A stretch of DNA of 64,000 nucleotides from Hydrolagus colliei (Eukaryota), in contig CM068757.1 in the NCBI GenBank assembly GCA_035084275.1, positions 5,394,001 to 5,458,000 of the forward strand. Direction: 5' to 3'. Positions 1-64,000 of the stretch are shown here, in pieces (within the stretch, counting starts at the first letter, position 1; each line of letters opens with the position of its first letter). The notes under the pieces were generated by a model. The model saw nothing but the letters and a program-made list of their open reading frames with translations, was not told the DNA's origin and searched no databases. The position numbers and the translations under genes are program-made.

Positions 1-209
1 ATTAGGATGTACGTGGAAGCAGAATCAGAATATCCCACAGATGGTTGTATTTATTTACCACATGGTTGTCAGTTAGACATTACTTCCAAGTTCATTGATG
101 TATTGAAATCTCCCATCTCAAACCTCAGTTATTTTGCTAATTACGATGTCATTCTTTTTTCAGAGAACAAAAACTCACCATGGCTTTCTGAATGAGAACA
201 TTCATTGAC

Positions 210-430
210 ATCAGGCCGGCTCAGTTGATAGCAAGCTGGTTCAAGTATCAAACATTAAAAATAACTTAATAATGTCAGGACTTTGAACTCACATAGTTTA
301 AAGTGACACACCAATGCAGTGCCGGAGGGGGGGTGGCGGAATCACTTTCTTTTAATCTGAATGCTTTAACTTCCTACTGTTTGAAGTCACAATCGTGAGG
401 GAAATCTTTCAGCATGACATTATTGTACAC
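210..430 (+). mobile_element. old, decayed tRNA-headed Deu-type SINE (5' part)
   Basis: Box A-like ggctcagttgatagc followed by tgacacaccaatgcagtgccggaggg, which resembles the block seen in the copies at 18395-18650 and 19518-19563. Confidence 0.5.
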
Positions 431-469
431 TCAATCCTTCCCTCCCCTTATTCACGGCACATCTCAAAA

Positions 470-605
470 CTTAGCTCTTTGGATGTGATGTCCCATTTCC
501 CTTCCCCACCCACTTCGGCTCCCAACCCCAGCCCTGGTGCGTACCTCGCCCAGTTGTCAAATGCTTTGAGAAGTCCTCTGAATACGAAAGGTGCTGTATA
601 ATTGT
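470..605 (+). mobile_element. L2-type LINE 3' tail fragment
   Basis: Pyrimidine-rich stretch ending in gctttgagaagtcctctgaatacgaaaggtgctgtataattg, like the L2 tails at 9454 and 33200. Confidence 0.55.
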
Positions 606-2522
606 TTGCGTATTGTACTGTTGACTTTTCTTTTGATATCCAATGGGGCTCCCATTACCATGTGCATCAGGTTAGGCACACACCCTGTTCCTCAAAGGCA
701 GCCTGGCTCTATGGCTGGTGGGAATGAGCGTGATGGATCTCTTTGTGGTAAAATCCAGACACTCATGATGTTGGATGATGCTGTAGCACATATTTAATGA
801 AGGACAACATGAAGCACACTTAGAAATATTCAGTCTGTGCATTAATTCATCCACTGAATGTGCTGAGTATTTGGCCAAATACGTTTCGAATCTGAGTAAG
901 ACGAATTGACAAAGTAATCTCTGCAATTAATTGGTTTTGAATGTATTACTGGCTGTAAAATATATATATATATTTTAATCCTTCTGGATATCTATTAATT
1001 TAACCTCTGCAAATCATTTCATGCAATGATTTTAAATGGACCTTTTTTTTTCCAAGTGAGGCAGGTTTCTCTTTGAATCTAATGCATCTGAATGCCCTAG
1101 ACCAACTTAATTAAATGCGTTGTCTCAATTTGACAATATTGTGAGACTTTAATTTGTTTATCAACATCATAGATTACAATCGTGTAGTCAGCAAGACCAT
1201 AACTCTATCTTCACTTGCATTGAGCAATTAAACATTTTAATAAAATACAGTTCAACAAAAAAAATTACAAAAGGTTTTATTAAAGGAGGAAAATGGGGTG
1301 AAATTCTAAGTGAGTTTAAATTTACTATATTTATGAAGCATTTTACAGGGACCAGAATTTTACAGATTGTTGCTTTCAGGCTTAACTTTGAAGATGTTTT
1401 GCTATAGCTTCTAAAAAAAACTTTAGGAAACAAAGACATCAAAATCAAGGCTTAGCCCACAACAAATAGATTCATTGAAAGCATTAAGTTAAAAGAACAT
1501 CATAGTTACTGTATCATGAATTATTAATGATCCTTGATTTTATACCTTGGAGTTCTTATGTGCCAGGCCATATATTAGCACTAACCTATAGCTTAAGGCA
1601 CAATCTACAAGACATCATAAGAATATAGTCCAGAAAAGCAATTGTAACAGAATTTTGATGCAGCCAGCTGTTCTCTTATCAGACTCCTCACTGACATCTG
1701 GTTGCTAAGGTGTGTTGAGGTGAACTCTGTTGGTTCTGTCAGAAAAGCTGATTGCGAAATGCAGTTTTGTGAGTTTGAGTGATTAATGAAATAGCTTTCA
1801 ATTGAGCATAACATTCCTTCAATGTGATCAATGAGGTGGATGTAAAGCTGTGCGCAGATTCATCCAGGTTGTCTGATCTGATGAGGGGGTTTGGTCAGCC
1901 CATGAAATCATTGAAACGCTTTTGATTGCGGGGACGTGCAAGGTCTCTGAAGCAAAAGAAAAGCCAATGTGCCGCAGTCTCTAAACTCCCTGGAGCGCTC
2001 ACCTTTCACAGATTGAGCATTTGTCAATAGTAAATGCAGATCCCATGTCAACTCAACATTTTTCTCTCAGAGCTATGGTGGAAAAACCCTTCCATAACAA
2101 AAAAAATTTGCTTACAAATTTCTATACATTGTTGAAAATATATGTATGTACCTTATTTATTTTTGTTAAATAAATTACTGTTCTTGCAGCCCAACTGGGG
2201 TTCCTGTTTTACCTTGGAGATAGGCCCGATAAAGCTGTCTGATAATTGTTTGTCCACATTGTTTTTCTTTCCTCTTACTATCAACATCTTTATTAAAACT
2301 ATACAAGATAGCCTCAGTGGTAAAGACTGCAGGCATATTACTGCATGTCTTACCTCCATTGTATATTAAAATTAATATGTTCCTATGAATATTTAAACAA
2401 TGTACTGTACAATGGATTTAGTCTTGTTGTTTCTTGAGGTCAGCATATGCATCTCTCAGCACTGCATGTCCCTGCTAAAGCAGGCTACAAGGGTTTAATC
2501 CTAAAAGAGTTTGATTTTTGTT

Positions 2523-2772
2523 GAGTCCTATGGCATGCTGGTTGGATCATTCACCTAGCAAGCAAGTGGACCTGAGTTTAATTACCAGGCAGGGTGAAAT
2601 GTTAGTTTTCTTAGTCGGCATGCCTATTTAAAGGTAAGTAGGAGCCAAATTGTTAGATTGGCAGATCGCTTTTCTGAGAGTAATAATCTGTTCAAAAATA
2701 AATTGATTAATGATTTTTTAAAAATAATAATAACTTGGACACTCAATCTATGACTGTTTATGGGACACTGTC
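2523..2772 (+). mobile_element. tRNA-Deu SINE, diverged long subfamily copy (3' truncated)
   Basis: Head gagtcctatggc...ccaggcagggtgaaa and Deu block atgactgtttatgggacactg are collinear with the copy at 17493. Confidence 0.7.
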
Positions 2773-3004
2773 ATTGATTGTGAACAGGGAGCTTTTTTAT
2801 TCCCCAATGGAAAAGTATGTCAGGATAAACACAGACAAATCAATGTTAAAACCATGCAAAGCAAATGCCGCTTATAGATTTATTGATTTCAGTCGGCTAC
2901 AAAACAAATCAAAGATGCTTTGCTGTTATTCAAAACCATGACTGTTATTCAAAGAGATGCCTTGTGATTCATTACAATGTCAAAGGAGCATTTCAGTGTA
3001 AAGA

Positions 3005-3138
3005 TAATTAAAATACTGCAGATGATGGAAGTCTGAAGCAAAAACAGAAATCGCTGGGAACATTCAGCAGGCCAGCCATCATCTATGGAGAAAGGAAAGA
3101 GTGTAAACGTTTCGGGTCCATGACCCTTCGTCAGAACT
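3005..3138 (-). mobile_element. Penelope-like element terminal-repeat fragment
   Basis: aaatactgcagatgatggaagtctgaagcaaaaacagaaatcgctgg...aacgtttcgggtccatgacccttcgtcagaact matches, from memory, the short Penelope-type repeat common in chondrichthyans, and it carries a hammerhead core. Confidence 0.7.
3100..3138 (-). ncRNA. minimal (type I) hammerhead ribozyme motif
   Basis: Minus strand reads AGUU CUGACGA A GGGUC-AUG-GACCC GAAA CG UU: both conserved core boxes, a perfect 5-bp stem II and a palindromic minimal stem III; the 3' arm of stem I is degenerate. Confidence 0.75.
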
Positions 3139-3693
3139 ATTACTGACAGAACCATTTATTAGCATTTAGCCTAATGTATACTCTTACAGTAACTGTCAAG
3201 TCTAAACCTCTCCAAATGGTAACCACAACTGTGCGACGCAAATGGTTAGAATGAATTTGCAATGAAACTAAAAAGGTTTCAAAAAGGAAAATGTTCCTTT
3301 GAACAAAATGTTCAAGTCGCTGTCCCATAAAGTGAACTGAGGAAACGAATTTGCATTAGAACTCTTCATCATTCCAAACTAATTACAGTAATAGCTTCAT
3401 TAACAAGAGTAGTGCTGAACACAAAATACATTATCGCTGATTATGGCTCTGTACGTCACAAAGAAATTCAGTAGCAATGAAAATATTAATTGAATACATC
3501 AGATTGTACATTGAGTGCTATAACAATACACTGTAGTTGAAGATGGGTGGAACTAAGACAAAGGCTTTCTAACACTGGCCCTTGTAGGCATTGAATTTGG
3601 GCTGAATTTGTATTCTACTTCGAAAGATCATGCTTTCTTCATAACATATGCTTCGCCAGTGGTACACACGTTATGGATTTCTGAGTAAAAACA

Positions 3694-3729
3694 ATTGCGT
3701 CTTAACCTTTGGGCTAAGATCAAGTGGAG
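3694..3729 (+). pseudogene. 3'-truncated U2 snRNA pseudogene (first ~36 nt)
   Basis: ATTGCGTCTTAACCTTTGGGCTAAGATCAAGTGGAG vs U2 ATCGCTTCTCGGCCTTTTGGCTAAGATCAAGTGTAG gives 29/36 ungapped identity from U2 position 1, with mismatches concentrated at CpGs. Confidence 0.75.
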
Positions 3730-5124
3730 ATTTCCCGTGGTTTCATAGAAGTTCCAACAAGTGTGGTTCAGCCAGCATTAAATAACTCTGTAATGTCACT
3801 CTTTGTAGTGGAAATCCGCAGGCCTTGCGTCTTTGATTTGTTACTGAATGAACCCATTAATAATTGAACGGAGATCACAGCTATGGTGAGAGCGCAGCTA
3901 TGGTGGTCTGTCTTTCCCCCCTTTCTTTGGCAAGTTTCCTTGTAAGTTGTGTCCCCTGTTTTGCTGAGCCGTTGTGACCTTCGTTGAATTTAATGTGACT
4001 CACTTGTAAAGTTAGAATTATCCCCACATTAAGCAACAAATTGTCTTTAATCTTGCCAAGGTTGTAAACCTCACCCAAAGTGCTTCACGAGGGAAACTGC
4101 TAGGGGTTGTTCGTTTTCATTTGATTAAAGTGTAAATCTCATTTCATTCGGTTTTTACAAAGAACTGTACAGTAATTGTAATAAAGTTGATCATTGCAGT
4201 GATTTACCTATTGATCTTTCCTTCCACAGTTATCCTTGTGCCTTCCTCATCGCGCATTGCAGGATTCTGCATTCATGAAATTGACTTGAAATTGTCAAGC
4301 CTCTGGGAAAGCATTGTGGAGGCTTCCTGCAGAGAGTGTACACTGAATCAAAGGGCCATCGTTTTTTACAGTAAGTACACATCACAGTGAAGAATCGTAT
4401 CCATTTCCTTGGTTATGAAAACGAGATTCAAATTTTCTTTCTGTATTTCTCTGTCAGAAAATGCAGTGATTTCTTTTTCGGGATTCACGTAATCAGGTTA
4501 CCAACATGTGTATTTGTTTGCTAAATACCGAGGCAAAGAGCTCAAGATTTACTCTGAATGTGGCTTTGCCTCAGTGAGCATGAACAAATGTATGCTTCTC
4601 TTAGCTGCACAGAAACTCAACTATGAATGTTAAAAGGTTGGCAAGAAATCCTGCCACACATTTTAAAGCGACAGTGTTTGGGTTGTTGCGGAGTTGCCGT
4701 GGGTGTACTTTTGAAGGGGCAAAAACCCAAGGGACGCACAAAAATAATTCACCCTTAAATATAACATCTACACCTCCCCATTTTGACTGATTCCATATGT
4801 ATAAAGTCAGCACTAATTTGTTATGTCTCGGTAATTGGCAGTTTGACCTCACTGGATAAGCTTCCAGTCATTGCAATTTCATTGTTACTCGTTCAGCCTG
4901 GACACCTCATCCTTCAAATACACAGAGCACAGACAAGGCTGTGGAAAAGAAACAGAACTGAATGCAATTTTCACCGTGAGCTTCACAATGTATGTTTAGC
5001 AACATAGTGGGCATGCTGGCTGGCGTGCTTTCAAGGCTGCAATCATCAACTGGGAGTTCAGATCGTGTTTGAAATTGCTTCACTGCTGTGAACTTTGAGA
5101 TTGTTGAACTTGATTGAGATTACT

Positions 5125-5242
5125 ACTAATAATAATAGTAATTCTTGCTTTTGACATAGTGCTTTTTATGTCTTCTAGACGTCTCAAAGCACTTCACAGA
5201 ATATACTGTAAAGTGATTTGACCTTGTATATGTGGGCGAAAC
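5125..5242 (-). mobile_element. tRNA-Deu SINE 3' fragment
   Basis: taataataat...ttgcttttgacatagtgcttttt...tctagacgtctcaaagcacttcacagaatatactgtaaagtga is the reverse complement of the SINE tail. Confidence 0.85.
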
Positions 5243-5959
5243 TAGGATTACTCCGAGTTACTGACTTTTCATCATGTACATTATCAACTGCTATATATTA
5301 ACCGACTGATCAGTGTATTTTGCGAGCAGCAACCATTTATAAGTTTGCTGAGTGATCGACCAGAGGTGTAAATAGACTCTCACACAATAATGCACTTTTG
5401 TACCCTCGTTATCCTCTGGTTGCTAAATAGTTTAAGTGCTCTGAGTTGCCGTTCGGAGTGGAGGGCGCTATATAAATACAAGTTGCTGTTGATGTAAACT
5501 AATTGGGTCAGCGTTTGTATATCCATGTTGCAAGTTCCAGTACTTAAGAGGTCATATTTATTATAGTTCATACGTTGCATTTATTTCTATATTACTATCT
5601 GTGTTTTGTTTATAACTTGCATTTGTCGATATGGCTGCAAGATAAAATTTTTTTAAAAAATCTCTATTATTGAACTGTGACCTTTTCCATACACTGATTG
5701 CTACCTCCGGCATGAAAAATCCTTTGCATCTGCATTGGGCAAGGATTGCCGTAAGGCTCGATTCTCATTTTGCCGCTGAGTGAGTCACATTCTGATCTGG
5801 ATCAAATTGCAAGCAGTTACTTTGCAGAGAGCATTTCATGTAAATAAACCCGCTTCCAGCCTAGCACACTCCAGACTGACATGAAAATTGCACGGTGGTT
5901 ATATAGTCAATTGAAATGCTTAAGAGGGAGTTAGCCAGCTGGACACATGTGTATATATC

Positions 5960-6033
5960 GGCTTACTTTCTTCATTACCTACTTTACTTACTAACTTACT
6001 TACTCACTGACTGACTTACTAACTTCCTTACTT
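5960..6033. repeat. degenerate (ACTN)n tetranucleotide repeat
   Basis: actttacttactaacttacttactcactgactgacttactaac. Confidence 0.8.
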
Positions 6034-7094
6034 AGGAAGTTAGGGTATTAAGTGACATGTCAAAACGCAACATAAGCTGAAAATATGGCAAGAAAGACTC
6101 AGTGGCTGAATGGCCATTTTGCCATTCTTATTGTGAAAGTTCCTTTACATATTTCAGTGCATTTCAGTATAATATCAATCCAGCTCTAAAATCACAGTTT
6201 TATTCATTGTGTTTCTTCCTGCTACTTTCTTGGCCTCTGTCTCAGAGCGAGAATAAGCAAGGTTTGAGTGCGAGACCTATTTTTTTTGACATCTGGAAGC
6301 CAGGGACTGAACTGATACATTCCATTAAAATGTGAGCATTTTTTTTGAGACCTGACTTGGGTTCATTCGGTCTGTCACATTTTGAGGTTGATGAAAGAGT
6401 ACCATCACTAAATAAATGTTAACTGAAGGGTTTGGAGGAAAGTAATCTGTATCTATCTATAGTATATCTGTACTTACCGATTAATTCACTACCTTTGCTC
6501 TAGGACACAGCCCTGCATGAGGTGCGCTATATAAATGCGATTTGTTGTTGATACAGGGAACATCTGTACGATAATTTCCCACAAGAGCTAGAGTACATAA
6601 TGTTGTAAATTCTGCACAGCTGTGGAAGGTCTAATAAACGGAATGGCCTTTTCTCATCCCACGCATTCTTGCCATCTTCTTCCTTTAGATGTGGTGTTCT
6701 CTTTGAACACATTAATGAGCCTCCTTATCTCAGCTCGTGAGATTCATGCCAACGAATGTAACCTGCTGCTTGTAAGCACTGCAGTTCAGAGAACTATATA
6801 AAGGATTACAGCCAGGTACTGAAGCAATGCTAGGTCTATAATTCCTAAACCCTGGGGCTTAGTACTGATTTCCTTAATCTTCTAAAAGTTAAAGGAACTT
6901 CTGCTGTATGAAAACTATATGGGCCGACAAAAGTGACACGTGAAGTGCCAATTATTATACGGAATGTCCCATTTTACATCTTTATAATTCCTACATTTTT
7001 GTGCGATGTGAATCTATCCCTGCAGCTGATATCTTTAAATCTGTTATAGATTTTTCGCACACAAAATACTGTATACAGTTAATTCATTTTACAG

Positions 7095-7345
7095 TTCCTG
7101 TTCGAGTGGATGTTAAAGGTCCCATGGCACTATACAAAAAGAGAGGTGAGTTTCTCCTAGTGTCTTCAACAATAATTCCCCAAATAAAATAGGTTATTCA
7201 CTTCCCAGTCGTTGGTGGAACATTGTTGTGCACAGGTTGGACACCACACTCGCCTATAAAATACAATCAATGTCCTTTACAGTGTAACCTGTGAAGCGCT
7301 TCGTGACATCCTCCAAACATAAAAGGCACAATATCTAATCTGTTA
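7095..7345 (+). mobile_element. old Deu-type SINE, central and 3' part
   Basis: cctgttcgagtggatgttaaaggtcccatggcacta followed by the tail ctgtgaagcgcttcgtgacatcc...aaaggcac. Confidence 0.75.
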
Positions 7346-9453
7346 TCCATAGATTATGAAATGCAACTCAAGCTTAACATAACAAATTGATTTGAAATTG
7401 AAGACTCAGGATTAAGCCACTTAATAAGTTTCATATTTCTGAAACCTAACGGAGGACTATTGAGTGAGTTGTCATGGTAAAAAATATCTGCGGGATGTTT
7501 TTCTTCAGAAATAATGGTCACTACAGTGTTGCAAAGGCTTTGGTTATTACGCATGCAATGATAATTCAATTAATTAGTTGTCATTTAGGGCCAGCAGTGA
7601 GTTGTCATTTGCAAGCGTACAAATTATCCCCAATTATGGATCTTGTCAGAGTGAACTATAAAAGTGTCTCTGTAACACATCACTCAAGTTTTCAACTGAT
7701 ATGAATAGGTCCGCAGCCAGATATTAATTTTCTGCTGATGCACAACTTATTTTCCAGCTTAGTTTTAGCAGAACCGATTTCGCATTAAAACAATTACAGA
7801 TCCAAAGAAATTCTGTACATGATAAAGTAATATTTCAAAAAGCAATTGCGGTATTGCTTATTCATTCGCAAGTTGCAAACTGATTGAATTACCCTCCGAT
7901 TCGGTTAATGTTGCCGTGGGGATAAATTCCTGCAGTGGATGGGGTTGGGGAATGAGGGAAACAAAAACAATTCTAAAACAATCTTAGTTCAAATTTTGCT
8001 GAGACAATTCAGGCTCAAAATTGTGCCTAGGTCTAAAAATTGTGCAGCATTCTGAAAAATTTAAATATTAATTATCATTTGGAAGCTGGTTCTTTTTTTT
8101 AAAAAAAATGCAAAAAAATTCCTTACGAAGTGAACAGTGAATTTGAAGAATTGTCCACAATTCTGCTGATCTTCCATTTTAAGACAAAATAATCTTAAAC
8201 AGCAGGAATTTGGGATCTTTGTAACCGACTGGCAATCACGTGATCTTGAAACCAATTTGTATTCATCATTACATAGAAAAAAATGAATAACTAGTTTGTG
8301 AGAGATAACAACACATTAGAATTTTTAACTGATAATAACATAAATATCCGGGTCATCACTTTACTGAACTGAGTATACTGTTGTATATGATACTCCCAAT
8401 GTTTCAGCCAACAATCCCTATAGTAGCTGATCAACCCGCATGGTTGTTTGTGGTGTCTCGATGGAGTAAACCACTTTTGTGTTTTCCTACAATAACTGTC
8501 ATTATAATTGACAGTAACTACCTGCGTAAGTGCTTTGAGGCATTTCAGTGTGATGAGGTTTTATGAAAATGTTAATTTTTCTTTGTTTAATAAAAGTAAC
8601 TATTCGAGCTAATCTAAGATGAAATGCACACCATTAATCATTTGACACCTCAGGCTTATGTTTTTTTTACAATGACCCGGTTCAGAAGCCAAAACTGTGG
8701 GTTTTTCAAAATTTGTTAATGGGTATTTCAAGCTCCTTTTTGACAAGGTAAAAATGGTCTCCGTTGATATGTTGGAGAAACAGCCCATGGTTGATACCAT
8801 CTGTCATGTGTGACAGCTTTAATGCTTGTGACCTGATGTTTTATTGTCCTTATGTCTGCTTATCAGAGAAAATAAACATGGGAGGGTAAAGGTTTTAATC
8901 AACAACATGTATCAACTCTCTCGCATTATATTACATTTTTCGCTGGTGATGAATCCAAATTGGATTGAAATGCATAGGCTGGTGCGAGATCAATATGGGA
9001 CACAATGATATACCCATATCCAGTGTGTGAATAGTTTATTGGAGCACTGGTCTTGATATCTCAATCCCATTTACTTCTCTTCTTTACCCCTTTGTGTGTG
9101 TATTTATGAAGATGACGTATGACCTGCAATACTTGCCCTCTCACCTCAGTATTCCCCAGATCCTCCACTTGACACAAGACGCTAGGAAAATAACATGAGC
9201 AACAGCAGTGTTGCAACAATAAACTTGTTGCTGAGATCTGATATTTCCTATTGCCCCAAGTGAATGGTCAGAATGGTGTGTCGAGAGAGGTAGGGATTAA
9301 TTTTGAACCTTATGCACAAAATTTGCTTTTGATACAAACTTTTACTTTCAATTTTTTTATAAGAATATACTGTACATTTTTAAATCTTGAATTTGCACAT
9401 AACATATTTGGGTGCGCTAAAGATGCAGTGCAGATTCCTATAGTCATGTTCAG

Positions 9454-9806
9454 AACACAACAACAAGATTGCACTTATATAGCGCCTTTCACGTCGGGAG
9501 GACGTCCCAAAGCGCTGAACAGTCAGGTCTGGACCCGAGCGGGTGGGGTGGGGGGAAGGGTTGGGGTAGGGGGAAGGGGAAGGAGAGTGGGAGAGGAGGA
9601 AGAGTTAGTGGGGCGGCCGAAGGCGCGGTCGAAGAGGAAGGTTTTGAGACTGGCCTTGAAGGAGGGAGGAAAGGAAGGGGCTTCGGGATGGAGTTCCACA
9701 GTGTGGGAGCAGAGAAGCTGAAGGCCCGACCGCCAATGGTTGGGCGGTTAGGGTGGTGGACGCGGAGCAGACTTGAGTCTGCTGAACGGAGAGGACGGGC
9801 GGGCTG
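9454..9806 (-). mobile_element. L2 LINE 3' end (5' truncated)
   Basis: (CAA)n tail and gcacttatatagcgcctttcacgtc; the minus strand encodes an ORF2 C-terminus like IGGRAFSFSAPTLWNSIP...SFKASLKTFLF. Confidence 0.9.
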
Positions 9807-12800
9807 ATACGGAACCCACTATCTAAAGCTAATGCAATTTTTTTTCACAGTATACTGGATGAGGGTCCTTATATTGGGTTCAATAGTAGAGAAATTGCTG
9901 CTCCAAACCAACTAAGAAACCCATTGATTAAAAGTTACCATCACCTCCAATGCTGATGACTGGGAAAGTCCTAATCTCACTGGGATCTCAAAGGCAAAAC
10001 TCTGCTGCATTCAGTGTGACATTGTGTCAATGGATGTAAAAGGGGTCAAAGTAAGCCTTGTGTGTGTTTTGATAAGGTAGTCTTATGAACTCTGCAACGT
10101 TTCAAACTTGATTCTAGGAGTGAATTTTAAGATAAGGGATTGAATTCTACCAAAGGTTCTTCAGCAAGACTCTACATTCCCATTGTGTCTTGAAATTTAC
10201 TTTTGCATAATGGATCGGCATCTGCAAAGAGAAGTGCAAACAAATGTAGTAAAATAGTTCTAAACACTCTTTCCCAAAAGTAATAATGGATGTTTTCTGA
10301 TACTTTAATGTTCTGTGGTATGATTCATACTTTTAGCAGATAAAGTTTATATATCTAGAAGAATGGATATATCATTTGTACCAGTGAGAGATTGTCACTG
10401 TGAAATATTTAATTGCTTTCTTCATTTAAAAGTGGTGCAAACAGCATATTTCTACAGCTTACATTATGTCTATAACATTGATTTCTAAGACATTTAATAA
10501 TAAAGGTTATTAGTTTGCATCATAACATGGTAAATCACACACAGGGCTATTTAAACAGGGTGATCCATACAAGAAAATGTATTGCCGAAACAAACTAAAA
10601 ACGTCACTCTTACAAAGTGAGCTTATTTGAATCATTTTAAACAGAATACTGTCGCGTGAAATTGGAACATGCAGTGATATAAATAGAATAGCTTGCAACA
10701 AACAAGTGTTTTGTCACTTGTGAATTACGTGATCTCCACAACAAGTGGAATAAACATCACATCCAACACAATATATCTGTTTGTCGTATCTCCTATGATT
10801 TAAAACACCTTTTGCAGTCGTCAATTATTCATGTTTTTAAATTGGTCAGTCGCAGATTGTACAGATAAGAAACTTGTGAACACTAATAACACTGTGCAAG
10901 GTGGAGTCAGGTTTTGATTTGAATACCGTCGACTTGTTTTCAAGTGGACGAAAATACTTTATTAACATAATAAGAATCCTTATTCTGAAAAGGGGTTTCC
11001 ACATTTTCAATTGGTGCGCAGTACAGTTTAACATCTTTTCCATTTCTGCCTTGGTGATGGCACAGACAATCTGCCACAGAGCAGGAACAGAATTCAATGT
11101 AAGTTGCATTGGATACCAACAGTCTCCATCAGCGAGGCCCCTTGTCGTCAATCCACCTATCTTCAGCTCACTCCTCATTATTCTGTCAGGACCACAAATG
11201 GTGCAATTCTCGTTCAGCATTCCCAGAGCAGATTTCTGCTCCTTTGTCATGGTGTCTGCATCACTGTCATAACATCTATCTCATTCCCAAATGTAAGTAC
11301 TGCACATACAGCAGCTCAAGAAAAGCACAGAGGCAGGCAAAGCAGCATGATGAACCATACAGTTAGCTAAAAGGGTATGCGACTCGTGAAAGTTAGGAAG
11401 AGGATCAGGGTAATAGCTGGTGTAACAACATTGGGTTAAAATGATTTCATTCTCGATTTATATTTCCTGACATTCTCTTAATGGACCTCTTAATGAACCT
11501 AAAGGTGCATCAGTTTAGAACACTCTTCTAAAATGATGCACCTTTAAACGCTGACAAAGTGGTTTTTCCTGTGTGTTGGTAACCCCCACACATTAAAATT
11601 CATAATCGCAGTGATTTCAGATGCTGTATTAATAATCCTGTCCCATCGACCACTTTGGAGCAAAGAAAGGTTGCTTTGTCTGAGGTAGATGTAGGTTTGT
11701 ATACCTCGCAGTGTAGTAATGCTACAACATTTAGCTTATCTGACTGTTGATCAAACAGATTGCAACTGATGGTTTAGCAACAAGCCCAAGTTGACAGAGA
11801 TCTTCAAGGCAAAGTGCAACATTGCTGCAAGGGGCTCCATTTTACATTTATTTTTTTCTTCACTTCGTCTGATGTAATGTGGATCGACAGCCATGCAGAT
11901 TTCCCATCAAAGCTATCGGGACAATAAAAGCATTATGTTTATTGCAGTATTGGGGAGCATGTAACTCACTTATTTTGTTAACTTGTCAAACTAATCATTC
12001 GCTTTGGTCAGGCTGCTGTTTATCCTCAGATAACATTGGGATTAATTTCCCCCCATGTCTGACAAGAAAAGGGCAACGAGATTTGAGTAAAAAGTGTAAC
12101 GTGCTTCGAGGAACCAAATGTTTAAGATCTCATTCGAAAAGGGTTTGACATTTGTGCTGTGTTTTGTAGGGGTAATAGAAAAGGCCTAGATGAGAAAACT
12201 GATAGAATACAGGTCACTAATTTGAACATGAGTCCTGAATTGTATCCATGTTAACTGGATAACCTGAAGCAAATGAAATGATAATTCATGGATTCAACAC
12301 GTATCAACCATTGTATTCTATTCTCACAGGATAGTAGGTGCAACCAAGCTGTTCCATTAAGAATCACATTAAGAAGTCATCTTTCAATAGGCTGGGTCAT
12401 CAGCCAGTGAAGCAGTGCTTAATTTAGTGCCAGGAATCATTCCAGTGTACAGATTCCTGTGCTAATCGTGAAGTCCAGTAGATGCAACAGTTAACAGGGA
12501 TAGTGCTCAGTTGGGACTGACTGTAAGTGGAAGCAAATAAATCCTTTAACTGGAATAAGAACTGTTATTATTACTATTATATTTACAGAGTGCAAGTTGT
12601 TCATTGTCAGACTCCTGTATGTCACTACTTCTTTGAGTCAGAGAGAAATGCACTATGTTCATCAACACAGTACAAAATTGCTGGGTAATGAAAAGTTGCG
12701 TTTGGCTCTGTGCTTATCATTTCAATTCTGGTCCCAACTTGGCACAAGAGCATGACGGAAGAAGCTGCAAAGTATGAGAATTTGAATCCTCATCCACCAA

Positions 12801-12821
12801 CACAGTTGATGTCAAGCTTTG

Positions 12822-12878
12822 TCGCTCGGTCACTCACTCGCTCGCACGCACGCACGCATGCACGCATGCACTCACTCT
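12822..12878. repeat. (CTCA/CGCA)n simple repeat
   Basis: cactcactcgctcgcacgcacgcacgcatgcacgcatgcactcact. Confidence 0.8.
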
Positions 12879-14814
12879 TTTGTCAGCAATAACTGGAGCA
12901 GGATTAGTTCTGAGTGTTAATTTTTCCGCCTGTATTGAGAATCTGTGCTGATTTCTTGCTGAGCTATGTGTAACTTATATAACTATAAGTCACATGCCCA
13001 GCAAATAGCTTGAATGAAAATTACCTACTTGACCAAATTGCCCTGCATATGTATTAATATTAATATTTATCAGGCCCGTGATCGAAATTGAGACACACAA
13101 CTGCGATAAATGTTAGGTGAATAACATAAGCTACCCGAAAGAGCTCCCATATAGAGAAAAAGGCTCCACAGACAGACAAAATGCTTTGTTACGATAATGG
13201 CTTCAATTCCTGTGATGTATCTTTTTATTCACTTGTGTTTCTAACAAGAGTCAAATGATGGAGTAACAGGTGCGAGTACCGAACGTCTATCACCTCAACA
13301 CTCTCCTTGGCGTCACTGCAATTTTCAGTTCCTTTCTAAACAGGATCGAGGCACTGGAATTCTTTGATCTCACAGGTATAAAAATCAAAGGAAGCAAAGC
13401 TACCAAAAGGGAGTTTCAGAGAGATTCAGTTGAAATTGCACAATAAAGCAGAGTAGCATGCTCCGCTGGATTCTTGGAGTACTGCGATCCTTGCTGTATC
13501 GCTGTGGCAGTGAGAGGTGTATGTTGTGCCATTTTCAAATATATTCCAGCGGTAGCCAGTGTATGAACTGCAGCACCAAAGTGGACACTGTTTTGACGTC
13601 ACCTCCTCATTTTCAGAGATGGGAGCTCTTTGAGATGTCCTCCCCTGAAAGCAGCTGTAAAAATATGTATGTGGAAATACATATAAATATACATTGTAAT
13701 AAATATATAAACATCTTTATAAATATAATGTATGAATATACATTGTAATAACATTTTGGTTTTCATCCTTGTGATGATTAAGGCAGTGAGTGAAGGTACG
13801 TTTACCTGCATTATCAGAGCGTCGTTCAAAATTGGCGGCAGCAGGTTTCACCAATACTCATAAAATAATATTCTCGGCCAATATTACAACAGGATTCTTG
13901 TATAGAAGTTGAATGGGGATGATCCATAAGGAGCAATTTGATATATTGATGTAACAGACTTTTTATGGACCCATTTTATTGGTGATTCTGTGATTAATAA
14001 AGCAGTATATCATTAGAGTTCTAATTAAAACTGATGAAGGCAGAGGCTCATCTAGTATCAATAAAATACAATAAATTACTGCCTCCGTAGCAAATGTACA
14101 CTATTAAGAATAATAATTCAAAAATAACTCGAGGCTTTGCTTATGGCAGAAATCTAATTTCCCTTTGAAACTCCCTCATTTCAATGTAAGATTTTTGGCC
14201 TTGAAACCTGGTCAATGTGGTATGAATTGAGGTGACATCTGCATAATCTGGCTGAGAATGATACTCTGCATTTATTAAAAGATTCCAAACAATGAAACCA
14301 TTGATGCTGTTAAATTTCACTCAACGTTCACTTTGCCTTTGCAGATTCGTACAAAGTTGCTGAGCTCTCCCAGGAATCTATGCAGTTAAGCCGCAGGAGG
14401 ATTGTGTAATTGACGGCGTCAATAGGCAGGCAAAGTATTGGCATCGGTGCCTGTGGATGGATAGTGGGGGGAGTGTAGAATACAAAGAGAATGGAACAGT
14501 TTTCCTTTCTGACAGATGGGCGTCTGAACAGAGAGAATATCTGAGAGAGATTTGCAAGGCAGCATCCAGGTTCTCAGGCTCTGAGCTAAGCTCAAGGGTT
14601 TATAAGCAAAGAAAATGGACAAATGCTTCCCCACTTGACCACAAGACACCCTTACCCACACACAATGTTACGACTAACGACCAGACATTAGATTACCTTC
14701 CCTCCCACTACTCCTCCAATGAGGCACAAAGCTATCAATAAAAGCAAAGAATACCATTTGTATCTACGTTTATGAAGTGATTCCAGTCAAGAGATAGTAA
14801 TTAATCACCTCTTC

Positions 14815-14987
14815 CCCACGGAAGACTGATAGATTTTTAAAAAATACAGGGATTAGGGGATACAGGGATGGAGCAGGTAATTAGAGTTAGGTCAGAAGAT
14901 CAGCCATGATCTTATCAAATGGTGGGGCAGGCTCGAGGGGCCGAATGGCCTACTCCTGCTCCTAATTCTTATGTTCTTATGTTCTTA
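14815..14987 (+). mobile_element. CR1-type LINE 3' end
   Basis: gatcagccatgatcttatcaaatggtggggcaggctcgaggggccgaatggcctactcctgctcc followed by a (TTCTTATG)n tail. Confidence 0.9.
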
Positions 14988-15304
14988 GAATTGTGTGAGA
15001 CTAAAGGTAGGATTGTATAGAACTTAAGCATTCTGGTGTGAAGGACGCTATATAAATGCAAGTTGTCATTGTTGTTGTTGGGTGTGGATAATGGCATCCA
15101 TAAGTACATATGGAAAGATTTATTTTTCTCCCTTCTGTGAACGCATGTGTTTGGTGAAGGACAATCATTCTGTCATTCGTTACTCAACACAACCTAACCA
15201 ACTCTGTTTTTGAATTGATGTTTTGTTGCCACTAAAGATCATTGATGCACATGAACAACTTTATATGAACATTTTCTTTGAGTTTGGTTTAAGTAGCATT
15301 GTGC

Positions 15305-15442
15305 TTAATGTAGCTGTGTGCAAATGGACTGCCGCTTTCACGCACAAAATAGACACTGCACTTTACAGTACATCATCTGAAGTGCTTTGAGTTGTTCAAG
15401 GAAAAAGGTACTATGTAAAATGTAAGGACTATTATTATTATC
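15305..15442 (+). mobile_element. Deu SINE 3' fragment
   Basis: gctgtgtgcaaatggactgccgc...ctttacagta...tgaagtgctttgag...aaatgtaaggactattattatt. Confidence 0.75.
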
Positions 15443-16260
15443 AATGGTAATAATAAAAGCAATGATAATGTATTTGCCCATTCTCCTCATCTTCTGACAT
15501 CCATTTTGGTGGTGGGAATAGGGTTTCTGAAAACCTGGCTGATATCTGTATCAAAATCATCAGATCAAGCTTTGAGATTTGTTTTCAGATGAGATGGAGC
15601 TCCTGTGGGATACAGATTCTCTCTTATGTTACCCGAGGAGACTGATCATTGCCTGAATGGCAGGTGGCACAACTTATTGGAGATGCAGAAAGGGTTAATA
15701 TTTCATAGTCAAGGATGCCAGCTTTACCAATGCGCAAGATATGAAAGGCGTCTAAAAATTTCAAGCAAGAAAATACAGCATCCAGGGAGGATCCTGCCTG
15801 CACCTTATTCTGATCCTCAGCATAATTTGACAGTATTGATTGCTGGGTTTTTTGTTCCCTGTTGAGATCACAGTCTCAAGACTCCCTCACACACTATGGA
15901 AATTTGAGGTATGAACTGAATCTTTCAGTAGCTAGATGAAAGATTTGAGTGTTGAGGGAATAGGTTCTTAATAAGAAGACAATGCATTTTTTTAATTTCA
16001 AAATATATTGTAAATATGACTAAAACTAAGTGGACGAAGTGCCACAGTGTTTTAGCAAACTGTTGTTTTACTACTGAAAGATGAGGTTTGAATCCCGCCC
16101 AACCTAATTAGGTGAAAGCCTCCTCTTTCTGTGAGTTGAAGGGCTCAGCAGCACTAACTATCTCTAAATTTATAAACTTGCTAAGAGAAGCCATATAAGG
16201 ACGAACATAAAGTATTGGAAATGGAAGTTTTTCACAGCGCTGCATGGAGGAGCACTCTCG

Positions 16261-16586
16261 GGAAAGCTGTAGCTCAGTGGTTAGAGCACTCGTATTAGAA
16301 GCGTGGCTGACTTGCCTGTATTTGAATCCAGGCAAGTCAGGGCAAAACCTTAGGTACATTTCCTTACTCCACACGCCTAATAATCATCTCTCCAAAAAAA
16401 ACCCACAATATTAAAATTGGTCATTTCAATCCACGACTGTTTCTGGGACACTGCTGTGCACAATTGGCTGCCACGCTTCGTCCACAAATATACAGTCAAT
16501 TCACTTTACAGTATATTCTGTGAAACGCTTTGAGATGTATAGAAGATGTGAAAAGTGCTGCATCAAATGCAAGGATTATTATAATA
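16261..16586 (+). mobile_element. full-length tRNA-Deu SINE (short subfamily)
   Basis: tRNA head tgtagctcagtggttagagc...tgaatcc, Deu block gggacactgctgtgcacaattggctgcc and tail aaatgcaaggattatt. Confidence 0.95.
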
Positions 16587-17492
16587 AAGTGGTTCAAACG
16601 CATTGGTGGGGAAGCTCAATAAAGATAGCTTCACTCACCACCTGACTATACTGTGATGGGAAATGTATCAGTCCATTGTCAAATGCCTACTCAACCATAC
16701 ATCAGTATTTCTTTCACATTCATAATTGACATTGTGATATGTAATTCAGCAGTTATGTTCATGTGTAGTGTCAAAACGACAATTACCTACAAGTGAAATT
16801 CTGCACAAGTTAAACTTGGATAGTGATGGTGCTCAGTCTGCCTCACTCTTTTTAAAACAGTTTCTAAAGGCCTCACCTATTTATATACCTGAAATTTACT
16901 TTTTGACTGAGAATATTTGGAACCATTGAAATATAATATCCGTCAACTGAGCCAAATTTGGGGGTATATTCACACAAGGTTGCACTTGTCACATACTATT
17001 TCAGATTTAAATCAGCTTTCGCCCACAAATATACAGTCTTATGGAGAATACCTGCTTTATTCTCAACGCACCCGACATTAAAGTCCTTCAGAGCAGGGAA
17101 CAGAGTCTCTACAATCTACTTCAGTCAATGAACACTGAGGAGACTTCTGTCCTTGCAACCCTGATAGTTAAATTTAAAGAGCTGCACATACTCTTTAATA
17201 AAATGAATAACAATTAAAAACAATCTATTGACAGTGCAGTGAACTTTTAATGCATCATTTATGAGTGGCAATTGAATTTATTCATCCCATGGGCATCTGC
17301 TCCACAGTGACGTAAACCCATGAGTTGGCAGAACTATTTGTTATTGGGATCTAATTTCTAGGTTCCAGGGTAAATCACTGTGTAAACACCAGCCCACATG
17401 ATGTACCGTAAAGGGTCACATGTGCCCCTGCCCAAACTCTTCCAACATCAGTGAGAAAGCATTCAGCAGTACTACAACCCACCCCACCCTTT

Positions 17493-17845
17493 GTGGAGTC
17501 TTGTAGAGCATTTGTTAAAGCACTCGCCTTGCAAGCTAGAGGCCTGGGTTCAATTCCCAGACAGGGTGAAATGTTAGGCACGTTTCCTGACTCCACACAT
17601 CTCTGTTTACCTACCAATAAATAAAAACCTGATGGTTAGTCAATCGGTGAATCATCTTTTCCGGGGATAATAATCCCTTAATAAAAAAATGTGGTCGCTC
17701 AACCCTCGCCTGTTTGTGGGACACTGCTGTGCGCAATTGGCTACCGTGTTTCGCCTACAAAGTATACAGTATACACTTTAGACTGTCTCAAAGACATGAT
17801 AAGGTACTATTCGAATGCAAGAATTATTCTTATTCTTATTATTAT
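17493..17845 (+). mobile_element. full-length tRNA-Deu SINE (long subfamily)
   Basis: Head with ctcgccTTGCAagc and box B gggttcaattccc, an extra ~65-bp internal segment, Deu block and TTA-type tail. Confidence 0.92.
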
Positions 17846-17849
17846 CTCT

Positions 17850-18017
17850 CTGGGAAAACCTCTCTCACCCCCTCCCTCCCTGCCTTCAAAACAAGTGTAA
17901 AACCTATCTTTTCAAACCAGCGTCTGAACCCTTCCCCCAAGCTTGGACTCCCAGTCAGCTCTGTAAATGCTTTGAGACAATTTCCTGATGCTCTATATAT
18001 ATGTAAATTGTAGTTGT
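17850..18017 (+). mobile_element. L2 3' fragment (old)
   Basis: aaacctctc...ccctccctccctgccttcaaaacaagtgtaaaacctatcttttc, then the tail tgtaaatgctttgagac...gctctatatatatgtaaattgtagttgt. Confidence 0.7.
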
Positions 18018-18394
18018 AAAATGAGTGGACAGCACTAGATATAAACTGCTGTATTCCATACCAATCTAATACAATTTAAACATAAGGAAACCACGAGGAA
18101 TGATATTGAGGCATTGCTAATGCTATTTTGGCTCAAGTTAGAAACACTGATATCTAATTATTTATGTTTTCAAACTGAATATACAGAAGACAGATATATG
18201 GAACTAACTGTCCAAGGAGACATGGAGATGGATAGGGTAGGCAAATTCAAGACTGAATGAGCTTTAAGTTGGTGAAAGAAATTGAGAGGTAAGAAATAGA
18301 GCAACATGTTTCTTAATAATCTTTAGATTTGATACAGCAGCTTCACTTCAGGAGGATGCCTCAAAGAAAAACACGGGAGAGTCTGAAAAGTGCA

Positions 18395-18650
18395 GCCACT
18401 GTATTTTTGTAGATAACCAAAATACACACAACACAACGAAGTCCCACAAATAATGTTAACGTCCACCTGAACTAGCAGACGAGACCTTGGTTTAACATCT
18501 CAATTGAAGGATGACACCTCTGACAATGCAGCGCTCCCTCAGTACTGCATTGCAGTTTCAGCTGAGACAATTTGAGTTCAAAGTCTTGACGTGGGGCTTG
18601 AACCCACAACTGTCTGACTCAAAGGCGAAGTTGCTACCAACTGAGACGGA
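18395..18650 (-). mobile_element. old Deu-type SINE with tRNA head
   Basis: Minus-strand head ctcagttggtagcaac...gagtcagacagttgtgggttcaagcccc, then gcagtactgagggagcgctgcattgtcagaggtg. Confidence 0.85.
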
Positions 18651-19254
18651 TTGACAGCAAAATTGGGGCTGACCAGATGGACCACAGGAATCTTCCAGGC
18701 CCCAGATGTTCCCAATCTTTCTTTGTACAAATTCCCCTCAATCCCCAAATCCTTTATCTTCTTCAATCTGCTGTAGCCTATTCTGCACAAGTTAAACAAC
18801 ACCCGTCTGTTCTCCCACTGATTAGCTCCCTGGATGCCTTTCGGATTGTGGCTTCTCTCTGCTGAATGATTTTAAATCATTTATATCCAAGTAGCAAAGC
18901 AAAAACAAATCTTTGTCAAACGATACAAATTGCATAAAACACTTATTTTGTTTTTCTAAAACTTTTTTTTTTGACCCAGGAGGAATTGTAGTCATCCCTT
19001 TCAATTGCAACTGTTTGATACTTTGCAATGGATTTTTTGACGCATAAAAGTTGTTTGATGGGATTTGGTTGAAAATATTGCACCAATGCTGAGGTACTAA
19101 AAACACCATAAAATCATGATAAGCAGCTCAATTCCACCCATAATATAAAAATTCTTCCAGTATTTATTATGTTTCGACAGTATGTGAATATTACCGGTAA
19201 TTAAAAGCTGGGAACAAGCCTACTGTTAAAAGGTATTTCCACATTCTGTTGCTT

Positions 19255-19563
19255 TCTGTAATCTCGAGACTTCTCAAAACACTTTGCAGGATCTTACTGT
19301 CAATTGACTGTAGTGACTGTGTGTTTCGCAAGTAAATGCAACAGCTTATTTGAGCGTGGCATGGAAAGCCATGAAATGATGACCGGTTTTATCGGGGCTT
19401 GTTAGGCTGGGATACGGAGAGGCACCCTTTCCTTTGATGAACAATGCCAACAGGATCCTTAACATCCACCTGAACAGGCAGACTGACTCGTACTTGAAGG
19501 ACGGCACCTTCGACAATGCAACATACCCCCCAGTGCTGCATTGAAGTGACTATGAGAACAAAG
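19255..19563 (-). mobile_element. old Deu-type SINE lacking its head (left arm of an inverted duplication)
   Basis: Contains rc(cctgttcaggtggatgttaaggatcc) and the tail region; near-identical to parts of 19731-19872. Confidence 0.85.
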
Positions 19564-19654
19564 GCAGTCATGGAACCCCGACAGCTGAATTATTCAAAAA
19601 GTGCCCTTTAATTGACAATTTTCCAGTTATTGCTTCAATTGAGTAGCCACACAA

Positions 19655-19878
19655 GATGTCAGTCTGAATCAGTTGGCAGCACTCTCTCTCTGAGTCATGA
19701 AGGCTATGGGTTCAAACCCCACATTATAGACTTTGTTCTCATAGTCACTTCAATGCAGCACCGGGGGGTATGTTGCTTTCCATGGTACGCGCAAATAAGC
19801 TGTTGCATTTACTTGCGAAACACACAGTCACTACAGTCAACTGACAGTAAAATCCTGCAAAGTGTTTTGAGACATCTC
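19655..19878 (+). mobile_element. old Deu-type SINE with head and internal deletion (right arm)
   Basis: tcagttggcagcactctctctctgagtcatgaaggctatgggttcaaacccc head; the middle ~150 bp is missing. Confidence 0.85.
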
Positions 19879-19946
19879 TTAAAGCATTGCTCAATGTTTT
19901 ATTCATAATATGTATCTGGACCATGTCAGCAGGTCAGCATCCATTT

Positions 19947-20235
19947 GTGGAGTCCTGTAGCTCAGTGGTTAGAGCACTCGCCTTACAAGCGAGAAACCTG
20001 GATTCAATTCCAGGCAGGGTGAAATCTTGGGCAAGTTTCCTTACTCCACATGGCTAATAATAATCCCTAAAAAAGAAAAGCCAATCATAAATTGGTCATT
20101 TCAATCCACTGTTTGTGGGACACTGCTGCGCCCATTGGCTGTTGTGTTTCGCCCGCATACATACAGTCAATTAACTATACGTCCTCCAGACGTGAAAGGC
20201 GCTCAATAAATGTAGTTTTGTTGTTATTATAATAA
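19947..20235 (+). mobile_element. tRNA-Deu SINE (short subfamily) ending in an L2-type tail
   Basis: gtggagtcctgtagctcagtggttagagcactcgccttacaagcgag head and Deu block; ends cgtcctccagacgtgaaaggcgct...ttttgttgtt. Confidence 0.92.
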
Positions 20236-20239
20236 TAAT

Positions 20240-20502
20240 AAAATAATACTCCTCACATTTATATAGTGCTATCCACGTCTTATCGACATCTCAAAGCACT
20301 TCACAACAACGTCCCAAGGTTGGGACCAGAGCAGGGGGGGGGGAGAAAACAAGAGGGAAGAAAGGGGGGAAAAGAGCTATAGACCAGAGCAGGTGGGGAG
20401 GAGTTGTGGTTGGGGAACGGAAAGTAGGAAAATTGACTGTATATTTGTGGGAGAAACGCGGCAGCCAAATTGGGCACAACAGTGTCCCACAAACAGTCGT
20501 GG
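20240..20502 (-). mobile_element. Deu SINE 3' half interrupted by a purine-rich insert
   Basis: Reverse-complement tail at 20240-20305 and reverse-complement Deu block gactgtatatttgtgggagaaacgcggcagccaaattg...cccacaaacagtcgtgga. Confidence 0.85.
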
Positions 20503-20539
20503 AAATGGGGCCAGGGGAGAAAGGGGGAAAAGAGTATAT

Positions 20540-20632
20540 AGTATATTCTGTATTCTGTGAAGTGTTTAAGCTGTCAAGAAGACGTGAAAAGCACTATATC
20601 AAAGGCAAGGACTACAATATTATTATTATTAT
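20540..20632 (+). mobile_element. SINE tail fragment
   Basis: tattctgtgaagtgttt...agaagacgtgaaaagcactatatcaaaggcaagga...tattattatt. Confidence 0.85.
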
Positions 20633-20894
20633 TCATTTGCAGGACATTATCTGTGGACCCAGATGCCTGCACTCCTCTTAGTTTGCTAGAGGGAGGTAGG
20701 GTGTCAGAGGGCCTTGATAGGGATGCTGGCTTGCGCTGAGGTTTCTCCCAATTCCACCCCCACCCAAAATAAAAATGTCAACCTGAGGGTTTTCGAATTA
20801 GGATTTCAGTAACAGTAAAGCCTTCAGAATATACACAGCGTTGATAGAGGTGGTGGGGGGGAGGCGGTGTAGGTTAACAGCAATTGAGATGGAG

Positions 20895-20983
20895 TTTTAC
20901 AGTATATTCTGTGAAGCACTTTGAGATATCTAGAAGACGTGAAATGTGCTATACCAAATGTAAAGATTATTATTATTATTTAT
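20895..20983 (+). mobile_element. SINE tail fragment
   Basis: tttacagtatattctgtgaagcactttgagatatctagaagacgtgaaatgtgcta. Confidence 0.88.
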
Positions 20984-22069
20984 TTGTGTTGGTTTAATTG
21001 AGTACCTCATAGAATTACACAAAAAGCTCATTTTTATTTCTGTGTCGACGAAATGAGGTGAAGATTTTATGAGGGCGTTTTACCTATTTCTATCAGTCCC
21101 CGCCACATTGAGGAGCCTGAGGCAGAAACCTCTCAGTGTCTGTGGTAAGACTCATTTCCCATGTGGAGCTGTGTGTGAGTGCATGTGCTTATGTTAAAGA
21201 GGTTTTTGTATAGAAACCATAGCCCTCTGGCAAAGTTTAAAAAAAAATACAATATCATTAAAATGGTGAATATTATCACAGAAATATATGAAATTTGAAA
21301 CGTGAGACAGAGGTTTGACAACGAAAAGTGATTACTGATCCTTACACGAGGAGCTATTCAGTCTAGTACTGTTATTGTCTTATTACCCTCATTCGTACAG
21401 TCACCGTACAAGTCTTCTTGTAAAACAGAAATGTTGAAATGTGGCACGGAGACAGGTTTGAACGTTTAACTAGCTTCCATCTCCGCTTGTGTCAGTGGTA
21501 AGTGAAACAATCTGTGTTCATGTGGGAGGGGAAGTGAGTTTGTGTTCGCTGATAAGTCCACTTACACGAGGTATCCTCAGCTCAGGGTGCCTCTGGCTCT
21601 CCTGATTAGATTGTAAAATGATTATGCTTGTGTTGCCATATTATTCTCTGCCTTTTCTCTTTACCATACGTTTTGCTGTGTGAAGATACAATGGAAACGG
21701 CAGAATCAAGCACCCAGTGCCTAAATGCCCAGAGTACTGCATGTATGAAGGCCATCCTGAGATTGCTCAGTCGTGAACTTTTTTTTTAACCATTGATATT
21801 GCTTTCCGGCAATCTTTCCCCCTGCTAGTCCAGCTAGGAGCACCCTACCTGTTAGCACTTTGCAGGGTTAACAGGAGTTGAGTGGGTTGATTCCCTGCGC
21901 CCAGTGACTGATCTGCCCTTCCAGGTCCTGCTGACAAGCCAGGCAGATCTGTGGTGTCATCAGCAGTGATATGGAATACTGCAGACTTGCCTGGCTCAGG
22001 AACCAGTCTAGCAAATCAAGCACAAAACCAGCAGATCAATCCAGAGCCCTTCCGATATGCATGGTCTGT

Positions 22070-22250
22070 GGTAGTAGTAATAATAATAATAATATTGCAT
22101 TTCTTTAGCACTTTTCACATCTTCTAGACATCTCAAAGCACTTCACAGAATATAGTGTAAAGTGAATTACTGTACATTTGTGGGTGAAACATAGCAGCCA
22201 ATTGCGCACAGCAGTGTCCCACCAACAGTCGTGGATTATTATCAAGCGTG
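22070..22250 (-). mobile_element. Deu SINE 3' half
   Basis: (TAA)n, reverse-complement tail and gcagccaattgcgcacagcagtgtccca. Confidence 0.9.
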
Positions 22251-23074
22251 TGGAAATTCCTCAATGTTTCACCCTGGTACATTACAATGTGCATTGAACG
22301 ACTGAGCCATTGTAGGGTGTTCCAACTTTTTAGCTGCTTAGGGATGGATGCCCTATTTGAGAAACATCCACGGAACACACAGGGAGTATTTATGTGTTTC
22401 ACTTCCAGAAACACAACATAATACTTATGGGTTGTGCAGGTAGGCCAGATGAAATGGAGGGTGGGTGGGGGGGACTTAGCCTGTTGGACCACCATAGTAT
22501 AGACCAACTGGATCCACTTGTGTAATTAAATACATGACTGAGCAGATTTACTCTTAAGTGGTTCTCAATTGTTAATTTCTCCAAATAAAATTACTGGTTT
22601 AACTACATTTGCCCTACACGGAATGGAGCGAATTCAGATCAAGCGATCTGCAATAGTTTGAAGAATCCTATCACGTTGATTCAGTGTCTGACCCATTAAC
22701 TGCATTAGGCGTTGAATAAACTTGGGAAACATTAGAACGTCTTCATTTTTTTTTAATGTGGTCGGCATGAACTTGCAATCCCAGTGTCTGGGGGTTTGGA
22801 GGTAAAACGCATGGGTGAGCACAAGCTTAGCCAACTTCTTTTCAGTCTCTTCACTATGAAATGTTAATCCCCTGAAAACAAGAAGAAATTGTGCTGCAAT
22901 CCAAGGACAAATCCATTCGCTACTTCTTAAGTGAATATTACCAGGTGTATTCCTTTAGCTGTAAATCCCACGCAAATGCAAATCCAATTGCTTCTTCTTA
23001 TAGAATTTCTTTAGGACAAAGCAGGATTAATTTACTTCACACAAAGGATAATCGTGTTGCCTGGCTCAGTTGGC

Positions 23075-23202
23075 TCAGGCCTCTTACTGCTATGCTCACT
23101 ACAAATATACTCAATATACTTTACAGTAAAATCCTATGAAGCACTTTGAGACACCTCAAACATTGTGATTAGGCGCTAGAATAAAATGCAAGGATTCTTA
23201 TC
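23075..23202 (+). mobile_element. SINE tail fragment
   Basis: acaaatatac...ctttacagtaaaatcctatgaagcactttgagac...aaatgcaaggatt. Confidence 0.75.
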
Positions 23203-24049
23203 AGTGTTGTATTGTTAATCAGCAGCTGGAATTGGTTTCGAGGCAGTGTGGGAGAAGCTAGACCACTGGACTCATTGATTGGTATTTTGAAAAATTAGAT
23301 CAAATGGGCCAAATGGCTCTTTTTCATCCATGTACCTTTGACCTTATGAAAAAAGTCTATGAATGTGTGAGAAAAAAATAATGCTACAACTTATTTAAAA
23401 GACGTGAAAAGCTGGAACCTTATTTGGGAGCACTGGATTCTGTTCTTCCCGATAGATAAATAAATAGAAGTTGGTTTAAAAATCTAAATCTCCTCTAGTC
23501 TGTTGGATGTAACACAGATCCCACACATGGATCCCTGCCCAGCGAACTCTGAACTTACTATAAGGTTACAGACTAATGCTGAATTCAGGTCCTGTTGTTA
23601 AAGATCAGTTTTACAGCTGTCATTACAGCGAAACCACCTTCCTGTCGCAGATTTATTAACAGCAAATGCAAATGGAATTCTAAAATGCTTGTGCTCCCAT
23701 TCAACCCATCCAACAAAATTGTGCATCATATAAATGCAAATTCCGTTTAATGATGTGGATGGCTCATTAGGGAGTGTCATTTGCAGCATCGCGGTGCTCC
23801 AGCTGAATAATGGGGATTGTCCCATTTGTCCTGAAGCATGAGTTGAATTACACAAGGGCCAGGACTGACATGAATCATTGTGAAATAAGAAAAGGAAACC
23901 GGTGCATTGGGAGAGTATAAATCAATCCAGATCAGACCCGAAGATAGGACAAAGAAAGCTCCTCGCCCATTTGATCTGGTCCTTCCCGAATGCCATTCTG
24001 ATACCTTTTCCATCACAGCGTCAAGCTAACAAGTCCAATGTCCTGGGCT

Positions 24050-24190
24050 CCACCGATGTACCACTGTGGAATTGATTGACGGATGCTGTTGGATGAAGCA
24101 AAAAAGCTTCAATGCATTCAAGAGGAACTTAACTGTGTAGATGAGGAACAAAAAGAGGGATAAAGGAGAAGGGAGTAATAGGAGTTTACA
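24050..24190 (+). mobile_element. old CR1 3' fragment
   Basis: ctgtggaattg...aatgcattcaagaggaactta...gggataaagg resembles the CR1 ORF2 end (LWN...AFKREL). Confidence 0.55.
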
Positions 24191-24383
24191 AATGCTCTAG
24201 TGACATAGTAACAAAAGTAGCCATTGTTTGGAATTATTACGAGCTCTGTGTAGCGTGGCTGTGTCAGAAAACATGGAACCTTGTTCAGCTATCTGATGCC
24301 AATACCCTTGTTAACACCCGATTCTGCTTTATAAATGTCACACAGCTCATATAAGCCTGCAGAATGTTCATAAATACCAATGG

Positions 24384-24692
24384 CCTGTAGCTCAGTGGTT
24401 AGAGCACTCGCCTCACAAGCAAGATACCTGGGTTCAATTCAAGGCAGATCAGGGTGAAACCCTGGGCGAGTTTCCTTACTCCACACTCCTAACTCCTAAT
24501 AATGATCCCTTAAAAAAAATTGTCATTTCAATCCACGACTCTTTGTGGGACACTGCCATGCACAATTGGCTGCCACATTTCACCCATGTATATACAGTCA
24601 ATTCACTTTACAGTATATTCTGTGAAGCGTTTTGAGATATCTAGTAGTCGTGAAAAGCGCTACATCAAATGCAAGGATTATTATTTATTATT
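24384..24692 (+). mobile_element. full-length tRNA-Deu SINE (short subfamily)
   Basis: cctgtagctcagtggttagagcactcgcctcacaagc head, Deu block and tail gtgaaaagcgctacatcaaatgcaaggattatt. Confidence 0.95.
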
Positions 24693-26789
24693 AATGGTGT
24701 TTTGTGTGCTTTTTTACTTTGCACACTTGACTTCAACATTTTATTTTTCTCTGCACTGGACTGCATTAATACAGCTAAACATACTAGATTGTGTGCAAAT
24801 GTAATTTTTCAAGTTAACAGCTCAGGAAATCAAATGCCATTTACATGTGAATGCAGCATCGAGCAAGCGGCAAAGAGAGACTTTTAACAAGTGTGTAAAA
24901 TTCTGGGTAACGAGATTATCGCTTTCTTAACGTATTCATATGAGGTGCTTGTACTCTGCCTCTGAGAATACATTTCACCCCTGATTTGATTTGGCTTTAG
25001 TCCATTTCACAGCAGTTACCAGAGGAAATTTAGCAGAGGAGTGCCACTTCTAGAATGGCTGTATTCAAATGGAAATAGCTTTGGTTTCCTGATCTATTAT
25101 CTTACTTGGTAACTACCACCAGTGATTGCTATCACTGCTGTGCTGTTCTTCACGAGTACTGTCAGAGGTCCCAACCATCCATGAATTACCAGAATTATTC
25201 CTGATTTCCTTCAATTGTTCCGCACTCGTGATTAATATCCACCATGATATGGAAACAGAGTTTCGCTCCCAGTGTAAGGTGAGTGCAATTGGGAATACTC
25301 CATCCATACACACAGACAATCAGTAAATACAGGCTTGAGTGCAATATTTGGTTCAGTGGTGGTCAAGTGACCCAGTCGTAGTTTTGGGTATCTAGAAGGT
25401 GCCCAGGAGATGGATGGATTGACTTCTCTCCTGGTTTCCCCTCACTCTGTCTATACTGGATTAGGACAGCCACAACAGTAACTCAAGATGACATCTCAGA
25501 GCAAATTATAGCGATGTAGTTTAACACTGAAGTGGGTTTGGCGGGCAATTGAGGAGAGATGGAGAAGGGAGGTCACCATAAGGTGGTCATAGGTAGGATT
25601 TTAGGTAGCTTTAAAGTAAATAACCACAACAACAACATTTCTAGAGTGCCCTTCCAGTCAAGTGGGGGTGAGATGAAAGCTTATAGGGAGGGAGTTCCAC
25701 CAGGTAAGGGCATGGTGGCCAAAGTTGCTGGTGGGGCAAATAAAAAAGGGGCTTACATTAGGTCCCAGTTTGCAGAAGAATGCGTTTGGAGCAGATCATA
25801 GATAAAGCCTGCATCCTGCCTCACATGTTAAAAGAACAAACTTGATGACTCACCATTCCGCCCATTGCATTTTGTTCCGATTCACACCTCCTGATGATTC
25901 GGATTAAATTCAAATTAAGAGCGTACTAATGATCCACTTTCATCTGCACGGTCCTGATGGAATTTAACTTGTCTTTTTAATCTCCATTGTACTCCACAAA
26001 TACCTTTTGTTCTCAGAAACAAATTGTTTCCTACAGTTTACTGTACACCCACTTTAATTGCTTTTCCATCATTTTGTCTAATGGAAAATAAAGTGTTACA
26101 AGTGTACACTCACCTAGTACACTGGCAGTGCACCAGCTGGCAGTGAGTTTCAGTTACTAGAGCTGTGTTTAAAGTGCAGACATTTTAACACTGGGTGTGT
26201 CAGATCGGAAATTGCAGTAATCCCTGGCCACTGAACAAGGTGGCTGCTGTGCATGTAAAGCAGGGCCGTGTGGCTTTTTTGTGCTTCCCCCACTCATGGT
26301 CTCCATGGTGACCACTGCAAAAGGGGTTTGTTCGACTGTGCTTTCAAAGATGTGTGAAGTTGAGGGAAGTCAAAATGTGACAGCTTCCAGTTTTTATGAT
26401 TCTGCCAAATGGGAAAGTAAATCACACCGGGGCTCCCTGCATAGCGGCCGCTTTACCTCCTTGTGTGCACATCCAGCCACTTATTTTAAAATAAGCTGAC
26501 TTTTGGAAGGCATTAAGACTAAATTCTGATTGATTTAATGCTATGTCTTGTTTCTGCAGTGCAAGAAAATGTAGGCTTGCTTCACACTTCAAAAATAATC
26601 CTTCACTGACCATTTGTGATGGAGAAACTCATTCGAATGTTGGTTTTGCCCATTAATTCATTGAGGATTGTTACTAATATCTGTGTTCTTGGGGGCTCTA
26701 TTTAAATCATTTCCCCCTGAAGTCAAACACTATTCGAATAAATTACTGTAAACCATGAATAATTCAATGGCACTTTTCTTCCTACACTA

Positions 26790-27090
26790 ATCCTTACATT
26801 TGATGCAGGATCATAATAATAATGCTAGCATTTGAAATAGTGCCGTATTGCGACTTAGAAATGTCTAAAAGCGTTTCACAGAATATACTGTAAAGTGAAT
26901 TGACTGCATATTGTGTAGGCATGGTGGAAAAGGAAGGTCTTCAGGCACGATCTGAAGATTGGCAAGCAAGGGGCAAGATGGAGGGTTAGAGGAAAGTGTT
27001 TCAAAGTTTCGGGTTGTGGTGGCTGAAAGCACAGCCGTCAATGATGGAACGGAGAAAACAAAGGACATACAGGAGGCCAGAGCCACATGA
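26790..27090 (-). mobile_element. SINE tail fragments joined to an old L2 fragment
   Basis: Reverse-complement tail aagcgtttcacagaatatactgtaaagtgaattgactg, then ggctgaaagcacagccgtcaatg (L2 IDGCAFS region). Confidence 0.7.
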
Positions 27091-28234
27091 GTGAAACAAA
27101 ATCCTCAAAGTGTCAAAGCATATGAAATCATTAGTGAATCAATTTAAAACAGGTACGTCCCATGGAATTCTTTTGCAGGCAATCGACGAGGAAGTCGATT
27201 TTGACTGTATAAAGGAGAAGAGAGTAAGTAGCAGTAACTTATGACGGGAACCCAAAGCTATTTGCTTACATCAGGATTTTGTCAGCAATGTCTTTGTGTC
27301 CAGTTTACATCCATATTACTACTGTACATCTGTGTTCACTTGTTAAAGCATAATCAGCTTTGCACAATTTTTTTTTACCCATTCAAAGGTCGAATGGCGT
27401 AACACGACACATGAAAGCTGACACTTGTACGTGTCATCTGCATCGAGTTGAAAACTGTACATAATTTGTGTAGGACATGACTTGTACAGGAGATGGTCTA
27501 TTTTATATGCACACTGCATTGATTTGACACAGCTCACACATCAATCCAAGTTAACTCCTTTACAGGCATGGCTTGTCTTATGATGGGTTTAAGCTGTGTT
27601 TGCAACACTATGCACAGTGCCACCATAGTGAGGCAGTGCTCCAATTCCCACTTCTGACTAGAAAATGGCAATGCCTTTGTGACTTCAACTCCTTAGGTGC
27701 CTGGAGCCAGCTTGGTGTGTCCCATACATATCAGGAGATTGAGAACTGTAAGAGGAATTTGGCAACAACAGTACATGAAATGGGAATGTTAAATTTTGTG
27801 ATCAAGTTGTGAACAAAAACAAAAGTTTGGGGTAATTTCCAGCAGGATCATAGAGTCAGAGAATACATATGGAAACAAGCACATTAGATCTGTGCTGGTA
27901 TTTTTTTTCCACATGGACCAATCTGAATCAATTCTCCGACTCGCTCCTAATATCCTTCAAGTTTATTTTTCCTCCACAATTTAATATGAGTTGGCATTGC
28001 CAATGCCCCTTTTGGTAAATAATAATAATAATAATAACCTTTGGGTAAATAACAAACTGTGAAAAACAGAGATAAGGAAAGAAATCCCCCGTGAATAAAA
28101 CACTGGCAAACTGTTCAACACAATGATACTGTCAGAAAGTCTGGTTTAAACAGATGTCCCATTCAGAACAGTAAGGCAACAAGGTCAGAGCTTGTGTTTT
28201 GAGAAGAGTCAAGGTAAAATAGAGCCAACGAGAG

Positions 28235-28314
28235 CTTCAAGCGCCTCTGAGATGCCGTCCGGCATGGAGGGCGCTATCTAAATCGAAGTTGTTGAAGTTG
28301 TTGAAGTTGTTGTT
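28235..28314 (+). mobile_element. L2/SINE-type tail with (GAAGTTGTT)3
   Basis: aagcgcctctgagatg...ggcgctatctaaatcgaagttgttgaagttgttgaagttgttgtt. Confidence 0.65.
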
Positions 28315-31300
28315 CTGTTTGAAAAGAGTTATGGTAAAACAGAAGCAATGAGAAAAAACACATACCTTCCAAAAATGGTGGGGCTCAACTCTCTCTCAAC
28401 ACCATTATTTCAGATTGTAAAGCAAAATATTGAAACTGAAACACACACACCACATACATACTGACTATGTTGTTGGCCCTGCATGTAGAGTCTTTGGCAA
28501 TGTCGGGGATTTCTTCTGTTAGAATTGTGCATTGCCTAGCTGCACGTGATGTGACGCTGACTAGAAAGAGTGAACCAGCATCCAAACGTTGCTGGCGTCT
28601 AGTCACTTGCCCCTGGTTTACTGATAAGAAACACATAGGGAGATAATTTGTGCTATTTCTCAAACACTTTCCCTTAAACATGATCTGAGTTCCATGCAAC
28701 ACTGTTTATTTTCCAGAACATCAATCCCACGTGCTGACAGAAAATCAGATGGGATTCCTTAGAAAGAAATCTATTTAGAAATATCAGAATTTAGACCCCA
28801 TAGCAATCAGAATGGATGAGCAAGAATTCAAGACCTACGCCTGAACCGAATACAATTTTGCTCAGGTCTAGGCCTGTTAAATCTTTTCGTGTTTTTCTCT
28901 CTAATTAAAGGAAACCTTGGAAGTAAGCCAAGTCTTCGCACTGACATTGAGCGAAATGAGGATCAGTAACAGTAACAGATTAGGCCTGGACTTGATCTTC
29001 TCAAGGTTTTCGGTATTGACATCTTCCCCAAATTTATACTTAATGCTTTATGTGGAAGAACTCAGGGCTTTACTCAACAATAAAATCTGACATTAAACAG
29101 CTTTGTGTAATAGGTTTAACATCAGACAGTGAAAATATCCAGAGATGTTGTCCTGTAATGATATACTGAGAAAGTTGCCTTGTTTTGCACGAAAGAGCCA
29201 AAAGAATGTTAAATGGAGCAGAAAATATTCTTAAGAATATTCCAACCTGGGTTTGTAGTCTTTGACATTCACATTAGCAGGACTTTTTAGAAAAGGTTTT
29301 TAAATAGAACTGTGAGGTTTTTGTTTAGTGAGCCGCAGATTAGCCAAAGTTGCCAAAGGTGAAACGAAAGGATGCTTAACCCAGTCGACCACTTTCTCTT
29401 GCTCCACCTGCAACAACCAGCTCGAGTTGAAAACAATAGGGATATATTTAAAACAATTGAGATATATGTTTAGATGTATCTGATTCCATGTCCCAGTCAA
29501 CCTCAATTCACACTGCTTTCAAACCCTCCTCAAGAGCCGTAATACCATTATTTCCATTATAATTTCCACAGTTTCCATCCGGCATTGGAATTATGATCCC
29601 AAAGGGATAACTGAACTGTGTTCAATTTCAAAAACAGCAAAGTCCGCGGACTCCATTCACAAATTCAGGACTGCAATGGCTGGAGGCGTGCCAGTGCTGC
29701 TTTCATGCTGCCTGAGAACAAGGAGAAGCTACTTTGAAAGTTTGACTCAGCCCAGGATACCGCTCGCAATACCTTCATAATACTGCAATAATCTCAAATC
29801 TGCTGTTGTAGGAGTGTACGTTGGCAACAGTTGTGCAGGCTGGTATTGTGAGATCTTTATACACCAGCACAAAACCATTAACACAGGTAATTTTCAAATT
29901 TCAATGGAATATTTAAAATGGGAATTTTAATGAGGTTCGTTTCACATTACCGTGAGATAATGAGGGAATTCATTCATATTTAACACTGAACCAACAGAGT
30001 GTATGGACACAGTCCTTCTTTCAAAGTAGACTGTTGGGGTTCAGTGATATACTCACCCATTCAATTGCAGGTTAGCAGGAAATGGCAAGAAGTGAGTGTT
30101 TTCTTCAGTAGAAAGCAGGATTAGAGATAGCAAAGATGAAAGGAAAAGGGTTCAAATCCCTGGGCACCCTCTATTGGTCTTCTCCAATACACACAAACTC
30201 TCTGTGGTGTTTGCTCAGAAGTAAATGTTATCAACTGGCCATCAATATGAGATGGAAAGGATGTCAACAATCGGTCGTTTTTATACACAAGAACATTTCC
30301 TCAGTGGATGAATGCTGAAAATCTACTTGAGAATTGTTCTCTGTTAGAAATAAATCTGATTTATTTGGAAGCAGCAGGATTTCCCATTAGGTTCTCAATT
30401 CAGTTCAAACGTTATCATTGTTATAATGGATTATCCATTTTGTCAGTGCCCTGTATATTATTCAAGAACAAGGTTAAAGCAGGCTTGAATTACATATTGT
30501 AATATCTGATCAATAGGTAAGTTGTTCAATCCTCCAGCCCTTCTATCCAGTGACTCCTTTGTGAATTGGACAAACGCATTGTCTGCTCTTGGCATAATTG
30601 AGCAACAGTCCATATGGGAACCAAACGCATAGCCATCTGGTTGAGAGTTCAGTTCTGTAACTGCTGAACTACAAGTTTGTTATGGGTGAATTAGTTATAA
30701 TTTGTGGTACAGTTTAACTGCTTGATGAGTGCATCAGAGGCAAGCAAAATGTTCCTATTAAACGTAAAATTTAAGTGTACAGTACTGCTCTCAATTATTA
30801 GCTATATATCATGTAAGTGCCCAGGTACTAAAGTTGTTAACCTGGCCTGAAGAATAAGCTTTCAATGTTAAATAAGCGAGGAAAATGCAATTTGATGACC
30901 TTGAGTGGACTAGGCAATACTGACATGGAAATAACAGATTCCACGTCTGTTTGAATCATCTCACCATCTCACATCAAGTATTTTCTGAAATAGTTAATCC
31001 ATGGTTATATTTAAGGCTAACAACTATTTGAATGTAGGTGCTGTTTGCCACAACTTTGGGATTATTACTTGGTACAGTATTAGCTCCTGGGTGCCAAACC
31101 TTGTAGCTACTTACTGCGGAGTATTGTAAATCATTTGAATTACTGTAATTTCGGTTTACCTTTTGAAGCTATTAAACAGCCAGCTACTCAGATTGTAACA
31201 CAACTCAACTGATGCAGGGTCAGGCGATCCCAAATATCTGAAGGTTTGATGAGACACTGCAACACCCTGTTGACTAGATGTTCAAGTGTGCAGATCAATT

Positions 31301-31481
31301 GGATCTAATTCCTTAACACATGACCGGAGATTATTCATTCGGAAGACTAGTACAAAACTTTTACTTTATGCATGTTTTAAACCCTGATACGATTAAAATA
31401 GGCATGCTTATACAGTGGATAGTTTTCTTTTAGGAACAAACATTATGCGCTCTAGTACATAAATAGTTTGGGACATTCTCC

Positions 31482-31714
31482 ATGAGGCAGCCAGGAAGGT
31501 AGAAGGAGAACTAAATGTACATTGGTCGTATTGCGTCTAGCATTTATATAATATTAATAATAAATGATTAAATTATTATTATGTCTAGCATTTCCTATGT
31601 TCTTATGAGGCCGCCAGGAAGGTAGAAGGCAAACTAGATGGACCTTGGTCTTTTTTCGTCTAGCATGTAAATTATTAAATTATTATTATATCTAGCATTT
31701 CCTATGTTTTTATG
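31482..31714 (+). repeat. tandem duplication (~123 + ~110 bp) of a CR1-like 3' tail
   Basis: atgaggc.gccaggaaggtagaagg..aacta.atg.ac.ttggtc...gtctagcat...tctagcatttcctatgtt.ttatg occurs twice head-to-tail. Confidence 0.9.
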
Positions 31715-32384
31715 GACTGTACAGAAAATGTATCACTTTGCCACTATTCTGATTTACAATGGTGAGCTTAATTTATTTTGCATTTAGAGTTTGACAATGA
31801 ATGGTCCAATGTGAAGTTAAATGACACATGTGCTTTTATCTTGCTTCTTTGTGCTTCTTTTCTATAATTTACCCTTTTGCTCTGATGGGCACAGCAACGA
31901 GAAGCTTTGCATGCCTCTGTTATTAATCAGAGAGCCATAAACAATTTTCAAAGAAAATAAAGATCGTAGTGGCAACATCGGGGCAATATGTAACCACTTG
32001 GGAATGTGATGGCCAGAGTGAAAATTGCAATTGACTTTATAATAAAGTAGGTCTCTAAGGAGATGTGGGATGGAAATGAGAAGGCAGGCAGTGCCTGTGA
32101 TGCAGTCAGTCTTGCTGTCAGTAGCTTTATGGCCTTTTACTGGGCACAAAAGGCCAATCTGAAAGAATATGAATCAGGCATAGAGGCCAGAATGAATTAA
32201 ATAACAGGCACTCGACCTCCATGTTGGACTGTAATAGCTTTTTCCACCTCAGTAACTTTCAGTGTAAACAAAAGAAGGAATTATTTTCAGTGGGTGGATA
32301 ACTATATCTGGTTTTAATTATTTGAGGAATAATTATTTGGCGCAAAAAACTCACTGAGCAAACCGTTGACTTAAAAATAAATGC

Positions 32385-32513
32385 TGGTCGCAATTGGCTG
32401 CCTCGTTTTGCCCACCAATATACAGTCAATTCACTTACAGTATATTCTGTGAAACGCTTTGAGACATCTAGAAGATGTGAAAAGCACTATATCAAATGCA
32501 AGGATTATTATTA
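32385..32513 (+). mobile_element. Deu SINE 3' half
   Basis: gcaattggctgcctcg...atatacagtcaattcacttacagtatattctgtgaaacgctttgagacatctagaag...aaatgcaaggattattatt. Confidence 0.92.
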
Positions 32514-32842
32514 TATGGAAGTTGACCCCACACCTGTGGATGATGTCACCAAGGGGGAGCATATAGATATTGAAAAGTAGGGGGCCAAGGACAGAGCCCT
32601 GGGGGATGCCACAGGTGACAGTGCGGGGGATGGAATTGGTGGCGACAAAGTGGAGAAGGTAAGAAAGGTAAGAGTCGAACCAGGCGTGGGTAGGTCCATG
32701 AAGTTTGAACCAGGAAGAGAGGCAGTGCAGGAGGATGGAATGGTCGACAGTGTCGAAGGCAATAGAGAGGACAAGGAGGACAAGGGATTAGAGAGAACCC
32801 TGAGCACATGTGGTTAAAATGTCATTAGAGACTTTGACCAGG
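32514..32842 (-). pseudogene. L2 reverse-transcriptase fragment (inverted segment)
   Basis: A minus-strand frame not in the ORF track gives AFDTVDHSILL...GIPQGSVLGPLLFNIYMLPLGDII, the non-LTR RT motifs just before YADD. Confidence 0.92.
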
Positions 32843-33246
32843 CTCCCCATCCCCCAGGGGATTCAATTCAAGATATGGTTCTCACACTCGAAGCCCTCCA
32901 TGGTCTCACCCCACCCTATCTCTGCAACCTCCCAACCCCCTACCAACCTGCCTGCCCCCTCCGCCTCTGGCCTCCTCCTTGTCCCCGGATCTACCCGTCC
33001 CATTGGTGGGCGAGCCTTCAGCCACTCTGCCTCTAACCTCTGGAATTCTATCCCGCAGTCCATCTGCCTCACCTGCTCCCTAGCCTCCTTCAAGTCCCGT
33101 CTCAACACCCTCCTCTTCTACAACCCCATCTGTCAACCCACCCTCCCTGACAGTGATCCCAGCTCGGGTCTGAAACATTGACTGTCCGCCACCTTGGGAT
33201 GTCCTCCTGACGTGAAGGCGCTATACAAGTGTAACTTTGTTTTTTG
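32843..33246 (+). mobile_element. L2 LINE 3' end
   Basis: LPIPQGIQFKI...IGGRAFSHSASNLWNSIP...SFKSRLNTLLF, then the tail gggatgtcctcctgacgtgaaggcgctatacaagtg. Confidence 0.92.
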
Positions 33247-36200
33247 TTAAAATTGTGTTTTAAGTCAAGTGAACAGTCCAAAGTTGTTTGTTAACTCATC
33301 TAATGAAATGTATCAATCAGCAGAAATCAATATTTGTATTGGATGATATAAGATGCTGACAAAGACTGCACTGAACATAAAGGTCACTGGACCTTGAGTC
33401 TGTTGCTAATAGTGTTACTAATGTCAAAATTGGAGGAATTTGCAGGATTTAAAGGGGATTAAATGTTAGCATTTGGAACTTAATGCCTACATATAAATAG
33501 CTACATGTTCATTATCTTTTTATATATCTAAAATATAATAGTCACCAAAAAAAGGTTAGTGAAACTGTTCATTATATCAGGGGCTTCGCTGTTGGTTGGA
33601 TGCTATGTTACGCTAACCAATGATGTATAACTCAAAACTGTTCCCAAAATAAGTGAATTCAAATTGTGTTAACTTTATGTTCGTGAATAATAATGTAATT
33701 ATAATTCAGTAACTTCACAACCACAATATTAATATCCTTGTTATGGGAAAATATTTTACTGCAAATCCAGGGCTAATGGTGTCATTACGATAGTGTCACT
33801 ATAATAGTATAATTTGTAATTGCAGGAGTTATGGTGAAGAGCCAAGTTAAAAGAAAATCGGTTTACCATAAATTTGTTTTAGAGTAAACCATTAATTTCT
33901 TGGCGAAAATAGAGAATTCCTTGTCAAAATCTTCTCTAAATTGGAGACTGAACAACAGCAACAAAATTACATTTATAGAGCGCCTTTCACATCGGGAGGA
34001 CTCCAATGAGATATGGGGAAAGTGAGATGAATTATAAAAGGATACTAAAGGCAAAGGAAGATTGATAGATCCGGGGCTGCGATGAATGAGGTCAAAAGGA
34101 TTTTTTCCATCCAAATGTTAAACCTGACATTTGAGTGGAAAAATTGGATGGAATGTTATAAACTGGACCTGATATGGGATTTATGTCATTCAGTGAAGGA
34201 GGAAGCCAATTTGTGAATTGTCAGAACCCGCCAGGATTGTCTGACTGTTTGGGCTGCTATAATTACTGAAACGATTCTTATAATACTCCTGCACAATTTA
34301 GGATCTGATGGCATTTAATCTAGCACTAAGCTGTTGCACAGAGAGCCAATTTTACTGCCAGTAAAAGTTCAGACAGGATAAAATACAACTGAAACGCCGT
34401 TGGAGTTCTGAAGACTGTCTAATCAGGTTAAAATACTTAGGGGCACCTTAAAATATATGTGTCAAAGGAGTTTGGGATTTAAAATGTTCAGTCAGCTAAA
34501 ATCCTGTTTAGCCCAGAGCTGGGTCAGTATAAAGGCTGCAAACTGTGTAAAGGAGCAGGAAGAGTAATCAAAGAAGACAAAATGAGATGGTTGAAATATC
34601 TGTTTCTCATAAATAACCATTAATGAGTTTAATGAGATTACTGAGAGAGACCATCCTGAACATTAAACTCAGGTCAGGAGATTCCTTTACAAATGCCAGG
34701 GCACAAGATCATAATCTAAGATCTGATATTTGGTGATATTTCGTAATGGTTCAGGACAGAAAATTTTAGCAACCTATTCCAAATGCAATATTGAAGGCCG
34801 CAACCGAGTGCAATCACCAACGAAGGAAATAGTTTTTCCGGTCGCTTTAATGAGGAAAATATTTTCTTTGAAAACAAGAACTGAGAGAAATTTTAAAAAA
34901 CTGAGATCAGAAAATGAGATTAGAATCGATCTAACGCTGAAAATATCAGATCTGTTATTACTCAAAGGGAAGCCTGAAAATTCACTGAGCAGTACATAGG
35001 AAAGACTTAAACGTCAGGAATATTATCATTATTATTGTAAGGTAATTCCTTGTCTGTGAAACAAGTCTCCTAAATAGGGTGAAGTATTTTGAGCCAGGAA
35101 TAGAATTAAAGGCCTTTTCAATCGTTAGGAACCCATTTACTGGTGGCATTATCTTATTTCCATTCCGATTTTCTGAATTTTCTGAAACTGCCTGAAAGTG
35201 CCATCATGCACAGATACTATAATTAAATGGATAGATGTGATTCTAGCCCTTTCTTTCATCATCATTGTGCTCCTCGCACTTCCTTCGAGAGCTATTAGTG
35301 CAAAGCCTTCATTGAATATGTCTGGTATTTATTTGGTTAATCAGTGATTTGACTATTAAGAGAGTGGAGGCATACAAGGATATTTCCTTACTCAGCAGTT
35401 GCAGTTATTCTGATATTAAAGGGAGAGGAGTAATGTTGGGGCTCAATTACTGCCCAATGGAAGATAGGATATTGGATATACAGATTCCCACTTGCTTTCA
35501 TTTTGCACTGTAAGGTAATCAGAGGCAGTAACCGTTACCAATAAAGTAGTTAAGAAACAATTAAATTGATAATTAAGGGGCAGAAAAAACAATCCGATTG
35601 CTATTTTATATCATTAGTTTGTGCATTATCCCTTGGAGGTATAAAGGCAGATTTCAACTAAGGCATTATAGGACCTTGACTTAATTCACCAATAATAATT
35701 ACATGGTTCAGACGCATATCTGTAATTGTAAACATTGTCCTTAAAGGGGCACTGTTTTCATGGTAGAAGTGGAGGACAAATCTTTCATTGCCGGGTGAAA
35801 GAGAAGGGCCAAGCATCATTCCGTTGGCTATCTTCAGATGATATGATGTCCATTTTCAATGTATTTCATGTCATTCCATCATGTATTTTGAGTTGAATGT
35901 GGTTTATAAAACATCCTGAATACTTTTTCCTTTAAAGGTACATTTGAAACATTTGCCAGCGTTGCACAGTAGCTGATGAATTCAGGGGATGATATGTGGT
36001 CTCTGTTACCTTCTAGATGCGTGAGAGATCTTGACACACATCTACAGAGAAAGTCTAAAGCCTGGGGATGATGGCAGGGCTGGCCCACAGTGCAGCTTCC
36101 ACGCTCCGACTTCCTCATTAAAATTTCATGTGTAGTATTCAAAGGTGTTTGTTTTTCCATTTAAAAAAAGTAAGTGGCAAAAATGGCCAGTCAGACTCAT

Positions 36201-37194
36201 CAGACACTCGCTTTCTTCCATTCTGTTAGGCATTGGTTATAGCTAGCTTGTAATATTCTATCTGATCATTTATCTTCTCCGTGACTAATTTTGTTAAGAC
36301 CAAGTGAATGTCTTTTGTAATTAAGCAGCCAATGAACCCTATCACTGATGCTTTTGTGAGAGAGCGCAAGTATTCACGTGAGGTGCCTTAAAATACCAGA
36401 TTCGGAAACTGGTTTTGCATCAAAATCCGACTTCTGCGGTGCAAATATTGTGCTGTGAAATTCGCAGAACAATAATTCATTAGTCCTGAGCTGACAAAAA
36501 AGAAACGCAGACACAACAAAACACAGACGCTTTCATGCCGGCATCTTTATGCACTGTCGATTTGTGCATCACCCTTTCTCAAACTTCTCAAGCCCGTTTG
36601 GGAATATCACACGTGTTAAAGACTCCTGGTTAAGTCCCAGGAACAACAATCCACATTGATCAAGAATTCGTTCTAACGAAATCCAGTTTGGTAACAATGG
36701 CGCTAAAGTTAGACAGGATTAAATTGTTGCCAGTACTAATGCTGTCTGATTATTATTTGCAAGTCGGAAATCTTTCCTCAGGATTTCCAATGCCAAATAA
36801 TGGCAATGGTAAATCAATGCAGAACACAGTAAACCTGGATGCAGTGGGGTGATAGATGTGTGGGTATGCTATTCGTGGAAATCTTGGGACAAAGCCAGCA
36901 AGAGATCGAGTTGGGCTGGTTGAGCTATTGATTGCATACACTGAAAAGTGAAAAAACGTTAAGTGTGAAAGCTGTGGAAATGCTATAAAGTGCTTGCAGT
37001 TATTAACATTGGGCTCCAGGAATGAATCTTGCTTGCTAAAGAGTGAGACAGATTGGGTTTCAAATGATTCCAATTTTCTCGTAAAGCAAGGGGATATATA
37101 TTTGAATTTTATGCATTAGTGCAACATGTATTGGGAATATGGAAATAACAAGGAGTAATAATCTTTACGTGGTGAAAAATATATCTTGTGTAGA

Positions 37195-37295
37195 ATAATA
37201 ATAATCCTTGTGCCTTTCACTTCGGAGGACATCTCAAAGTGCTTCACAGGATATCCTGTAAAGTGTAGTGACTGTATTTTGCAGGTGAAAATATG
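37195..37295 (-). mobile_element. SINE tail fragment
   Basis: ataataataatccttg...catctcaaagtgcttcacaggatatcctgtaaagtg. Confidence 0.8.
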
Positions 37296-37771
37296 CAATG
37301 CATGTGGTTTCATGTTTTTTGAAGTAAGCACTAGTCAAATATATAGAGGGGGAAATGTTTAGTTATTTGACATGCGCATTGGTTACCAGATCAAGTCCTG
37401 AAAAAGTAAACATTTTGTAATTTGTTTAAGGTTTATAGTAAAATCTGTTCAAAATTCTAATAGGCCGTGAAAAATACTATTGTCCATATTAAGTAGCATT
37501 ATTAAACATCGTCCAGAACTATGCCAAGCTTCCCTAAAGTAACGACGCAAAATAATTCAAGGAGAACAGTGCTACATTTGGTTAAATATTCTGCAGCCGT
37601 TTATGTGTCTATTTTTTAACTAAATGACAGAAGTGAATTGTATTGCGAGCTGAAAAAGTGTCTCCTTACGGTATGAAGTGTGATCCACTGATGAGAGCTG
37701 ATACCCAATAAAAGTAACATACATTCCTGAGGCATTCAGGATTGTCGTTCACTTCATTAGGGTGGCGATGT

Positions 37772-37796
37772 TGTGTGTGTGTGTGTGAGTGAGTGT
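37772..37796. repeat. (TG)n microsatellite
   Basis: tgtgtgtgtgtgtgtgagtgagtg. Confidence 0.85.
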
Positions 37797-38277
37797 ATGA
37801 GGTGTCTGCTACTGATCGTTCCAAAACAGTTTCGCTCTATTTCATAAAGGGATTACTCATTCTAATTCCAGTAAATACTGCACTCTGCTTTTAAGCTTCT
37901 GTATCCTCTTAGAAACATTAAGGTATTTATGTAAAACTTGTAGCATTTGTTTCATAATCGTCTACTTGCGCAGGTTTAGTCGTAGGACCGACAGACCGCT
38001 TAAATAAAATGCCCAAGGAGTGATTTTAAAGACAATCGTCAGTGTAAGTGTCAGGTATCACAACGGTTGAGTTCCTCAGATGCCCCATAAGCTGAACCGA
38101 CAGAAAAGTGCGGCAGCAATTTTTCCGCGGAGTCAGCTATCAACCTGCGGAACACAATGAAGCTTCTGACCCCAGGCCTGTTTAGGGGAATATTTTCCAA
38201 TTTCCGATACAATCAGTCTGTCACTGAAACGGTCCCTTCACAGCATGGTCCTGGATGCCACAGCACCACTTGCAACA

Positions 38278-38552
38278 GTGGAGCTCCTGTAGCTCATTGG
38301 TTAGAGCACTCGCCTTGCAAGCGTGTGTTTGAATCCGGGCAGGTCAGGGTGAAACCATGGGCAAGTTTCCTTACTCCACACGCCTAATAATAATCCGTCC
38401 GAAAAAACCACACTTATAAAAAAAATTGGTCATTTCAATCCACGGCTGTTTGAGGGACACTGCTGTGCGCAGTTGGCTGCCACATTCGCCCACAAATATA
38501 CACAGTCAATTCACTTTTACGCTATATCAAATGCAAGGATTATTATTATTAT
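38278..38552 (+). mobile_element. tRNA-Deu SINE (short subfamily) with ~45-bp 3' deletion
   Basis: gtggagctcctgtagctcattggttagagcactcgccttgcaagcg head and Deu block; cacttttac joins directly to gctatatcaaatgcaagg. Confidence 0.93.
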
Positions 38553-40489
38553 TGTTAACCCACCACTGCTGAGGGTGCAGCTGACATGTCAACCAGCCAT
38601 TCGATACGGAGAACACAAATGGAGCGTCACATCCTTCACCCCCAAACACGAGGGAAGTGGCCCATATTTAAAAGTGGCCCTGATTACCGGTAAAACCATT
38701 CGAAAGTGAAACGCTTTTTGAACATTCGAACTGACTGTCTCACCACAGGTGAGCACCAGATAACGGTGATGATTTAGTGTAACCACTCCACACGATTAAA
38801 GCGACAAGGCTAATTGTATGCGTTATTGTCTGCTAAGCAATGAAACTCGGCCCGTAAAATATTATTAAAAATTCTCTCAATGTTGTCATTAAAAAAAAAT
38901 GGAAAAAGAGAGAGAGGAAGAGAGAGAGAGCGAGGCCTAGCACATGTACTGCTCCATGATTTTGGCGCTCCCTCCGATACTGTGGAAATCAAAACAGGCA
39001 GTCCTCTTTGTAGTTTGGAAAGGATTCTCATGTGTGTCAGCATTAAGTTCCTTGATACTGGTGAATCTGCATTTGTTTCACTGGGAGCATTGACATGCTG
39101 TTATTTCCCCAATGGCCACTGTTTGTGTCAGACACGCAGAGAAACAGGAACTCAAGTAATTCAGCATCCAAGCCCTTTCCAGCATTTTATGAGATCTTGC
39201 CAGTTTTTTTTTATTCCCAATGCCCTGCACTCTTGCCAACAAGAATAACAAGAAGAAGAACTTGTAGTTATATACAGTGCCCCTCACACAGTGTAACCTC
39301 CATTTGCAAACTACCCTATGTTTCCTTATTCGATCTCCAATCATGCATCAGTGTGTGAGTTCTCTGGGTACTTGGCAGTATAGTGTGGGGAAGGTGTGTG
39401 AAAGAATGTGACACTGTTTGGAGATGATGTGCGGAGCCACTTCATCCGCTGCCAGTCAAACACTGGCTTGAGATTTGTCTATAACTGATCGCTGAAGCCA
39501 AACCTAATGACTGGGGAAATGTTAATACTTTTCCCTTCCATTCATTTCTGGCCGAATTTACTCGCCGGTGAAATGGTATCAGTGGAGCTCAGGTGAGTGT
39601 GGGAGGAGCCTTGTAACAGAAGCCGAAGGAAGAAACATTGAATAGTGCCTTGCTTGCTCTTTCTCAGCAAGTTACATGACCAGACTTCAGACATAGCCTG
39701 AAAAGGTGTGACAACGCATGCAAATCAGCCTTCAAGTATAACAGTGTCAGAGAAAGAATGACCATTGAAAGAACGCATTCAGAACAGAAACGTGGCTTAC
39801 TTGGATTTGTGAGCTCCATCCTAACTACAATTCACCTCGGTTCACCACACTTGTAGCGCGTTTTGTCAGCGTTTGGAAGCATCACTTGAAAGGGTGGAAG
39901 AGGAGAATCTGCCAAAGGACATCTCAACCTCCAACAAAGCTGTGTCTCATAAAATTAACACAAGGCAGTACAGATCTGCACGTCTGCGAGATTTACATAA
40001 TTCCCTCCCTCCACGGTTACAGGAGGCCGAGTGAAGTAACAAACCATTCAATGGCAAAGGAGGAGTAAATAGATTAAAACATGCTGTATATTAATGGAAA
40101 GGCCTTAAATAGAATATTGCACCTTAAATCATTTTGGCAGTAAAAATGATTTGTCACCTGTTCGCTTATGCAATACTGCATAATTGTAAAATTCTGGTGT
40201 TTTATTACCTTGAGTAAATACTGATGGGATTATACAGCTTTGGGGCATTTATAGAATCAGTGCTTAATTGTACAAAACAGTGTTGCCACCTTGGCAGCTG
40301 GCTGAGAAATGTTTTCAACATTATCTTACAGAGAGGCATTAGAAATCACTTAGAAAGAAAACCTCTTCTTAGAAAGGCACTGAAAACCTGCGACTATTAA
40401 CCTCCCGACTGTCTCAAATACAGCTATGTGTATGCCAAAGCACAAGCATGCCAAAGAAACACAACAGTGTAAATTATTCCTGCCTCAAG

Positions 40490-40645
40490 ACCTTCCTCCC
40501 CAATGGTCACCCTAAAACCCCCCCCTTTCCCTCCACCCTCCCCGTCCCCGACTCTCAGCTTGGGTCTGAAGCAATGAGTGTCCAGCGCTTTGGGACGCTC
40601 TCTTGATGTGAAAGGCGCTATACAAGTGTAATTTTGTCGTTGTTG
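40490..40645 (+). mobile_element. L2 3' end fragment
   Basis: cagcttgggtctga...cagcgctttgggacg...gtgaaaggcgctatacaagtgtaattttgtcgttgttg. Confidence 0.85.
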
Positions 40646-40686
40646 ACTTTGGGTATCGGTGTCGAACTACTCTGTGCCATGTCTGT

Positions 40687-40921
40687 ATCAATTTGTATTG
40701 GTTCCCTCTTGTACCGCGTCTCCCAGCGCTGTGAAAATTAATGACAGGAATTGGAGCGCCACTTCGAAGGATCAATTCAATCACAACATGGCGACCTTGT
40801 CCTAGAGAAGATAGACAGCGGCAGTACATCCACGCACGTCATCAAACTAGGATTACTTCAGAATGGTTACACTCCACCTGTCATAAATTTCCACAGCGAC
40901 AAGCAACAAGCCCAAATTGAT
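40687..40921. repeat. degenerate inverted repeat (palindromic element)
   Basis: 40727-40748 is the reverse complement of 40877-40898 at 20/22; outer atcaatttg/caaattgat arms also pair. Confidence 0.8.
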
Positions 40922-42799
40922 TATGCTCTTTGTTTAATCTGGCGAGTCTCACAAACAGTGTTCCATGACATTCTACGGCACATTTCTGTATGATCCGCTG
41001 TATTTTTAGCATGCAGAGGGCGGGAAGATGTTGTTTTATGCTATTTTTGTCCGTCATATGTGACTGTATTTCATTAGTACAGTTTCGGCCACTTTCCCCA
41101 TTTGACAGCTGTTCTGCTGTCCTAATGCGGAAAAGCAATTATCAACCATTTTATCAAACAACGTGTCATTAATATTCACCCCATAATAAAGTGATGGCCC
41201 ACAAGTCAATAGAACACAACATTAACTGGTTAAAACACACGATTTCTTTGCAAAAAGTATATTTCACTTAATAGTCAAAGTTTCTGAAGTTCATTTCATT
41301 TGCACTATCTATTATTTTGAGAAACAATGCTATGATTAGCCAATAAAATTATAATTTGTTATCTCCGGGAGGTTTCCATCTGATGTAACGGAGTGTGTCG
41401 CTTTTGTTATAATGTGTCACTGCAGAAGTTTTTATTGAGCGTTTCCATGTCTTATTTTGCTTGCTGTATTCAGTGCCACACTTACTCTGCTTCTGCATTT
41501 TGTAAGACTCAATTACAATTTCTCAGCACAGTACACATATGCTAATTTCATGCAACTTTATGTTCTTTCATGAAGACATTTTAATAAATTTAAATTTGTT
41601 AATCCCTTATCCCTGTTATCCCCAAACAAAAGTTATTTTGTCACTTATTCTTAGGCAGCCACAAATGTAACTGATTGACTAAAGGCAGGCGGCTGGAAAA
41701 GAAGACAACGTATACATTGTTGCTGAAATTCAAGTGAAATGCTACCCATTGTTTGACTATCAAGTAGAAATCTACATGAGTGTTAAATGGATTTGGTCTT
41801 TTATTCACCTTCCCAGGCAATCCGCTGCTTTATCCTCAATGCTGTCATCACAGAAAGTATCTCTGAAGTGAGATGTTCGAAGAGCCACACAGATTGCAAC
41901 TCTACTTAAACAAATGGAGCGGTGTTCTTTTTGAGAGTGACATGCATCAAAAATGACTGAATGTCACTTGCACTGAATAGGACTTGACAAGTCAGTGAAG
42001 GAAGTAACCATATATAGTACTGTGAGAAGTGTCAGTGTTGCATTGTCTCGCTCCCTCCTCTACTCCCAAAGTTGTCTTACTTACTGAACCATTTTGGCGT
42101 CTTTTTTTCTACTGTTTCTTAATGTTTCGAGCTGGGATTAGCAGGAAAAGCCAATATTTTTTATAGCAATGTTAACAACGCAGACATCTGCCAACACTGT
42201 ACTTAAATACTAGCCTACACGATGAGCTCAAGCGCCAACACGGGACTTGACCATGGAACCTTCTGACCCAGTGGAAAGAGTGCCATCTACTGATCCAAAC
42301 TTAATGCCAAATCACAAATGAGCTTTGTGCTCCATGTGTCCTGACTTTAATGAATAATTTTCATTGCGTTTTTGACAAAAATAAAAATCTGACATTCTTT
42401 CTCTGTTCACTTTATTTTTATTTTCTGTTTGGCCTCCATACGCTATGCATATGATCAGGAAACTCACCACCAAAATATTGCCCTTGCTCTTTCCTCCTCA
42501 CAACCAACAAAGCCGCTGTCTACACATCTAAAGCTAAAGAGGTTGCGGGTTGAAGTGTCATGTACACTCATACTCTAGTCCTGGGCAAGCTGCACACTGT
42601 TGGAGGTGCTATTCCCCTGGCTAATTATCACTCAGTAATTAATCAGATAGGATATATTTCACATTTGTTTGGTTGCCCTTTAAATATTTCAAGCAGAATG
42701 CAAAATTTTGAGCAGCTTTTGGGCAGACACGAGCCTATCCTGCAAATCCTGTTTCTCACCATAGTGTGGTGCTATTCTTGACGATGGCAGGTTGTTGCT

Positions 42800-43525
42800 A
42801 TCAGGATAGAATGGATAGGTTGGGCCGTTCCTCGCGAGAGAAGAGGTGTTTGAAGGTGGAACAGATAAAGATGTTTGAAATTATTTTTAAAAGTTTGATA
42901 AGGTTAACATAAACAAACAGGATGTTTTCACCGGTTGGGGAGTCTGTAACCATGGGCCCCAATATCTCTAACTCCACCCTTGACTCCTGGACCACTGCTG
43001 TCCCATTCAGAATGTAAGTGGGGCAACGGGGGTATTGAATATTTTCATGAGACCTGACAAAAGGGGGGCGCATGTGTTTTGTGATTTTGGGGCTTGGGAT
43101 GTAAGCAGGGGTTTGTTTGTGTTTTGGGGATTTGGGATGTAAGGTGGATGGGGTGAGGGAGTGGGGTGTTTCATGTTGTTTGGGCTCAGGATGTGGGGAT
43201 GTGTTTTCAAAAGCACCCCCAACCTCACCCCACCACCCTTCGGTCCCAAGCCCCCTAAATACAATGTGGGTCAGAGTATCTTTTAGAGAATTTAGGAGAA
43301 TTACAACATGTAGAAATTCATGAGATTGTGGAACTCTACCCTGAAGTGTTGATTGATTCAAATAGTGTAGATGCCTTCAAGAGGCAGCTAGACATCTACA
43401 TGTGTAAGAGCGGAATAAAGGAGTATGGGAGGAGTAAAGAATTGGCGAAGATACCTGTGGAAGAAAAATACGGGCACAGACTGGTTGGGCTAAGTGACTT
43501 GTTTCCATGCTGTACATTCTTTTCC
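42800..43525 (+). mobile_element. CR1 LINE 3' part, interrupted by a ~310-bp insert
   Basis: QDRMDRLG..SREKRCLK...MFSPVGESVTMG (42800-42958), resuming as LWN...DSNSVDAFKRQLDIYMCKSGIKEYG plus 3' UTR. Confidence 0.85.
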
Positions 43526-45431
43526 ATCTCCATTACCTTCATTTGGATTTTGTTTCCACCAAAGTGTGCACTGCACTACATTGTATGGTATCCATCGAAC
43601 TGTTGCTCTCAGTGCAAGTGCACCACGGCAGTTTGACTTTGTGCCTTTTCAAGCGGTCCATGGCATTTTGGTAAGCGACTCATCTGGTAAATCTATATGC
43701 CAGTGCAGAATTACAAAGTGTTAACACTGTACCGAGGAACTCGTGCCATTAATATCAACAATCACAATGTGCTGTGCGATTGCCTGCCAGCAAAGCAGCG
43801 TGCACTCAGAAGAGCAAATTCACAAAGGGTGCACAGGCACCAAATCGTTTCAGTTACTGCAGCAGAGGGCAGAAGCAACACAAATAAAGTTTCTCCCAAC
43901 GTATTAAATTACTAATCGTGTGATTGCGTTGGAACGATCTGAGCGTAATGCACTCAAAGTTCACTTCACTGCACTTGGCGCTATTTACAAATATCTCTCT
44001 TGCTTCACCTCTGCCTTCATTCTCCCTGGGAGCCCTCCTGAGTTAAGAAAGTACGATGCCGTAACAAACAAACAATTATAACCAGAGGCTTCTGAAATGT
44101 CCCCCACGGGAACGCCAGAGGTAGGTTTGGCAAAGTGTTAAATTAAGTGAAAGTTGCACACGGATGCCTTCGGCACACAGCCCTCGGCACAGAGCTTTGG
44201 CAGCTCTCAATTTGCCCCATACGCTCTAGAAATTCCTGTTGAAATTGCCTTGTTCTGTAGCAGCTCCCAATCCTAGTCTCTTTACCATGGATAATGCATC
44301 CCGCTGTAACTGGGCATTTATTACCGCATTGTCTGTTGTCATATCATGGCAACGCAGCAAAGGACAAAGAAAAATTCTAAACTATCCCTACATTTCACAT
44401 CAATAATCATCTCATTACGCCGATAAACCGCAATAAAACTGATTAATAAAATTGTTTCAACAGACAATTGAGGTAAAAAATGCCAGGTTTGAAAACAAAT
44501 TAAATATCATTATTACCACGGTTTTGAAACATCATATGTAAATGTATGGTAGGTAAACCCTGTCAGCTATATATAACAGAGGGTTTACCTCTATGTGTAA
44601 ATGAGTATAACAAACTAAACATAATCAAAACACATGAAGTTCATTTGAGGTGTCATTTTCAAAGTGCTGTTCTTGAACCTGTATATTTAGAAGCTGTTAA
44701 AATACTTCCATTCTGCAACAAACCTTGTGATCTTAAACTCATCTACACAGTAGGCAGCCTTGATGAGACTTGATGAGGCGAGATGGTGGATGAACCTGCT
44801 GCACTGTAAACAGCAGCAATTTCTTATGTCACTGGGCAGGTAGCTGGTTCCCAAGTGTGCTGCCAACTTGATTGCTGATAGTGGAACCATGTTTCATTTC
44901 TCTTCTTGAGTCGAAACAATTACGATAACAGTCAAACGAAATTCTGTCACACATCTTTTGAATGATAAAGAGAGCCTACATTTTAGGATTCCCCCGAGGG
45001 CTGGCTCTATAATGTAATAAAGCTTCCATCTTTTGCAATAATGCTTCACTTTAATACCAAGGAGATAATTTGGTGGCATTCTCTGGAAGTGAAGGACTTG
45101 CCAACTTCTACATAATCCAAAATAACTGGGTTCCCATGGTAAACTTCCCACATTGAAACTGGAATCCTGACAAATGGCCTCCTACTGGTCCTTTCAGCTG
45201 TCAACAAACTGACAGAGTGGCATCATTATTTTATTTGGATGTGAAAGTAATCCCCAGAGCTTAATTTTTATTTCTATTGAAACAACTTCATGTTTTGCCA
45301 TCGTTTTTTTTAGGTGTGTTGAATGTGCTGAAAATGTCCAGCATGAAGCATGCCACTGTTTCCCTGGCATGTGTGGGAACGACATGTGATATGTGATGGG
45401 CATAAACCAAGTGAAAAAGAACCGGGTGTTG

Positions 45432-45822
45432 ATGCTAATAATCCTTTGCATTTGATACAGAGCCTTACCACGTCACCTGAAGCATCTGAAAGTAGTTTAC
45501 TGTAACGTGTAGTGACTGTTTTTGCAGTCAAATATTGCAGTCAATGTGCGCACAGCAAAATCCCACAAACAGCAACGAGTGAGTGACCAATTTCCTCTGG
45601 AGACTCGTTGAAAATCCCCTCTCTTTTCTAATAGTGCCTTAAATGTCCATCTGAACAGGGAGGCAGGACCTTGGATTAATGCTTCACTGAAGGACAGAAC
45701 CTTGGATGATACCCTGTAACAAAATATCAGTCTAGACTAGAGTCTATGAGCACAATGTTCCATGGTTTGAATCCAAAATCATTTGACTCAGAGGTGAAAG
45801 TGCTCCAACTGAACCACGCTGA
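45432..45822 (-). mobile_element. old Deu-type SINE, near full length
   Basis: Reverse-complement tail aataatcctttgcatttgata, tgtgcgcacagcaaaatcccacaaacagcaa, gtccatctgaacagg and head tgactcagaggtgaaagtgctccaactgaacc. Confidence 0.85.
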
Positions 45823-46759
45823 CACCTACTCTCTTTGACGTGTTTCATGTCCGATTATTATTGTATTTAAATAACATAGCCTGTGTGTTTTAATTAGAGT
45901 TTCCAGGCTATATAGCTGGCTTCGTAATGGTGCACCTCACCTGATTGCTGGATTTATGGTTTAAAAGCTTAACATACAAAATCACATCTTCGGTTTCCTG
46001 CTGAAACACATTAGGTTATTCTAACTATCAATTTAGGAGGCTGGGGGACAGATTGTATGCAATTCTCACATGAGTGAATACTTGTTTTAATTTCCTCTCA
46101 TCCCAGAATTTGTCTTTTCTCTTTTAAAATCTGCCTGGAATTGTAATTGATTCCAGGAGTTTAATTTCTCTTTTGACTTTGAGGTTAGCCGCACTCTGTG
46201 CTCTGATAACATTAGGAAGGCTTGTCTAAATCAAAATGACAACTTCCTCTGTCTCAGTGTCATACAAGCACCAAAATATGCTTCAGGCAAAGGATATACC
46301 GTAATTAATATATTGACTGGATAAAATCCAATAATATTGACATTCAAGTGCCACACAAATTGCATTTGAAATAAATCTCAAAACTGCATGAGTCAATATA
46401 ATAGATTGTTAAAAATATATAAAGCAAATTCTACCTTCAAAGCTTCAGGCAATTCATATTTTGCACACTTTACTTCTGAACTTCATTGTCTCTTTCATTC
46501 ACAGTTAACTGTGGACTTTCCTATGTTAACAACTGAATTGTGGTGAATTTGCACTTAAAAGAATGGAGTACATCAGTTTGTTTTCGTTGTTCCTGGCCAG
46601 CACAATTCACTTTGTTTTTAATCATGCATATTTAGAACAAAAAATGCTGCAACCCTTGGCATGTAGAGCGCTTCATTTTCACAAGTCCAATTTTATTAAA
46701 ATATTCACAAGTTTGGAATTGTGAGGTTATTATAATGTTTTATTAAAAATGGTAAACAT

Positions 46760-46855
46760 AAGTGTTTGTGTGTGCAGGTCTGTGTGTTTTGGTATTAGTC
46801 TCCATGCATAGGTGTTTCTGTTTGTGTGTGCTTGTGTGTTTGTATGCGTGTGTCG
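46760..46855. repeat. GT-rich low-complexity tract
   Basis: gtgtttgtgtgtgc...tgtgtgcttgtgtgtttgtatgcgtgtgt. Confidence 0.7.
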
Positions 46856-48814
46856 GCTTTCTCAATGATGATAAATGGAACTGAAGAGACAGTGATATGC
46901 TTTGATACCAAGCACTCCTAGGCCACATCAGTAGTAACTGCCCAGAGGACAAGCAACTATCCAGAAGGGGATGATTGGGAAAGAGAAGCATAATTGAAGT
47001 GGTGATTTAATACAAGCCATCACCCAATAACTGAATAATAAGACCTCAAAAGATGCAACACTCAAATATTCTTTATTGTGCACACTTGATTGAACCTTTG
47101 ATATTTAGAAGTCTGTGTATTCGATTGAAACTTTGTCTGATCTACAGTTGTGTATTTTGAGGCACAGACCAGATTTTAGGATATATTCTGCAGAAAGGTC
47201 ATCTGTCATTCAAGATGACACAACATGGAGTCTTTGAAGAGTCCAGTTAGCTTTCCTCCAGTGGTCGATGGAATATCTGAAAGAAAAGCAGGTTAGTGCC
47301 GATATGACCTTTATTTGGACATTGAAAAGTATGACGTTTGGTGAGCTGGGTGCAAGATCGTGACAGATATCATTATTGTGAGCATGTTAACCTGTCTTAA
47401 CATAATTCCCTGGTGAGAAGGGTAGGTTAATGATACCTTTCAGCTTTCAGTCACACATAGAGTATTTAAGGAGAGGGAATCCAAGATGCAAGGAAAGTTA
47501 ACATTGAGTGTGCCACTTATTGGGTTTATCGGTCAATGACAAGCGAGTGAAGGCCCTCTTATTTAATTCTCTAGACACTATCACTTTGCAGGTTAACAAC
47601 ATTTATTGAGCAGTTGAGGAATTCTTCCAATTGAGTCGCACGTCTTCATCTCAAGGCTTAGTATCGGAAGTCAGTTAAGTGTAAGCAGTGGCGTGCCCAA
47701 CATTAAATGGCTCTTTATCAATGTACTGTAAATTGCCACTGTTGTGGCCTTCCAGAAACATCTTATAGATCAGTTGTCTTTGACTATTTCTGGAGCAATT
47801 TTGCTGAAAAAAACCAATTGCTCCAATTAACATCAAGCTCATTGAATGGCAATTCTTTAATTAGTATTAATTTTTATTATGAAAATTGTTTTGATATGTT
47901 CATACAAGTGCATCGCTGCATATTAAAGAGGGAGACAGATGCACAAAGTTATCTCCTTTGATATCATTGCTGAACAAGTAATAACATTATAAATGTCCCT
48001 TAATGAGATTACGTTGGGCAGACTTGGCATTCGGAAACATTGTAAATTTTGACCCGTGTAGCTTTGAAGGAGATCAGTAAAGCATTAAATTCAGCGCTTT
48101 TAATTTTTGTTCAACCAGACTGTGCACTTCAAAATCAATGGAATTTATTGATGCTGGTCCTCAGGGTTGCATATTTCTCACGTGTGAAGAAAACCTTTGA
48201 AATTCATTCATTCTGCATTTTGAGAAAACCCAAGGGAGTCTTGCACTTAAGAGGTTAAAAGATCTCAATTTACTTTCAGCATTTTTTTAAAATTGTCACT
48301 TCTGTGGCACACCAGGGTGTAGACAGTAGAACCTAGCCATCTGTCCTCTCATTTACTGCCAGTAATCTGCCACTTGGCAGGGGTGTCAAATTGTACTGAC
48401 ACAGATTGTAATCTCTTTTAACCCTCCCAGGACCGCGGCAGCCGTTTTACCATGGAATAATGTAAATTAGAATATAACTTTTTGTTCTTCACTGCCTGTT
48501 TTGTACATGACCATGCACAAGGAAGTGCCCTGTGGTTATGTACACTTTCAGAAAATCACATGTTACCCCTGCAGCCAGAGACATTGGTCTTAGTTCTATA
48601 ATCTTTTCACTGGTTCCGAGGTTATCTTGAATATGATGTGCTTTCCATTGAATTCATACATGCTGCTGTACATAGCCACAATTTAGATGCCAGGATATCA
48701 GAGAATTGTTCTCCTTTTGCAAAGATTTGCAAAACAATCTTTGCAAATCATGTAATGGTCAAATGTATAATAAAATATACAATACAATATATATTTAATG
48801 TCGGGCGGATGTCT

Positions 48815-48905
48815 CAAACGTGTTTGCCCACAAAACACACATTCTTTGCACTCTACAATATATTGGTTGAAGCGCTTTGAGATGACCTCCACATGCGAAA
48901 GCGCT
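48815..48905 (+). mobile_element. SINE tail fragment
   Basis: tgtttgcccacaaaa...tgaagcgctttgagatg...gaaagcgc. Confidence 0.7.
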
Positions 48906-49921
48906 TGGCTATGACCACGGCAATGATTGGATTGATTAATTAACACTGCCGGCTGGACAGCCGAGCCGGGGGTGGAAGTCGGGGGAAGAGATCTGAGGAG
49001 GTGAAAGATGAACAAAAAAACGGGGTCGAAAATGGCACGACTTAAAAATATGTAAACATGTCAAATTTGACATTTGTTTCAAGAAAGTGAATTTAAAAAA
49101 GGGTAAATTGGCAGCACTCTTAGCTTTATTTCTACCATTGAGAATGTAAGTGCTGACAGAGTTAAAATGCAAGAACAAAACTGTTGGGGCTCTAGAAGCA
49201 TTGATCCTTCAAATCCATGTTCCAATTTTCCCTGTTGTTCCAAAATGCCTGGCAGCATGCGGTGGAATCCAAATATTTGCTGTGCAGGATCAAACCATAA
49301 ATGTTAAACCAACTAGGCTCCAATAAAGAATGTGTAGCATCAAGCCTGTTATTTGATGAAAACACTTGTTCGAAAATTGCAAAGGGAATTTGGTAAAATT
49401 TGGGGTTAAAGAGACAGTAATAGACAGATGTGAAACGAATTCTCTGTGGGTCTCCAAATAAATATAATTCTAAACACCGTCTAAAGGACCATAGAATCCC
49501 ATCAGTGAGGATTGGGAGGGAGTCATTATCACAACAGCTTAATCAGAATAGTCTTAAGTCATCACCACTATCGACCACGCAGACCAACATGGCAGAGGGG
49601 AATGGGCCACGAATGGGCTTCCAGCAAAGTTATTTGAAGTTACAATGGACATTGTTACCCTGCTTAAGACAAGAAGATTACAACGATGGCATTTCAGAGC
49701 AGCTTGTTTGTTGACTCAAACATCGGTGGTACCAGAAACGCAAGGGGTAAAATTCTACCGGCCTTTACATTTACATTACGTCCTTCACATTTCAAATGAC
49801 CAAATTTGGACAAATTTCCTGAATACAATCTTCACTTTGAAGCCGGAATCCTGTAAATTCTATCCTCCATATGGAATCCGCTTTCACTTTGGATATTTTG
49901 ACCCATCACCACCACCATCAC

Positions 49922-50198
49922 CAACAACAACAAAATTACATTTATAGATAGCCTTTCACGTCAGGAGGACGTCCCAAGGCGCTGAACAGTCATGTCGAGA
50001 CCCAAGCAAGGGAGAAGGGCAGGGCAGGGTAGAGGGGCAGGAGAGGGTTAGGATTGGAGGGAGAGAATTGGGAGGGCAGCAGAAGGCACGTTTGAAGAGG
50101 AGGGTCTTGAGACTGGCCTTGAAGGAGGCGAGGGAGGGAGCGAGGCGAAGGGACTGTGGATGGAGTTCTAGAGTGGGGGGGAGGCAGAGAGGCTGAAA
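49922..50198 (-). mobile_element. L2 LINE 3' end (5' truncated)
   Basis: Collinear with 9454-9725: caacaacaacaaaattacattt...gcctttcacgtcaggaggacgtcccaa...ttgagactggccttgaaggagg. Confidence 0.9.
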
Positions 50199-51379
50199 GT
50201 TCTTATTAGGATTTAAAGGCTGTAATTTTGAAACATCTGTTCCAAAGTGTTAATCAAGAAATCCACTTAGTTTTAAAACAGATATCACTGTGTGCAATAC
50301 GCTCATTTGCTTTTGTATCATGTTCAAACATAATGCACTTTCATAACGCTGGATTTTATGGTTGAAAATGGTAGGTGATGTTGCTATTTGCTTTTTGTTT
50401 TGCTGTGGGCTCATTTTTCTTAGTAGAATTTTGCATCTGTATTCTTCTGCAGTAATTGAGGAGATATGAGGAGAGTTGCAATGAGTCCCAGTAGTCTTGT
50501 GGTAGATGTGTTCTTCAGTCCCTGGTGATCCAGGCAAGATTTTTTCCTACCTAAGAATGGAAAGGAACAGATGTTTCAAAATTGCAGCCTCTAAATCCAA
50601 AATTCATATTTATCTATAGTGCATAGATTTTACTCCATTTAATTGGACATTTTTATGACATAACCGTAATGCTTAAGACAACATTTTCTATTTTAATGGC
50701 AGTATTTGTGCCTTTAGCCTTTTTTAAAAAAAAAAATTCAATGAATCACAGTTTGGAATCAATGCGAAAATTAACCCTGTGGGAGTTTTTCACCTTCTGT
50801 TTCAGAAAATATTTATTTAAAAAGAAAGTCAGGCATGTTATTTTATTGTACGGACATATAGTGTATAAATTATATAATAATGTCTTGCAGTAAAGTTATA
50901 TTTTACACAGGGTGGAAATATAATCTAGAAAGAGGTACCAAAAATCCCATCAATTATACAACAAAGTGGCGGAAAAATTCTACCAGCAAAACAGTTAAAA
51001 AGCAAATGAAAATATAAGTTTCATTTTTGCTCTGTGTCTATATAGCATAGAAACATTCTGAGGGCCAGGCTTAGTGCTGAGAGCACTGTCCGACAAGTAG
51101 AAATAATTGTAATTAAACAACATCCACAATAACTTACGTTTACATGTTGCCCTTCACCCAGGGTAATGTCTCGGACTGCTTAAGACTCTTAGGGGAGTGA
51201 GGTTGTTAGGAGGGCAGATTTAGCGATCAGGCAAGGGGCATGGTTTTGCAATACTGGAACCCAAAGATACATTGATCACACTCGCAGCTGTGCTATGGTG
51301 CGCACATTCCAGTGCCGTATCCCCGAGAGCTGCCCAAACAGAAAAGTTGAACAAACTTTCCTCACAATGAGATGGCGGT

Positions 51380-51420
51380 AATTAAAGGCTTTGTTACAGA
51401 GAATTAAAGGCTTTGTTACA
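51380..51420. repeat. 19-bp direct duplication
   Basis: aattaaaggctttgttaca GAG aattaaaggctttgttaca. Confidence 0.9.
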
Positions 51421-52599
51421 TTTTCCGGAAAGACAGGCAAACTATTTTGTAGATTGTTAACTGCCTGCTTCGATATAACGCATGTAAAACATTCCTATTC
51501 ATTATATTAAATAATGGCGGAAAACAGGAAAAAGATAATAATATGTAACCATTCAATAACAAAGGGCATTTTCTATTTTAGAGCAAAGAGAAAAGCCCTT
51601 ACTCACATTTCATCTTCATGAATTTCACGCCACCTTCAGTATTTAAAGAAATTCCCCAAGAAGTGATTAGAGAAAATGATGACACGAGGAAGGTTAGCGC
51701 TCCTGTAATTAGTATAGACATATGATGGGTGTCAAGGTGTCTGGGGCCTTGGGCAAGGCAGAACTGCAGCAGTGAAGGGGCATTTGTTGATTCCAGCAAC
51801 ATTGTCTTTGTGCAGTCTAGTGTGAAAGTGTCCTGGGAAGTCCTTTCTTAGTTCATATGGGAAATGTCTGCGCAGTTGTCTCCTCAAATCAGTACTGGGA
51901 ATAGCCTTGAGTTCTTCTTTCGCATGTTATAATTCCACTGTGTTCTCCAGTGTAGCTTCCATGGGGCTGTGAGGAGACACATTTCCTGTCACCAGTTTCT
52001 TTCTTACAAAGACTGCGAGGGCAACCGCCCTTCCTTGTACAGAAAAGTGGAGCAACTGGGTGATGATTAGGGTACTAGAGGGGACAGAATGTTGGACCTG
52101 ACATCTGGATTCACAGAAATTTTACTTGCAGAGTTTCTAAATTAGGAGTAATGTACTCCTTTGATAACATTTATCTTTAGGGTCTAATGCAGCCAATGTG
52201 CCCCGCACATTAATCTAAAACTGTCTTGTGCTGTTAGTAGATTAAAGTGGAAGTATTTGATTTCGCAGCAGTTTCAAGCATTTCTTTTATATAAAACCCT
52301 GCCTGACAGAATATTGGAATAAATTATGCAGTCTGACAGAGGACATTGAATGCCTTTGGGATCTGTAATATGGTTACATGGAATGTGAAAAAAAAATCCA
52401 CATAAATTAAGGCAATAGGAGATATCCGTTCTGCAGACTATGCAGAACCTTATTGACAGTTATGATTGTGGTGGGGGCTTTGACCTCAATTACCCTGACC
52501 ACAAGTTGACCTCAGTCATAGATCATCACATGGTTAATGAACAGTTGTCAAAATGTGCCCTCTGTCACCTTGATGAAACGGTATGTCAATTTCTGTCTT

Positions 52600-52775
52600 G
52601 CGGGAAAGTCCTAAATTATACTTTGTGTTCCCCACCTCTCTATCATCATCCTTGGAAATCTACACTGCACTCTCTCCAATGCTGTAATATTCTTCCCATG
52701 ATATGGCAACCAGAACTGTGGATAGTGCTACAAATGTGGACTTATATAAAGTATAGAAATAATTCCTTGGTGTGA
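52600..52775 (-). mobile_element. old CR1 ORF2 fragment
   Basis: Minus strand gives SPHL*HYPQFWLPYHGKNITALERVQCRF, compared with CR1 RPHLEYCVQFWSP...LERVQRR. Confidence 0.8.
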
Positions 52776-53119
52776 AGATTGCAATGGGCTCACCTCTTCA
52801 GCTACATGCTTGACCTCATCAATAAATATACGTCCTCTATATTGTTAATAACATCAGACTACTTCATTGCTGAACTAGCAGCTTTAGAAAAAAAGACACC
52901 AAAACGATTTTTAAACGACTGAACAATTTCTCAGGCAGGTGACTATGTTAATATGATTCATCCCAAATCCTCTGGCATTAAGCTGCAGGCAGATGGCAAG
53001 AGAAGTCCAGGTTCACTTGTTCTGCTGTTTTCTCTCCTGTTTTAGGAGTACAACACTTCTCTCAATACCTTCCCAAAGAGAGCTGCCATGATTGGTAAAT
53101 TAAGGTGCCGAGAATCAAA

Positions 53120-53220
53120 GAATAATAATCCTTACATTTTGAGAGATAGAACATCTTTCACATCAGGAGGAGCTCTCAAAATGTTTCACGGGATATACTG
53201 TAAAGTGCAATAATTGTGTA
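53120..53220 (-). mobile_element. SINE tail fragment
   Basis: aataataatccttacattt...ctctcaaaatgtttcacgggatatactgtaaagtg. Confidence 0.75.
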
Positions 53221-53989
53221 CTCAAGGTCAACTGCCCACAGTTTATAACCTCATTGCTGCAAGTTGTCGGTACACTAACATAATGCTTGACAACAGCCTA
53301 ACACCGCACCTTTGAAATGTCATTTCTCATAAAGTGTGTATTCTACTAGAACTAACAGAATTATGATTTAATTAAACAGAATCTGTACCTGGATTAAATG
53401 GGCATCTGCTAATGTGGTCACAACCACTGGTAACTTAGCAACATCGCTAAATGGACCTGTTTCATCTGCATGTCGAGTTAACTGTTTGTAGCTGAAATGA
53501 TTTAAGAGACTGAAAGTTTGGATTTAGGTGCACTTTGTCATTGACAGTCAATAATGTCAATTGTTTCTCATTGATCCGATTTCTAGTCATGTATAAGAAA
53601 GTTTCTGACAATTGTCAGTCTTAAGGATGCAGTGTTCATAGTTGCAATTCCTCTAAATTCAGAGGCTTCAAATTCCACCTATTCATAAACTGTAAGACCA
53701 TTTTGTCTTAAAGTTCGGGGTCACACAGAATTGTGGAAACCTCACTAATTCACCCTACATTTGGAACATAGGTTTCTGCAGTTCTTCCAAATTTAACTGA
53801 CTTCAGGAATTTTCCATAACACCACATGAACCATTTATGTTAAGACAAAACAGACTTACAGGCAAAGATCAGATGGAATTTCAGGCCAGGGCTTTTCAAA
53901 TGAAATATCTCAAACCTAGCACCCACAAACTTTTTATAGTTTGGAATAAAAGTACAAGCTAAAGCTTTATCTTTCCAAACTGTTGCCCT

Positions 53990-54870
53990 TGTTGCTTACT
54001 TGCGCTGTTATTCTCCAGATGCACTTCTGAATCCCAATAGTTTATTTGCTTTTACAAAAAGCTCCAAGAACTACTGTATGATGAAACTTCAAAAATTATG
54101 CTAACTGTTATTCCCAACTGGAACTATCCCTGATTCATTTGTTTTAATAAATCGCCCAACATTTTCGTAATCCAACTAGTTCTAAACTATCAAATATCCA
54201 TTCTATTGTGCTTCCCAATATTAAGCCCCGATTGTGTTTTGGTTGCACATTAATCAGTCTTTAGTCTCTCAGGAATTTATGCTTAGCCTACAAATATCCT
54301 GCATCCCCACAAAATCATCCACAAACATAATTTCCCCTGTAATTCCTTCAACAAAGAGGAAAATCATAGAGAACATTAGCGATCCCAGGGACGATTTCTC
54401 ATTACCAGGCTGGTCACATCTTTCCAATTAGAGGTACCGCCATTGATTAGAACCTTCTGTTTCTATTATTTAGTCAAATGATTATCAAATTAATCATCCT
54501 GCTTTATCAGGAGCTTCCACCGCAGTCTCAAATCTCCTGTGAGCAATCCAATGAATCACATTCACAAGGTCACAGTGTATCAAGTCTACAGCAAAACCAT
54601 CAACCACCCATTTTGTTTTTGTTACTTCCTCAAAAGTTTCCAATAAGTATGATAGACAATGGCCTGCTTTTCATAACACTGGGTTCATTTAGAATTATGA
54701 CCTTTTTTTATTATCAATTGTCCCTGTGTTCCTTTCTAATAGACATCAGTATTTTTCCTGTTACATATGTCACGTTAACAGAGCTATAATTCCCAGGGTC
54801 TTACCTTTAGCCTTCAATTGGAAATTGGAACAATATTAGCTATTTTCCAATCTTCTGGTACCATCTCTAT
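53990..54870 (-). mobile_element. heavily decayed CR1 RT region
   Basis: Minus-strand remnants IMFVDD (FADD-like, ~54330) and gtccctgggatcg (VPQGS-like, ~54385). Confidence 0.6.
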
Positions 54871-55639
54871 ATTTAATGATGTGTCAAAAATTTCAGCCAC
54901 AGCTTCTTTCTACCTCATTTCATTCAGTATTCTTGGATGTATTCCACCTGCTTCTGTTGCCTTATGAATATTCAAATACTCTGGTACGTTTAATGATCGT
55001 ATCAACACTAATCTCTATTTTCTTCAAATATATAAGTGCTTTCTCCACCTTTAAAAGCAATCGATAGGAGAGAAAAAAAAAGCATTTAAAAGATGCATTA
55101 CCATACTTCTTTTATATTAAGGCACAACCTATTTTTAACATTTTGCCATTAATGAACATAAAGGAATCCTCACACTTGGTGATAATGTCCAATTAGATTA
55201 CGGAAATCTTAAATGTAAAGACACAACACTCCTTAAATAAATCTTTGTTTTACCTTTAAGTCTCCCACCAACTGGGACCAAGTCTCACAGCTCAATCTGC
55301 ATATCGGTAGAATAGAGGTAGGAATCTTGGCAATGAGGAGGCAAATTGAAAATGAAAAAAAATGAAGAAACTTAAGATGTTGCATGTGGATTCCGCAATC
55401 ATTGCTTTGAGAATAACAGCTAGAATCATTGAGTCCCATAAATGTCTAAAAAATTGAGAACCTCAACACATTTGCTGAATCAAATTGAACAGTAAAATAC
55501 TTAGAGAGATCCACTGAGTATCAATCCAATGAGGTAGTTCTGATGCCCAACGACCTTACAAGAATAATCATGGAATTTGGACTATTCAATTATAAGCAGC
55601 ATTGGGGTACACTGTAGCCCTTTCTAATGCGCTTTTCTT

Positions 55640-56060
55640 ATGTGCAAGGTCTGGTTTAATGCAAGGGAAAAGTATGCTTAGTACATGATCATTCATATGC
55701 AAGTCAAATGATTTCCCTGATCTTTAAATGTCAGATTTGCAGTGTGGCTTTGAATGTAATGGCAGTACATTGTAGTATTCCTGACCTGATGTTCAATGCT
55801 GGTGATGCAGAAATCAAAGCTCTGGTTTGCATTCTTATAATCGTGCACCTTTTCATTATAATTTTTTAGCCTTGCCTTTAATGTAATATCAAGTCTAACT
55901 GCACAATAATCACTGGGGCCCATGCATTCATCCGCTGTCAGGTTACTGATCAGTTCTGGTGAACTGTAAAACACTAAATTGAACACACAAGCTGCTTAAC
56001 TGTCTGCTTTGGATAGTGTCAAGTAGCAGTTACTGATCACTTCTAAACATTTGAAGAGCA
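55640..56060 (-). mobile_element. decayed CR1 endonuclease C-terminal region
   Basis: ORF 55693-55986 reads NLVFYSSPELISNLTADECMGPSDYCAVRLDI, compared with CR1 LDLVL...EHLGxSDH. Confidence 0.65.
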
Positions 56061-56154
56061 TGAGTAGAGGAGGTAGCTCCAGTATAGATGGATGCAACAT
56101 TGTAAGGTCAATGAACAATCTCCCAAAACAACAACTTGCATTTATGCTTTGCCC

Positions 56155-56268
56155 TTATCCTTGCATTTGATATAGCATTTGATCCCACAGTTGAGATGTC
56201 TAGAAGCGTTTTGCAAAATATATTGTAAAGTGTATTTTATGGGCAAAACGCAGCAGCCAATTGAGCGT
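56155..56268 (-). mobile_element. SINE 3' fragment
   Basis: atccttgcatttgatatagc...gggcaaaacgcagcagccaattg. Confidence 0.8.
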
Positions 56269-56504
56269 AATTGCAGCTTGGGATGGAGTGAGTGGAAAGT
56301 CAAAGAGTTAGGTCTTGAGGTGTGATTTATCGATTGATAAAATAGGCAGAGGGGCAAAGGAGAAAGATTGAGGGAGAGGATTGTAGGAGCATGGCTGTTA
56401 CCTATGTGATAATGTTGATGATTATATAATATGTTTAGAATATATTGAACCTTCTCTTTTCATTGTCCCCATTATGACCACTTTACCTCTGAGAAACCAC
56501 TGAC

Positions 56505-56622
56505 ATATCTGCAAATACGCAGTTACTATCCTTGACAGAAAACTCTGTGAAGTGCTTTGAGATGTGACAAGGCACATCTTGTCTGCTTCAAATGAAGAGA
56601 TTATTAAATGCAAGGATTATTG
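56505..56622 (+). mobile_element. SINE tail fragment
   Basis: ctgtgaagtgctttgagatg...aaatgcaaggattatt. Confidence 0.65.
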
Positions 56623-57253
56623 AACTGAAACCTTTCATGATTATCACATTTCCTGTCTTCTCATTTTCTTGGTTAATCTACTTTCTATCTACTTGTTTAT
56701 TTTAAGTTGGGAATTAATAGAAGTTGCCAGTTATCATTTTGTAGCTTGTATGTTAGCCCACGTTGCTATAGTCACCGTTCCTTCCTCTGTTATACTTCTC
56801 TTCCCCATCTCTTTCCTCAAAAGAGCTACGATCTTTCCTTAACAATAATACCACTCCACCCTACACCCAGCTGCTTAGGTCTAATTTTGTAAAATATTTG
56901 ATACTCTCTTAGCCCCATCTCATGGTCAGGCTCCACTCCCAGTCATGTTTCTATTACATCAATATTTTCTTAGTGTCACTGTAACTCTGTGTGCAGATTC
57001 TGTGTGCAAGAATGTAAATTAGATTCATTTTAATTTGGTCTTCCATTTGTTTGTTTGTTTACCTGGATAATATTTAAATGACAACATGTCTCCAATTATT
57101 GAAAATCCTGCTTGCAAACGGGGGTTCCTCTTTAATCTCCAAATCCTTTGAATTGAATGATCCAACTTTTGACATGACAATTTCATTACTAAGTTTGACA
57201 ATATATTCCAGAGTGCCACGTTGTTAAAAGTGACTGTTCTGACAGGCTCGTTT

Positions 57254-57556
57254 TAATAATAATCCTTGCATGTGATGTTGTGCTTTTCACGTCTTTTTGA
57301 CTTCTCAAAGCTCTCCTCAGAATATCCTGTAAAGTGAAGTGACTATATTTGTGGGTAAATGTGGCAGCCAATTATGTGCGCAGTAGTTTCCCACAAACAG
57401 TCGTGGATTAAAGGAACCATTTTATTAATTTTTTCTTCAGGGATTATTATTATCAGTCGTGTGGAGCAAGGAAACTTGCCCAAGGTTTTGCCCTGCCGGG
57501 AATCGAACCCAGGTCTCTTGTGTGCAATGCGCATGCTCTAACCACTGAGCTACAGA
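57254..57556 (-). mobile_element. full-length tRNA-Deu SINE (short subfamily)
   Basis: Minus-strand head ctgtagctcagtggttagagcatgcgcaTTGCAcac...ctgggttcgattcccgg, Deu block and tail. Confidence 0.95.
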
Positions 57557-58619
57557 ACAACACAATTGCTTAAAACAATGGCAATGACATAAGGAGATGA
57601 CGGTGTTTGGAAGCACTGCATGCTGAGTGGCTTGGTTCACACAGTGTCGCTCTTTGGAAAGCTGCAAAAAGCAGCAAGAAACAAACAGAAACATAATCAC
57701 GGACACTGCTTTAGATTTTACAGCAATAGGCGTGATGTGTTTGGCAGTAGAGATGGAGAAGGAAATGTTAAGAACTCAAATCCCATTATTAGCTGAATTG
57801 AAATCTTTGTATCATTCACAAAGATAATTTGTTCTGTGACTCCCACGTAGGTTCCAGCAGTCTTTTCCAACTCTAGTGCTAAAAACTTCACATCAGAGAA
57901 AAAAAATATTATTTTGGTTGTTCTCGATGTTCCTAATACTGTAATATAATGTTACTGATAAGACAGTGTAGTCATTATTACCACAAGGACAGAATTTTTT
58001 TTTAAATTGTAAAACCTTAAGAACACATTCGGGATTGAACATTCTACCCTCCCACCTTCACGAGGTCGGTTCAGCTGAAGGTCCAATTTTGTCAATATGC
58101 GTTTTCTCGCGTTAGTGTCAAACACTTTGAGATATCCTCCCGACATGAAAACACTAAGTGTTAATTGTATTTCTTATATTATTCTTGCTGCGTTGAACCC
58201 CTGTTTCACTGAACTACTGATTTGATTGTAAGATGCTTAATAACCAAAAAGGACATTTCAATTTAACTGGACTTACATCAGTGATATTTATCACATCAGG
58301 CAGAACGTTATGTTCCCCCCCCACCGCCCCCCCAGCCCCACCCACTCCTCCCATCATTACTATTATAGGAACAGGAGCCAGCCATTAAACCTATTTTTCC
58401 TGTTCCAACATTTTAATTGACTACAGCAGATCTTTTAATCCCATTTTCCTTCTTGTGATTGTTAGCAGAGCAATTTGTTTTCCTTGAGCAGTTCAGCACG
58501 ATATGTCATCGTGGTTTGTTTGACATCATCCCTTACTAGCATTCTTCATCTTCACTTTTCTGTTTTGAGTGCCAAAAAAATAATAATTTCAATATTTCCA
58601 TTGGAAACACATCTTAATC

Positions 58620-58690
58620 ACGTCACTGAGATGTCTCAAAGCGATTCACAGGATTTTGGAGTGTAGTGCAATGACTATGCATCTGCTGAA
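58620..58690 (-). mobile_element. SINE tail fragment
   Basis: cacgtc...gatgtctcaaagcgattcacagga. Confidence 0.6.
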
Positions 58691-59169
58691 AGGCGTCCAC
58701 TGATTAAGGAAACGGTTAATAAGGTCAGAGCAGTTTTGACGGATGATGACTGTCCAGGGGAGACTTGTTATACCAGTTGCGGTGAATAGATGAAAATGTG
58801 GGAATAAAAATTGGCAACAAATGGTTATTCTCCCACGATTTGCCTCATTACAACAGTAAACTAAAGCAAGACTGAGACAAGTCATGTCAGGTACATTGTT
58901 TGGAACTCCGCAGGGGCTCGATGCCACAACCTCTCACATCTAAAATCCTTGTAAAGCTGCAAGATGTACAACCCTAACACGAATGGAAGATGCGGGTTAG
59001 CACATTGATGGAATATTAAAAAATATAATGAATCAATGTCCTCAAAGTAGTTGGGTGTGAATTAGTCACCTGTCAGGTAATTGACTAGATTTCACAGCAT
59101 GAATCAGGAAAAAATGCCGTTCTTTCATTATAAGTGCGTGCTACCCAGGACAGTACATTTGTCCACCTC

Positions 59170-59425
59170 ATCTGGGGGATTATTGTCCAGGATACCGGGC
59201 GAAACTTAGAAAGAGTTCCGTCTCTTTCTAAACAGCATCACAGAATTTTTAACATTCCATCTGAATCTGGTCGTTGTTTTTGTGTCCCTTCTGAAGGTTA
59301 GCAATACAGATAAAAATCGGGCTCCTTAACACCGCATTGGAAGTGTCAGCCGAGGCTAATGATCTTAATCTTGAAATGTGGTTAAAATGAGACATTTTAC
59401 CCCCAAAATGTTGTTAGCTCTGCAA
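59170..59425 (-). mobile_element. old Deu-type SINE fragment
   Basis: ggggattattgtccagga...ttttaacattccatctgaa...accgcattggaagtgtcagcc. Confidence 0.6.
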
Positions 59426-60014
59426 AGTATAGCACTAATGATGTCATTACGGATAAGTGATGGTAAATGCTGTGGTGGTGATATCGTGACATTATAATTG
59501 ATCGTACAGTGATGACAGGTGCGGTTGTGGTATTGTAATTGGACTGTGATAGTTGATGGTTAAGTGATGATAAAGTGACGACAGATGGTGCGGTGTGGGT
59601 ATTAGCGATGTTACAGTGACGGTGACGGTAAAGTAATGCTATAGTACAGAACATCCCCATTGGTTTGGAGCTGGTTAATGTGGCCGTGGATTATATCGTA
59701 GCGTCACTGAGGTCCAAGCATGGTGCAAGCCAGCCTCTCAGCTCACCTCATTTGTTGGTGTTATTAGCCCTAGGATGCTTCACTTGACCTAGTCACTCGT
59801 TGTAATGATATGATCTGTCGGGATCGCTGCTAAATCGCTCAATTCCACAGCGTTCACCTGAATGGTGTCCTTCCGCAATGTGAACTTTTTTTTTATGATT
59901 CTGTGATTCATCCTTGTGAGCGTGGAATACACTGTAAGTACATTTGTTACAGTGACACAAAATTACTGTCAGTGTTATAGTCACTGCAGCAATAAAGCTC
60001 CCGCTCAGTGCATG

Positions 60015-60039
60015 AGGGAGAGAGAGAGAGAGAGAGAGA
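60015..60039. repeat. (GA)n microsatellite
   Basis: gagagagagagagagagaga. Confidence 0.9.
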
Positions 60040-60635
60040 AAAACCTGGCAGATTGCAATTGAAATAGATTTTTCACTATGTTGCTTCTTGCCAGATGGGA
60101 TTCATTACAGGTTTATTTGGACACGAGCAAAACAGACATCCTCCATCTCTCAGCCTGGCTTTTGGTGATTAATACACTGGCTGCTGCCTGTTGTATCATC
60201 TGCCAGAGTGCTGCTCCCCGGCTATCCCCAACTGCTACCTGCAGGAATGGAATACCTGACTCTTCCTCCCCAAGTTTCCTCTGGGAACATCTGCAAACAA
60301 GTGCGAGACACCTGAGCGGTCAGTCCGTTTTTCACTGGGTAGCCCGTCAATGTCAAAGTTTTTTGAATGCCCCTGTCTCTGATAAATTGCTCGTGAGCCC
60401 TTGGTGGCTTTGGTTTGCTCAAACAACCTCACGAGCCCACGGGGTCTCCAGAAAGACATCTGGCGAAATCCATTATTGTCCTTCTGGTAAGAAAATAAAT
60501 TCTCCAGGTGTTAACTGGTGTAAAGATTTAACTTCTTTACTTTTGCCATTTGCAAAGTTAATTATTCACTACTTGTGTTATCGTTAATAAAATTGCTGCT
60601 GCTGGAATCCACCGAGTTCTGGAGTGAGAAGAACA

Positions 60636-60755
60636 TTTACCCACAAAATGCACAGTCACTCTACTCGATAGCAAATCCTGTGAAACGCATTGAGAAGTCC
60701 TCTCACCATGAAAGGTGCCACATTGAATGTGAGAATTATCATTATTGCTATTATT
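60636..60755 (+). mobile_element. SINE tail fragment
   Basis: cccacaaaatgcacagtcac...cctgtgaaacgcattgaga...tgaaaggtgc...attatcattattg. Confidence 0.7.
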
Positions 60756-62004
60756 GTTTCAGTTGGACCAACAGCAAGGGAACTCTGGAGGTTGGATTTC
60801 AGGTGCAGTTTCAGAGCTAAAAGAGGAAACCGATTGCACACCACAGATTGTCAAGGTAAAGCATTTGGATGAACTTGTGCGAACTTGAGAGCTTGCACAA
60901 TTCAAATTAAGTGAAAACCAAGTGTGGAAAATGACAGCACGAACGACAGCCATGCTGCGGATATCAACACCAAGCCAGGGATATGAACACTGATGATTCT
61001 TTATGAATATAGTTTTATTTGTGCAGTAATGTTAAATTGATTAAACCATAATTTCTCATGAATTTCCCAAAGAAATGATCACAGATGGGTACTCCTCCTC
61101 TCCACTCGCCTAGCTCGGGCTGAACGTACTGGTTTGGGACGTCCTCCAGATACGAAAGATATATCAAATGCAAGGATCCCTAACATTGGTCCTAATGATG
61201 TTGAGGCAAAAAGTCTTTAATGTAGGTTCCCCCAAAGCCTTATCACACAAAGCTTCTCGTCATCGAATTGTAAACATCTCAAGCACCCGATTTCAAAAAT
61301 GACCATTCAGTGAATGTCTAGCATTTTTTGTGCTCTATTGACTTTGAGTACTCTGTGGTGGTATTAAGTGAAAGACCTTAGTTACATCTAATAGCCCAAT
61401 GATTACTCCAGCCCGCAGTGTTAACTCTAACTATGCCACCTATTGTGGATCAAACCTTTTTTCACAATTCCTTTTGCCTTGCCAGCCCTTCGCTAAACCA
61501 AAATCTTCACCCGAGGGCTCTTTCCTGTTGACAAGTAGAGGCACTGTAGATATAATGTAGCTTAACCACCAAATGATATTGTAAATGACATACTCTATCT
61601 CAGAAATGGGCTGTGTACACAATATAATGGTACTAATTCCCCCAGACCACTTTGTGCAATGTATGAGGACTTTAATAGAGTAATCTATTTCAGGCCATTA
61701 TTATTTGCATTAGGCAAGCCACTTACGACTATCTTTTCTCCCCAACTTGCCAGATCAATCTTTCCCCAGGCTGGCATTAAAATTCCACTGACTTTCATCT
61801 GCCCTTTAACATTGTTTCCTTGACGTGAGATTTTGGGTAAGATGTCCACCGAGGGAGAGAGAAAAAAAAATCCCTTATCACTATTTGGCTGAAAAACTGC
61901 AGTGCACAGATTAAGTGATCAATAACTGTGAATTTCATTACACCTTTACAGTGACCTTGAATCACTTTATTGTGACCCTGACCTTCAGAGATGTGCCGTC
62001 ATAA

Positions 62005-62138
62005 TAGTTCAAAGGACGACAGCTCGAACAATGCAACACTACACTGGAGTGTCAGCAAGTGCTGTGTAATTTCCATGTCCCAGGGCTTGAAGCCAGAGTC
62101 TTCTGACTCAGGGGACATTGCTGCAGACTGAGCCAGGC
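62005..62138 (-). mobile_element. old SINE 5' (tRNA head) fragment
   Basis: Minus strand ggctcagtctgcagcaatgtcccctgagtcagaagactctggcttcaagccc...tgctgacactccagtgtagtg. Confidence 0.7.
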
Positions 62139-62694
62139 TGGCACACAGATTGACCTGACAACAGCTGATCCTGTGATCGCATGCGAGCAATATTATCTCA
62201 ATTTAGAAAGATTTTTGGAACTCGGAGGGAAGGCATCGTATTTCTTTTGAAATACGATGAGCCTTTTTTTTAGAGGAGATAGAGCTGTAAGTATCAAACT
62301 ATTTTATAATATTATTAATAATAATCCTTGCAGTTGAAAAACTGAAGGAAGCTGCGAAATAGGAAAAAAGAAAGTTAGGGGATAAAAGGACTGATTCTGA
62401 GTTGCTATAAAAGTTTAAGTGGATTTCCAACAGTCTGATCCTCAATACATTTTGCAGTAAGCTCACCTACCAAGGCCACCCCTAAGGTCTCCTGACAAAA
62501 TAAGTTATTTATTGGTTTCCTAGAATAAGACAACATTTGTGAAAGCTGACTGAGACTTGTTATTTCAGGATGAACCCGATTGGCTGCAAGACCTGTACCA
62601 CTAATACCAATTGGGTCTCTCTCTCACTTATGTGACGGGTTTGGTCTTAAACCATCCAGTAACAAATTCAGGAACTTGAATAGTGCAGTGTATA

Positions 62695-62810
62695 TGTAAA
62701 TGTGTTTGCTACAAATACAGTCACTACACTTTACTGTAAAGTTTTGTGAACCGTTTGAGATGTTTTGATGACATGATGAGGTGCTATATCAAATGCAAGG
62801 ATTATTTATT
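62695..62810 (+). mobile_element. SINE tail fragment
   Basis: acaaatacagtcactacacttta...ggtgctatatcaaatgcaaggattatt. Confidence 0.8.
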
Positions 62811-63155
62811 GTGTGGTGACCATCACTGCTTTGGCACACTGATTTAATAGGATAGTATATGTTAGTATATATTGTAAAGGCAATTTTCTGTTCATATATT
62901 AAATGCAGACTATTTTTCATAATTTTGGCATGGGGTAAAACAATAGTTTTACATATTATACAGCATTTCTGCACATTATTCCTTGGACTTTCTATGCACT
63001 TTTTACTGTAATAGAGCAGGCAATATGTCCAAACATTCTTAAAGCTGCTTTATTTTATTCATGCACGATCTGTGCACTACTCCAGCGAATGCATGGACAT
63101 GTCCCACTTTAACTCACGTTCGTGAATTAGGTAATGGATGGCTTCAGATTATACA

Positions 63156-63225
63156 TAATAATAATAATCCTTGCATTTGATATGGCACTTTTTCACATTT
63201 TCTAGGTGTCTCAAAGTGCCTCACA
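63156..63225 (-). mobile_element. SINE tail fragment
   Basis: taataataataatccttgcatttgatat...tctcaaagtgcctcaca. Confidence 0.85.
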
Positions 63226-63796
63226 CGTCACCCGAGTGAGAAAGAGAGAGTAACATTGCACATTACGGTGCAGGTCTTGGTCATTTCTGAAATAAAATGT
63301 CTGAGGCAGCATTCCCAAACATAAAAAAGAGTTGTAGCTGAATCCATCTGGTGCTGACATTTCTGAGTGGCCGTTTTTTTCTGTTGAAATAGATCAGTTC
63401 ATTCAGAAGAGGGGCACGGATGGGCACACAGGTCGAGCTAATACCTTTCAGATTACTTGGAAGGCCAACAATGGAAAAGTAAATCCTAGTCTTCATTTCT
63501 GATACTGTGCAGATGTTGGGAAACTGATAGGATGGTCTGTTTACCTGAGCAAAACCTTAGAAATTGCTTTGCTCACTGCTAACTGATTGATGTTACCAAG
63601 AGGTCTCAAAGCCACCGACAGGACTCAGCGGTAGACATATTCACTCACGCAAAATGGACACGTATTGTGGGAGAATGATGTTCCTTAACTTCCCGTGAGA
63701 TTTCACAGCATCCATTGGATATGTTGATTTCAAATGTCTCGATCTAACGGGAGTTACCAAAAATCTGGAAGATGCTTATTTTCCCATGGCAGAAGC

Positions 63797-64000
63797 ATAA
63801 TCATAGAATCATAGAATCATAGAATCATAGAATTTTACGGCACAAAAGGAGGCCATTCGGCCCATCTAGACTGTGCCGGCTCTTTGAAAAGAGCGATTCA
63901 ATCCCACTGCCCTGCCCGCTCCCCATAGCCTAATAGACCCGTTCTCCCTAAATAAAGATCTAATTCCCTTTTAAAAGTTGTTATCGAATCAGCCTCCACC
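63797..64000 (-). mobile_element. CR1 LINE 3' end, runs off the window
   Basis: (ATAGAATC)n octamer tail followed by ggaggccattcggcccatc, the CR1 3' hairpin region. Confidence 0.93.

Follow-up and report, generated by a model that had tools for sequence, protein, structure and literature searches.

In the stretch of Hydrolagus colliei DNA analysed here, 64,000 nucleotides of contig CM068757.1 that we call the window, the minus strand at 3102-3138 carries what is very probably a minimal type I hammerhead heading a lone, decayed terminal repeat of an EN+ Penelope-like element (PLE). Taken alone the motif is unremarkable, as its ribozyme class counts many thousands of copies and this is a decayed one; the value lies in the family's record of ends. 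About half of the systematically sampled copies begin at the first bases of the hammerhead and none at the predicted cleavage bond, a pattern that is likely the trace of short cDNAs run off the 5' end of uncleaved element RNA.

Hammerhead motif in the window

Positions are counted from C3 of the CUGA box (+1, window position 3134). The features are as follows, all on the minus strand:

3138-3135: 5' strand of stem I, AGUU; short copies across the family have their 5' end point here (A-3/G-2)
3134-3128: catalytic box CUGACGA (C3-A9), intact
3127: extra unpaired A between A9 and G10.1
3126-3122 and 3118-3114: stem II, GGGUC and GACCC around the loop AUG (5 bp, 3-nt loop)
3113-3110: catalytic box GAAA (G12-A15.1), intact
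3109-3106: CG palindrome (3109-3108), then UU (3107-3106, U16.1-U17); stem III could form only between two copies
3106/3105: predicted scissile bond after a GUU triplet, by the established hammerhead numbering convention
3105-3102: 3' strand of stem I, UACA (GACU in the family), with pairs 1.1-2.1 and 1.4-2.4 broken
3010-3138: solo terminal repeat of 129 nt (pLTR piece plus most of the optional tail), matching the family majority at 90% identity
3010-3038: optional 3' tail past the shorter family end, with loose contig ends at 3010 and 3039

A pattern search of the window placed the hammerhead core at 3109-3134, and its layout is that of the minimal type I hammerheads of PLEs: CUGANGA and GAAA boxes flank a helix II with G10.1-C11.1, and helix III is a palindrome at 15.2-16.2 followed by U16.1-H17 (here CG and UU). 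Helix I, 4-5 bp in this class, is present in the family majority sequence (AGUU/GACU), whereas in the window copy U and A replace G1.1 and U1.4, which breaks two of the four pairs; the family letters at 3105 and 3102 stand in nearly all of the depth of aligned contigs from four sequencing runs. When the 129-nt window monomer was folded, stem II pairs had probabilities of 0.96-0.98, and the predicted stem I pair probabilities were 0.00-0.10 for the window copy versus 0.46-0.66 for the family majority sequence. The self-duplex of the CG palindrome is predicted at -6.1 kcal/mol, and the AUG loop is likely a CpG-decayed form of the family GUG loop. Since half of stem I is broken and no partner copy lies nearby, the window copy is likely inert.

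The first-pass annotation, made from the letters alone, had given this minus-strand reading with both boxes, the 5-bp stem II and the CG stem III, all of which match the sequence exactly, and its call of a damaged stem I holds against the family comparison. Its assignment to the minimal type I class is borne out by the structure above and by a structured descriptor, for which the motif at 3102-3138 was the single match in the window, whereas 200 order-1 Markov resamples of the window averaged 0.02 matches (4 of the 200 had one). The hammerhead model search that it had proposed thus came out in part: the descriptor found the motif, but the Rfam hammerhead models gave no match at the gathering score in the window and none at E<=10 in 2800-3400. 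A loose hammerhead pattern matched three times where 1.21 matches were expected in the window, which is near chance and not informative, and folding of the 51-nt motif against shuffles gave z=-1.0, likewise uninformative.

The repeat family

A search of the genome (1.0 Gb, query 2980-3170) returned 3134 first-look candidates, and the 40 that were scored cover ~3010-3138 at 83-91% identity, in agreement with the monomer of about 130 bp that had been proposed. In 132 evenly spaced 10-kb stretches of the larger contigs we counted 31 insertion loci, or 23.5 per Mb (95% interval 16-33), and the suggestion of a dispersed, ribozyme-bearing family in this genome is thereby upheld. From this density we estimate roughly 16,000-33,000 copies genome-wide, if the sample is representative and with a few matches belonging to a diverged sister family. 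An exact 35-letter pattern of the intact core occurred 239 times and its reversed control not at all. Within the window and the 20 kb before it, no second copy of the family was found.

The systematic sample (L092-L191 and L250-L281) was uneven, copies being much commoner in contigs C1, C2 and C13 than in C3, C6 and the small contigs; the exact-pattern matches are about equally dense on C3, C1 and C2, and the unevenness may reflect clustering or sampling noise. A diverged sister family has an A-U pair at the base of stem II and a loop of AUC or AUU, some copies with a perfect AGUU/AACU stem I (L047:343-390, L071:3065-3112, L113:7663-7710, L124:742-789). In addition, a subfamily with stem II GGGUU/GACCC and loop GUA (L241/L242, L136, L168, L234, L130) seems to include the best-preserved near-full-length copies, which are ~88-90% alike. 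The whole 3-kb loci L218, L219 and L223 (G000 C30), and likewise L073/L077, are 99.4-99.9% identical at separate places and represent recent segmental duplications or uncollapsed haplotypes.

Judged strictly, 5 of 74 copies are wholly intact, 29 keep the core, and 69 keep the extra A between A9 and G10.1. The window copy diverges by 10%, compared with a family mean of 8% (range 3-13%). A test for selection was run on 40 copies chosen by their upstream sequence, after 5 of 45 that had no 3' part were dropped: 13 non-CpG core changes were seen versus 19.2 expected from base-matched background (P=0.09), and changes at the catalytic G8 and G12 affected 19 of 76 cells, those at the remaining CpG Gs 27 of 76 (P=0.22). 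Copies thus seem, as judged from their sequences, to decay at about neutral rates, although the corrected trend still leans toward core conservation. An uncorrected comparison of core and rest (4.1% versus 10.4%) was set aside as biased by base composition and ascertainment. In the proposed check for stem covariation within the genome, the signal did not exceed that of shuffles: across 62 copies 87.6% of cells were paired, with 7 double changes (4 of them G-C to A-U at 10.1-11.1), and 97 of 500 shuffles reached as high. One contig from organism B covers 3110-3504 with 5 differences, which suggests that the window insertion is shared with that organism and old, although the contig reaches only 29 letters into the element, short of the threshold of 31.

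Other repeats share the window. An abundant tRNA-headed SINE family lies at 16265-16590, 17498-17780, 19951-20310, 24381-24700, 38283-38550 and 57250-57568, plus fragments, with Rfam tRNA matches at five places within it; a decayed copy sits at ~2520-2770, just beyond the Penelope-like repeat. Nested long inverted repeats at 19266-19878 (104 nt at 93% and 58 nt at 90%) resemble a MITE or fold-back element.

The parent element

Longer copies extend upstream on the hammerhead's strand, through a 3' UTR of ~250 nt into a GIY-YIG endonuclease and, upstream of that, an RT with a YIDD motif, so that a single RT with a C-terminal GIY-YIG lies on the hammerhead's strand, as in EN+ PLEs. Read in translations, the endonuclease region has a CX4CxxC linker (CQRRRCNTC), a CxCxxC motif and His motifs. 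Pfam searches of five ORF fragments gave a weak, below-cut-off match to GIY-YIG (E=0.018) and none to RT, and a PDB sequence search with the RT fragment gave no match. A 179-aa piece of the RT, however, matched 202 of 600 candidates at E<=1e-10. Among those with names, shark and ray proteins came first at 60-69% identity, several with RVT_1; some of the more distant relatives also carry a GIY-YIG domain. The matches P0004, P0010 and P0027, shark and ray gene models that bear the names of host enzymes, contain this Penelope-like RT and are likely annotation chimeras or exonised copies.

All of the long copies seen are interrupted by stops or frameshifts. The repeat with its tail precedes the ORF, leading on into it by way of the 5' UTR, in 4 of 30 N-terminal loci (L241/L242, L230, L239 and L224) and follows it in L243-L246, which is the partial-tandem pLTR arrangement; in L241 an inverted copy of the repeat lies ahead of the leading one, giving the inverted 5' copy that, with the optional tail of 30-40 bp, is also known from PLEs. 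The Penelope-like origin put forward by the first-pass annotation is therefore well founded, the same repeat standing before and after an RT-GIY-YIG ORF. As the linker and the Cys/His motifs fit the description of Neptune elements, namely a CX2-5CxxC linker and a CCHH motif with a C-terminal EN (PMC8557442), the parent is likely an RT plus GIY-YIG PLE of the Neptune clade, a clade call made from motifs and not from a tree.

Copy ends and arrangement

Of the 31 systematically sampled loci, 16 start at -7 to +3, the 5' edge of stem I, and 0 of 31 start at the predicted cleavage bond (+27 to +33), ~32 nt downstream of that edge; among individual arms, 2 of 40 start at the cleavage bond, both of them second arms of inverted pairs. 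Thirty-five edge copies keep G-2 in 29 cases, T-1 in 31, T0 in 33, A-3 in 19 and C-4 in 15, and from -5 onward the letters are mixed. Contigs of three sequencing runs (organisms A, B and C), aligned to a long copy, exit the element at exactly G-2/A-3 into unrelated flanks, and among the best-supported loose ends the contigs leaving at these two bases number 131+129, 107 and 19 by run. The 3' ends cluster near +100 and at +126 to +146, the PLE tail.

Exact TSDs of 7-14 nt flank 10 of the 35 edge copies versus 1 of 35 controls, and copies with a TSD have A-3 or G-2, or a position just inside, as the element's first base; for the window copy no clear TSD was found. Neighbours within 500 nt are arranged head-to-head in 28 cases, on the same strand in 4 and tail-to-tail in 1, counted among 189 matches in 140 of 281 loci, some of which overlap. 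The four near-full-length copies with a leading repeat start at -82, +40, +83 and +87, none of them at -3, which counts against an RNA start at that edge.

The context of A-3 fits the initiator consensus (YYANWYY), and a TATA-like word lies ~30 nt upstream, with two mismatches to the TATA consensus. These putative promoter words sit outside the monomer. The upstream family sequence is pyrimidine-rich and ends in CAG at -4 to -2, resembling a 3' splice site.

In 4 of the 35 edge copies, as against 0 of 35 controls, the letters that open the element (GTTCTG) recur as a short direct repeat at a distance of 10-25 nt upstream of the 5' end; such repeats are seen at window 3147-3153 (minus strand), in L002 and in L026 (~20 nt in the last), and one of the four copies is an internal deletion. 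They may reflect re-priming at the RNA end.

Discussion

The pattern of ends suggests that the monomers are likely run-off cDNAs made from uncleaved RNA and primed at the tail. We infer that the element RNA would start at the 5' edge of stem I, at A-3/G-2, because the sharp 5' ends, the initiator-like word and the TATA-like box are all found there. Internal priming by the RT at the leading repeat's tail site, of the kind that the anole element shows in vitro, would be followed by run-off at the 5' end of the RNA to give a cDNA of 100-140 nt, which would be inserted alone or as a head-to-head pair. Its template would be uncleaved RNA, since the copies retain what lies 5' of the scissile bond, and the hammerhead of the active parent might, by analogy with published elements, cleave only as a dimer or with the help of protein.

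Here we speculate further, at a little under an even chance, that these cDNAs are strong-stop products: the PLE RT would prime at the tail of the leading repeat and run off a capped RNA end that is the first hammerhead base, about half of the ~20,000 insertions would be first products of this kind, aborted and copied from uncleaved RNA, and the pLTRs together with the upstream promoter would be regenerated when such a product is transferred to the 3' repeat.

Solo repeats could instead arise by recombination between the direct repeats of full-length insertions, in which case the fixed edge would still be the RNA start, with no short cDNA involved. Recombination or deletion is proposed for some solo pLTRs in PMC3846280, and both the TSDs and the head-to-head pairs would survive such an event. 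However, this would need roughly 10,000 full-length insertions, while the number of first-look candidates among 5'-truncated copies falls steeply toward the 5' end (2768, 137 and 61), 0 of the 4 surviving leading repeats starts at -3, and the upstream repeat of the element's first letters in L002 and L026 fits re-priming at the RNA end; we consider recombination unlikely.

We hold it equally improbable that the fixed edge is the 3' splice site of a 5' UTR intron, with the short copies derived from spliced or processed RNA. The pyrimidine-rich upstream sequence ending in CAG would suit a splice acceptor, and the intron of D. virilis Penelope stops at the 5' end of helix I (PMC4209133). Yet a common upstream leader or exon is found in 0 of the 35 edge copies. 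Element sequence lies upstream in 3 of the 35, two of them apparently internal deletions and the third a long copy that was misclassified; one pair of edge copies shares a flank, apparently from another repeat. The TSD-bearing copies, moreover, begin directly at the edge bases or just inside them.

We consider it very unlikely that the monomer, as a non-LTR retrozyme or SINE-like unit, is transcribed and moves by itself through self-cleaved or circular RNA; the retrozyme alternative had been left open by the first-pass annotation. The unit is short and its copy number very high, and a 2026 preprint derives animal retrozymes from PLE pLTRs (10.64898/2026.07.22.740005). Nevertheless, the sampled loci hold no head-to-tail arrays of whole units, with only the 4 same-strand neighbours among the 189 matches, and the window copy stands alone, so that a tandem retrozyme is not what we see; in addition, the ends are not permuted at the cleavage bond in any of the 31 loci, the hammerhead is minimal and not canonical, and the putative promoter is outside the monomer. 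Least credible of all is that the window copy serves a host transcript as a retained, functional cis element: its core and stem II have no defect, even at three CpGs of a kind that usually decays, and organism B appears to share the insertion, but stem I is broken at two places, the divergence is ordinary for the family, an intact core recurs in 29 of 74 copies with no sign of selection, and neither a convincing Pfam match nor a host exon was recognised in 97 open frames of at least 62 aa (window 1-14000 and the preceding 10 kb).

The window motif is a decayed member of the known class of PLE minimal hammerheads, which Cervera and De la Pena described in 2014 as residing in pLTRs, mostly solo and genome-wide, and as inactive when monomeric and weak when dimeric (PMC4209133). 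It shares with them the type I topology, a 4-bp helix I, the extra base between 9 and 10.1, G10.1-C11.1, the palindromic 15.2-16.2, the pLTR location, the predominance of solo copies and the opposite-strand pairs nearby. It differs in its stem II, which has 5 bp in contrast to the 7-8 bp of the Schistosoma families described there (PMC4209133), and in its GUU cleavage triplet. The copy number is above the ~4,000-9,000 motifs given there for coelacanth and Xenopus, which were counted differently, and cartilaginous fishes are not named among the hosts in the parts of that paper available to us (PMC4209133).

With the Neptune EN+ PLEs of Craig et al. (2021, PMC8557442) the parent has in common the RT followed by a C-terminal GIY-YIG, the CX2-5CxxC linker, the partial-tandem pLTR, the inverted 5' copy, the 30-40-bp tail and heavy 5' truncation, whereas the long copies seen here are all broken. 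The anole Poseidon element PAc (Frangieh et al. 2024, PMC11167929) likewise has a hammerhead near the pLTR-ORF junction and two tail-defining 3' points. In vitro, its RT initiated internally at two tail points, both strands were extended, uncleaved RNA was the main template, and the hammerhead cleaved only with protein present (PMC11167929). PAc belongs, however, to a different clade and its ORF starts inside its hammerhead, and the fixed genomic 5' end at stem I that we see here is not described for it in the main text of that study (PMC11167929).

The monomers also resemble non-LTR retrozymes (Cervera and de la Pena 2020, PMC7229834; Li et al. 2026 preprint) in being short, non-coding, type I, high in copy number and PLE-related. 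As portrayed in those two sources, retrozymes form head-to-tail arrays, mostly carry canonical hammerheads and are expressed as circles (PMC7229834; 10.64898/2026.07.22.740005), whereas here we see solo or head-to-head units with a minimal hammerhead. Our literature search, for which subscription papers and Repbase were largely out of reach, found no report of PLE hammerheads in cartilaginous fishes or of a strong-stop model, and the family may already have been catalogued.

The record of ends bears on how PLEs build their terminal repeats and on the purpose of their hammerhead. A fixed 5' end without ends at the cleavage bond is in keeping with the use of uncleaved RNA as template by the anole element, and a sharp end at the first ribozyme base, with none at the cleavage bond, makes a precise prediction for 5' RACE and in vitro reverse transcription. 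If true, the strong-stop reading would amount to a retrovirus-style cDNA step in Penelope-like elements.
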